Below are positions 1 through 64,000 of a stretch of DNA of 64,000 nt, piece by piece. The notes below the pieces were generated by a model, which was not told the origin of the DNA, did no database searches, and saw only the letters and a program-made list of their open reading frames with translations. Numbering within the stretch: the stretch's first letter is position 1; each line of letters opens with the position of its first letter. The stretch lies in NCBI GenBank assembly GCA_010093605.1, contig MU004198.1, positions 1,304,726 through 1,368,725 on the forward strand. Reading direction: 5' to 3'. The position numbers and the translations under genes are program-made. This DNA comes from Lophium mytilinum (Eukaryota).

Positions 1-173
1 TTGTCAAGACCTTTTGCGCTACTTAAGTCCTTCCCGTCCCATTAAAGCTCTCCTCTACATCATCTTCTCCTTCCATAAATCCATACCCTGAGACACTCCC
101 AGCAATCGTTTTCCTTCATCATTTGACCAGACAAGACCATTCCTCAGCACGACGGGTCCATCCACCCGTTACC

Positions 174-704
174 ATGAAGCTGCCCTACGTCATCGCTATC
201 TTGTGTGCTGCACTAGTAGCAAACACTTCCCCAGTGCCGGAGCCAGAAGCGAATGTGCTTGGACGACGAGACGATGGGGTAGAGTGTGGGCCTGGCAAAG
301 GTGTCTGGGTTCCAGGCCTCATGTTCCTCGATATGGCGGCAAGTTTCTGTACGGCGGCCGAGGGCAGTGACATCTCCGATGGCTACATGTACTCGGATAC
401 CTTCCTCGTCGAACTGAACACTCAAGGGTCGGAGGAGAAAGGACCGGCTGGAAAGATTATTTGTCGGTCAGCCTAGCTATATTCAGACGCTAACATTGCT
501 GACATTAGCCTAGTCGCCATTCGTAACGACGGTGAAAGACCCGCCTATCATGTCACAGACTGGTCAACCAAGTGCTACGACTACCTCAAAGTCTTCATGG
601 ACAATGAATGCAAGGGAACCAGAGGCGACACCAAAGGTGGCATCAATACAATTGGGAACATCAAGTACGAAGCTACAATCAAGGAAGGAGACGTTTGGAC
701 GTGA
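174..704 (+). CDS. Small secreted Cys-containing protein (~159 aa), effector-like
   Basis: ATG at 174 opens a hydrophobic signal peptide MKLPYVIAILCAALVA, followed by a dibasic LGRR processing site. One intron at 463-513 (GTCGGT...CTGAC...CCTAG) keeps the frame to TGA 702-704. The mature region has 4 Cys. Confidence 0.75.
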
Positions 705-979
705 AAATCACGAGATATGGTGGCACCTGATGAAATGGCTGTTAAAGTGGTTGTTAGGACTAGTTCTTGCTCGTGCTGATTTCGAATGATGACTCTCATG
801 GTGTTCTGAAGCAGTTGCAGAGTGTGTACGAATACAATGCGCACTTTATCAGAACGAGTAGAGCTTACGAAATTTATCCACTTAGTTGCCCTTTGTGAAA
901 ACTCATAATTACTGGATGTTCGCAACATTCTTATTAGTGTAAGAGTTTTGAGGATTCTTGAGCTTAACTGCAACCATCA

Positions 980-1793
980 CTACGAGCCCTGGGGTAATTG
1001 GAGAAACGCAAGTGGACCGATCTGATAAATACCGGCAGTGTTTTGTCCCGCAGTAGCCACGTCCAGTCGCACTCTCACCCACTCATCGTTTAGGGTCTCC
1101 CACATGTTTGACCCAACATTCTGCTTGATAAAGAGCTTCCTAAAGGTAGTGATGTCCTCCTCGCTCACCTCTGTCTCAAGGGGTTGCTGATCGGACGAGT
1201 GCTGTGGAATATCTCTGATCTGGTGCACCAATACTGCCAAGTCTTCTTGCGTGGCTTTCCGTTCAGAGTATCGTACCATAGCTTCATCATGTCTTGTATA
1301 GTTGCCGTCGATGATCCGGAGCTGAGCTAAATCGAGTGGGCTGAGTCCTTCCTTGACCACAAACTCCAGTGTGTTGTCTTCTCGAGTACGAGCGTCAAGG
1401 ACCCCAAATCTATCATTTTGTATATAATGTCCCCGGCCGTCGTCTCCAAAAGTAGTCTCGACGAAATTACTAAGCTCCTCGATGGTAGCACCAATGAATC
1501 CGCTCTCAGATGGCTCTACTGGAGGTATTGTAGGTTCCGCAAAGGATTCCTGGTCTCGGGTCTGGATCAGTACCCATGGATTTCCTACTCTTTCAGAGGA
1601 AGGGTCATTATTTTCCCATCTTTCCTCCATCGCCCTGAAGAGGAAGGAATTGATGACCTTTGAGACGGTGATCAGTTGCGATAGCCTATTAGGTATTCGA
1701 TGGATAGCTTACTTCTACAGGCAAGTTTGCTGTGACGAAGAGTGGATATCCAGCTCCTTCCATGGAGGCGTCATCTGAGACGTCGCCCGACAT
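980..1793 (-). CDS. Hypothetical protein (2 exons)
   Basis: ORF 980-1630 extends upstream through an intron at 1658-1712 (GTAAGC...CTGAT...AAAG) to ATG 1793 (MSGDVSDD...YPLFVTANLPVE). Confidence 0.6.
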
Positions 1794-2253
1794 GGTAAAC
1801 CCGGTGGTCCAAGGTAGACAGAGTAGGGCTATGTAACGGTGGAGTGATGAGGTCAACATGGAGGGTTGGGATGAAGCGGAAGGGAATTGGAGAGCGATGA
1901 CAACCGTGCCGCATCCACACGTGACTATTTACTTTCCTGACTATAATTTGTTATCATGTCGCCTCCTTTAATTACATAAGAAGTAGTGAAAATCGCCTTC
2001 CCTAGAATTCCAGGAAGTAAGCTTAAGCTCCCTTTCTTAGTAAGATCACGTGATCGTATCGAACTATACTGAAACACGTCTCACGCCTTGCAGCACCACT
2101 CAATCAAAGAGTATTACACGAAGACACCTTCCCAAGAAGTCACGCTGTCTCGCTGCTTTCCAGTCATATGATCCAGAACAAGCCCGAAGGTATTGTCTAC
2201 TTTGTTCAAGGAAGCCGTAGATTTCATAAGCACTTCATCGAGCGTAGGTACAG

Positions 2254-3534
2254 CTTAACTAACCTCCCCCATGTACATACCTCGGCTGACGTAGCTTGGT
2301 GCGTTATCTACATCCTTAACACCTCATCCGACCTACTTCCTCCTCAATCAACACCTCATCCGACCTGCCCTACCTATTCACAATATCTTTTTCTAAGGAT
2401 ATAAGTACTGTAAATACATTTCTAATTAGTGGAAGACCTCTACGTGGAGCTAGATCTAGCTATTAGGGCGTTATTAATATCGCACTAACACCCCTTTTAT
2501 AATGTAACTACACCCCCCTCCCGTCTAATCTTCTAATTGGCTTAGAGAGGTCCTCTAAGGCCTCTAATTCTAAATGCTCTCTCTAAGTGCAGCGTGGCTA
2601 TAAATAATTACCTTTTTATCCTCTACCTCTATAATACGCTTATAATAGACCTCTAGCCGCTACCGCTATAAGTCTATAACTCTACCTTACCTATAAGGAG
2701 CTCCTGTATTAGATAGCATTATATAAGGTAGAAATAGAGGGGTTTATTTATTAGAATAGCTAGATATAGGCGGCGGCGATGTAGAGGGGCTAGGTTTAAT
2801 GCGGAGAGGCTATAATAAGGTAAGAATCTAACTATTTTAGTATACTTATAGGTATATAGGTATATAGGTAGTAATATAATAGGCTATATATACTATAGAA
2901 AATAGGAAGTATATATAGTAAAACGGGTATACTATATAATCTTACTATAAGTAGCTTTATATAAGGCCTTACGCACGGCCTATATATATAGCCTTATCTA
3001 TAGCCTTATACGTAGCTAAATATAGGCTACTAGAAACGGGAAGAATATATAATAAAATAGTAAGGCTGTATAGCTTTCCTATAGAAGACGGATGCGCATA
3101 AGAATTAAGCGCTGGAGCTTTCTCTAAGCCCTCCGAGCTAATTAGAAGATTAGATAGGAAGGGGGTGTAGTTGCATTATAAAAGGAGTGTTGGCGCAGAG
3201 AAAAGGGGGTATAATATTAATAGCGCCCCTAGCTATATAATAGAATTTAATAATCTTTTGAATTAACTTATATCACGTGATTAGATCCTTATATATACAC
3301 GTCGCCTACCTATATAAGCGTAACCTTAGTCAGCGCCGTCCTAAGACAGCGCCGTGTTACCCACTTTCAAGTATCAAGAAACCGTGTAAATAGCAGCTTA
3401 GTAAGAAGTAAGGAATTTATAAAATAGTGCTTCATATACCTCATCTAACCTGCTAAAAAGTTGAGCTTACGTGGTAGCTTTTTAAGGGGTAGCCAAGCCA
3501 GGTTAGCCGAGGTGAAGGGGGGAGGTTAGTTAAG
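2254..3534. mobile_element. RIP-degraded non-autonomous DNA transposon relic with nested inverted repeats
   Basis: Inner inverted repeat 2482-2543 / 3135-3196 (62 bp, 9 mismatches, all transitions). Outer inverted repeat 2254-2300 / 3491-3534. The interior is very TpA-rich with no ORF. Confidence 0.7.
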
Positions 3535-3818
3535 TTACGTCCTGCACTTCATCTTAATATAGTACCCGATGCTGGAAACAGCTCTGCGGCGCACCCCAAG
3601 CGGCGCTATCAAGCATGCACAGATCAACGACCCTGTACTGTACAGTCCATAGAATACATTTCAGCGTTCATGAGATTACCAGCCCCGGATTCCAAACCCC
3701 ACAAACATGCGTTTTCCAGCGAAGCAAGCACTCCACGGTCTTTTAAAGACTTAACAGGACCCAGGATTCTCTCCAATCACAGCCTCCACACAGTCCCCCA
3801 AGTCCCCAACCCCACTTC

Positions 3819-5623
3819 TCAAGCCCGCGACAGCACACTCGACCGCATCTTCCCATTCAAAATCTCACTCGGCACCAAACTCCTCGTACTCATCCGCACC
3901 TCCTCCCCAGGATGCTGCCGAAACACCGTCGCAGTCGTCACTGTAGTGCTAGTATCGTGACGGTGGCGCTTCGTCGCAGTTCCCCGATTCCCACCCACGC
4001 CGACGCTAGCGCGCAGGTTCGCCACATTCTTAGGAAGCAACGGAACCTCAGGGATCTGCGCCGCCTCGTCATCGGTGTCCATGTACACCGAGCCCTGCGT
4101 GCGGATCTGCTCGCGCAGCCGCTGCTCTTCCACCCGTGAGGCCTGCTGGTCGACCCACGAGTCGATGGTGCGGAAACGAGGGACGGAGGACCGTGTCGTC
4201 GCGACGCTGTCGCGCGGTGGCGCTCGCCCGGTGGGCGTGGGCATGGCGGATGATCTTGCCGCCGAGGCGGGGGTCTGTGGTGCCGCTGGGGTCTGCGGAG
4301 CCTGGCTGTTGGTCCAGCTGAAGCGGGAGATCATGGGCGGGGGCGCGAGACCCTGGGTCGGTCTGGGGCCTGGGTTGGAGGAGCTGCGGTTGAAGAGGAA
4401 TTGCCGGAAGGATGGGGCGGGTTGGATGTTTAATGGGGCAGGCATGGCGGCGGGTTCCGGGTACTGGAGGTCGGATGACATGTTGGAGAGGGAGCGGGTG
4501 TTGTGGGTTGATGCGCTTCGGCGCTGCGTCTGGAGGGGGAGAACAGGGGATGAAGGGGTCTCGCTGATGTCCCGGTTATGTGAATTTGAGCGGGATGGGC
4601 GGGGCGGAGAGTCGAGGAGGAAGCTTCGCTCTTGGCTCCGATTGCGGTTTGTGCTACTTTGCCTAGTGATGATGGGCTGGCGGTCGAAGCTTGTGTGGCG
4701 TTAGCAAACATGGCGTTGACTGAGAGATAGAAAAGAAATTTTTTAGTGTTGTAAGAATCTTGAAGATGAAGAGTCGTTCTTTTGGTACCACCGAATGATG
4801 CAAATCTCACGTGGATATCGGAAAATCAGGCTTCAATGCACTCACGTTTGTGTGTCGGAGAAGGGATTTTGGGAAGAATTTGAACCGGCCCGCCTAACAG
4901 TTGGACGAGGGGTGGTTGGCAGATCCTTCATTGAAGGATTGTCGAATGGCGCAGTGCGACCCCAAGCATAAGCAGGTGTCGTCCAGTTCTGGGTTGCAGT
5001 TTGAGGCTCCTTTGGATTAGATCGTCTTCGAATCTTCATTCTCGTAAAGACATCACTAAATGTAAGGCCTCGCTTCTTCATAACGTAGAAAGCGAAGAAG
5101 AGTAAGATGACTACAATAGTCGCGCCTATCCGTTGTCAGCAGGGACCATGTTGATCGTTAGCTTGCCCGTACCAATTGACCCAGCGGCGATCAACAGATG
5201 TTCCGTAGTGGAAGATAGCCCGCCCTTGTGACGTGGTGGTGGAGGCGGCGGTGGTAAGATGGTAACGAAAGTTTCGGTGGCAGGTTGCGCTCCCAGTCCC
5301 GTAATAGTTGGTTGAAGGGTCTGCACCATAGTCACACGTAACTAATCGAGTCAGCATTCCTCCACACCGAGTTTTAACGAGCCACTCCAACTTACACCGT
5401 GCTCTTCGCTATCATGCTTTTCGTCTCCTCCAACAGACGTCGTAATCGCCTTCTCTTTGTGAGTTGGGCTTGGCGCCTTGGTCGTTACTGGAGTCGGAGG
5501 TTCATCATCCTCATAATCGCTGTCCACCTCTTCTTCTGTCTCATCGTTCCGCGGTGTGATGAAGTCAGTAGTCACAGCATATCTAACCTTGTTGTTCGAG
5601 CTACGGCGCCTTGCAATGGGCAT
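3819..5623 (-). CDS. Hypothetical single-pass membrane protein with long Pro/Ser/Arg-rich tail (multi-exon)
   Basis: ORF pieces 5351-5629, 5126-5335, 4842-5081 and 3819-4481 are joined by GT-AG introns. A hydrophobic segment LLIAAGSIGATIVVILLFFAFYVM is followed by KKR. Confidence 0.7.
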
Positions 5624-6924
5624 TTTCACGTCCGTTTACAAGGTTCGGAGGGTCGAAGAGGATATCGATCCGTCGATCAGGCGGCTCGCGGCTCAATTGA
5701 CTCCACAAACAACATCTGATCGCGCAGTGGAGGGATGCTAAAGGACGCGGGTATAATGGGCAGTCCAGCACCAGTCAGGAGTAAAAGGTAGGAAAAGAAA
5801 ATAGTGCGGAATTATTAGGCGTAGAGCAGACCAGCTGCGGATGGAGACACTGAAGGGAAGAAAGAATGGACAAGTTTCGCTGGGCGAAGTCTTGGAGAAG
5901 CTGAGAAGCAGCGGGAGGGGGGCATATGAGGGCACGCATGAACAAAGTGGGCCATGAGTCGGCCATGGAGCCACCTAGGTTTGAAGCAATGGGGTAACTT
6001 GGACGTGCAGGCTGTAACCAAACAAGGCGCTTTTTGCAACCAAAGAAATGACAGCGTAACCACGAAAGGCAGCATCATTTACCGACAGCGCAGGTCAGCC
6101 AGAGTGCTTGCCTGCTTCGAGCGAGGTCTCACGTCGCCAACATGAGGCGCGGTCGTTGCGTTGACTCGTCTGAAGCTAGCCCCTGGACCAGGGGCACCAT
6201 CGCGTCTCAGAGCTGATGGAGGCTGTTTCAAGGCACGCATTCGTGGATGAAGGGGGCGCATCAAACAGCCAAGCCTCTGGATGTGGAGAGGCAGCGCGGC
6301 AGTTATCGAGATAGGTCACGGGAGTGCAGCACCATGGTGTTGAGTGATGTTGTGGGGTTGGTGTCGTGGTGGTGGAGAATGATCTGCCAATGGGACGGCT
6401 AGAGATGCCGCCCGAACCAAGATTGGAAGACGGCTCGGGACGGTTCTGCTGCTAAATCACTGCTGCGCCACTTTCATGAAGCCAAATACATGCCTACTCA
6501 GATAGGTATGACTATTTGTATTGCTTTCGTTTCTACCCGCTTGAACGCTCATTTAGAAATCGATTGCTAGGTGACACACGTGATACGAAGCTGGATTTCG
6601 CGAAAGATCGGCCTCACGTACGCGCTACTCCCTAGGTGAGCAATCCGGTCAACGCTAAGTGCTGTCTGTGCTTCAAAAGTGGTGTTATACGAAGTGGCCC
6701 CTGGGACATCTTCTATTCTGCCTAGCTGCTGATTTCTTCTTCTCTAGATCCCAACCTTATATCCACGACCTGAGCCTGAACGCTTCGACACTCATGACAA
6801 AGCAAATATGTGAATTGACTTAATGCTGGGCTAATCAGACAGGTTTTCAACCGTATATACAGTCTTACAAGTACTCGCTATGACTATACCGAAACTCCCG
6901 CTAAAGTGCTACAAAAAAAGACAA

Positions 6925-8439
6925 TCATCTTGGCAACAATGACTCCATTTCCACGCTTCGTCCAGCCACAGGCGCCGCGCTGATCTGCTCATCCTTCTCG
7001 TCGTCATCCCTCTTCGGGGATATAGCTACTGGCTCGTCTTTCACGCCGCAGATAGTCTCCTCCAACCATTTCGTTGCAGATGCACAGCGCGGCTCGATTT
7101 TCTGTAGCCAGAAATGCGCCAACACGAAAAGTACTGCATAAAACACCGGCAGCAGAAGGAAGAACTTCAGCGCAGAGGGTATCGGAAACCTCTCATATTG
7201 CCTCACCACATTCCCCTTGTCGTCCTTTTCTTGGTACAAGGTTGGTGCTACGAAGGCGTAGAGTACCCAGTTTAGAAAGGAACGAAGCAGCGGCCCGTGA
7301 ATGAGGTAGATTGGGAAGCTGTGGGCGCCGAGCCAGAGAAGAACCGGATGGGAGAATATCTGCTGCAGCTTCGCCGATAGGATGATGCTGAACACCAACA
7401 ACGCGATAGCGATGGTGTAGAAGAAACTCTCGTACTCGGCTCCTTTAGGGAAGATGAGTTTGCCCAGAGTCCACAGCGCGTTTGACCAGGGTTGCCAAGA
7501 GGGTTTGTTGACCGGATAGCTTATCAGATACCAGGCGAACACGACCATGAAGAACGGTGGGAGACGATAGACCAGGCGTCGATTAACAGAGAAGTTGATG
7601 ATGCCTGGTATCATGGATACCTCGGTCAAGAGCGCGCCGCTGTAAATCGGCAATCCCATGTGGGCTGTCACACAAGTCAGGTTTGACCTTCCCAAATATG
7701 GTCGTACAACACTTACTGTCCTTCTTTGCCCAGGAAAACATGATCATAACAAAGAAGATGAGCATCCGATATCTGGCCGTTGCACGCACCGTCGCTAGGA
7801 GCAGCACGTAAAGAGCCAAGGACCCCTTCAAAAAGAAGATCATTGCCCACTGGTTCTTGTCTAACACATTCCTGCCCGTTGCCCAGGTGGTATAGATGGA
7901 AGACAAGAGTCTGCAGATGGCCCCTTGAATAGAGGTACTCGGCAGTGGGCTTGTATCGACCATCCAAGCAGACTCCACCATGTTTCCGATCTTGTAACCC
8001 CCGGCTTCGCATATTATCCAACTGAAGAACGTTGCGATCGTGCAAGGGAGTACAAGTCTGGCGGACCGACGGAAGCAAGAGCTTGCGAGGCCTGACAAGG
8101 CTGCATCGACGCGGCCAGCGCGCCCTTGCTTGATGGGTTTGATGGCATTGACGAAGCCGGTGAGAACGAGGAAGGTGATAACCCACGGAGAACCTTGCGC
8201 AAAGACTCTGATGAAGGGTAGGTTGTAAAAAGCGAGACGAGTGTCTTTGGTGCGCGTGGGATGGTCCAGCCATGCTACATACCCAAGCGTAAGATGCGAG
8301 GAAACGACGAAAAAGGCCGCTATTCCCCGTAGACCCTACAAAGTTGAAAGTTGGCAGAGTCCTTCGTAATGTGGTTCAGAAAACTTACATCGGCCCACTT
8401 GGTGTCTCGCAAAAGAGGCGCGAGTTTGAGTTCAATCAT
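6925..8439 (-). CDS. Acyltransferase family 3 (OafA-like) integral membrane protein
   Basis: Spliced N-terminus KWAD|GLRGIAAFFVVSSH, FLVLTGFV, RRSARLVLP and C-terminal LWLGAHSFPIYLIHGP motifs. Introns near 8336-8388 and 7669-7717. Confidence 0.88.
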
Positions 8440-10194
8440 GTTGAGGAGGTAGTGAAGGATCCAAGGCAAGAATGCAAATTAAGAAGGGCGAGGCGAAACG
8501 CAAATGAAAGCAATGAGAGAAAACGGGAGAGCTAGGCGGGCATGGAGAACATGTGTTTCGTTGCTACAGCCGAGGTGGTGTTGCGGCGAGGCGTTTAGAA
8601 GAGAAGGCCTGGGCCTGTTGCAGTTGTGAGGGCAAAGGAAAAGTGAGGATGGAGAAGACTCGAGGGTGTCACATAATGTTGACAGATGTAAAGGATGTAA
8701 ATTAGGCGTCAAGGGCCCAGTTTTGGAAACGAAACAGAAGAACGTGCCTCAGCTGCAAACGCAGGCGTTCTGGGCGCTGCATCAGCAGATCGAGCCGTGT
8801 GCGGCGCCCTCATGCATGGCCAAGACTTTAGCTATCAGGAATCATCCTCCAGCCGGAGCTGAGCCGCCCACCGTGGAGTATGCAATCTGTCTAACGCTGG
8901 CTGAATGGTTGAGCAGGTCGCAATACCGGGCACGGGGGAATCCTCGAGTCTTGGCTTCTGGAGTTGAGTATGGGATCCGCATGAAATGTGGAGAAGCGCG
9001 TTTCAGTTTGCGTGTCCACAGGAACGCCCATTTGCAGCTTCAGCGTCGCGAGTTCCAGTATGCACTGTATGGCGGTTGATGTGAGGGGAAGTATTGGGGC
9101 GTTTTGCTAGTCCTCCCAAGCGCAGGCTAGTGGTGGCACTAGAATCGCCGCCATGAGTGAGGATGTGTTGTCGCGAGAGTGGTATCGCACGTGACTTTGT
9201 TGCATTCCCCAAATAACACACCCTGCGTGTATCTCATTGTTGCTACAAAGGGTGATTAGTCTCCATCATTTGAATCGTTATTGAGTCAGAATTTGCCAGC
9301 TGCTTCATCAGCAGATCATGGAGTCAAGTGGCCTTTTGCGGTGCAAGCCGTGCCTGCAAGTTTATTCGAAAGCGATGTTCCCATGCACATTTACGGACAG
9401 CTCAGTAGTCCGAGACCAATTTGTGGGTTGATGGTTGACACACCAACACTCCATTACCATTGCTGATTGCGCTTCCAGTTGTCTGGGCAGCGCAGCCCCC
9501 TGACAGCCACTGTCCGCCTCCCGAAGGTCTGTGCTGCGCCACAAAAAACATGTGAATCTTTGCCCAGGGAATGCGAGGAAATGCGAACCGCTCGGCTGCA
9601 TCTCAACCCCAACCTTGGACAGCCATGCAGACGCCGCCCGTTACGTGCTTGCCGCCCGGGTTCTCGGCACCAGTCGGCCAGGCCCCGCCGAACGCCGTGG
9701 CGGAGCAGCCCATGTCATTGCCTCCCGAGGCCACCACGGCCGCCTCCAAGGCGACGACGATGCAGAATACGGCGCGAATCAGCCTCGAAAGCCATCTGCA
9801 GTGCGCCGAATCTTCCCAGCATTCGGTAACCAGGAACCAGCACCCGTTCCTTGCATTTCATTAGCATTACAGCCTCTTCGTCGACATCCGAAGTCGGGCA
9901 AGAGTTCGTCGCGGGGCTGAGTTCAGCTAAACAAGCGTGCTCCGCCGCAGTACGTAGTTTCTCCTCAGTCATCATCGTCAGGCGCTGGTGGGGTACGACG
10001 CCCGTATAAAGCAACCCCACCAACCTCTCCAACGCCACTCCATCATCCATCGCTCCATCACCAAAGCATTGTTCATCATCAGCATACCGGGTCTCTCATC
10101 GAACCCCAGCTCGTCACCCTCCATCAAACCTAAGCAATTGACGCTTCTTCGGACACCCTATTTTTAACTCCGCATCTCGTTTCCTACCACCACA

Positions 10195-10884
10195 ATGTCG
10201 GACCCATACAACCAGTACGGCGGCCAGTATAACCAGTACGGCTCGCCCGCGCCTGGCCAGTATGGCCAGGGCTATCCTCAGCATGACCCATCGCAACAGC
10301 AAGGCGGATACGGGCAGGCTCCCTACGGCCAACACCAGGGTGGGCCGCCACAACAAGCATATCCTCAGAATCAGGGATATCCAGACCAGTATGGAGCGCC
10401 ACAACAGCAAGGCTACGGGCCGCCAGCCCAAGGCGGTTTTCAGCACAGCCAGAGCCAGAGCCCCGCACCATACCAAGATCCCTACCAACAGCAGAACCAA
10501 GGGTAATCTATCTCCAACATTCAGTCTTCCTTGTAACCAAACTAATACATCAACTTCTGTAGCTACCAGCAATACCCTGGCGCTCAGGCTGCGAATCAAT
10601 TCCCACAGCAGGGCGGCTATCAGAACAGCCAGGCGCCATACGACGCGAACAACCCCAACCAGTACGGCCAAGGCCACCAAGCCGGCGCATACGGTTCCAC
10701 AGACCCCGGCGCGCAGCAAGAGGGTGACCGCGGCCTGATGGGCGCTCTCGGCGGCGGTGCGGCGGGGTACTTCGGTGGTAATAAGATGGGCGGCCATGGC
10801 ATCATTGGCGCGCTCGCCGGTGCCGTCCTGGGAAGCAAGCTAGAGGACAAGCACAAGAAGCCCAAGAACAACGGCGGATACTAG
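10195..10884 (+). CDS. Gln/Tyr/Gly/Pro-rich protein with C-terminal glycine-zipper domain
   Basis: ATG 10195, intron 10503-10562, stop TAG 10882-10884. C-terminus GDRGLMGALGGGAAGYFGGNKMGGHGIIGALAGAVLGSKLEDKHKK. Confidence 0.85.
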
Positions 10885-12233
10885 TGACGCAACCGCGCCC
10901 TCCAGAGCTGCTGTTTCCTTTCCTGTTATTTGGTTTCTGGCGTTTTGGCATGTATCCACATGATAAGATGGACGGATGGACGGTTGGGACGGCCAAGGAA
11001 ATGGTAACCCCACAGCGAAAAGCCTATGAATATCTTTGGTATTGGTAAATACAGTTAATCAATGCATGCAATCTAACGAAATGAAAAGTTGAGATGCGCG
11101 CTTGGAAGTTCCGTGCTGTGTTTGTTCATTAAGCCGTAGTCGCTTAAACCCCTTGAGAATCTCAATACCCATTGAGACACTCCAGATATTGGAACAGCGG
11201 TATCAATGTTCGGAGATTAGCAAACTGCTCTTAGAAACAGCGCGCCGTGCTCTAAGCGCTACCCTTGATCCTCTCGATCTTCACTAGGGCTAGCTCTTAG
11301 CCACGTTGTGTTTGAGAGCTCCAAAGCTCCTGTGACAACTCAAATTGATCGCCATCAAGGAGGCAACCTCCGACGCCCGCTCGTGTCGCGGACAGTTGCC
11401 CTCCCATATGTCAGAGCAATACCTGCCGATGGTCAGGCCAACTCCTGCGTATCTCAATTTCCAAGAACTCTAGAGTTTCCCCAAGGGTAGACACTATTCG
11501 GTAAAACAGTCCTCTACTAATCCCTTCTGCTTTTGATTTCTTGCTCCTAACCCAGGAACTAAAGGATCCTCATTGTTTCGTATCGTTAGTGGGTACGACG
11601 GGCCGCTTCACAAGCTAGATCGATCTATATTCTAAAGGTTACTGCACCTAATGTTTTTGCTTCCGATTTACAAACTACAAGTTTTAACACTCTTAGAATA
11701 CGTTAGTAAATATGTCAGGCGGTTTTGTATTTCACAAGAACGTTTGTTTTGCCAATATCATCAATGCAAGTAGTGGATTAGTGCTATTTAAGAACAGTCT
11801 AGCGTCATCCTCCGAACTCAACCTCACACCCTCATCATCTCCCAAGTCCATCATCAAACCCAACCTCCCCGTCTCTCTTCATCTTCTCCAAAATTGCACA
11901 GCCCCGAACCCAGCCGCCCTCGGCGTCGCACGAAACACTGTCACAGCTCTCCGCCGACCACCAAGCCTTCCTTCCACGCAATCCTCTTGAAACACGAAAC
12001 AGGACACAAATCCTAGACCCGCTCAGCAATCCTTCAACCGCCGATCGCGCCTCCGACGAAAAGTAGACACGTAGGCTCTCCACGTGGCATCTACACTCCT
12101 AGCATTCATTTCTAGCAGCGTTCACAGCAATTAGCAGCGTAGCGAAACAGCACATGTTCAACCGTGCAGAATATGTGATTGAATTCTGTAGACTGGTCGG
12201 CTAGCTAGTAGGTAGGAGAAGCCTTCCCAGAAA

Positions 12234-12765
12234 TCAATGTTTCTCAAACTTCTCCGCCTGCAAAATCTTCATGCGGTCTTGCATGAGCTTGAGCTCTTCG
12301 GGAGTGGGCATAGCAGCGCGTAGCTCCTTTTGCTCCGCGGCTAGTTCTTTCGTCTCCGCTTCTAGCTTCGATATTCGCGCTTCTAGTTCTTGGTATACTT
12401 GATTACGTGTTAGTGAATGGCGCCGTGAGTTATGGAATGTTTTTGAAGCCGTGAAGCAGCCCTTCTAGGATGGGCTATATGAGGTAAATACCAGTGAGAA
12501 CTAACCTCCGGGATCGACGTTCTCGCCCTCCTTGGCCGGGGAAGCAGACGAATCGGCGGGGGGAGGCACATCCTCCATGGTGGCGTCGGATGCGGCGGTG
12601 GGTTTGCCATGGTCAGGACCACCGTGATGGTGACCACTCTGGCCGCCGCGAGCGCGAGTGTCCGTCTGAGTTTGCTGGAGGAGTCAGCATTGGCCTGAAG
12701 AGCGCAGCTAGAGTATGAGCTTGTAAGGTGTAGAAAGATTGGCTGCTTACCTTTTTATCGGCCAG
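12234..12765 (-). CDS. Small coiled-coil protein, 3 exons, apparent CTG start (or start-lost pseudogene)
   Basis: CTG GCC GAT AAA AAG|GTAAGC intron...GCTGAC..CAG| exon QTQTD...SDATMEDVP...|GTTAGT intron...CTAAC..AAG| exon VYQELEARISKLEAETKELAAEQKELR...KH*. No in-frame ATG upstream of exon 1. Confidence 0.5.
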
Positions 12766-12789
12766 GGTTGGGGTGATGTTGATGTTGAT

Positions 12790-13360
12790 GGTGATGGTGA
12801 TGGTGATGTTGCTAACGGGGAGGGCAATCCAAAGAGAACCGGCCCATATGAGTCCTCATCCTCCTCCTCATCCTCCTCATCCTCCTCCTCCTCACCCTCC
12901 TACCCACCCCTCACCTCACTCCCCTCCTTACTCCCCTCCTCACCCTCTATCGACCGCGACCACTCCTCCTCACCGCCCGCCACCGAAAGCTCTTCAAACG
13001 GGGGGCCAGTCCCGAACCAAAGGGGCCGGAGAAAGCCCTCCTCTGCCTCTCCCTATCCTCCCTCTCCTCCCAAATCACCGCGTGCTCCTACCTAAGCTCA
13101 GCCAAGCCAGCTACCGGGCCAGTCCCGAAACGAACGAGCCTCTGCCTCTCCCTCTCTTCCTTCTCCTCCCAAATCACCGCCATCTGCTCCCTCAGCTCAG
13201 CCAAGCCAGTTACCGCAACCCGAAGCCCTCCAACGATGTGGGGCTGGGGGTAAAAAAATCGCATCGAACAGATGAAGAAGAGGAAATGGCGGCGGGCCCG
13301 CGGGCCAGATACGCCGCCGTGGCGGTCATGACTGCGAGCGACGGGAACAAATAGGGGCAC
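12790..13360 (-). pseudogene. Disrupted acidic low-complexity ORF with internal ~90-bp duplication
   Basis: ELREQMAVIWEE is repeated as ELR*EHAVIWEE (TAG 13088-13090). A frameshift and a second TAG precede a poly-E/D tract. Confidence 0.35.
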
Positions 13361-13643
13361 GCAGCGTATGAGAGATAATTCGAAAAAAGATTCCTCGGAA
13401 TTTCTTCTCTTAACTCATGCGTATCATCTCGGAAAACAGTTTTCCAGGCACATGTCAAAGTGGATGGAGGCTGAAGGCAGAGAAGTTTAGGCAACACTGA
13501 GTCCCGAGAAGGCTCTTACATACTAGTACCAAAAAGCATAGAGGAAGACCTATAAGGGGGTACCCGAAGCAGCGACAGACCAAAATATCAAGACTTACGG
13601 TCTAATACTGTACACCTCCTCTTCCAGCCAATTGCACATCCCC

Positions 13644-16600
13644 TCACCCCCAAATGCGCTGATACTCAAACAGGCACACCGCGCCCGCCGTCTGCACATT
13701 CAAGCTTCTCGTCACCCCCTTCTGCTTAATCTCAACACACAGGTCTGCCTCCGCAAGCACTTCCGCGGGACAGCCTCCCTTCTCGCTTCCCAGCACGACC
13801 ACGCTTTTCCTCGGCACTACCGTTCCCTCCTCCCCTAGGACTTTGCTTCTATCCGTCTGCTCAACGCAAACAATGCTGTACCCTTCTTTCTTCTTGTCTT
13901 TCAAATATTTCGGGAGACCGGCGGGCCATAATTCAAATATGGGAATATGTTGGTGGCTTGTTACGGCTACGGAGGTAAACGCGGGTTGGCTGAGAGGTTG
14001 AAGAGAGGGAAGAGCGAGAGAATCTGCACCAAATATCTCAGCAATTCGGGAGAGCCCGCCGAGATTTGCGGGGTTGGCGATCAGAGAGGCGACGAGGATG
14101 AGAGGGGTATGCCGGCGGGCGGGGTCGGGGCCTGTAGGAGTGAGGAAGTGCTGCCAGGTTGTAGATTTGGTTTGGAGAGGGGCGAAGCTTGCGTCTGGAA
14201 GATCAGCGGAGGGCAAGGGCGCCGGAAGTGTTGCAGCTGTAGCAGATGAGGCGGCCATTTCGCTTTCGATTGGAGGTCTAGGTGAGCCAAGGACGATCAG
14301 CGGAGAAGCGTAAGGTTGAGGGACCGCAAAATCGTTGCGTGCATCTGCGGCCCAAACTGCTTCAAAGTCGGCGGTTGTAACGAGCTCGCGCTCTGGAGGG
14401 TAGGTGCGAAGATAGTCGCCTTGGAAAAGATTTGCTAAATTATGGTCTTTGACCAGATCAAGCGTTAGGGATCGGCTGTTGTAAGGTGAGGTTGGAGTTT
14501 GAAAGCGCCAAAGGCTGCGAATATGCGTATTCAGGGCAGCAAAAGCTGGGTTTGATAGTATATTCGACCAGCCGCGCGTTTCAACGTGGTCCCAGACGGA
14601 CGGGAAGGCCCAGTGTGCTTCGTGACGGATCTGAATCTTGCCGTTCGCGCAAAGGGGAACAAGGAGAGTGGCGACTTGAAGACTAAAGGATTCCGGGGTT
14701 TCGGGGAAGCAGGCAACCATGACTGCCATCCTCATCAAGGAAGCGGTGAGCTTCGGGTTCGATTCGCCTTGATTGCCTAGGTGGTCGAGCAAGAGACTAC
14801 GGTCGTCCGGACTGTAGAGGTAGAGACGTGCTAGTATCCATTCGAGAAGATACCGATACCTCGGCCATGGCTCCTTGGAAAGAATATCCATGAAGGCGTT
14901 GAGATATCGACTTATATCCACGGAATCTCCTTTCGAAATACAAGCCTCGGAAAGGATCAACATCATTTGCAGTTGGGTGAGTGTCTTCCATTTGCTAACC
15001 TGAGGCACAGGAGTCTTTTGTGTCGCCCATGGTTTGACCAGCTGGTTCAGAACCTCCTGAGCAGTAACAGCGTTGATGTTCGGCAGTCTGTTCACAAGAT
15101 CCATGACGCATGCGTAACCAACCCACTCGCGAGCGCCGTAGTACAATGTATATGAACGATGAGGAAAGTACATCTCGAGTTTTGAAGCGGCAGCACATTC
15201 AAAAACGAAATCGGGGCGCGGAGACGGAGGGCGATTGGCAAAGCGGAGGAGAAAGTCATCTACAGGCAGTATCGTCAAAACCTCGGGGTACGACAGGCAT
15301 GCGGTCCGGAGTGACTGTGCCAAAGGAGGTAGAAGATATGATCGGCTCTCAGACAACTTGTGAACACTTTCCACAATCCGGGGCAATAGAACATTTAGGC
15401 TGTCAGGGGAATGCTCTCTGGAGGGCGCGTCTTCGCTGATCAAGAATTGGATACAAGTTGGATGTAGGGCGAGACCTGGGATCCTCATGAGGGCTGCCTT
15501 TGGATACTCTTGGGTGTCCACTTCGTCCCATAAAACCTCCAAAGTTTCGTAGAGCAGACTTGACGGTATTTCTTGTACGTCGATACTATTCAGAGTGGAC
15601 TCTAGGGTATCAAGGGCTTGAAGCAGCCCATCACCCTTGACGGATCGATAGTTGATCGCTTTCAGTCGACGCGTGCAAGACTGCATAGTCGTAGCGTTAT
15701 TCCGGCTACTGTGATCATCTATGCCAATATCGAGATTCTGGTCCATATTTCCAAGTAGGCTAGCATCAGTCCTATTGGCATCGTGAGTACTGGGCGGCGT
15801 ACTCTCCAGCTTCTTCCATCTTTGCTCTAATCCTTCGACTCCAGGTACAGATGCGCGGACATCCTTTTCAGTCTCCTTGATGAAGGCCATGCAATAGGTT
15901 GTGCACAGATCTCTAGCTACTTCTGGCAGACCAGCCCGCACCGACATTTTGGCTACCAATGCTAAATCTTCAATCTCTAAGAAAACCAGAGATTTGGTGC
16001 TTCGTAATCCTCCCAAAAGGCCCTCTAGTATGTATAGCATAGCGTACGGAAAGACATTCACATCGTTAGCTATGTATACTAATACTTTCCTCAAGAATTC
16101 CAGCCGTTTTCCAGCACTAGAGCAACTCTCAGCGAACCTTCGAATGAGATTGCAAAGACTTTGCCCGTGAAGGCACTCGGTAGAGTCGCGAGACGAAACG
16201 AGCGATTGAGTAAATAAAAATCCCTGAGTTGCCCATGGGAGGATGCCCTGGAACAGCAACGCTTGTTGAGATTCAAGCCCGTCTTCGGAATGACTGGTGA
16301 AGTCGATGTACCAGAGTCCAATCATCTTCCGGATTCCATCCTGGATCTTGGAGCTCAACGCGGCTGAAAGAAGGGTAGTTATCCACGATATATGGATAAG
16401 AGAAGTAGAAGACATGAGTTTAGATAGATCGCCTAAACATGCTGAGACTTGATTAGGATATCGATCAAGAACAACCATTTCATACAAAGTACAGTATTTG
16501 GTATACTGTAGTTCATAATGGCGTCTATCTTGGAGCATGAAAGCCATGTGAGTATTTTGCACGTTAGTTTGTAAGATAGAGATTGACTTCTGGAGGATAC

Positions 16601-17730
16601 CGAGACAGAGCTTGCGCGGCTCGGAATACCCGTGAAGAAGCCCGACTTGAAGCAGAGACCAATACTGTGTCTGCTGAAGGATATCTTGGGAGGGTTCGTA
16701 TCCCCCAGACTGGTATATCCAACGAAACCATAAGCGAAACGCAGAGCCCACAGGCTCCGATTGTGAAGGGTTTGAAAGAAGATCACATGTTCTTTCCCAA
16801 ATTTGTGCGATCAATCCATCTCTTAGTTCTGTAGAATACGCAAGATACTTGCTCTCCAATAGAGGGAGAAAAGCAGCGATAACATCCCCAGAAGCGGTGG
16901 CTATCTCAGGACCAGCTCCAAGCAACACTAGAAGGCCTGTGAACATGGAGCCGGATATACTGATGTGCTTTTCGTTAGCATGCCAGAGTAGGACCTTCAA
17001 AAACGTAACGTATCGGATCGTAGTCGATACTTGATGACTCATGTCATCGGCGGAGGAAGTCTCATCTACGACCGGGATGCTTGAGGTTACGTGACGATCG
17101 AAGAAGTCTTCCGTTGGAACATGATATCCTAGGTCTGAGACGCGTAGAAGATGAGCTGTCATGAGAAGATCATCTTCAATGTGCTGAACAACCTGACGGC
17201 CTAGATTCTCATATTCGGAGCAAAGGCTTGCGATTTCACGCAGCTTTCCAGAGGCTTCATCGCTGGCGTCTAGTTCCTCAACGACGAGAGCGCGTAATTT
17301 TCCAAGACCTTCAGCCTGTGAAATAGTCAATATATGACGCTAAACATGCTCCTAGCTTTCACCTCTGAATGCTGAATATGGTGGGATCGACGAAGCTAGA
17401 GGAGGAACATAGGCGACATGAAAGAAGGAATGGAAACCAAAGACAGTTTAATTCGAATTATAGGACTAGAAGAAAGACAACGAAAGTCTTCTTTTATCGA
17501 TGAGACAGCTTAACTGAGATGCTGTACAGTGTCAAGCACAAGAGGAGAGAGGGATCACTTACGCTAGGACACGCCCGAAGTAGTTCAAGACCTAGCTTGA
17601 CGTTGGAAAGGTCTAAAAGATCTCTATTCCGAGGCCTCACACTCTCAATGAACGAACGGACGGTGTCTTCCCTGGCTTCAGATGGGATCCGATCCAGGAA
17701 TAGAGTAGCCAGCCCGGGTAGGGATGCCAT
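13644..17730 (-). CDS. TRM3: tRNA (guanosine-18 2'-O)-methyltransferase, Trm3/TARBP1 family
   Basis: 1228-aa open frame ending in a SpoU/TrmH domain (ASLIANPANLGGLSR, VVLGSEKGG, IKQKGVTRSLNV) after a long helical region. The upstream exon(s) from ATG 17730 are approximate. Confidence 0.88.
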
Positions 17731-18012
17731 GGCGGAGAGCTAGCAGGAATGCGGGGATGAATGTTGTTTACGGTTGCCACGGCGCTACTCCAGGACGAAA
17801 CATGTCAACTGTACTTTCATCGGATCTGCTCCTGCGACTGTCAATACATTGTCGTCTCTATCGGAGTTGAGGTTGAAGATTCTTTCACGCGATTTGACGA
17901 ATTCTCAGAGTGGGCTTGGCATTGACTGATCGCAGATCCCTGTCGCAACGTCACTGTTTACTCCTAGCTGCTTTGGGAACGCGAGTCAGGCTTGCCCTCC
18001 ACAATACCGTCC

Positions 18013-20022
18013 ATGCACTCTTTCCTCCGCCTCAAGTCCAGAGAGTGCATCCGCGACTTGTGCGACCAACTCGAAGACATGGCCCTCGACTCCAGACTCT
18101 ACCGCGGCCTCAGCCCGTTTGAAACCTCTGCCTCTGCGCCCTCCCTCCGCGCTTCAGAACCCGCCGCTCTTATGGCTCCCCAACCCATCGCCGACGATGC
18201 CGGCCATGTCAAGGTCGTTGTGCGTGTGCGAGAGTTTGTCGAGAGAGGTAAGAGATTGCTCTACTGCTATGCAAATCTGAATACTAACTCCAAACAGAGA
18301 GAGTCAAAGGCACACCATGCATCATTCGAATGAATCCTGCCACCCAGGCGACCACTATCCTCGCACCCATCACCGACTTCGATTCCAACCTCTCCCGCGC
18401 GAACAACACTCGTAGGGCTTTCGAAGACAAGGAGTTTACCTTTGACAAGTCCTTCTGGTCTCACGACAAGGCGGATCCTCATTACGCCCACCAGGAAGAT
18501 GTTTACCGCTCGTTCGGGGAGGAGTTTCTCGACCACAACTTCGATGGATACCATACGTGCATCTTTGCGTACGGGCAGACTGGGTCTGGGAAGAGTTACA
18601 CCATGATGGGCACCGAGTCTCAGCCGGGTCTAATACCCCGAACCTGCGAGGAATTGTTCGATCGCATTCAACAAGACCCGTCGCCAAATACGAACTACCA
18701 TGTTCACGTTTCGTACTTTGAAGTCTACAACGAGCATGTTCGCGATCTTCTAGCGCCTCGCACTACTCCACCCATGTATTTGAAGATTCGGGAGTCTCAG
18801 AGCGATGGTGTTTACGTTCAAGGATTGAACGAGGTCGAGGTCAAGAACTTCGGCGATGTTCGACGTCTTATGGACATGGGCGACTCCGTAAGTTCCAATC
18901 TCAAACGTAGGTGAATACCAACTAAGACGAGCCCTGTAGACACGAACGACCGCAGCAACGAAGATGAATGACACGTCCTCACGTTCGCACGCCGTATTCA
19001 CAATCCAATTGAAGCAAATCCAGCATTCCCTTCTCTCAGACGAAACCATTGAGCGCTGTGCCCGCATGCGCTTGGTCGATCTCGCAGGTTCGGAGCGGGC
19101 GAAGAGCACCGAAGCAACAGGCCAACGTTTGAAGGAAGGAGGCCAAATCAACAAGTCCCTCACCACCCTCGGCCGCGTCATTGCCGCACTCGCCGACCGC
19201 GCAGCCGCCAAACGAGGACGCCGGCCTAAGGAAGTCGTCCCCTTCCGTGACAGCGTGCTAACATGGTTGCTGAAAGATAGCTTGGGCGGTAACAGCAAGA
19301 CAGCTATGGTGGCCTGCATCTCGCCTTGTGACTACGACGAGACCATGTCCACTCTCCGCTACGCCGACCAAGCGAAGCGCATCCGCACTCGTGCTTCCGT
19401 CAACCAAGACTGCCTCTCCGCCGCCCAGCGGGACGCCCAGATCACGGAGATGGCAGAACAGATCCGGTCCCTTCAAGTCTCCGTCAATGCCGCCTCGGTT
19501 CGCAAGCGCGAAGAAGCTACCGAGCTCGAAGAGTACCAGAAGCAGGTCGGCCACATGCAGCGCCTCATGGAGGAGACACGACAAGTCAGCGAGGCCCGCA
19601 TCCGCGCTCTGGCCTACGAAGTTGAGGAGTTGCGGCCGGAGAATACTTCCCTGAGAAACGAAGTCGAAGCGTTGAGACGGCATTTGTCGCTGGCGCTGGG
19701 CGAGCTGAAGAATCCCATCATCCTACCGCCACCGCAGCCGATGGAGATGGAGTTTGAGAACCTCCAGCCGGGAGACTTCGAGCATGAGGACGGGGAGAAG
19801 GATAGGGGTATTGAGGTCCTCGATCAGGGAAGCGAGTCTGAAGGCGACGGCGACAGCGACTATGACTCGGACTCTGGGTACGATGAGGAGTCCAACACCA
19901 TGGCGGAGGAGCTGCAGGCGGAGATGGAGGAGATCCTGAAGGGGGTTGCGCTGTTCCGGAGGAAGGTGCAGGATGATCACCAGCACTTCAACAGGAACGC
20001 GAAGGAAACTTACGCCTCCTAG
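18013..20022 (+). CDS. Kinesin-3 family motor, short fungal type (UncB/Nkin3-like)
   Basis: [19 protein letters not shown]-loop GQTGSGKS, switch I NDTSSRSH, switch [19 protein letters not shown] motif. Introns near 18248-18297 and 18888-18939. The start could be 18013 or 18172. Confidence 0.9.
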
Positions 20023-20440
20023 CCTGATACTAGATAGATTAGGTATGTGGATATTGGATGACGGAAAAGGCGTGGAAGGAAGGCTGCATGAAGCGATGGC
20101 GTTAGATTCGGGGTCTTTGTGGGCTTCATTGGCGTACTTTTGTTATTAAGTAGCAAATACCACTGTTTATACTATAACAACGGTCACGATTCTTCATTTC
20201 AGCCGTGAACTGCGTCCCTAGTGCGGCCGGTATCGCACCGCCTGAGGTGTCCCAGTGAGGAAGTCTCAGGGCGGTCAAAAGGTTGCGGTACCATGTGAGT
20301 GTGTTGGCGGACTTCAGACAGTGCTAAACAGGCGCGCGAAGAGAGCGAATCAATATTCCCTCGAGAAACTCACTTCACAGTAAAGCATAATGCGGTAATC
20401 ATCCTCCTCGCACGTGACATCCCTCTATTTCCTTGTTTCT

Positions 20441-20625
20441 GGCCTACATAACCCAGATAAATCTGATTACATTCATAATAAGAGGTCTACGACACAGAGG
20501 CGGGGTGGCAACACTTGACGTGCCTAGCGTGCGTGGTTCCTCTTATTTTGTCTTTTTTTTCATTTAGGATATGCTGGGATTCAGCCCTGGGTTCGAGCCC
20601 CGGTTGGCGCTTCTCTTTTTTGTAT
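20441..20625 (+). ncRNA. Candidate structured Pol III RNA or SINE-like repeat, copy 1
   Basis: Hairpin 20477-20547 with GCAA loop, then a T8 run, GGTTCGAGCC at 20590-20599 and a second T-run. Homologous to 27407-27570. Confidence 0.5.
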
Positions 20626-20650
20626 TTTTGTGGTTTGGGGCGGGGGTTTT

Positions 20651-20782
20651 GGGAATGGGGTGGAATGGGATGGAATGGAAAGGGATAGTACGGGAGGGAT
20701 GGTACGGGAGGGATGGAACGGGAAGGGATGGAACGGGATGGGATGGAACGGGATGGGATGGAACGGGATGGGATGGGATAGG
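20651..20782. repeat. G-rich pentamer/15-mer minisatellite (GGATG/GGAAC)
   Basis: Tandem GGATGGAACGGGATG units with degenerate flanks. Confidence 0.85.
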
Positions 20783-20991
20783 TTTTGAGGAGATGAGCAC
20801 GGCTTGAGTACGAGCTTATTTATGTTAAACACCTCACCGGAACGCAGGGCGGTACCGGCTCGCGAGAGGGTCCTCGGAAAGGCCGAGAGAAAATAGTACG
20901 GTGCCTCTTTGTAAATATCTGTACACCGGTCTACAGCTGCATAAGGTGCCTTGTGCTGTTTTCAGCACTCTAAATAGAAGAGAAATGCGGC

Positions 20992-21028
20992 TAATGGGAG
21001 TAATGGGAGTAATGGGAGTAAAGGGAGT
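20992..21028. repeat. 9-bp tandem repeat (TAATGGGAG)x3-4
   Basis: Three exact copies plus one degenerate copy. Confidence 0.8.
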
Positions 21029-21857
21029 CTAATAGTAGGAAGAGGTTATGGGAGATAAATAGTGAACTAATTAGGATACTCTAGGCGGTAGGCGGCATTA
21101 ATATAGTGTACACAGATGGGGTTTATGTTTGCTAACCCCCGGTCTCTAATACTATATTGGAGCCCTATAGGTAGTGACATAAAGGTAGGGTATACATTAG
21201 TTTACCGCTGCTTGAGGAGCGTCGTACTCTTTTCCGCAGTCTGAATGGAAGGAAAATGTGATAATTTGGATGACTAGGAAACTCGTAAGGGGAGTCTAGG
21301 GAGCGGCAACTTATCGTAGGTAGAGCGGTGTTAGGAGAACGTACGTCTTTCACTCGTTTGTCGCTGTCTGAAGTACCTCATAGTGTTTTCAACAATCTTG
21401 ATGAGTGAGGACTTCGGCGTTTCAGATGACTCGGAAACTCGAGAGGGGGCCAGGGGGCTCCAGATGGTGGCAGCGTGGGGTACGCACATTGGGTTTATAT
21501 CGGCCGCCCCCGGATCTTGTTAGGACATTGAAGACCCCCAAACAGTGGCAAGAAAGTGTACATTCACTAATGAAAAAGGAACTATACTCAGACATCGGCC
21601 TGATAACGCTATAAAAGACCCATCGCTTATGGGGAATCCACCAACGCCAAGCTAATTGATACTAAGAGGAACAAAGAAGAAAGCAATCAAGCCAAAAGTA
21701 TTAACAGAGGAGGGAAAGTAAGAAAAGGAATGCGCTTAAAGCGCAGCTACCTGTTTGCCGTAGACTTCAGATAGACCTTGAAGTACTCCAAACAGTGTCA
21801 ACCAGAGCCCAAACACCCACACCCTCGACGCTATATCGAGCGTAGACGCAGAGAACC

Positions 21858-22845
21858 TTACACCATCTCCGCAAACGGCGCGTTTTCCCTCAAATCATCC
21901 ACCAGATCATCCACATTGTTCAGATACCTGCCCAGCAGCCTCTGCTTCTCCTCCGTGCTCCGCGTTCCGCTCTTGGGCTCATCTCCACCTCCGTCGCCGC
22001 TCACAGTGCTATTCCGCCGCTCAAAGGCGCCCAGTAGCTTACTCGGACTCCGCTGCAGGCCCATCGCTGTATTCGGGGCACTCGCCGATCCAATTGACGG
22101 TGTTTCGGGCATGAGGTAGAAGTAGAGGAACTCGAGCAGCTTCAGCTTGACCTGCTGGGCGGTGTCCCGGCTCTTGAAGAGTGAGGTGATGGTGAGCAGG
22201 CCGTCGATGGACTCGAAGGTGCGGGTGTTGCGGGGAGTGCTGATCAGCGCGGTGACGAGGACGAGGAGGGAGGAGGATTGGATCGCTGGGCAATTGAAGG
22301 GGTCGAGCAGATCGAGTAGGAGGTTCATGTAGAGCTCGCGCGAGAAGATGGTGCGGGAAGGAGGATGTAGTAGGAGGATTCCTTGGAGATTTGAGAGAGC
22401 GGAGAGGATCAGCAGGTCGTTTTGGCCGCCTGGGGGTTGTTAGCGGGCCGGAGAGAGAAGACGGGATCATGGTAACTTACTAGTGCTCATACCAAGCAGG
22501 CGTTCGAGACAGGCAACTATCCGCGTAGCAACTAAGTAGCAAGATCAGCCAGTCTGGAGTTGTCCGTTGGGAATGTTGGCACATACCATTCCACTCAAAG
22601 CCATCTTGTATCCTGAAGAATTCCCTGAATGCTAGGTCGTCGGCCAAGTCGCTCAGCTTCTTCGGCGATGCAGTCTGGTTCAGGGTGATGGCAGAAGCTC
22701 GCCGCTTATGTATTGCTGCCGATGATTTCGAGTTCGAGAGGCATATCTGAGCGAGTAGTCCTTCGATCTGGCGTAAACCTTTGCGTATCTTCGAGGTGTC
22801 CTTCGAGGCGATGTTGTCAAACGACAACGACAGGAGGGCTTCCAT
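21858..22845 (-). CDS. cdc14: Septation initiation network protein Cdc14 (S. pombe type, not the phosphatase)
   Basis: MEALLSLSFDNIAS..KIRKGLRQIEGLLA, FFRIQDGFEWN, QGILLLHPPSR, NTRTFE and VKLKLLEFLYFYLMPE motifs; two introns. Confidence 0.85.
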
Positions 22846-23448
22846 CTGCACTCCCTGCTTGAGATGATAGCAGTGTGAGAGTTGGAGATGCTATGGTGCA
22901 GGTGTAGAGATGTGCAGGGAGATGGAGTCGGAGAGCTCTGTGCCGGATTGGTGGTATCGGAGAAGTGTGGTAGAGATTGAGATGCAGCAGGTGCAGGACG
23001 CCAACGAACTTTTGGACGGGCCCCAGACAAGTCTCCGCAATTTTTGGATCTGTGGGATTGGCAGGTGAGCGTTCTAGAAGGCTGCATAGAAGGCTCACTG
23101 TTGGGAAATAAACATGGCCCGTTGCTGTGGTGATTTAGATCGGTCCATTCAGGTCACTTTCAAGAGGTCCATGCGCTCTTGCATCGGCGATGTCGTGTCA
23201 CCACCACCTACAGACAGTCAGTTGATAGAACGTCAATGCTGAAGATGCAGCATCTCCAGAGCATTTCCAGTCTCGACACTCGTACCTCGCACAGCCCCGT
23301 ATCGAGCGCTCCATAATACCCAATCCGACATGGCTAAGTCGGCGAGTCGGTAGGAAGCACGGCGCATGTCACGCCGCGACTCCAGGGCCGTGAATATAAG
23401 AATATGGCATCTCACATGAGAATTGATCTATTCAGCTTCTAGTCAATT

Positions 23449-23760
23449 ATGTTCCGGGCTTTCAATCCTCGGCCGGCAATTAGGCGCATAGCAACCAGCC
23501 AACCCTCGATCATGTCTAGCTCCCAAAGAGCCAAGTTCAGCACTACAAAACCCACATCCGATACAGACTCGAAACCACCAAAACTCAAGAATCCGTCATT
23601 TGGAGGAGCGAGCCTCAAAGAGCTAGGCGCGAACCGGACTGTGAGGATCGTTGTAATTATCGCTTTGACGATTGCAGGCACAGCTGAGTCGATATTTTGG
23701 GCGAAGGTTCTTTGGGCTAAATTTGGGCCCTCTCCAAAGGACCAAGGAGACGAGGCATGA
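23449..23760 (+). CDS. Small predicted mitochondrial single-TM protein (103 aa)
   Basis: Arg/Ser-rich, acid-free N-terminus resembling a presequence; one hydrophobic segment IVVIIALTIAGTAESIFWA. Confidence 0.65.
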   Translation: MFRAFNPRPAIRRIATSQPSIMSSSQRAKFSTTKPTSDTDSKPPKLKNPSFGGASLKELGANRTVRIVVIIALTIAGTAESIFWAKVLWAKFGPSPKDQGDEA

Positions 23761-25025
23761 TCCTAACGGAGTGACGGTGGGAGGAAGGAAAGAAAAGTAG
23801 CGTTCAACGAGGAAATGTAGGAGTAATGAGAAGGCTGGCCCATCGATATGGAAGACACGTGATCGTCGGCCCGAGGGGATATGACGCTGTCCTTGTCGAC
23901 TGTGTGTCCTCTGGAGTCTTCAGAGGTACTCCGGAGTGCCCATTCCATGTATTTATACCACTATCTACTCAGTGCATAGAAGGAGGTTCAATAAGCCTCC
24001 TGTGCCACTATTATGCGTTGAATCTTTCTCTTACGCCGGACCTCTTCATCACGCAACTCTGTGTATGTTAAGCTACCACCACGAAGTATAGTAAACTCTT
24101 CAAATCAATCAATTCAATTATCAAGCATTCTGGCACTTGCCGGGCTTGCCGGTCACCAATCTCATCTAGTCCGTCTGAGCCATTTCTTTTCGAGGGTTCC
24201 TGCAGGTGGTACCTTTGCATGCTGGAACTGCGCCACGACTAGTTGCTGCATTGGGTACCTAGCCTCACACCTATACTCCGTACAGCTGAAGACCCTATCA
24301 TCTCATGATCATAGTACAGGGCAAGGTCCCCACGAAAGTTCTTGTTCCAGTCTCCCGCATAACCAGTTCAGGATGCCAATAAATTCTAACTTCGGAGTAT
24401 GGTTCCTTCCAACCACCCAGCGAGCTGCCAGCAGACAGGGGATTTCAGCATGGGTTAGCGACACCCTCCATGGCCGCAACACCATGTCCAAATACCGCAT
24501 GGCGTCAACCTGCAGCCTCCCCAGCTCGACAAGACATCTCGCGATTGCGCCCTTCACGTGTGGAGCTTGTCTGGCACTGGCGTGGGTTTGCCCGCATCCT
24601 TCACCGGTGTGGCGCTTAGGCGTAGCCCTTTTAGGAGTTCCGTGAGGCGCACTTCGCACATCAGCCTCCCTCCCGCTTCTTCACCCAGCGGCTGTGCAGC
24701 GGCCGCCCTCGCACTCTTATCCCCAGCCAAGGCAGCCAGCTGCCTGAGTTATCGGCTAGTGACTGTATCTCCTTCTCTATATTATCCACGGCTCTTGGTC
24801 CTCGCTTGCTCCTCGAGACTGCCCGCCCGTGCGACGTGTCGCCATCCCTGTCGCACGATTGTTCCTCAGCCTTACGTCTCCGCTATTCATTAGAACACCA
24901 CTGTGCATCAGTTTTTTATCATTTCAATATTATACTTGGCTTTTTGACGCCTCCACCGAATCGGGTGCGGTATGCCAGGTGCCCATTTCTAAGGCGCGGC
25001 ACCAACAACACCACCTCCAGCTCAC

Positions 25026-26855
25026 ATGGCGAAGCTTCAAGCTGCTGCGTCGGGCTACCCCGTTGCCATCTTGCGATTTGCTATTTTCGTGCCGTTCGGC
25101 ATTTACTTTGCAACTGCAGGCCAGCATTGGACAACTATTAGGAAGCACGATGTCCTTCAGCACGCTCCTTACAGTCCCAGCATAGGACATGGAGAGCTCA
25201 TTGCAGCAAGATGGGTATGCGTTCATTGTTCTCGTATCTCAGTCTTCTGTTCATGCGATCATCTTATACTCCTCCAATCTTCACGCCAACTTTTCTTCTT
25301 ATTTCAAACCTCCAGCTGTGATGTTTCTGCAATGCCAACGACGATCAATCACCAATCTTGACCAATTCAATCTCTGCTTCACTCTTTCTAGATCTGCATC
25401 TCATACATCATATGTGTTTCTAGAAAGTGTGCTGACCGAATAGACCAAAACGGGCTTCTACTGGAATTTCGCTATCTGGATACCCAACATCATCTTTCCG
25501 GGACCTCTCGTTTTCTTAGTCGGCGTCTTCGACGCTGCCATTGCTACCATGTTAAGCATTGCCGTAAATTCACAGACCAAGCACAGTCCGCACACGTTCG
25601 GTGCTTGCAAGTGGGGAGGCGCCGAAACCTGGCAGGTACCCAACGGTACTGAGAGCTTTTTCACTGTGGCTGGCCGACTGAACGCCACAGTCGCTTCCCC
25701 GGAGAGAATGTGCAGGGACTACGTACAAGAATGGCAATACAGTATGAGCATTGTGTGAGTGAAGTAGACCGATACTCTCTTGAACACACTCTAATCTACA
25801 ACAGATCCCTGTACTGGACAATCGCTCTCTGCAACCTGTTCTTCAGCATCACGTCAACAGTATCCGCCTTCAAGTCTTCAACCCCACAGACCTTTCGCAA
25901 GAATATGTTCGACTCCGCCATGGCCATACCTCGCCTCGTCTTTTTTATTCTCATGGGCTTGTCTATTATCCCCGTCATCATCTTCCGCTGTCTCCCCATC
26001 CCTATCAAATCCCGCTTCCGCTTTGGCACCCGCTATACCGTCAGAGCCACCGAAGTTGTGCCACCGCCAAACGAAATAAAAATGCGCATGATGCGGCCCA
26101 CGCCCATACCGCCCTCCCAAACGCGCTACGACACATATGGCGCCTACGAGCAATCCACCAACGCCCTCGCCGACTTCCTCAACTACGACATCCTCGTTCT
26201 CCTCGCCCGCGACCTCCACTACGTCGACCTCATCAACCTCTCCCTCACCTCAAAGACCATGCGCGACGTCGTCTTCCCCGGCACCGATCACGCCGCCCGC
26301 TCCGACCACTTCGCCCTCTATACCTGCGAGCCCGACTCAAAAACCGAGTGCTGGAACTGCACGCTGCAAACCTGCCGCGGCTGCGGCTTCTGGAGCAACA
26401 TGCCGCAGACCTCCACCCTCTTCCACCTCGACGCCTGCGAACCCTACTGCAGCAGCTGCTACTTTAGCCACGTGTGTGCGCGTAAGGGGAAGGTCATGGA
26501 CAACACGAAGTGCGTGTGCGCGCCGAAGCCGCCGCCGAGCTTGTGGAAGCGTGTGATGTTCGGCGAGACGTCGGCCAGGAATCAGGCGGGCGGGGCGTAT
26601 GCGCGCACGGCGGCGTCGCGGCTGCTGTGCGCGATGTGCTGGGAGATGGGGCCGGATGAGGTGGCGCGGCGGCGCGAGGAGCGCACGAAGGCCGAGTTGC
26701 GGGATCCGAATCGCTGCAAGGCTTGCGCGAAGTGTGGGCTGGCGTTGGGGCGGGGGGTGAGGTGGTGGGTGCATAGTCAGTGTGGGAAGGAATGTCGGAG
26801 TCGGTTGCATCTGCCGTGGGGGATACTGGGGAAGAGTAGGGATGAGGAGGGGTGA
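25026..26855 (+). CDS. Multi-pass membrane protein with F-box-like motif and Cys-rich C-terminus
   Basis: Exons at about 25026-25214, 25444-25754 and 25805-26855. Hydrophobic helices, then LADFLNYDILVLLARDLHYVDLINLSLTSKTMR, then multiple CxxC pairs. Confidence 0.7.
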
Positions 26856-27406
26856 GTGGAGGCTGGAGTGTTAGAAAGCTTATAATGTGCATTAGTCCAC
26901 CATCGGTCTTAGTGAAGAGGTTTGGTTCAGCAAGGCGTTCGGGTACGATTACACGATGTATATGACAGGAATTTCCATTGAAGTGTAAAGCACCTAGACT
27001 TAAGTTTGGCCACTCCTTGCAACTGCTTGGGGTACCTTGACTGGTTCTCAATTTCTGAAGATGATGTAAAGGCTAACGTAGCGAATATTAGGCTACCTTT
27101 TGACGAAGGATATAGCTGCAAGCTGGGGTATCCCTTATAGTGGTGTCGATTACTCAAGAATGGAGCCAAAGTAGTGGTATATCCAGGCGCCCAACCTTAT
27201 ATTATAGTACTACGCGTATACCAGACAAAGTACAATTACAGTAACTTTTCAACGGATAGCAATGCTACAGAACCAAGAAAAGTAAGAAGATACCTAGCTT
27301 GAGTAATCACCCCTCAGTGTAAACGAACTCTACCTTTCGAGCGACCGCGTATCAATCCGGTATCCGAGATCACGCGCTTACAAGTGAGGTGAAAAGCTAT
27401 CGGCTA

Positions 27407-27570
27407 GGCCATATAATCCGGAGTATTCTTGCTAAGATTATAATAAGAATGTCCCATGTCACAGAGGCGGGGTGGTAACACTCGACGTGCCTAGCGTGCG
27501 TGGAAACTTCTTATTTTGCATTTTTTGCCCTCCAGTCAACCTCAGGTTCGAGCCTCGGCTCGGATCCTGT
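27407..27570 (+). ncRNA. Candidate structured Pol III RNA or SINE-like repeat, copy 2
   Basis: Hairpin 27442-27515 with GTAA loop, then a T6 run, GGTTCGAGCC at 27545-27554 and a T5 run. Homologous to 20441-20625. Confidence 0.5.
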
Positions 27571-28193
27571 CTTTTTGCGTATTACTTATCTTTTTGGCTG
27601 GTGATTCTCCGGAGTCTTATCACGTGACCTATTACCTTTTCATCTCCAATGGTGCAATCTTTTGTATTGCTTCAGTACATTCCCGGCCTTCACCTTAGTC
27701 AGAGCTGACGTATCTTTCTTGGCATTTTTATCCTCGTCAGCTCAGGTTTTACGGGGATCATGAAACAAGACCCAATCATACGACCGACAGTTGATGCTTT
27801 AGGCATACTGAAACATAGATCGTCTTGGACTTGATGCGATGCGGTTAACGTTCGGGTAGCAGACGCATAGAGGGCTTGGTGTTTCATGCTTCCATGCTCA
27901 CACTCTCAAAACAGATATGAAGATGGCGTGCATTGAAAGCACGATCGCACGGCAATTGCCTGCTTGGTTCGTCTTCTAGAAGACGTTTCGGGATGGGAGG
28001 GATTACCTCGACGCGTTGTGCTTGGATGCCACAATGTCAGACATGATAAGGCATGTACATTTCTAATATTTTGAAGGTTATTGTCGCTTTATGAGTTGAT
28101 CTCTTCTGCTTCTTTTTCTCCAGTTCAACTCTTGCCGCAGGCGGCTTTTTTGATTTTCTTCATTTAAACTATTAGTATAACTTTTGCGCAAAC

Positions 28194-30084
28194 ATGGGCT
28201 GGGGTATTCTTCAGGATCCGCTGATGGCTAGTCCTCCGGGAACCTCTACCATTGGAGCGTCTCCAGTTGTTGGTAAGCCGACCCCTTTCACACGATAATG
28301 TGCTGTTTAGTTTTGATGCTTCGTTCACAGCGTATGCCCCAGGAGACACCGATTTCTTGCAGAAGGACGGGAACATCATCCTGCAACCACAACCATCAGA
28401 CAACGTCAATGATCCTCTCAACTGTAAGTTAATTACTATGCCTGTAAGCAATGGCTGCACTCTTACTTACGAATAGGGTCTCCACTATGGAAGAATACCA
28501 TCATGATCATTCTTGCGTTCAGTTCGGGGGTGACGACCGCGTAAGAACCTCCAGCTCAGACCGCAACGACAGACCTACTGATCAATCCGCCAGTCTCGGC
28601 CCAATGCTCACCCCCGGCCTCCAGACTATCGCAATCCAGTACCATGTCAGCCTCGACATGGTTTCAAGCCTCATGATCGGCTTTTTCGCGTTCTGGATCG
28701 GATCGACGACATTCTTCACAGCCGCCGGCGCAAATATTTGGGGAAAGCGGCCCTTCTTCCTCATATCCACCGTGATACTGATCGGTACCTGCGTCTGGGG
28801 ATATCTGGCTACCGTAGGGTTTAGCTGCTGTTTCCGCTATGAAATGCTCTTGCTTACTAGACACAGTCCTTCCCATCGCTAGCAGCCATGCGTGTCGTCC
28901 AAGGCATGGCCTCCGCTCCCCTCGAGACACTCGTCACCAGTTCCGTTTCCGACCTCTTCTTCGTCCACCAACGTGGCTCTCGCCTCGCTATTTGGGGTGT
29001 CATGCTTGCTTCCGGTGTCCTCCTAGGGTAAAGTTTCCCTCTTATCCATCTATTATCATTGTATACTAACATACCCAGCCAAACCATCTCCGGATACATA
29101 ATCCAGACCCTCGGCATCCGCTCCACCTTCGCCATCGCAGGCATGATCTTTATCCTCCTCTTACCTCTAACCTACTTCTTCGTCCTAGAGACCACCTTCA
29201 CCTCCCCACGCGAGCGCACCGTCCAGCTGCAAGAAAAGGGAAACTCCTTCTGGATGATTGAACACGATGAACGAGAGCTCTACCGCCGCCGGCTGCGCGT
29301 CTTCCGCGGCCGCCTTAGTCCCGAGAGCTACTGGAAAGGCGTGGTGAAGCCATTCCCGCTGATCGCGTACCCGGCTGTGCTCTTCAGCACTATCGTGTAC
29401 GGGTCGTTCTTCACGCGGCTGCTTGTCATCTCGGTGCTATCGGCCACCGCTTTCGGAAGTCCGCCGTACAATCTCACGCCATCACAGATTGGGCTAACGA
29501 ATCTTCCATTGTTCGGCGTCGCGTTGATAGGCTCGCCGCTATCCGGGTGGATGGCAGACGCGATAGTGAAGAGCATGGCGCGCCGCAACCGGGGTGTATT
29601 CGAGCCCGAATTTCGGCTCACGCTCATGCTAGTCGCCGTGCCGCTGTCCACCATCGGCTTCCTCGGCTTCGGAATGAGTGTAGACAGCCAAGCGCCGCTG
29701 GTCTGGCCGCTCGTCTTCATGTCTTTGCACTCGCTCTCGATCCCGTTCGCGACGCAGGCGAGTTTGACGTACGTGATTGACTGCCACCCGAAGGACGCGA
29801 ACCAGGCGTTCGTAACGATCAATTTCGCCAAAGCGGTGTTCACGTTCCTAGCGACGACGTATGTGAACGGGTGGTATCTGCGAGTGGGGCCGAAGGAGGT
29901 GTTTCATATTATCGCGGCGATCAACTTGGTAGTTTGCGCGTTAACTGTACCCGCGTATGTCTTTGGGAAGAGGTTTAGGGGCATGGTGAGTTCTGAGCGC
30001 TTTCGTGTTCTGGAAAGTGGGCGGTACTAATGGAGCCAATGTTAGGTTGCGCGGAGTAGACTTGCGCAGAAGCTGTCGGGGTAG
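28194..30084 (+). CDS. MFS transporter, HOL1/DHA1-like
   Basis: MGWGILQD..PPGT start, ILQPQPSDNVNDPLNW, WGKRPFFL, DLFFVHQRG, ARRNRGVFEPEFRL and YVFGKRFR motifs; about six introns; stop TAG 30082-30084. Confidence 0.9.
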
Positions 30085-32951
30085 ACGGGATGGTGTTTCA
30101 GACACGTGGGTATGGTAGCATTTTGGTACAGTGACAGGTCATAAGTCTGGACACACTCGTTCGCTACTGCTTGGGGGTCCCCCGCAGATTTTCGAGACCC
30201 AAGGTCCACGTTGAGTCTCAGGTAGTTTAAATTGGGCTGCCTCTTGGCTGACTAGATACTAAATAGCCAAGCTTCCCCCTATAGCGATGCCAAGCTTGCA
30301 AGACTCAAGCCGAGGAGTAAAGATCTATATGCCCAAAATTATCATTTAGCATTGTAGGATGTTCATGTACATGCATCGAAGGGTGACGATGATATAGAGG
30401 TAGTTTTGATGGAACAATAAAATTGATGACGTGCAACGAGTGTACTACGTAGCAGCATTGACGAGAAAGATGTGACAGTACAATGCCTCGATATGGGTCT
30501 GTGTAGGCGTTCTTACCAATGGTCAAAGTGCTCTAACCCACTTGCGAGTCTTCGAAGGAGATGGTAACTCAGCGCTTTGTACGTTCCGTAAGCTCGCTGG
30601 CCACCCTAAACACTGCTGTCAAGCACGTCAAAACAAGGCTCCTAGATAGAGCAAACACTAACATGTGTGCAAGCTCAGCGATCAATCTCACAACCGTAAC
30701 CCAGTAGTTCCAGATATTCCAACGTCATCGTATTGTTCCTCATTCAGCCCGGCCATTGCGACATCAGTCAATTCGGCGACAAGTTCCCACGATGTGCAGC
30801 AGGAGCAGCCTTTCGAGGTTGACAGCTCTCCATTGTCTGGCCTGGAGAAGAGCGCGGGTTGATCTGAAGGTCCCTCCGACTGCCAGCGGGTAACCGGAAC
30901 AAGTGCTTTGATGTGGGAACCGGTTGGGAAATGGTTGAGAAGCGGCGCGTGGTACATGCAGCCTGGTAACGGTTTCGGAGCATCGCGATAGCCTGCAGAG
31001 TCGTAGTCAACATCATAAGCCCCTAGTCAGGGTAGGTCATCGAGAAAAAGACGGTCAACAGTTCACACAATGTAGAACAAACATGAAGATAGTAATTAAA
31101 AACGAGAAAACTGTAGGATGTATGGCTAGGAGATTGCGGCCCTTGCTAACACTTGCCAGGGTTCGTGTTGGACGATCGAAGTGATAGTTGGTCCACACCA
31201 GCTACATTCCTTTTAGAAGACGGCGACTCTGCTGCCAAATGAACCTGTTCTATTTCTTGGGATGAGATGGTGGCTTTGGAGCTGTGGTCCGACTCCTGGC
31301 TCGTTCTGCTAATGCTGTTAGCCTCAGTTACATGACCTCCGTATGCCAGTCCTTACCCTTTTACCTGAACAAGAGTCATGACAATATCCTAGAGATACTT
31401 GGTGAAGGGGTATTCAAATTGTGAAGCTATGCAAGGAATTCGACGTTAAGCTGCAAGGTGCTCTTGGACGGGAGAATGGCGCGTCGACTTCATTTGAACA
31501 CGCTGACCCGCCACCCTCGCAGGATCTTGGAGAAAGCATAGCAATTGACGTGGCGTGGGGCGAAGGTGAAATGGGCGACCTTCTTTCGTTTGCCTTATTT
31601 TGGCCACACAGTAGCAGAAAGTTGAAAGTGCCGCGCGGATGGCTACGTGAAATCGTGCGGTTCGAAGGCGGGTGACCTTCTACTTCTCTAGAAAATGGCA
31701 CCGCTATAGGCTCTAGAAGGTCAGTGACAGCACCTTAGAACAGACAACATGCAACGCTGCAGTGAGCTGTCATGGGGTATCATGAGGTGTCTGGACGGGA
31801 TTGTGGCGATGAGTCGAGAGAGAAAGATGATAGGAGATAAGCAACACGCGGATCACGAGTTTGCCACCACATTTGGTCCCTCTCATTTCGCTAGACCCGG
31901 CTAGCCCGTTGTTCTTGTGATACCAGCTGCATGGCACCTTGTGGGGCAATCCAACCAGCCCTGCGAACTGTATTCGTCTGACGGCAGGTTCCCTTGAAAA
32001 GCCGCCCTCTCTGGGCTTGTGTGCACTTGCCTAGCATAGCTTGAGGTCCATTAGTCTCCGAGGAAAGTGTGGAGCGACAGTCTAAGCAAGCATTATAGCT
32101 CTTCGGGCCCCAGATGGTGTTGAACTGCCACTGCATGTTGAATGGGGCAGAGTCGGGCACAGGAGAATGGGGCTGGTACAGAAGCTGCGCGGATCCTCTA
32201 GAAATCAGAGCTTACTCCGCCACGGAAGCTGGCTGGCTTCGATGAGTTTGCATCTCCATTGAGGAGACGCGGTGGGGACTCCGAGATCTGAAAGGGATGC
32301 CACGTCGAAGGTTTTGCTCCCGGTCAATGTGGAGATTCAGAGGCGACTTAGGGACCGCATCAGGAGTTCGCTCCATAACTTTACGATCCGTACTATCACT
32401 GCGGTTTCTTGAAGCATCTGACTGTGCTGTCAGAAGTAGGAAGTCATCGGCCGGATGCTACCGTTTACACTGGCGAATGATGGTTACGTGGGGGAGTAGC
32501 CGTACTGAGCGCCCTCTCGGCCCGTAAAGAAAGTGTATCACAAACGGCGAGACTGAATATTGACTTCTAGTGTGATTGTAAGTGATTGATGCGTCTGATA
32601 GGACGGAAAAGGCCCTGTGGAATGGTGACGCGGGCCCGTGATGCGTGCCCGTGGTGGTGCTGGGGACTCTCAATGGCGGCGTTTCGCTGGGAGTGGCGAC
32701 ATCGTCGTTTTTGCCACCGGATAGAGTAGCTCAAGAAGCGGTCAGAGGCAAATCGTGGTGTAGACCGGAAGCCTGAGGTTGCCTGGAGGTCTTGGGGGGG
32801 AGTGCGTGGAAGGTTTGCCGCTAGGCTTCTTTCGGTCCTTAGCGCGAGCCCGGCATGGAGCCCGAGTGCCTTTGCATCTGCCAACTCACCGCCATCAAGC
32901 CGACCTTCCCCACCGGATGCTGCAGCAGAGCCTCATGCCACGTTAGGGCCC

Positions 32952-34473
32952 ATGGACCATGTGGCCAGCACCATCGTCGAACGGGTTCAGTCGCTGAGCG
33001 ACATTGAACTCGCCTCACTCCTCTGCCTTGTCGCTGACCAGCATTGCATCATCGAGGCCGAAGAAGGTCTATTGGATGGTGTCGAGCGGGAGATACAGCT
33101 TGTAAATATGTCCAGAGCTGAAATGAAGAATTGCGTTTATAGCTGACCCATAAAGGTGGCTTCTGACGTATTTGGATTATCATGCTGCGTCTTAAACTGC
33201 TCGGAGAGCACCACTTTAGATGACTTCGACAAGGGCATTCTCATGGCGGAAGACGATGACGGATTCGATTCCAGTGAGAGGAGAAGATCTAAAGACGATG
33301 TAAGAGTCGCTCCTCATTAATCCATGTATATCTCATAACGCCAATCATCTCCTTGACCACACGCTCGCCTTGGCCAGCCAACATTAGTATCTAATTCATT
33401 CACACAGTGTTTCTCCTCCTTCTCTATCTCGGATCAAAGAAGGCAGTCAGACAAACGCGTTTCAAGATCGCCAGGAGCCTTCACTTCACTAGATAGTCGA
33501 AAGATTGCCAATATCGTCATTGCAAAGAACTTAAATGAGACCAATCAACAAGTCCAAATTCAGGTTCTCGAGGTAGGTATTATCCGACAAGCAGTGTGAG
33601 GATGAATCTATGCTTAACTACTTCGCAGCTCATACGCGGGAAGAGGGTTTTCACGAGAACGGCAGTTCACGCAGCACCGAAACCTTTTCTATTCATAGCA
33701 TTGAATGCCTACGAGTCCGAACTTAAGCTCACCCAACACTTGGTAAGCTCAACTTCCCCATTTTCAACGAGCACATCTAAGTAGTCATGCAGAACGATCA
33801 ATTCTTCCTTTCGCACAGGCACTTCGCCGAGGATGGCGTTCCCAACCTAGAAGAATTGGTAGCAAAAGCGAACTTTTCAGAAGATGGCACGTCAGCCTCA
33901 TCGGTAATACGATCGCCCCCGATGAAACTCCCTGCTTCAAAGTCTTTGACGCCGATCTTTTCGCAAGACGTAAGTGCCCGGCTGTGATTTTCGCGCTCGA
34001 CCTAGCTAATGGTTTTCCAGGACCTTGACGCACTCGTAGCTTCCACCGCGGAAGTGCGAATAAGCCCTGAAATCCGTGCATATATGCACAACATCATCGT
34101 CTTCTTGAGACTGCACCGCGCTGTTGCAGGTGGCATCTCCGCAACCTCTACGCGGCATTTTAGCGCGCTAGTCCGGTAAGTTTTCCACGTTTCTTCGTCG
34201 ATATCCTCCTATCTTATATTAGATGTGAGTTCTGAACATCGCTTTCTGTACAGAACTCTCGCGCCCCTCCATGGTTATACATATGCGTCGCCATCTCTCG
34301 TCACCCTTGCAATCAGCAAGGTCTTCCGACATAGGATCGAGCTTACCACTCCAGAAAACGAGCGAAGCATGCAGTGGGGAAGCTCCCTAGATGCTGTAAA
34401 GGCCGTGTTGGATGGTGTGACTGCGGAGGACGTCATAGAAGAGGTGCTAGAGGCAGTAGAGGCTCCATTATAG
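32952..34473 (+). CDS. Conserved fungal protein with ChlI/MoxR-type AAA lid-like C-terminus
   Basis: LSDIELASLLCLVADQHCII start, KIANIVIAKNL..VQIQVLE, YMHNIIVFLRLHRAVAGGIS and PENERSMQWGS...VEAPL end; multiple canonical introns. Confidence 0.75.
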
Positions 34474-34691
34474 GAGTAGAGAGTACCAAGACAGATATCT
34501 ATACATGACAGTAGCTTCTAGTGTTCACCTTTTCCCAAGGTCTCTGATGACATGTTGAGCCACCCCGGACAACGGCGAGCTAGGTCAATTTTGCGCGTGT
34601 CAGTTCGCTCTACATCGCACCCCTTTCGCCGATGTATTATGCTAAAAGTCTTCGGAAACATCTTTACCACTGTTATACATTACATTGACTG

Positions 34692-35388
34692 AAACTTGAC
34701 ATCTCATGATTTGTGAGGTGAGTATGGCCAGGAGCGTCCCAGATCGATACAACTACTGCCAAAACGTTCGTCTAGTGCCCTTGAGTAGTGAAGATTAGCA
34801 GCGTCCTGTTCACCACTTCACCTCGTCGTTAGAGAAATTAGCAGACATCCGAGCCGACGTACAATCCTTAGCATTTTATCTCCGTCAGATACGGCACCAC
34901 AAACAGCGACAAGTACGCTAATGGCTAGCGGGTTGGATCTTTCTAATGTAAGCTTTTCAGGAGTTAACGTTTTATCAAAATCCTTGAGCGCGTTAAGACA
35001 CTGCTGACAGTGGTAAGCAGTTAGGGGCACCAGACGAGCGTCTTGACAATAGTGTTACCGATGGAAGACGCCCCTGGCCATACTCGCTTTTTACAACACA
35101 GGATGTCAAGTTCTAGGGGGGGTGAATTGGGCGTGTAGGTGTGTACATCTGCGCGTTACCGACGTAAGACGCCCCTGGCCCTACATATTCTCTAAATCCC
35201 AAGATGTCAAGTTCTGGACAGCGTGAATCGGGCGTGCGGGGTTACGTCTGCGCGCTTAGAATCGAGCGCCTGTGGCGAGCGTCTTGACAATAGTGTCACC
35301 GACGGAAGACGCCCCTGGCCTAATACAATTTCTGAATCATAAGATGTCATGTTCCAGACAGCGTGCATCGGGCGCGGGGATGTTACCC
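34692..35388. repeat. Degenerate ~100-140 bp repeat family: one inverted copy plus three tandem copies
   Basis: GACGCCCCTGGCC at 35067, 35168 and 35308, each followed by GATGTCAWGTTC. A reverse-complement copy lies at 34692-34781. Confidence 0.85.
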
Positions 35389-35515
35389 TGTGATACTTGA
35401 TAAAATAAATCCATCTTGTTGCGCAAGGCCCGCTTTTCTTCCTTCTCCTCCATCTTACAGATCCATCCCTTTAAATCGTCGACATTTCGATCTGACCACC
35501 ATAAGCACCGCCATC

Positions 35516-36002
35516 ATGGCCAGCAACAACGTCAGCTGTCAATCTCTTCACCGTTCACCATCGCCTTGACTTTAGACAGAATCACGCCCTCATCATTCCG
35601 AGTTGCTTTGCGAAAACCCACATTGCACTCTCCTTATACTACACCCAGAGGCTAACTCTCACAGCAGAACCACTCCAACACCCGCGACCCTCCGACGCCA
35701 CCATGGAGGATGCGCCTGCTCGCTCAATCGCGGAGTTGGAGGCCGAAAACCTCCATCTGAGGCAGAGCTTCGAGGAGGTGGAGAAGGAGCTGAAGAGGAT
35801 TCGCGCGTCGGATGAGCGCATGAAGAGACGTATTGAGGAGTCGAAGGGGAAGAAATCCGGGCAAAAGTGGCAGGACTTGCAGTACTCCTGGCGCCACGAT
35901 CATAATCCGGCCTGTAATGCCGAAGTTACAGACTCCACAAGCATATCAATCGATCATAGAAGCTTGTCGATATCAAAGTTCTGCTCTTTCCGTGATGATT
36001 AG
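35516..36002 (+). CDS. Small coiled-coil protein related to the 12234-12765 gene
   Basis: MASNN|GTCAGC intron, probable micro-exon, GCTAAC..CACAG acceptor, then ...SDATMEDAPARSIAELEAENLHLRQSFEEVEKELKR (ORF 35703-36002). The second donor is weak. Confidence 0.45.
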
Positions 36003-37297
36003 GCTGCACGTCGCTACCGTAGTTCATACTTTTATGCTCTTCGAACTTGGCTAGCACCTCGAAGCTCCAACTTTCTAAATTTTTGAGTATCTTGACAATT
36101 CTAGCACCAGCGTGCATACAGCTGACAAGCAGTAAGACCTCTACCGAGTTCTCGGAATTCTCCGCCAAGAGTGTTGCCGGCTCGCTCAAAGTCTTCAAGC
36201 GCCATACGCCTCCGCCTAGGTTCATTTCGGCTAGCACAATCTTCCGTCCAACTGATGGAGCGTGGATGATTCTGATGTGGTCATCGTAGCTTCCTGTGAT
36301 GACGATATCTCGCCCCAAGGGTAGGACTGCGGTGACGCCGGCTCCATGAATTCTCCTGTCGGCCCAAGTGCTTCTGGAGTCCATCTGCTCGTCGAACATC
36401 TCTTCCAAGGATGTTGGTGTTGCTTGTGCCGATGGGATGCTCGGTAAACTGCAATACCGCAGCACACTGTCGTCGCCGCCGGAGAGCAATCCATTGCCAT
36501 CAGGCTGGAATGCGAGCGTCCAAGCCTCCAGTTCGTGCGAAGGTAGTGATACGAGGTTCGCTTGAGCATCGTTTCCTTTAGTAGAACACACCATTACCTC
36601 GCCACTCGAGAGGGTGATGCCGACAACATTTGCAGAGGTAGGATGCCATGCGAAAGCAGTAATCAGGGTGTTCTCTGGAACATACTGTAGAGTCTGCACG
36701 TGCTCTAATTGTGGTTGATGCTCCAAAGCTGACGCATTCGAATCCGGTCTCCTGAGCTCATACAATGCCAGTGATCCTGTAGACGATGCTGCGCCTATTA
36801 AATGGGGGTTTCCATGTTGTGTAGGAGTGAAATGGACATCTAGAATAGCGAAGGGCGTAGAGAGTGTCTGAACGATTTTGCTTAAGATTAAATCAGCGGA
36901 GCTCTGCAAACACTGAAGAACGATGCGTCGAAGAGCACTTCCTTTTCACGAGAATGGCATGGTTTCGCTGATTAATATCACATATATAACGTGACATCGG
37001 GAAAGAGACCTTTCCTTTGAATACTATAGCTAAAGATGCGCAGAGGCTTTGGTCTTCCGGTTCCTTGAAATACAGAGGTAGCACTTACACGGAGCTCCCA
37101 TGGACGTGTATGAGTATCAGGCTGCCATTTCTGGACTGCGGCCTTTCGGTTGCTGATTCCGTCTTTTCTTCGCTGTCATTGCTTTGTTCGAGATTGTAAG
37201 TTCCTACGACGGCATACTCGGGATCAAGAGGCCAGAATTCCACGCAGCTTGGCGGTAGGTCGAGGACTAAAGAGTCAATCGAAGCAACTGATGCCAT
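35926..37297 (-). CDS. DPH7: Diphthamide biosynthesis methylesterase, WD40 (Dph7/Rrt2)
   Basis: LDLPPSCVEF..VVGTYNL, HELEAW, SGGDDS, HGAGVTA, TGSYDD, LGGGVWRL, SCMHAG, FEEHKSMNYGSD and STSFYDR motifs; one intron at about 36881-37088. Confidence 0.9.
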
Positions 37298-37763
37298 GAC
37301 GCCGCCTACATGCGACCCATCACTATTCGATAAGCGCGCAATTGTGATGCATTGAGCCGTGAGATGGTTGGGGAAACTGGATAGGGTAGGTGAGGCCGGG
37401 GCGAGGAGGAATACCATAAATGGTCCAAGCGCGAGTTCTTTTTTTAGCCTCAACCTCAGCCGCTAGAATACGTGTCTACTCTCCCCATCCTCACCATCCC
37501 GTCTGCTCATGAGGCAGGTCGATGGGTTACAATATCGTCACGCGATGAGAGTCTGACGCCTTGGCTTTGCAATAAGACTTGGTGCCTCAACGGACTTGCC
37601 AAATTGGCCTTCGCTGCCTGATTGTCGCCTAAGCTAACCACATCCTCACAAGCTTTGCCACAGCTATTCTCTACTTAACCCACCTGACATCGCTCTCATT
37701 TCGTGTTCTCGCATCACAACGCGTCCGTTACACTCCAGATCACCTTCAATCACAGCAATCATC

Positions 37764-38798
37764 ATGTCGAACGTTCAGGCTGCCACGCGCTCGCAGCCGA
37801 AGCGCAAGAGAGCTCAAGTCAAGTACTATGAAGGCAACGACGACGATTTGCTTGCATCGGACCAGGAAGTCGAGGAGTTTTCGACGAGCAAGGTTTGAAG
37901 CAATATGCCGAGTCTTCACGACGAGTCTGACCCTCCTCAGAGATCAAAGGCAAAGCCCAGACCGCTTCCGAAGCGTAAAATATTTCCATTTCTCTCTCTC
38001 CCGGCTGAGCTTCGGAACATCATCTACGAACACGCTCTTGTGGATGGAAATGGTGTTCATCTAATAGCGAAGACCGAGCATTACCGTCGTGTTGTCATCC
38101 GCGAGAACCCAGTGACGAATGTTGTCAACGGACCGTTCGGCCGTGTACGGTACCGGAACGGCTTTCCTCATCCTTATGGAGGATCGAATGAGGAAGAGGA
38201 TGAAGAAGAGTCCAGTAAACCGATATCTTTTGTCCCTTCCCTCTTGGCCGTCAATCGCCAGATCTGCGCAGAAGCGCTTCCCATCCTGTACAGCAACAAA
38301 TTCATGCTCGAAGACACGACCGCCCTGCATTCCTTCATGGCCGACCTCAGACCGAAAACCCGGGAGCTATTGGAGGATGTCACCATTCAGGGCTGGGGTT
38401 ACACCAAGGCTCATAAAGCGCTAAACCATCCGGGACTAACTATGCTCTCTGGCGCCGTCAATCTGAAGCGTCTGCACTTCCAGTGCCGCATCGGCTGGGG
38501 CAACAACGTCCGGAAAGTAGCGAGACAAGTTTACCGCGACGGCTTCCATTGGCTCGAGGCTGTTGGAGTGGCTAAGGGAAATTATGACGCTGCTGTGGAT
38601 CTCATCTCCTTAGCCGAATTTACTCATCATCGATCTCCTTGGCGGATTCCAAATGAAGAAGACGCTGTTGACCAAGCTGCGAAGATGGAGGCCTTCGGAG
38701 ATGAACTACGCAAATTGCTTAGCTACAAGAAGCCATCCAGCTCCCGCAAGAGCGAAGGCAAACGCAATGGAAAGGGCAAAGGGAAGGTAGACGATTAG
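37764..38798 (+). CDS. F-box-like (2EXR/DUF7730-type) protein
   Basis: ATG 37764, intron near 37893-37941; FPFLSLPAELRNIIYEHAL and LLAVNRQICAEALPILYSNKF motifs. Confidence 0.78.
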
Positions 38799-39457
38799 CG
38801 CATGCATGGAAACGTTCTGTGCATAGTTCTTACAGTTTGTGCATAATTCGGCATCACGATTCTCCGGTTTTCGGGTTCATGTTATCTTTTATCCTGTAGT
38901 TCTGGAGGGTTTCATTTCTGTTTCCTGCATTTACTCGGGGCAAGCGTGCATACAGTAAGGATGATTCATTAGGTCTCTTATTTGCGTATGATCTTTCTCG
39001 TGCACGCGCTGCTAGCTGGAGCCTATAGGCCTATTCTACACCATCCAATCCGTTAGATGTATTTAAATTCAGTATATCATACTACCAGGCTCTACTGAAC
39101 ATGAAATAGCAATCTAAATAGCGAAATGCTTTTCTGAACTCTACTAATTTGAGGTACTTGTGCAAGAATCCCTAGCACTGCTTGAAGTATTCTAGTGCTT
39201 GACCGAAAAGCATGAAACGATAATTTTGGTGAACCTGATACCTCTCTAGGCTATCTCGGCCGGTGTAAGGTTGGTGTTCTATATTCTCGGAAATCTGACG
39301 TTGCGCAAAGGTCTGGATATTAAATCGCTTCTGGGTGGGCGTTAGAGCATTGTTGGAAGGTCTTTTATATGACGCTCACAGCAGTTAGGGTATACAAATT
39401 ACTTGCTAGCATCGTTACATCATTCAATCAAAAAGGATTGTCGTGAAGGAGGCCCAA

Positions 39458-39465
39458 GTCACGTG
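39458..39465. promoter_or_regulatory. GTCACGTG E-box (Cbf1/bHLH-type site) upstream of PRP19
   Basis: Exact RTCACGTG about 100 bp upstream of ATG 39565. Confidence 0.3.
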
Positions 39466-39564
39466 AGGCACCGGGTCGGAAAAACTGCTCGGAGCCTCCA
39501 GAAAATGGCTTCGACGACAGCCTGAAGCTGGCAACCTTGAACATTCGTACAATCCACCGCTAAG

Positions 39565-41175
39565 ATGCTTTGCGCCAGTGGGTACCTCATTATGCGTATG
39601 ATTTATTGCCATCGCTGACAGTCTCTTTAGTTTCTGGAGAAGCGCCCCAATTCCCCGTAGCTTCGCGCAAAAGCGGTTCGTACACAACCTTGCCCTTTGA
39701 GTCTGGATCGCGTCTGACGGCAGCTAGGCAATGTCTTCGAGAAGCGCTTGATCGAAGCGCATATTGCAGAGCACCACACGGATCCAGTAACGGGCGAGGA
39801 TCTTTCCGTAGACGACCTCATTGAACTCAAATCATCTCACGTCGTCAAACCTCGACCCCAAACCCTGACCTCTATTCCCTCACTTCTATCCGCCTTCCAG
39901 GCCGAATGGGACGCGATCACTCTCGAGACCTTCACATTGAAGCAACAGCTATCACAAACGCGGAAAGAGCTTAGCATCGCGCTATACCAGAATGATGCAG
40001 CCACGAGGGTCATTGCGAGGATTACGAGAGAGCGCGACGAGGCTAGAGAGGCGCTCTCGAATGTCACGATAAGCGGGGCCACCAATGGTGATGCAATGCA
40101 AGTCGACAACCAGGAACTGTCTCAGGAACTGGCGGAAAAGGTTGAGGAGACTATGCAACAGTATGTCCTGTCCCAGCGTAGTTTTGGGCATAATCTAATG
40201 GTCCTAGACTCTCGAGCACGCGGCGCAAACGCCCTATTCCAGACGGCTGGGCCACTGCGGAGACGATCGAAGCATTGGAACCCAAAGACTCCTCCGAACC
40301 GCTCTACCCCGGTAGCAGCATTGTATCTATCGACAAGGAGAAAGATCTTGCCCTTTTCGGCGGAGCTGATGGTGTTGCTGGTGTCTACTCCGTATCACAG
40401 AAGCAGGTTGTGAATGCTCTGAAGTGTGGAAGCGCGGTGACGGCGACAGCGTGGTGGGGATCGCGCCAGGTTGTGGCGACCTCTGCGGGCGCAGTAAAAG
40501 TCTTCGAGGACGGTGCAGAGGTTGCGCAGCTCGGATCTCATGCTGGGTCTGCCACGTCGCTGGCTTTGCACCCAAGTGGAGATATCCTGGCGTCGACTGG
40601 AGTGGATAAGAGCTTCATATTCTACGACCTGACGAGCATGAAGGTTGCTTTACATATCTACACCGACACAGGTATGCATGACCCCTTGTTTTTATTGCAG
40701 TTCACTAATGTCCACAGAAATCTCGTGCAGCGAGTTTCATCCAGATGGTCATTTACTCGGAGTGGGCGGCAAGGATGGACAGATCAAACTCTTCGAAGTA
40801 AAGACTGGGGCTGACGCTGCCTCCTTTGATGCTGGCGGTGTGCCCAACAGTCTCTCGTTCTCAGAGAACGGTACTTGGCTTGCTTGGTCCGTCAAAGGAC
40901 AGACCAGCGTTACTATCTTCGATCTCCGGAAGATGCAGACCATCAAGGTGCTTGATGTTGGAAGTCCAGTCGAAAGCGTGCACTGGGATTACACCGGACA
41001 ATTCGTCGCGGTCGCAGGGCCGGGCTGCGTCTCGGTGCAGCAATACTCGAAGTCGTCGAAAAGCTGGTCAGAACCGTTCAGGAAGGCTATCCCCGCCAAG
41101 GACCTGCAGTGGGGACCGGATGCATCTTCTCTGGTTGTATTGACGCCGGAGGGCGCTATCAGCATCTTAGGGTGA
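39565..41175 (+). CDS. PRP19: Pre-mRNA splicing factor Prp19/Cwf8 (U-box, coiled coil, WD40)
   Basis: Spliced MLCA|ISGEAPQFPVASRKS|GNVFEKRLIE..DPVTGE U-box, TSIPSLLSAFQAEWDA, LYQNDAATRVIAR, then WD40 repeats; four introns. Confidence 0.95.
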
Positions 41176-41643
41176 ATGAGGCAAAGGCGCGTGTCAAGTG
41201 GTTCTGGGAATGGAGTTTCGAGTGTAATATAGCAAATAGTTGGCTTGCAGACAAATGCGATGGACACGGAACAGTTTCAATCCCATCACCTTGGAATGCA
41301 CGACTGTCTCGCCTCACTTCCTCGTGACAGGCGCATGGCGACCAACGTGAACTCTGGTAGCCTAGCGGTTCGGTCGACCGTCTTTCTCCAGCGTGACAAA
41401 TCCAACGAGTGCGCCTGTCGCTTTCCTCACCTTTCATCTTTGTTCTGATGGGGTGGAATGTCATGCGCCGCTGCTGGTAGTTGACGCCTTAACCCTTGCC
41501 ACCACCAAACCCGCTGTACACAACAACTCAGCGTCCGTGGACACAGCGCACCGACACCCGCCTCCTCTGCACTTTGGCCCGATCTCGCTCCTCTTCACGC
41601 CTACCTTTCCTCAACCTTAGACCTCATCGGACCAACACAGAGC

Positions 41644-42972
41644 ATGGACGACGACTCGTTCTACGGTTGCTCGCACAGACATAAGGTATGTAGAGCCTCA
41701 GCTTCCAGCGCAGGTCTGCTAGGTGCGCTTTCAGAGCCGCGGGACTAATTGTGCTCCTCTGCAGAGGACTCGGAATCACATGGACGGCGAAAGGCCGTCT
41801 TCTTCTTGGAGCAGCAGCCCGTTCCTCCGCGTCCGCTCCACCTCAGAGGAGTCCAGTTCAAGCCCCCGCCCACCTCAACGCCGCCTCCCAGGACTCGAGG
41901 GCCTCACGGGAATCGAGTTTCCTCGCATACCCAGACAGAGATACGCAGGAGACGGGCTGGACTTCAGGCGACCGGTTGCTTCGACATCACGCAATACGGA
42001 CATGGACGTCATTGATTTGACTGCGGACGATGCGGGGCCTTCTCGACCGCCAGAGCCCATAGAAACCGCCTCTATTCGTGCTTCACGGCCACCGCGGTAT
42101 CACCGAGAGATTATTGACATCGAAGATCTGGATGACGTGCCCGGGCAAACGTCCTCCCATCGACCAGAGAACACCGCACAAGGACCAGAGAGCCCGGACG
42201 TAGAGTTCATCTCTGCCCGCACAATCGATCCACCACGCCGACCCCCTCCGAATCCAAACCACTACCATGCCGATATCGATCTAACAGACGACGACGACTT
42301 CCTCCGAGCATTGGAGCATCCGCATCATGATGAACGGGCAAATCCTTTCACGGCAGGGGCGATTGAGTTAGTTCAACGACGGATGGGAAACATGATGAGG
42401 TTGGAAGGATTCCGGCAAGGGTTTGTTGGAGCGGGAGGAGCAGAGTTGCGGCGAGTTCTGGGGATAGGTGGTGCGGCGCGTGGGCCTCAGCTACGGACAG
42501 CTCGACGTCAGGGAAACGTTGTCCAGTTTGCTGCGCCAGAGCTGAATTTTGCGGCGGTGGGTTTCGATCTCGGCGTGGACAGAGAGCGTCCACCGCCGCC
42601 GCCGCCGCCAACATACAAGAAACCGGACCCAGCGCCAAAAGGCTTCACGAGATCGCCAGTGGAAGACGAGGTTCTGATATGTCCGAATTGCAGAGACGAG
42701 CTTTGTACTGGAGACTCCGATCTTAAGAAACAGGCTTGGATTGTTAAAGGATGCGGTCATGTCAGTATCACCCAGTTTCAGTGCAGGAGAACCAGGTCAC
42801 TAACTTCGCGTAGGTCTATTGTGGGGAATGTACAGAACATCGCCAACTCAAAGGACGGAAGACGAAGAGCAGATCTATCGAGAACCTCCCACCAGCCTTC
42901 AAGACTTGTGTTGTTGAAGGCTGCGACAAGAAAGTGGTCAGCAAGACTTCTATGATCCAAGTCTACCTTTGA
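41644..42972 (+). CDS. SUMO-targeted ubiquitin ligase subunit, Slx5/Rfp1-like RING protein
   Basis: SIM-like motifs VIDLT, IIDIED, VEFIS and IDLTDDD. C-terminal RING-like CPNCRDEL..GCGH|VYCGEC..CVVEGC across an intron at about 42761-42813. Confidence 0.78.
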
Positions 42973-43499
42973 AAGACCGTGTCTGATTGCGCTGATTCTT
43001 TCATCGAGTTTACCTTACATTCGAGCGTTACAATCTCGTCAAGTGTCATCAGCATGTTCCTATCATGGAATACCTTTTCCTTGTTTCTTGTTGTCGCATT
43101 GCATAGCCCTGGAGTTCAGGTACTCGGGCTCATAGATCTGGTTTGGGACTTTGTTGGTGGGGGCGTCAATGGTCTTGGGCATAGGGCCGCCGGCGGTATT
43201 ACGATTTGGGCTGTATGTAGGCTAGAGGTATATAATGTTACTTTTCTGGAGCAATTAGAATCCAACTTCATTTTCGAAACCTTTGCCCGAAGGTCAGGCC
43301 AATCTGCAATCGACGCGTAGAGAGCCTCGGCTTTTCCGGGGTTAACGCGCCAAGCATGCCTGTCCCGTCTCACATCTGTTGAGCTTTAACCTCTCACCAG
43401 AAATTCATCACACCCCAAACTTCAACCACCACTTCGACCGACCGCCTTTCCTTCAAGATCATCGGTTAGACCTCTCTTCTGTCGGCATCTTCCCCCAAA

Positions 43500-44406
43500 A
43501 TGTCAACCCAATCCCGCCCCTCCAGCGCGAAATCAAACTACCTCCTCGCCTACAACTTCGTCTCCGCAGCTCTCTGGCTCACGGTACTTGGCCGTGTTGT
43601 GCTGATCAGTAAGGACAATGGCGGGCCAGTGAAGGCGGCCGAGACGGGGAAGGTGTATCAAGGGCTCGAGAGCTTTACGAGACTGGTCCAAACGGGCGCA
43701 TTGCTCGAGGTTGTCCATAGCTTGGTTGGTGAGTGGGATCTCAACATTCGCTTCATTGGCGAGGCAAAACGAGGCTTCTGAGAAGAAAGGAAGAGATATT
43801 AAGACTTTGGAAGCTGGCTAACCCTCTCAAGGCATCGTCCGCGCCCCCATCTTCACGACCTTGACCCAAGTCGCGAGCCGCATCCTGCTGACTTGGGGCG
43901 TGGGATACAACTTCCCGCAGACCACGGCGAACAGCCCAGCCTACTCGAGTATGTTGCTTGCGTGGTCGGTGACGGAGGTGGTGCGGTATTCGTATTTTGT
44001 GTTTGTGCTGGGTGGTGTGGGGGTTCCGGGGGTGCTGAGCTGGATGAGGTGAGTCTTTTTCTCCGGTCAACTTCAGCTGTCAGAGAGCATTGAAGGAAAA
44101 CTAGACCTCGAGCGCTAATCAATATTCGTGCAGATATAATACCTTCTTCCTTCTATATCCTATCGGAATCTCGAGCGAGTGTTGGCTGATCTATAAAGCC
44201 ATCGCACCGGCGTCGGAGTGGAACCCACTGTTTGGGTATGCCTTCTGGGGTGTGCTGGCGACTTATGTGCCTGGTAAGTCGCTTCCGCTCATTTTAGTGC
44301 CTTGAGAATCTGACAGTTGCTCCCTCTAGGCGCGTATATGCTATACACCTACATGATGAGCCAACGGCGACGCGTCATGCGCGGCAAGGGGAAGGCGAAG
44401 CAGTAG
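43500..44406 (+). CDS. PHS1: Very-long-chain 3-hydroxyacyl-CoA dehydratase (PTPLA family)
   Basis: YLLAYNFVSA, QTGALLEVVHSLVG, QVASR, AWSVTEVVRYSYF, RYNTFFLLYPIGISSE and LYTYMMSQRRR motifs; three introns. Confidence 0.93.
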
Positions 44407-44584
44407 ATTCCGAAAACTTTCCTGAAGCGTTGCCAGCGATACCAGGTAAGTGTGCAACGGCTTAATACCATAGTGCTTTACTGTACATTATGTAATTATG
44501 AGCCAAACATATATACCGCTTCCCAGGCACACTACCTATGTCTGCTTTCCCCTCATTCACAGTCTACGTTGACTCAAATCGGTT

Positions 44585-46520
44585 CTATCTTTCCTCTTCT
44601 TGATTATCATGCCCTAGTCTTCTTTCTTGTGCTCTCTCAGCAGCTTCTAGCTGTCCAGGTGTTGGCAGATCCGGTGCCTCTGTTTCAATTGCTGTCGGCG
44701 GCTCTATCCTCACTATCGGCCCTGAATCCATCTCAAAGACCTCAGAAAACCGCCCTTGTCGACGTCCTTGTTCATCCAACTCGGAGGGCTTTGGGAATGT
44801 TTCATTGCCCCCTGGTGCTTCCAACACCCCGAATTTGTGGTGCGAGGGTAGCTCGTGGATTCCTGAACTATCAAGCTCTTGCTCATCACCCGCCTTTTGC
44901 GCCCGAATAACGTGCAACGGCACAGCGAGCCGGTTCTGTTCCCGCTCTGTATCGATTGCATCGAGCTCAGATGCCTTCCCGCACCCACATAGACCGCGAC
45001 GGCGCATGAAATACCACAGCCCGGCCCCGAGGATGGCTGCTCCTGCGATACCTCCAATAGCAATGCCAGCGATTGCGCCGCCACTTAGCGACGAAGTATG
45101 TGATCCGCCTTCGTTCCCAGTGGGAGTTGTGGTATTAGAAGGATTTTCAGCTGTATCATTGACCGACCGAATCGCAACGATACTTGATTTCACATTCGGC
45201 TCCCATTTGCACGGGTGCACGGAGAAGTTGAGCCTCTCATAATCGGCAATCAAATACGCCTCCTGCAGAAATGCCCGACCGAGCGTGTACTGCGTGTCGT
45301 TTGAAGCGCGCTTGAGAGGGAAGTAGCGCGTCGTTTCCTTGACGTGCGGCCAGGAAATGTTCAGATCGAATGCAGCGTATGGCAGAACGATGTCGACTGT
45401 CTCGCCGCCGGATGTGGTGCTGCCAAGGGTAAAAGTGACGTTCGCGTTCTGCTTTAAGAGGGAGGTGTGCTGTGTAGAGTTCAAAAGGTAGAGTTCCGAA
45501 GTGTCGTTCCAGGTCAGCCCAAATGCTATCTCGAACGCTGAGCAAGCGGAGTTGGGCAGATAAAAGTACGGGAGAGTGGAGTCGATGAAGGCGAAGAGTC
45601 CTGTCTCCAGTAAAGAGGTCCCCGAAGACGATATCTTCTGTACGCCTACAAGGAGGTCGCGGGATATGTCTTCGTAGAAAGGGAAAGTGACGGGGCTGGG
45701 TGTGAAGCGGGACGTGTCGTACCCTCCGAAGATGAGAGAGCCATAGATCTTGTCGAGACCTAAATTCGGTAAGTCAACGCCTAGCCATCAGAATGCTCTA
45801 CGCTAAAGTATCAAAGGCTCACGGTATTGCGCTCCTGCAGTATATGCCCAGGAAACGCTCGGTATGGCCTCCTGGTTCCTCAACGACTGAACAAGACTAA
45901 CTTGCGGGTTGTTGACAAAGGTTGAGAAGTTCGTTGGCCGCGGATTTAGGCCGAGGACTCCAAGCCATGTCATAGTAGTATCGCCCAGTCCAGCCACTAT
46001 GGAATGCTCAACGGTGGGCCCGCCACTGCCTTGCCACCCTAGAGTGACAGTGTCGAATCCATAGTCTCCGAATAGATCAAAGCCGAGATTTTCTTCGATG
46101 CCAACCTCAAAGATAGAATTGGGAACCCATGTCAAGGAACTGTTCTTGTTGAAGAGTCCGCCTCGAGCATCTTTGCAGTTGCTCGGTGCGTCTTCTGGGC
46201 AGCCGACATCTATGACTACCAGTGTCGAGGTCGATGCCGTCGATGGGAAGACGCGTAAGTTCTGGGCTGTCTTGCCTACTTGGATCGCGAAAGATGACCA
46301 CGGACCATCATTACCCTCCCAGTACTGCGACACACTGGACGTATTTAGTAAACTGCACACCAATGGCGGGGTACTTGGCTCCTTACCTAGCTACCACAGG
46401 AGCTGGAATCGTGGTGTTAGTCTCACCACGCAGGACGACATTGTCTCTCAGCACATGGCCCGCAGCTCTCGATGCTATAGTCAAGAGAATGGCAGCTCCA
46501 TTGTACCCAAAGGGCTTCAT
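44585..46520 (-). CDS. Membrane-anchored A1 aspartic protease-like protein with non-canonical catalytic motifs
   Basis: Signal peptide, WEGNDGPWSSF, GVLGL, SLIFGGYD, FIDSTLPYFYLP, TLGRAFLQEAYLIADYE, and C-terminal TM LSGGAIAGIAIGG; two introns. Confidence 0.85.
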
Positions 46521-47378
46521 CCTCGGACCAGAAGAACGTGCATTTGGTGTGGGGTGTGGAGGGGACTGACAGGAGAGAAAGTGGACAGGTCTCGGCACCA
46601 AGAAACAAATCACCTGCAGGTTTACTCATCGGGAATATAATAACATCGCCATCGACTTCAGCCTCCGCCCCGCCGACGGGGCACGAGGGAGCCACCTGCA
46701 GCCACCACCCTGAATGGGCCGAACCGGCGAGCGGGATACTGGTTCATGCGGCTAGGGTAGGCGACCTGGGCATGGGTATCGAGGAGTTGAACCTTGCATA
46801 AGGAGGTTGATCCCACGTTTTTGCTGGCCCCCAAGTATTGCAAAGCCAAGGCAACTTCAATTATTGCCTACTCTGGGTATTAGAGAACTCGGAAAGGCTG
46901 CTCCAGATCCAGTTTAATATCTACATTTCCTCTCATTTGTTCCTTAAGCGAACAAATCGATACACTATCGTTTTACCCATGTCCTCATTTTTGCTTCGTC
47001 AGCGCCCTGCCAAGACATAGCATGCCGTATTTGGCATACCATCCCGAATCCAACCCATCGCGCTGCGGAGCTTTACTTTGTACCTGCTGACTGCTCCACG
47101 CTTCTATGTACCGAGTACTATGGTACAATGTGCAAGCCTAGCCTCATAAGCTTCGGTGGCGTCAGCAGTCAGCACACCCACGAGGCCCAGGTACCAGTTC
47201 ATGCAGCTCGGGACAGCTGCACATGGACTTGTGCCTGCGTCCAGAGTAGCTCCCAAGTTGGTAGCCCGAGTGTGGATGCTATGTGAGTAACTTAGACCCG
47301 CCATGACCGCACCTCGGAGCTCTCATAGCTTCCATCAATCCTTCGCCACTACCTTTTGCTGGACCAATAAAGGATAAA

Positions 47379-50045
47379 ATGTATTCGTATTGCTTCATCA
47401 TTTTAGCACTGCTCTTGTGCGATAGAGGTGATGCACTGGCCGCAAGGCGGCATGTCGGATTTCCTCGCCGAAAACGTGAGTCTGCCTTGTCCTTTAGTTC
47501 GGAGTCAAAAATCTGCTCTACTTTACTACTGCGAGCCCGATTGAGGTTCAACAGTGCAGCAGCATGCGCCGAGGAATCCGGCAGCTAGTGTATGTCTTGC
47601 TGTCTGCTGAGCATATCATAGTGTTTCATCAAGTACCCTGGTCAAGCGTTGTGTACTTTCTACTCAATGTTTCTATATAATTTTGGACAATCCTCTGCAG
47701 TAGGCGCGCACTGACATCAGGAAAGAGATATCGAACTCTACCAACACGTGTCCAACTACCTATCCGAGGACCCCGACCGCAGTACCATTCGTGACAGCGT
47801 CTGGCTGTGATTCCATATACGTCGCCGACGATGATGACGGCTGGTACTACGACTACGCAGATCCTTGCATCAAGTCCTATTGCTATTCGAGCCTTCGGAG
47901 CTATTCTAATTACTACGAGACCGCTGGAATAACGAAATATTACGTATATACCCGAACCTATAATTCGGGTATATTGGGGACTGGAACCCTCTCCGACGTG
48001 GTCACAGCGGAATCTTATTATACCCTGACTGAAAGCAGTACGTAAGCCAACTGCTCTCATAGTCTGCTCTACTGATAACTATGGCTAGGGATTGCCGTGG
48101 CTGGAGACAACTTCTCCCCTTCACCACCTTGCTGTGGACATTGCACGTTGAGTGCGGCGACCATCCAGCTCTTCTACTGGTCTGATCAGGTCAAAGCGCC
48201 AGCAGCTACTGCTGCTGCAATCAGTGGAGATGGGGATGGGATTTACGTAGACCCTGACTCCGGCTTTACTTTTACTTCTCCGAGTGTTTATATCGCATTT
48301 TCGTCCTTGGGCGCCACAGACTTTTGCGGAACCGTAGGGGATGTAAGTGTTTCCAACCGCCATGCTCAGCAAGCTTCTTTACGATACTGACATTTTACTA
48401 GACGTATTACAACACCACGATCGCCCTTGATGCAAGCGAGATAAGTACCATACGAGATTACATTACCACCCAGAATTGCACGTTCCACGACCCCGACGAC
48501 GGTACTCCCTTTACAGAAGGCGCAACATCACTACCCCCTCCGGCACCAATTACCTGGGCAGACGTCGGACAGAATTGCTCTACGATAGCAGGCTACTATT
48601 ACTTTTCAGATGCCTTCTTCAACGAGGGCAATATTGGCGACCCATGCCATCCAGTTCTTGCCATTCCTACCAGAATTCAGGCGCTCCAGTCGGCTTGGGC
48701 TTCTTGCGAACCAGGTTACGATGGAGGCTTCTACGACCCCCCTAAAACGCTCACGCAAGGGATACTGCTTGTACCAACGACTGCTGCCCCGGCTTCGTCT
48801 ACGCCTACGATCGTGCCGCCAACTAGCTCTGTACCGGCGATACCTGATAATACTCCAACATCTGCTGCGGCCCCCCCTCCTCCCCCTCCGCCTCCACCTC
48901 CACCTCCACCTTCATCTACTCCGCTAGGTGCTCCACCTCCCGTCTCGCCATCATCTGACCCAGTCGATCCAGCCACTACCGTGGTTGATCCGGGGACTAG
49001 CGCGGCAGACCCGGGGAACAGTCCCTCAGATCCAGCAACCAGCGCCCAAGACCCAGGCCAGCCTCAGCCTCCAAGCACAGTCGCAGATCCAGGCACTAGC
49101 GTTGTGGACCCTGGACAACCGGGGGATTCAGCGTCTTCCGCTTCGCCAGCTTCCCCGCCAGCCTCTTCAGTAGTCGTTGTTGGTGGCACTACACAGTTTG
49201 TAGCAGGCACTACACAAATCGTGGGGGGAACGACTCAGATCGTAACCGCACCGGCAGCTCCCCCGGCAGCTTCTTCAGTAGTCGTTGTCGGTGGCACTAC
49301 ACAGGTTGTAGCGGGCACTACACAGATTGTAGGGGGAACGACACAGATCGTAGAAAATCCAACCGCACCTGCAGCTCCTCCGCCAGTCTCTTCTATAACC
49401 GTTGTTGGTGGCACTACACAGGTTGTAGCAGGCACAACACAGATCGTGGGGGGAACGACACAGATCGTAGAAAATCCAACCGCACCTGTAGCTCCTCCAG
49501 TCATCACAATCGGCAGCAGCGCTATCACCGCCGCGCCGAATCCCACGGATCCCGCAAACCCGGTTTTCGTGGTCGGTGGAACTACTTTGACGCCTGGCGG
49601 TGCTACGGTTACCGTTTCGAATACCCCTATCTTCATTCCGTCGGGTGGTTCAAGCGTAGTGGTGGTGGGTACGCAGACGATCCCGTTGACTCCTTTACCA
49701 GCACCATCTCCGCCCCCATCCGCTACAATAACAGTCGGTGATCAGACATTTACCGTCAGTCCAACCAGCAGCGTCGTGGTGCTAGCGCCCGGGACAACAA
49801 TCTCCGTCGGTGGGCCGGCTGTAACGATTTCTGGCACGACTATCTCAGTTGGGTCGTCAGGCGTCGTAGTCATTGCGCCATCGTTGACGAGTACGGTTCT
49901 AATTGCGACAGGGACGGGGAGTGTAGCGGTGACCGGCACTGGCGAAACACCCGCGCAGTTCACAGGCGCAGCTGGGAGGAAAGGGGCATGGAGTGAGAGA
50001 ATGATGATGGTTGGGGTGCTGGGAGCGGGGTGGTTTGGGATGTAG
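47379..50045 (+). CDS. Secreted, probably GPI-anchored cell-wall protein with Cys-rich N-terminal domain and Thr/Val/Gly repeats
   Basis: Signal-peptide exon at 47379 (5' exon structure approximate). PPCCGHCTL..QLFYW..FTSPSVYIAF..DFCGTVG domain, poly-Pro, repeats, and QFTGAA..hydrophobic tail. Confidence 0.75.
49161..49500 (+). repeat. Three coding tandem repeats of 108-117 bp
   Basis: Units SSVVVVGGTTQ(F/V)VAGTTQIVGGTTQIV...APAAPP, each containing three nested 21-bp heptapeptide repeats. Confidence 0.9.
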
Positions 50046-50897
50046 ATGCTGAGAAAGGCGGCGATGTGATGATATCCATGGATGAGATGATATATATGAG
50101 GAAGAGGTATGAATGCCAGAAGGGTTGATATCACATACGCATCTCCTCTCACGTGGTCACTTACGTGTTCTCGTCCGCAGCTCCCCTCCCACTGGCTATA
50201 AAAGCGTCAACTCAATACCTGAGATATTCATCAAGGGGGCTTCGCGCCATGGATTGTAAAAGTTCAAGGAGCGTGGCTACATGCTTTGGCTGAGTTGACT
50301 CAACATCACCTTGACATCGCGTGCATGGTGCGGGTGGGAGTGTAAAGTCATGGCGAGTTTGCTCTTCATGAGAGGCTGGAGCGTGTGGGTGTTCGACAGA
50401 GAATAATGATGTTTTCCATCTCTAATATATTGAGACGATTGCCAAGATTACACAACCATCATCACCCCTATCACGACATTGATACTCTGACAACCATCAT
50501 GAGGTACGGAAGGTGTTCTTCATCATCGACTCCCTGGATGGTGGCGGCGGTGACCTCTCGACGACACCACCACCTCCACTACCACCATGATCGAGTGCGC
50601 TTAGTCATTTTTAAGATCACCACAGCTTCCACCCACTCCATCGACTCTTTTGCTGGTCGTGTTGGGACCCACTCCCCATCTACCCATGAAGAATAAAGTC
50701 AAGGACGCAACGGCGATGGGCTCTTATACCTAGAAGAATTCCGCCAGGACCTGTCATCCTGTGACATGGCACCTGACCGTTTACCACACATCACATGCTT
50801 CCACCCACTCACCACCGCCAGGGGCACCTCAGCACACTCAGAAAAACCGTAAAATGCCAGAAAACTTGCATTAGAGCAGCCACCCTATCCTAAACCC

Positions 50898-53630
50898 CTA
50901 CTTCCTCGCCGGCGGCAACATCCCAATCAACCTCTCAATCTCCGCAATGGCCGTCCCAGTCGCCTTCGCCTTCAGCTCCTCCAACGCCGGCCGATCTTTC
51001 GCCTTCAGCGCTTCCTCGCCCGCCTTTACCACCAACCCGCACTTGACCCACATCTCGATCCGCTCGGGCACGCTCAGCCCTGTACACTTCGGGATGAAGC
51101 CGCTCGCAACCCGCGTATTCCCCGCCCCCAGAATCTCGTTAAAGAAGGGTTCCCACCCAATCGGCGACTTGCGCTGCTGGCCTAAGCTCTCGAGCTCGTT
51201 CCAGTGGCGCGCGGCGACGAGAGCGCGTAGACGTACCCACCAGAAGGTGTGCTCGGGGACTTTGAACTCGGACTGGATCTTCGCGGCGCGTTTGGTGTGG
51301 CCGGCTTTGACGAGGGTGAAGATGGTTTCGTTGATGCTCAGGCCGACGAAGCCAGGGCCGAGGTCTTTCTCGAAGGTGTCCTGCATGCGGAGGAGCTTCG
51401 CTGTGTCGTCGATGGCTTTAGCGGCGAAGACGTTTTCGCGGGAGTCCTGGAGGAGCTTGGAGGCGAGCTTCAGCTTGTCGATGCGGGCGGGGGTGTTTGT
51501 TTGGTCGAGGGCTTCGGCGACGAGGAGGTTGGCGCCGTCGAGGCGGCGGTCGTCTTGGTAGTAGAGGTCTTTGAGGAGTTCGCGGTCTTGGTAGCGGGCG
51601 GAGGATTCGACGAGAGCGGTTGCGACAGGACGAGAGTTGATGGTGCGAAAAAATGAGGCGAGAGGTAGCTTTTTGCGGAGGTGCAGGAGGACATGGTAGA
51701 TGAGGTCCGTGTCACCGCTCTCGATGGCTTTGTCGAGGGCGATGGTATCTTCTTTCATACCCAGGAGTAGGGGGACTTGCTTGCCTGCTCGGGGCTCGTA
51801 GTTCAGCAATTCTGTGGCAAGACGTGCCCGACCTTCGTCGTAGGCTGCTCTTGCTATCTCCTCGAAGCTGACCCCAGCTTTGCCGTGCAATTTTTGCACT
51901 ATTAGGCGGCAGATACTCTCTTCATCTTCGATTGATACTCGGACTTTTTGGCTAGCCCAATGCACATAGATCTTGTCTGTTGGTAGATGTAGATAGTCTG
52001 ATATCCGGAGAGCTAGTAGGTATTCGTGGCGGTTGATTAGACGTTCGATGAGCTTCTCAGGGGTAAGCCGCTTGTACTGGTCGTAACTCAACGGTAGCCC
52101 AATCTCGTAGAATCTTGCAGCGTTGAGAACCCGTAGCGTTTCGCACATATCTACGAAGTCGTCGCTGCTGTACAGATCGAGGACCGATTTGCCAAACGAG
52201 GCGGCTTTTAGTAGTTGTTTCTGCCAATGTATATTGAACTCGTGTCCAGCAGCTTTAACGCAAGTATCGACGGCCTCTGCAAGGTTTGGGCGGATAAGCT
52301 GGATGAGATCATCAGCCTTTGGTGACTTCTTTTCTAGTTGTTCTGCGGCTTCCAGGAGGTATGCAGCAGGTGACTCGGAGCCCAGTCGAAACACTTCTTC
52401 CGTTACGTCTACCCAAAGTCAGTCAAATGTATTACGTTCTGAACTTGTATACTGACCAGGGACTTTTTGAAGGTATTCACAGACATCGTTGGTAAGCAGT
52501 CGTATGCCGTCCATGTCAGGGAGAAGATGTATCCATGCGTCATAGTAAAACCTGGAGCTTTTAGTAGAGTCGCCAAGGAAGATGTTTGCTACAACTTACT
52601 TGGTCGCCACACTCCTCGGCCCTATCAGATGCACCTCATCTTCCCAAGCCAAGGCTACAGCATTACTTCCGCACCACTGCATATCCTTGGGGACCGTCTT
52701 GGCCTTGGAATTGTATTCGGATAGCTTCTCCGTCCAGTCACCGCTCACAACCCACACCTTCCCGTCTTCTGTATAAAAGGCCAGAAATTCTCCCCTTGGA
52801 GAGACACTAATGTGCTGGAACGGCCCAGCCGTAAAATCGCGGTCCTCCGCATCCGTAGCATCAACCACGTACAACGTCTTCCCAATCGCGAGTATGACTT
52901 CCACGGAACGTGACAAGGAGTAGGCAGGAGGTATTATGGACCAGGAAACGACCGGTTCTGTGGGGGGTATGGCGAGGAGCTTCGGACGCGGTTCGTCATA
53001 GCGGTTTACGGCGATGAGGTGGTTATTTCCTAGCAGAGCAACGAAGCCGGAGGACCAAAAGCGGCATTCAAGGACACCGTGTTCTTCTGCGCCCTAGTTG
53101 TCTGTCAGTCTTGTAGGTATTATGGCGAGGGAAAACTGACATGGCCTAACGTGAATGGCGTGAAGTCGCCCTGGAGGTCGTAATAGCACCGCACTGTGCC
53201 ATCTTCAGTCACAATGAGCAGTTTCTCGTCCTCAGACCATCCCAGTCCTTTGATCGATCCTTTGTCCCACTACAACCGTCAGTCTCTAGCCTCTGATATC
53301 GCTGTTTGCTTTGGCGGAAGCCTACGTTTATGCGCCTGATCAAGTTCCCTGCGCAGCTGTAGATGTCGATACTCGATTTTGCGCCCTGGGTACCTCTGTA
53401 TGAATGGATCTTGTCTTCATCGCGGTATATTGCTGGAATATTGCGTTAGAACTGGGGTATTCGGGATTGTCCAGCGGGAAAGGAAGCCTACCCACAGCAC
53501 CGCTATACGGAGCGCCCACAACCTTATAGTTCTCAAGCTCGAGATCCAGATCAAAGACTTCCTTGTAGAGACGGACCTTGCGGTAGAACTTGTCGCCGAC
53601 TTTCTCCCAGTTGGCGGTCGCTTTAGACAT
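50898..53630 (-). CDS. VPS16: HOPS/CORVET subunit Vps16
   Basis: ANWEKVGDKFYRK, GAPYSGAV, GLGWSEDE, WCGSNAV, QKQLLKAASFGK, AIESGDTDL and KSPIGWEPF motifs; several introns. Confidence 0.95.
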
Positions 53631-53959
53631 GGTTACCGGCGCCGTTGCATTGTCGCGATGCGGAGGTGACGCGGAGGTGGGAAGCTTGGTGGTTGGGGTC
53701 GAACTGGCCCAAGCTCCTATAGGCACCGAGTATGTCCCAATGACATATGCAGAGCATACGCTGTGAATTAGAAGGGAACTGAAAGGACCTTAATCCCAGT
53801 CATTGTCCTTAAGAGAGCATTTGACACGAAGCATGTCACTCACGAGCAGTAGTAGATTGCAGACTTTATATTCAATATTTTACAATTGCTTGCATTAAGG
53901 TCATCTATATGCAGTTCTACGACTCGGACATTGATTTATGATCACCGCACGATTCCCTC

Positions 53960-55591
53960 TCATGCCATGACTCTTTCTAGTATCTCCGTGACCTTCTCTC
54001 TTACTCCCTGCTTTCCGTTTCGCCGCTCTACGAAGTGGTTGACAATCTCGTTCGCGGTCTTTAGCTCGCCCTTTGTGACGACCTTCCTCACGTCCCGCTC
54101 TCTTGGTAGGCTCAGCCACTCATGAGGGTACTCCTTGTAGAAGGACCCATCACCGTGGTTTATGAGGGGAAGGCTTGCTGGTCGGCGGAAAAAGTCAGCC
54201 ACTTGATCCGCGCTGACTTGGTCGAAAGTATTCGGTTTCCATTGCGGGCGCTCCTTGATTCGGCGTATCAGTCGTGCAGTCACGCCTTCGACAAAGTCGT
54301 CGTGGGCCATGAATTTTGCGGCGATGTTGTACTCGTTCTGGAATGCTTCGGCGATGTTCCATGACCGGCCTACACGCATCTGTTGAAGGGTGACGAGAAC
54401 TGAAGTTGGAGAGCGCGTATGCATCGTCTCGGACGTCTTCTTTGCCCAATTGGCCAGAACTGGATCGCTTGCTTTCTCGACGGCTGCGAGGGCTGCGAAG
54501 ACCTCCTTGATGTTCAGGTGGTCGTCCGAGAAGCACAGATCCACGGCTTCGCGGAGTTTGCCAGATATGGCTGCTCGGTCGGTAGGCAGACCGGTGCAAT
54601 ATTCCTCGATAGTCGCGTCTACGATACGGTAGCGTTCCTGAAGACTGAGATGATCTGCGAAAACGAGCTCGGCGAGACGGGCTTCTAGATCAGGCAAAGA
54701 GGCTGAGTCGATGTAGTGGGTGGCGACTCCGTGGTAGCTGCTTGGTATCAGTATCAAGCCTTGGGGTGTGAAAGCAATGCACTTACAAAACGTCGACTCC
54801 CTTGAGCTGCTCGCTCGTCAGGGCTAGATACGTTCCCATTTCTCCGTCCATCCGCGGGAGAAAGAAGCTGGCTCCGACATCTGGGAAGAATCCAATCGTT
54901 GTCTCCGGCATGGCGAACAGCGTGTTCTCAGTTGCTATCCGGAACGGCGCATGCACGCTCAAGCCCACACCCCCACCCATTGTGATTCCATCCATGAACG
55001 CCACATACGGTTTCGAGTAGGTCGCGATCAGATGGTCGAGCTTGTATTCGAGGCCGAAGTAGTCTGTCGACTTCTGTTGCCCATCTTTCCCCTGTGTGTT
55101 CCACTCGGCGAGGGCTGCGACGTCTCCACCGGCGCAGAAGGCTCGTCCACTTCCTTTAATCACAACGACGTTGGCCAGCTGCGAATTTTGCCATTCCTGC
55201 AGCTGTGTTAGAAGTAGTTTGGTCTTTTCAAAGGCGAATTCGTACTTGTAGTCGAGGTATTATCTTCCGCGCCATGGATCCATTGAGCGAGTTGAGCTTC
55301 TTAGGCCGGTTCAACTCAATGGTCCGCACGCCGTAGGTGTTGGTGAAGATAACATCGTCGGCCTCGTCTCCGGGCTGTTCCTTCAGAAGGTCTTCCGTTG
55401 GTGTTGAGTACTGCAAAGACAGGTCAGCTAGACCCCCGGACAACCGCAAGGCGAGCTCCGCATACATATCGGGTGCCCTTGACCCAGGCAGGCTGTGCGA
55501 TTTTGGCTTTAAGCGGCATTGTGCTGGCTGTCATCCGCGAATGCCAGCTCAGCGGTGTTGTGGCGCGTCTTAAGGAAGTGCGGAGAGACAT
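53960..55591 (-). CDS. EHD3: Mitochondrial 3-hydroxyisobutyryl-CoA hydrolase (crotonase family)
   Basis: Presequence, LNRPKKLNSLNGSM, RAFCAGGDV, MDGITMGGGVGLSVHAPFRIATE, FAMPETTIGFFPDVG, SPTS and DFVEGVTA motifs. Confidence 0.93.
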
Positions 55592-55988
55592 GAATGGCGG
55601 CGGCGTCGTATGCGCGTGAAAGACTCGATGTGTGAGCAAGCCTTTTAGACGGCTCCGAACCTCGGGTATCCGCTGTAGTAGAGGGCAAGCCCTTGGTTAT
55701 TTGGGGGGTAGCTGTGGTGTTGATACTGGCAGAGGTAGGGACAGAATGCAAGCAGACGAGGAATTGATATTATATCGAACAGCCGGGAGACGTTTCCCGC
55801 CAATATAGCAAAGGTTGGTCGACGATGCAGCTCTGGCAGAGCTCTAAGCTCTGAGCACGTGACTCTTTATTTTGTCGATTTCGCGCTAACAAAATAATCG
55901 CGTTGCTCGCCTCACCCCATTGTCCATCCATCCCTCTCATCTCAATTCGTCCCGGTTTCTTTGGTAATTGTTTCCGGTTGCTCCCAAT
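55592..55988. promoter_or_regulatory. Divergent (probably bidirectional) promoter between EHD3 and TUF1
   Basis: Head-to-head ATGs 397 bp apart; GCACGTGAC E-box at about 55856-55864. Confidence 0.55.
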
Positions 55989-57539
55989 ATGTCTGCCATC
56001 ACTCGTGTTTTCTGGCGGACCAGCCGTACCGCCTTGCGCTTCCAGCCCTCGACGAACCCCGTCCAACAAGCTCTCGGTGCTCAGGGTGGAAGTCGATATG
56101 TCGGAGCCGTGAGGAACTACGCCGCCATGTTCGAGCGCACCAAGCCGCATTGCAACATTGGTAAGACCCAATGACAAATTTCTGGGAGAAAGTAAATACT
56201 AATTAGGTGCTTCTTAGGTACGATTGGACATGTTGATCACGGAAAGGTCTTGCTCCTCTCGAATTATCCCCAATCCGTCATTGACATTGATAGACCACCC
56301 TCACCGCTGCCATCACCAAGCGCCAGGCCGAGAAGGGCATGGCAAACTTCCTTGCATACGGTGCCATTGACAAGGCTCCCGAAGAGCGGAAGCGTGGTAT
56401 CACTATCGCCACCGCTCACATCGAGTACGAGACCGAAGCTCGCCATTACTCCCACGTCGACTGCCCTGGTCACGCCGATTACATCAAGAACATGATCACG
56501 GGTGCGGCGAACATGGACGGCAGTATCATCGTGGTGGCGGCTTCGGATGGTCAGATGTAGGGAGACACACACTGCGCCTACCGTGTCCATGCTGATCTGG
56601 TACAGGCCTCAAACCCGGGAACATCTGCTCCTTGCGCGGCAGGTCGGTGTCCAGAAACTGGTCGTATTCGTCAACAAGGTCGATGTCATTGAAGACAAGG
56701 AGATGTTGGAGCTTGTCGAGATGGAGATGAGGGAGCTCCTGACCTCCTACGGATTCGAGGGCGACGAGACTCCCATTATCATGGGCTCTGCTCTCTGCGC
56801 GCTGGAGGGCCGATCGCCAGAAATAGGCGAGCAGAAGATTGACGAGCTCCTCAAGGCCGTCGACGAGTGGATCCCACAGCCCGTGCGTGTGACGGACAAG
56901 CCTTTCCTCATGTCCGTCGAGGACGTTTTCTCCATCGCTGGACGTGGTACCGTCGTGTCTGGCCGTGTCGAGCGTGGTGTCCTGAAGCGAGATTCAGATA
57001 TCGAATTGGTTGGAAAGGGCATTGCTCCCATAAAGACCAAGGTCACCGACATCGAGACGTTTAAGAAGTCTGTGGCAGAGGCAATCGCTGGCGACAACGT
57101 TGGTATCCTAGTCCGAGGTATCAAGCGTGAGGACGTCAAGCGTGGTATGGTTCTGGCCATGCCAGGCACAACTAAGGCCGCCTCCAAGTTCTTGGTGTCC
57201 ATGTACGTCCTCACCAAGGACGAGGGTGGGCGTCACACCGGTTTCCACGAGAACTACGGACCTCAACTATACGTGCGGACTGCCGATGAAGCTGCAAAGC
57301 TGTTCTGGCCTGAGGGCACTGAGAATGCCGCGGACAAGATGGCCATGCCCGGCGACAACGTCGAAATGGTAGCCCACCTCCACGCTCCACTTGTAGTCGA
57401 GCCCGGCCAGCGATTTAACATCCGTGAGGGTGGCCGGTAAGTCTAAACCAAAACCCCTCATATCACCTCAGCATAACACATACTGACAACTCCCTTCAGA
57501 ACTGTCGCCACCGGCCTAGTCACGCGTGTGCTCGAGTAA
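55989..57539 (+). CDS. TUF1: Mitochondrial translation elongation factor Tu
   Basis: [61 protein letters not shown] and IREGGRTVATG motifs; four introns; TAA 57537-57539. Confidence 0.97.
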
Positions 57540-57909
57540 ACATACCCCCTCTTCGTTGTCCACCTCACGTGTATGATGTTGAATGAACGGCTTTCCCGGC
57601 GTCACCCTCCTCCGACTCTATTGTCAACTGTACATTAAACTACCTTGGCCCGGATCTGTACAAAATGTTCATCGTCCTCAGCTCCACTCCTCTTCACCTC
57701 CTGCTGTTCAATGCTGTATTTTACTAGGGGGCGTAGATCTGAGGTAGATTTGGGGAAAGCCAAACGGCTGCAGGGTTGGCGTCTACGAACTGTGTCTCAC
57801 GAAAAGATAGAAAAAAATCATAATGAATATCTTAACTTGGGTGGTTCGGGTTGAATGAAATGACTACGCGGCAGCGACGTGATGGGGGTCCTCCATATCT
57901 CGCAAAACT

Positions 57910-58530
57910 CCATCTCTGCAGTTGGATCGGAGAGTATTTGCAATAAATGCAACTACATGTCGTGCACGCCGCGCTATACATCAAGTCTTGAAAACACGAT
58001 TAAATCTGAGTGTGTTCGCAACAATTACAACTAGACGACGCGAACACTGCGCTACGCGTTAAGTGTAAATTCTTCTCTTCGCTGCAGTTCGATTGGGGAG
58101 TATTTGCAATAAATGCAACTACACGTTGTGCATATCGCGTTATACGCCGAGTCTACAAATCACAATCCATTACAGTTCAATCGGGAAGTATTGGTAACAA
58201 TTGTAACTACACGCCATGCACGCTAGAGCATCAATCGCCTCTAGACTCCATGATCCAGTACATTTGAATCAAGAAGTCCTTCCAATAAATAAGACTATAA
58301 GTCGTGCACGCCACGTTATACCACGAGTCTACAAACCACCATTCATCACGGTTCGATCCCGAAGCATTGGTCACAAATCCAACTACGTTCCGTCCATGCC
58401 GCTTTTCCAGGTCTCGTCCAACAAACATGATCCACTACAGCTCGGTCAGGAAGTTCTTCCAACGGATATAACCACCCATTGTGCACGCCGCGTTATACGT
58501 GAAGGCATAAAAGCACAGTTCGATCGTAGC
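57910..58530. repeat. Degenerate tandem array, about seven units of ~88 bp
   Basis: The AACTA-like anchor recurs at 57951, 58029, 58117, 58205, 58293, 58381 and 58470, with shared CAGTTCGATC..GAAGTATT..CAA..AACTAC..GTGCACGCCGCGTTATAC. Confidence 0.85.
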
Positions 58531-59177
58531 AAACGCTGTATTATACGTCGAGCCTGCAATCCACATCCCTTCCTCCACTTTAAGCAGTAACACCTCTTCA
58601 AGTAGCACCCTCAGCGTGGCGACATTCCGAAAGCAAAGGCTCTTCGCCATTGGCACTCAGCAGCTTACTAAATCTAGTTTCCACGGTTCGATCTGTAACA
58701 ACTTGTAACGAAGCAGCGACGAAGAGCCGCCAACCCCGTGCAATTCACCGCTTGCACGCCCTGAGCTGCTTTGCGTCTTGGGTTTATTACCTACGTTGTT
58801 TATGGTTTAATGAGTGGGACGTTGCAAGTGCTGCACGAAGCGGTGGGGAGTATACCCAGCGTGTTACGGCCTAGAGCTCAGATCTACTTCCATCACGAGC
58901 CCATTATACTTGTCTTCGTTCGTGGATGGGTATGTGCACATCGTGGGGTACGCAGCGGCTAGTAGAAGTTGAGTTGTGCGGTTCGATTAGGGACCTTTTC
59001 GCATAGAAGGGCATGGGGTGTGGGATAGATGTGTGAGAAGTTGTATTATGCGCGGGGGTTGGAGGGCCTAGTTCGTTGAAGAGGAATGGTTTTTGTTAGG
59101 TCGTAGTACTAATACATTTTACTTGATATATATATCCTATATCGGCGTCTGGCCCTCCCTCCCCACAAAAGGACGCT

Positions 59178-60422
59178 CTACGACATCAACGTCTTAACCT
59201 GCTCCGCGCTCATCCTCGCATTCGAATTCGACGCTCTAGGCTTCAGCGGCGGCCTGCCACCCGCCGCTCCTTTTACAGCACTCCCTCCTGTTGCTTTCGC
59301 ACCAGACCCAGCCACCCCTCCCGCCCCCTTCCTCGCAACCCCCTTCCCCGGCGCACTCGCCCTCCTCGCCCCCGCTATCCTCCCCTGCGCAGCCTCCACC
59401 TCCACCCCGGCCTCCGCCTCAATCTTCTTCACCGCGCGCGAGATCGACATGCTATACGCGCCGAACCACTCGCCCCAGCTCTGGCCCTCCCCCTCGCCCC
59501 CACCAGCAGCCGCCGCTTCCCCCTTCCGCGCCGGTGTCGCCGACCTCGCGGCAGACTGCGCAGGGCCCGTCTTCGCCGCGTTTTCCCTTCTCGAGTCGAG
59601 GAACGAGCGCGCGACGTTCTGCGCCGCGCCTATTCCGCTCTGGATGGTGCGCACGTCGTCGATGTTGACGGAGGGTGGCAGGGGGATGCGGTACGAGCCC
59701 GTCAGCGTGACGCTCCGGTCGTTTGCGGACGAGGTGCTGCGGGCGGGCTGGGGGCGGGGGTCGGAGGCACTAGGGATGTTCCCACGAGGAATGTCTTCGA
59801 TATCCTCCTCCTGGCTCTGCACCCGCGACGCGGTCGGACGGGGGCGTGGTGCCCGAGTGGAGGTAGAGAGGGTGGCGAGGTCGAGGCGGGCGAGGGCGAG
59901 TTCGGATTCGAGGCGCTCGAGCTCTGCGGTTTCGGGCTCGTTGGTGTCAGGCTCGTTGGTGTCGGGCTCTGGTTCTGCTGCTTTGTCGATGCCCGTGGAG
60001 GCTTTTCGGCCTTTGCCCCGCCGCCGTGGGCTTTTTCCGTTGCCTGCTTTGCCGGTGGTGTAGAGTTCTTCGACCTTCGCTTCTAGTCCCCTCACGCGGG
60101 ATTTGAGGGCTTCGAGCTCAGTGCCGACAGCGGCTTCTTCTGGTTTTGGGGAGGCGGTGCTGGGATCGGTGGGGAGGGGGTCTTTGTTGAGTTTGCGGGG
60201 TTTGCGGCGGCGAGTTGGAGCTGTGGCGTCGGTTGATTTGGGGTCTGTTGGTTTGGTGGCTGGAAGTTTGGATGCAGAGGAAGCAGAGGTGGGGGGAAGC
60301 ATGACGCCGCCTCCGGTCTCGTGGTCTGGGTTTTGGAGTTTTTTGGGACGGGTTCTTTGCGTCTGGGGTTGTGCGGGAGAGGAGGTAGAGGGGATGCGTG
60401 TGGTGGAGGGTTTCGAGGCCAT
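59178..60422 (-). CDS. Hypothetical low-complexity protein with short coiled coils (414 aa)
   Basis: Intronless GC-rich ORF; ELEALKSRVRGLEAKVEEL coil; ordered-looking motifs VTLTGSYRIPLP and SWGEWFGAYSMSISRAV. Confidence 0.75.
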   Translation of the reverse strand: MASKPSTTRIPSTSSPAQPQTQRTRPKKLQNPDHETGGGVMLPPTSASSASKLPATKPTDPKSTDATAPTRRRKPRKLNKDPLPTDPSTASPKPEEAAVGTELEALKSRVRGLEAKVEELYTTGKAGNGKSPRRRGKGRKASTGIDKAAEPEPDTNEPDTNEPETAELERLESELALARLDLATLSTSTRAPRPRPTASRVQSQEEDIEDIPRGNIPSASDPRPQPARSTSSANDRSVTLTGSYRIPLPPSVNIDDVRTIQSGIGAAQNVARSFLDSRRENAAKTGPAQSAARSATPARKGEAAAAGGGEGEGQSWGEWFGAYSMSISRAVKKIEAEAGVEVEAAQGRIAGARRASAPGKGVARKGAGGVAGSGAKATGGSAVKGAAGGRPPLKPRASNSNARMSAEQVKTLMS

Positions 60423-61103
60423 TGGGCAGATTTACTATTTACGGACGAGAATAGTACAACCCATTGAAGGCAAAAACAATTGAGTAGGAGTAGAAAGTAT
60501 CAAGAAAGGTGGAGAGATAGAGAAGGGGTGAACAGAAAGCATTACACGGTGTTTCGTAACGTTCGCAGGAAGTTGGTCGGAGCTGGGATGTGCACTGGAA
60601 CAAGCTGCAGCTTGACGTGACGTTGGGGTACAGGGACCGGGATGTGGCGCTAAACTGCATCGGGGAGCTTGAAAATGGATGTATTTGAGAATGCATTGAA
60701 GCACTCTGGGCAACGGTGAAAAGTGTGTGAAGGCGAAATCCTAAACGCTGGGCTTTGGTTAAATGCAACCCCAATCCCTATGCCTGCCAATCTATGCGCT
60801 TACCAAAGATATACCGCGGCCACACCCCATGCAGATCAACCCATTTCAATCCAAAATTCATCACCTGCTTATGCGTTTGGACTCTCGTAGTGCCCTGTCA
60901 AAAGATGGGAACGAACCATCACCCCAGCAACTCTCCTGCCCGATCTCCTCCTGGCTAATGAAGGTATCCTCGGTGCTTGATAAAATCCTAAAGAAACGAC
61001 TTTGCGATTTCCACCCTGAGACCTGAACCCCGATTCATTAGCCAGGAGCTAAAATCCAAAATGCGCCCCTCGCTGTGCCAAGGTCTTCATGCTCTTCAAA
61101 ATC

Positions 61104-62677
61104 TTACGTCTCCTCCACTTTCAAATGATCCGAGTGTTTCGTGGCGATGAAGTAGTCCACGCTCTGGCCATCCCAAGAGACCGCGTCCGTTCCGCTTTCG
61201 TAACGCTCAACCCGGAGAAACTTGGTCGGGTTCTGCTCGGCGTTCCGGCCTTGTCGGCTTGCACCGAAAGATTCCAGGCTGATCACCTGCGCGCCGTCTT
61301 TCAGGTCGAGGAATTTGTAGACGAGCTCCTCATTGAGTCTCTCTCCGAAGACTTTGTTGTTCACTAGCACCACATCTGCGACCTTGAGCACTTCATTGAT
61401 GTCCGGGGATTCGAGAAAGCTGCCATGGAGTAAATTAATATCGCCGAGTGAGAGGCCCCATAGCCTTGCGCGTGCTTGAAGCTCTTTCGCCTGCTCCGAG
61501 GCGAATTTGGCTGGCGTGTCTAGAATCTCGATGCCCCAGCTTTTGGCGCCGGTTTGGAGCGCGGCCTGGATTACTACGTTCCCCACGCCAGAGCCGAGGT
61601 CGACGAAGATGGAGGATGAATTTAGCTTGGTTAGTCTGAAGATGGTGTTGACGAATGAGGGCATGAGTTCGCCGTAGGTTGTCGCCTTGTCTTTTACTTT
61701 CTTAAGGCGGTGAGCGTGAGGGGAGACGATGCGCTGGTAAACTTGACTGAGAATATGGTTGACTAGGGACGGCGGCAGTGCATGCTTGCTGTCGAGGGTT
61801 TTAGATATGGTGGAGTCGGCGAGGGAAGCGCGGATTTGCGCGTTGAAACTGTCGAGAGCCTTGCGGTAATCTGAAGGCGACTTCTTGGACACAGCACGCT
61901 TCAGGAGGCGGACGATTCCCGAGTCATCGTCTCGAAGTTCGAGAGACTGCGCTTCGGGCAGGTAGGTGAGGCAGATTTCGTCGATAGTGTACTCAATGTC
62001 CTTGATTGGATCATATCCCGCTACGTCGCGGGGCGTCACAGTTTGGAAGCTGGGACAAGATCAGTCTTTGCAAAGGATAGGCATAGTAGAGAATAGTCAA
62101 CGCACCGCTCGGGTGGAGACGCGCTTGGATACTGCAGCTCCACGACAAACCTGTCTTCTTCCCCTGCCTCGGTCTTGAATGCCGCGTTGTACTCCTTCCC
62201 ATGCTCACCGGCAGTCATATCCAACCCGTGCATCATATCCAACTTTTCCCCCTTATTCCCTTCATCCCGTATCCTTCTCTTCATATCCGGTTCTAGCATG
62301 CGCCTTGAGTCCGGCTCAATCGAGCTGCTCGTCTTGTGTCTCTTCCTCGATCCGTTTGCACTGTCCTCTTCAGATTCGTCGCTGGACGCAAACTGCGGTA
62401 GGGGCGTCGAAGACTTGCGCTTATGACTCGGATGTCGTACGGCGAGGAAGTCCGACTTCTGAGAAGTTTTCGTGGGTGGCGCATGGCCATTTGAATAGCC
62501 ATTATGCGCCTTTTGGTGCGCCTTCTCCGCCTTCCTGTGAGCCTGGGTAAAAGAGGCAGGGGATTTGGAGGTAGGTTTCGGGTTATGCGCTGGTTGAGGG
62601 GGTTTTGGTAGGTCCTTCTGCTCCTTAACCCTCGTGATGGTGCGGATTCGGGGTTCTTTTTTCTTGTTGCTGAACAT
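61104..62677 (-). CDS. DOT1: Histone H3 K79 methyltransferase
   Basis: ELQYPS..ER|F, VYQRIVSP, TYGEL, FVDLGSGVGNVVIQAAL, SWGIE, ADVVLVNN and FLDLKDG motifs; intron at about 62050-62105. Confidence 0.93.
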
Positions 62678-63125
62678 GCTGACTGAGGGTGTGGCGCTGG
62701 GCCGTAGTATGTATGTCGTATTGTAAAGCATATAGTGTAGCGGTCTAAGTAAGTGCGTAGAGAGTCCTGTAGTGTTAAGGATAGAAAGGTGGAGAGACGG
62801 CAGAGAGAGGTGCGAGACTCGAGGCCAGAAAGAGGCTCCACATTAAAACCGCGTGCTGGCGTAAGGCACATTCGCGCAGGCACCAGCCCGCCACCCTGGA
62901 AGCCGCGATCGCTGCGGGCGGGATCCTAAGGTTGCAGCAGCGCGCCTTGGCACTAGCATAAACCCATCGCATCACAACATCACTTTATTATAGAAATGCA
63001 GGCAACACATGTACCCGTTGCCTCCTACAGAGCAACTTAGTCTACATTAATGAATCCTCTAGGATATCTGTCAAGAATCCTAATAGGTGGTAGAAGCCCC
63101 AGGTTAATATTAGACAGTACAGAAA

Positions 63126-63160
63126 TATATATATATAGAATATATATATATATATATATA
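63126..63160. repeat. (TA)n microsatellite
   Basis: Two adjacent AT dinucleotide runs. Confidence 0.85.
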
Positions 63161-63699
63161 GGCGCAAAGCAAAGGAGAAATGCACAAATAACCCAAGTCT
63201 AGCTTAAAGTGGTAGGCTTCAACCACAGATACCTAGAATCGAGAGTTGTACGCAAGTGCCTGTCATCACCAAGCGGGAGCTGTGCACAGCTTAGTATTAT
63301 CTAGGCAAATCCTGCTTGCTGCGAAAGAGACTACTTACACCTTTGCGTAATAAGTACATCTGCCTGGAGATGATTCGACAGATCACGTTGGTTACACGGA
63401 ACATCACAAGACATGAAAATCTGTAAGCAAAAGGTTTAGAACTACAACGATCGAATCTATCGTACAACCAGCTTCAATCTCCACTCAGTCAACCTCCTCC
63501 CATTACTTTTCATCGTCCAAGACGTGTACTGCGCAAGCTCGAAAAGTGGTATCATGACAAAAGAAAATCTCCTCTACTAAGGAGATGTAGCCGACGCTAG
63601 CAGATACTGTTTCCGTCATGACGAAGAAAAGAAACCGTAACGTCCATCACGATCAATGCGGATTTGGCAAAATCGTGGTAGCTCTGGGGTATCAATGAT

Positions 63700-64000
63700 C
63701 TAGACGGAGCCCTGGAGGACCGGGTTCTGCTTTCCCATAGTGGTGTTGTAGGTGCCGGAAGATGGGAGAGCACCATTCTGGCCTCCATTGGTAGCACCGG
63801 TGTTGAAAGCGTTGTCAAGCTGGCCGCTGAACCCGTTGGAGTTCTCGTAGCCGACATTGTCGCTGGTGCGGTTCTGGGTGAGGTCGCCAGTGCGAGGCTG
63901 GTCATAGCCGCCAGCACCAAGTCCAGCGCCGGCACCAATCCCTGCACCGGTTCCAGCGCCGATTCCAGAGCCACTTCCAGTGCCGCCACCTCGCTTCCTG
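63700..64000 (-). CDS. 3' end of a gene running in from beyond the window (Gly/Asn-rich tail)
   Basis: Open frame RKRGGGTGSGSGIGAG...TMGKQNPVLQGSV* with strongly C-ending codons, stop at 63700-63702. This is a different frame from the listed 63597-63989 ORF. Confidence 0.65.
   Translation of the reverse strand, partial: RKRGGGTGSGSGIGAGTGAGIGAGAGLGAGGYDQPRTGDLTQNRTSDNVGYENSNGFSGQLDNAFNTGATNGGQNGALPSSGTYNTTMGKQNPVLQGSV

Follow-up and report, generated by a model that had tools for sequence, protein, structure and literature searches.

The question raised by this locus is whether a long hairpin that occurs twice in the window (the whole stretch of DNA that was analysed, 64 kb in length) belongs to a gene for a small structured RNA that RNA polymerase III (Pol III) makes, or to a repeat of another kind. 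A sequence-only reading had drawn both hairpins with GNRA loops and had put forward three possibilities, namely a structured RNA transcribed by Pol III, the precursor of a milRNA, or a SINE family of tRNA origin. The two units, their hairpins and the core that the hairpins share are located as follows:

20441-20625, + strand: copy 1 of the unit, by direct reading
20477-20547, + strand: hairpin of copy 1 (MFE fold), 71 nt, 27 pairs, GCAA loop
20493-20536, + strand: conserved apical core of copy 1, with 2 differences from copy 2
27406-27580, + strand: copy 2 of the unit, by direct reading
27442-27515, + strand: hairpin of copy 2 (MFE fold), 74 nt, GUAA loop
27460-27503, + strand: conserved core of copy 2, containing A-like motifs at 27465-27475 and 27492-27503

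The duplication is real and beyond chance. A blastn comparison (word 7) returns a reciprocal match between 20471-20559 and 27437-27526 (83.7% over 92 columns, E 2.5e-18) and no further copies in the 64-kb window beyond the two, while a repeat search of the window recovered the same 67-nt and 23-nt families. The two + strand copies of the 44-nt core are identical at 42/44 positions, and the number of such matches expected by chance is 0.00 in a dinucleotide-preserving shuffle.

The number of copies in the genome has been estimated using DNA contigs from two runs of the organism (X1 and X2); the window itself may have been derived from these runs. The summed contig depth at 27501 is 532.6 in X1 and 491 in X2, as compared with ~160-200 per single-copy contig, and there are therefore about three copies, namely copy 1, copy 2 and one more. 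A third copy is also found directly on a separate 18,555-nt contig, which matches 27460-27526 with 3 other letters and 2 gaps. The summed depth at 27476 is higher (1427 and 1470), and as contig ends overlap at this position, the resulting figure of about eight copies is an upper bound only. The family is thus a low-copy one, with at least three copies.

Both copies are intergenic, and each is located 300-460 nt past the point where the mRNA of a + strand gene ends. The neighbours of copy 1 are a kinesin gene (+) and a Cdc14/SIN-component gene (-), where RNA contigs end at 20177 and 21163, and copy 2 lies between an unnamed + strand gene upstream (RNA contig end 26982) and an MFS transporter gene downstream. 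Results from a protein search indicate that the best named relatives of the kinesin fragment are from the Pleosporales (68-75% identity), and the host is therefore a Dothideomycete-like ascomycete, not Neurospora. The Neurospora framing of the sequence-only reading was consequently misplaced, as the host belongs to a different fungal class. Spliced RNA contigs from the kinesin, Cdc14/SIN and unnamed genes delimit short introns of ~50-55 nt, plus one 229-nt skip (spliced-out stretches 18246-18295, 18888-18939, 22429-22479, 22532-22586, 25214-25442 and 25755-25804). Elsewhere in the window, an open frame of 1231 aa on the minus strand (13647-17339) ends in a SpoU-type RNA methylase domain at the C-terminus, and is probably a tRNA or rRNA 2'-O-methyltransferase gene.

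Repeats of other kinds are also found in the neighbourhood of the two loci. G-rich mini-/microsatellite arrays are present just 3' of copy 1, at 20650-20779 (periods 5 and 15) and 20992-21028 (period 9, 4.1 copies). The DNA contig depth over 20672-21339 is 9,000-14,700, as compared with ~170 for single-copy sequence, and the simple repeats in this region are therefore dispersed genome-wide; many loose contig ends are found at 20992-21029. A 19-nt inverted repeat (20311-20329 / 21356-21374, 84% complementary, arms 1026 nt apart) brackets copy 1 together with the satellite arrays, and may be due to chance. Approximately 300 nt upstream of copy 2, DNA contigs contain an opposite-strand joint from 27037 to 27180 and other contigs match 27063-27144 with 12-14 differences; the stretch 27037-27180 looks like a low-copy dispersed or inverted repeat. 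A second low-copy repeat is located between the hairpin loci at 23415-23547, where other genomic contigs match with 14 differences and the bin depth is about double. Finally, the sequence CACGTGAC, which includes an E-box-like CACGTG, occurs at 20411-20418 and 27621-27628. These occurrences are on opposite sides of the hairpins, the first 66 nt upstream of hairpin 1 and the second ~105 nt downstream of hairpin 2, and are probably due to chance.

The folds drawn in the sequence-only reading were reproduced for both copies, including the GNRA loops. Copy 1 (20477-20549) forms one long imperfect hairpin at -30.4 kcal/mol (z -3.55), as does copy 2 (27442-27517) at -26.9 kcal/mol (z -2.83), and the outer 8-9 bp of the hairpin form a perfect inverted repeat. 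The minus strand folds more weakly, at -21.2 kcal/mol for copy 1 and -20.2 kcal/mol for copy 2. The presence of several G·U pairs, together with this strand-specific fold, points to RNA rather than a DNA palindrome. Stabilities of this order are ordinary in the window: when 21,310 stretches of 73 nt were sampled, 164 had a fold energy of -30.3 or better, and 75 were single long hairpins at -26.8 or better. What exceeds chance in this finding is that the unit is duplicated and conserved as a mosaic; the fold energy does not. Pairing beyond the hairpin is less uniform, as the 140-nt folds of the hairpin plus downstream sequence differ between the copies. The proposed extension of the pairing through CCCAG/CTGGG to ~145 nt is present in copy 1, but by direct reading the aligned bases of copy 2 lack a partner at the corresponding position. 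Long-range pairing between the upstream flank and the T-arm region was likewise considered as a feature of the family and was rejected, as it occurs in copy 1 only.

The distribution of differences between the two copies is uneven. From 5' to 3', identical positions make up 15/41 of the sequence further upstream, 20/36 of the upstream 36 nt, 11/18 of the basal 5' arm, 42/44 of the core, 8/11 of the basal 3' arm, 9/13 of the T tract, 7/24 of the spacer (which includes 13 gap columns), 15/19 of the B-box island and 12/30 of the sequence beyond the B box. The sequence that separates the kept blocks has diverged. The occurrence of kept blocks within diverged sequence argues that this is not a decaying repeat, because decay would be even. 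By direct reading, 2/6 transitions are found in a CpA/TpA context, and the differences between the copies are not obviously the result of RIP.

The changes within the hairpin have also been compared with its pairing. When the comparison is anchored on the base of the basal helix, the two hairpins differ by nine substitutions and three one-base insertions, and each of the 27 pairs in copy 1 is matched by a pair in copy 2. Five of the substitutions are in paired bases, comprising one G-C to A-U double change at the eighth pair and three one-sided changes that pass through G·U, and the other four are in unpaired bases, two of them within the internal loop and one each in the bulge and the loop. 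The fold-keeping differences that had been claimed from the sequence (the GCAA to GUAA loop, G·U to G-C swaps, a changed bulge and the G-C to A-U change at the eighth basal pair) are all present. Zero broken pairs were obtained in 6/3000 random trials in which changes could fall anywhere, with the same numbers of transitions, transversions and insertions, and in 2/3000 trials in which changes were placed as observed, mostly in the basal part; these frequencies stem from one pairwise comparison of two readable sequences, for which we made the basal alignment and its indels ourselves. The energy version of this test is weak, as 434/3000 and 276/3000 random mutants fold as well as copy 2. RNAalifold, a check named in the sequence-only reading, was applied to a MAFFT alignment of the two copies and returned 20 upper pairs, of which 16 are the same in both copies, 3 differ on one side, 1 differs on both sides and 0 are broken; MAFFT sets the basal gaps differently, and the basal stem drops out of this consensus.

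Each hairpin is accompanied by a series of candidate Pol III signals. In the following, +1 is the first base of the hairpin (20477 / 27442), which is an assumed start site:

20445-20454, + strand: weak TATA-like box TACATAACCC of copy 1, at about -30, aligned without gaps to the box of copy 2
20498-20508, + strand: A-box-like motif 1 AGGCGGGGTGG of copy 1, +22 to +32, by direct reading
20525-20536, + strand: A-box-like motif 2 TAGCGTGCGTGG of copy 1, +49 to +60, identical in both copies
20546-20560, + strand: T4-GTC-T8 tract of copy 1, a candidate Pol III terminator, 9/13 columns identical between the copies
20587-20603, + strand: T-arm-like stem-loop of copy 1 with B box GGTTCGAGCCC (20590-20600), five pairs, one of them G·U
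20616-20621, + strand: second T-run of copy 1, T6, 13 nt past the T-arm-like stem
27410-27419, + strand: TATA box CATATAATCC of copy 2, with TATAAT from -30
27514-27526, + strand: T4-GCA-T6 tract of copy 2, by direct reading
27542-27558, + strand: T-arm-like stem-loop of copy 2 with GGTTCGAGCCT (27545-27555), 4/5 pairs, one A·C mismatch
27572-27576, + strand: second T-run of copy 2, T5, 13 nt past the T-arm-like stem

The decamer GGTTCGAGCC is found solely at 20590 and 27545 in the 64 kb, where 0.18 occurrences are expected and at least two were obtained in 0/100 shuffles. The identical B box in a T-arm-like stem described in the sequence-only reading is thus exact in both copies, 43 nt past the hairpin in copy 1 and 30 nt past it in copy 2. 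When compared with the B-box consensus GGTTCGANNCC given in an excerpt of PMC12498455, copy 1 agrees at every position, while copy 2 departs from it at the final C. The window contains one more exact match to this consensus, GGTTCGATCCC at 58350-58360, which has neither a tRNA-like nor a hairpin context. The T-runs at the end of the hairpin are also as described, with T4 then T8 in copy 1 and T4 then T6 in copy 2.

The A-box-like motifs are less distinctive. Motif 1 (AGGCGGGGTGG) agrees with 7/9 of the specified positions of the A-box consensus and is weak alone, whereas motif 2 (TAGCGTGCGTGG) has one extra base and one mismatch relative to the same consensus. The latter motif is the A box named in the sequence-only reading; it is present and identical in both copies, but it makes a weak argument, as the loose A-box pattern occurs at chance frequency (59 in the window vs 64 expected). 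Judged by position, motif 1 at +22 would be better placed than motif 2 at +49. The A-to-B spacing is 92 and 80 bp when measured from motif 1, and 65 and 53 bp when measured from motif 2; a spacing of 30-90 bp is normal for tRNA genes according to an excerpt of a review.

The explanation that we favour, tentatively and with a probability somewhat short of even, is that each copy may be a compact unit for Pol III transcription, of the type with an 'extragenic B box', that makes a 75-85 nt hairpin RNA. TFIIIC would bind two sites, the downstream B box (20590 / 27545) and one A-like motif within the apical core that is conserved, and would place TFIIIB on the TATA-like box at about -30. Transcription by Pol III would then begin with the A that opens the hairpin (20477 / 27442), or close to it, and stop in the T4...T8 or T4...T6 tract. 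The predicted product is a 75-85 nt RNA in which a long imperfect hairpin, closed by a GNRA loop, is followed by a short 3' tail rich in U. On this Pol III reading, the 44-nt core would be conserved because it is both the internal promoter and the apical part of the RNA, and the basal stem would be free to change in sequence while its pairing is kept. The Pol III structured RNA of the sequence-only reading therefore stands as far as its gene-like anatomy is concerned (mosaic conservation, kept pairing, T-runs and an exact B box at the level of sequence), while its transcription, its polymerase and its RNA ends are predictions. A variant of this explanation places the start near 20505, which would yield an RNA of ~50 nt that lacks the 5' arm. 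A second TATA-like stretch is found at the 5' end of the hairpin itself, and motif 2 would then be located at +20, which is the canonical position. This variant is disfavoured by the compensated changes in the 5' arm.

What such an RNA would do can only be guessed. One possibility is that the RNA is a directly transcribed, shRNA-like substrate for RNAi, where each copy would produce its own small RNAs from the variable basal stem. A directly transcribed hairpin family with basal-stem small RNAs specific to each copy would, on this guess, show exactly the conservation pattern that is observed. A second guess is that the RNA may be a small structured RNP RNA that is bound via its conserved apical part. 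Taken further, the first guess becomes the proposal that a family of natural 'shRNA genes' in a Dothideomycete is the cellular counterpart of the retroviral compact Pol III hairpin gene, which we consider quite unlikely. The core would then serve as the internal promoter, the extragenic B box would recruit TFIIIC, and the varying yet paired basal stem would provide each copy with a guide RNA of its own, made by Dicer. These guide RNAs would be produced with neither a Pol II transcript nor a Drosha-like step.

Several known systems share parts of this anatomy. In excerpts of PMC5622367 and PMC12498455, the pre-miRNA genes of bovine leukaemia virus (BLV) are described as units of ~100-130 bp from which a hairpin is directly transcribed; the A boxes are internal to the hairpin, a terminator follows, and the B box comes immediately after the terminator. 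The order of hairpin, terminator and B box just past it is therefore the same as that observed here, and is a working Pol III design. In the genes so described, the hairpins measure ~55 nt and their 5' arm contains the A boxes, at +3 to +19, whereas the hairpins here are 71-74 nt with A-like motifs at +22 to +32 and +49 to +60. Similarly, BLV-B1 is presented in those excerpts as lacking an upstream TATA box, whereas copy 2 has one. The BLV genes are viral and share no sequence similarity with the loci described here, which are cellular. The S. cerevisiae gene for U6 snRNA, SNR6, has a TATA near -30, an internal A block near +20, a T-run terminator and a B block downstream of the terminator. 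The sequence elements of the two copies fit the SNR6-type layout in order and spacing, where motif 1 agrees at 7/9, the TATA of copy 1 is weak and the start site is assumed. In contrast, the A-to-B spacing of SNR6 is ~200 bp, as compared with 53-92 bp here, and its product is U6 rather than a simple hairpin that has no Rfam match.

Likenesses to hairpin precursors and to tRNA genes are also of a partial kind. The Pol III-dependent milR-1 to milR-4 of Neurospora crassa, as described in an excerpt of PMC3547838, have hairpin precursors, a T cluster immediately downstream and TATA-like elements, as do the loci here. The same excerpt reports no predicted A or B box for milR-1, whereas the loci here have an exact B box. 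The loci resemble tRNA genes in that the B box is contained in a T-arm-like stem-loop, in that ~13-20 nt separate this from a following T-run, and in having A-box-like motifs upstream. In contrast to tRNA genes, the loci here have no cloverleaf and have a T8/T6 run between the A and B boxes.

Searches for known families have also been carried out. Rfam 15 gave 0 matches at the gathering score in the 64 kb and ARAGORN found 0 tRNAs in the window, which agrees with the statement in the sequence-only reading that the hairpins have no likeness to U6, 5S or an intact tRNA. When the threshold for Rfam was extended to E up to 10, both copies returned unrelated weak matches alone (atoC, SOX2OT and a minus-strand snoR4). 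Assignment of the loci as tRNA genes was rejected, as no cloverleaf was found by ARAGORN or Rfam; a B box in a T-arm was found, with copy 2 short of the last C. The possibility that the core resembles Y RNA, or 7SL/Alu RNA at its 5' end, was dropped as Rfam returned no SRP or Y RNA match at E up to 10. A SINE would be expected to have its promoter wholly within the transcript, a retroposition tail, target-site duplications and many copies. Assignment as a SINE was rejected, as a T8/T6 run separates the A-like and B boxes, similarity reaches upstream of the putative start, the copies number about three and no direct repeat is seen in the flanks. Assignment as a MITE was rejected as the repeated unit exceeds the hairpin on both sides, the ends of the unit are not inverted repeats and the bases that flank the hairpin are not duplicated.

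Relatives of the core were sought more widely. A gapped 22-base pattern over the 5' half of the core gave 0 matches in metagenomes, and a 17-mer over A-like motif 2 gave 18 metagenomic loci, none of which has a hairpin context and most of which are 58-78% G+C; these were treated as chance. The single match in a prokaryote genome collection is from a bacterial MAG, where the similarity ends with the pattern, and is likewise attributed to chance. As the metagenome and prokaryote collections are not fungal genome databases, these blanks say little about the spread of the family. A full-text literature search with the core strings as DNA and as RNA returned no paper, and a search of the literature on Dothideomycete SINE, MITE or Pol III elements found nothing relevant among the entries listed.

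Contigs from two further runs, X3 and X4, carry spliced GT..AG joints and are from RNA. One X3 contig holds the core, with 27460-27503 joined to 20553 onward, at a depth of 4.59, as compared with 500-650 for neighbouring mRNAs. This contig continues past the T-run and, if it is RNA, reads through the supposed terminator. It may represent another member of the family, a graph chimera or carried-over DNA. Over the two hairpins, the joint contig is the only contig from X3 and X4, and it is not taken as evidence on expression.

Four other explanations have been weighed against the Pol III unit. The perfect B box in a T-arm-like stem-loop, with a T-run ~13-20 nt later as at the end of a tRNA gene, suggests that each copy could be a decayed locus that was derived from a tRNA gene and underwent a few duplications as DNA. 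What is left of the 3' half of the tRNA gene would then be the B box, the T-arm-like stem and the trailing T-run, while the hairpin would be an insertion or a rearranged 5' half with no RNA function of its own, and TFIIIC might or might not still bind. Motif 2 resembles a D-arm A box, and tRNA-like drawings can be forced from ARAGORN with lowered thresholds and introns allowed. However, these relaxed drawings disagree between the copies in boundaries, anticodon and intron, the window contains 0 tRNAs according to default ARAGORN, neither copy is matched by the tRNA model of Rfam at E up to 10, and no acceptor pairing is conserved. Furthermore, a dead remnant would not keep a core at 42/44 and all 27 pairs beside a spacer at 7/24, and we regard this origin as unlikely. 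The hairpin could instead be a structured element or a milRNA precursor within a longer Pol II transcript (a lncRNA or an extended 3' UTR), where the T-runs and B box would be incidental or otherwise used. Both copies are indeed 300-460 nt downstream of + strand mRNA 3' ends (RNA contig ends 20177 and 26982), the X3 contig with the core runs beyond the T-run, and fungal milRNA precursors are hairpins of similar size in the excerpt of PMC3547838. Nevertheless, a Pol II transcript leaves unexplained both the exact 10-nt B box in diverged flanks and the conserved T-runs directly after the stem, and the upstream genes have RNA contigs that end well short of the hairpins. This explanation appears improbable.

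The exact B box is also expected if the loci act at the DNA level as 'extra TFIIIC' sites that form a chromatin boundary, in which case the palindrome would be a protein-binding or structural feature of the DNA and no stable RNA would be made. The intergenic location of both copies between unrelated genes is consistent with such a boundary, as is the conservation of the B box without consistent downstream RNA pairing (the 140-nt folds differ). However, a boundary site needs neither T-runs nor a TATA box at fixed distances, and the keeping of pairs through G·U and the clearly better folding of one strand are signatures of RNA; we hold there to be little chance that this explanation is correct. 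A MITE or SINE, where the arms of the hairpin would serve as terminal inverted repeats and the copies would differ through ordinary decay or RIP, would account for the perfect outer inverted repeat of 8-9 bp, for the several genomic copies and for the company of other dispersed repeats nearby. In contrast to what is expected of such elements, similarity passes the hairpin on both sides (upstream box, T-runs and B-box island), the hairpin-flanking bases are not a direct repeat by direct reading, and the copies number about three, not tens. The divergence is also a mosaic in which pairing is preserved, with 2/6 transitions in CpA/TpA context, and for a SINE the T8/T6 run ahead of the B box would cut the promoter out of its own transcript. 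The tRNA-derived SINE option of the sequence-only reading was set aside on the same T8/T6 run between the A-like and B boxes, on the similarity that reaches upstream of the putative start and past the terminator, and on the number of copies (about three). Many copies with target-site duplications, which that reading had named as the pattern that would tell against it, were looked for; about three copies and no flanking direct repeat were found. A mobile element of either type is accordingly very improbable.

The significance of the compact Pol III unit depends on its transcription. If the loci are not transcribed, they are a minor low-copy repeat with a tRNA-like remnant. If they are transcribed, an undescribed Pol III small RNA would be added to the short list in filamentous fungi. 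The design of hairpin, terminator and external B box, which is known from yeast U6 and the BLV miRNAs, would, if this explanation is true, also be found in a cellular gene family, and these loci would allow for a direct test of whether fungal small RNAs arise from self-contained Pol III hairpin genes. The units may additionally provide a compact native promoter and terminator cassette for the expression of guide RNAs or shRNAs in Dothideomycetes.
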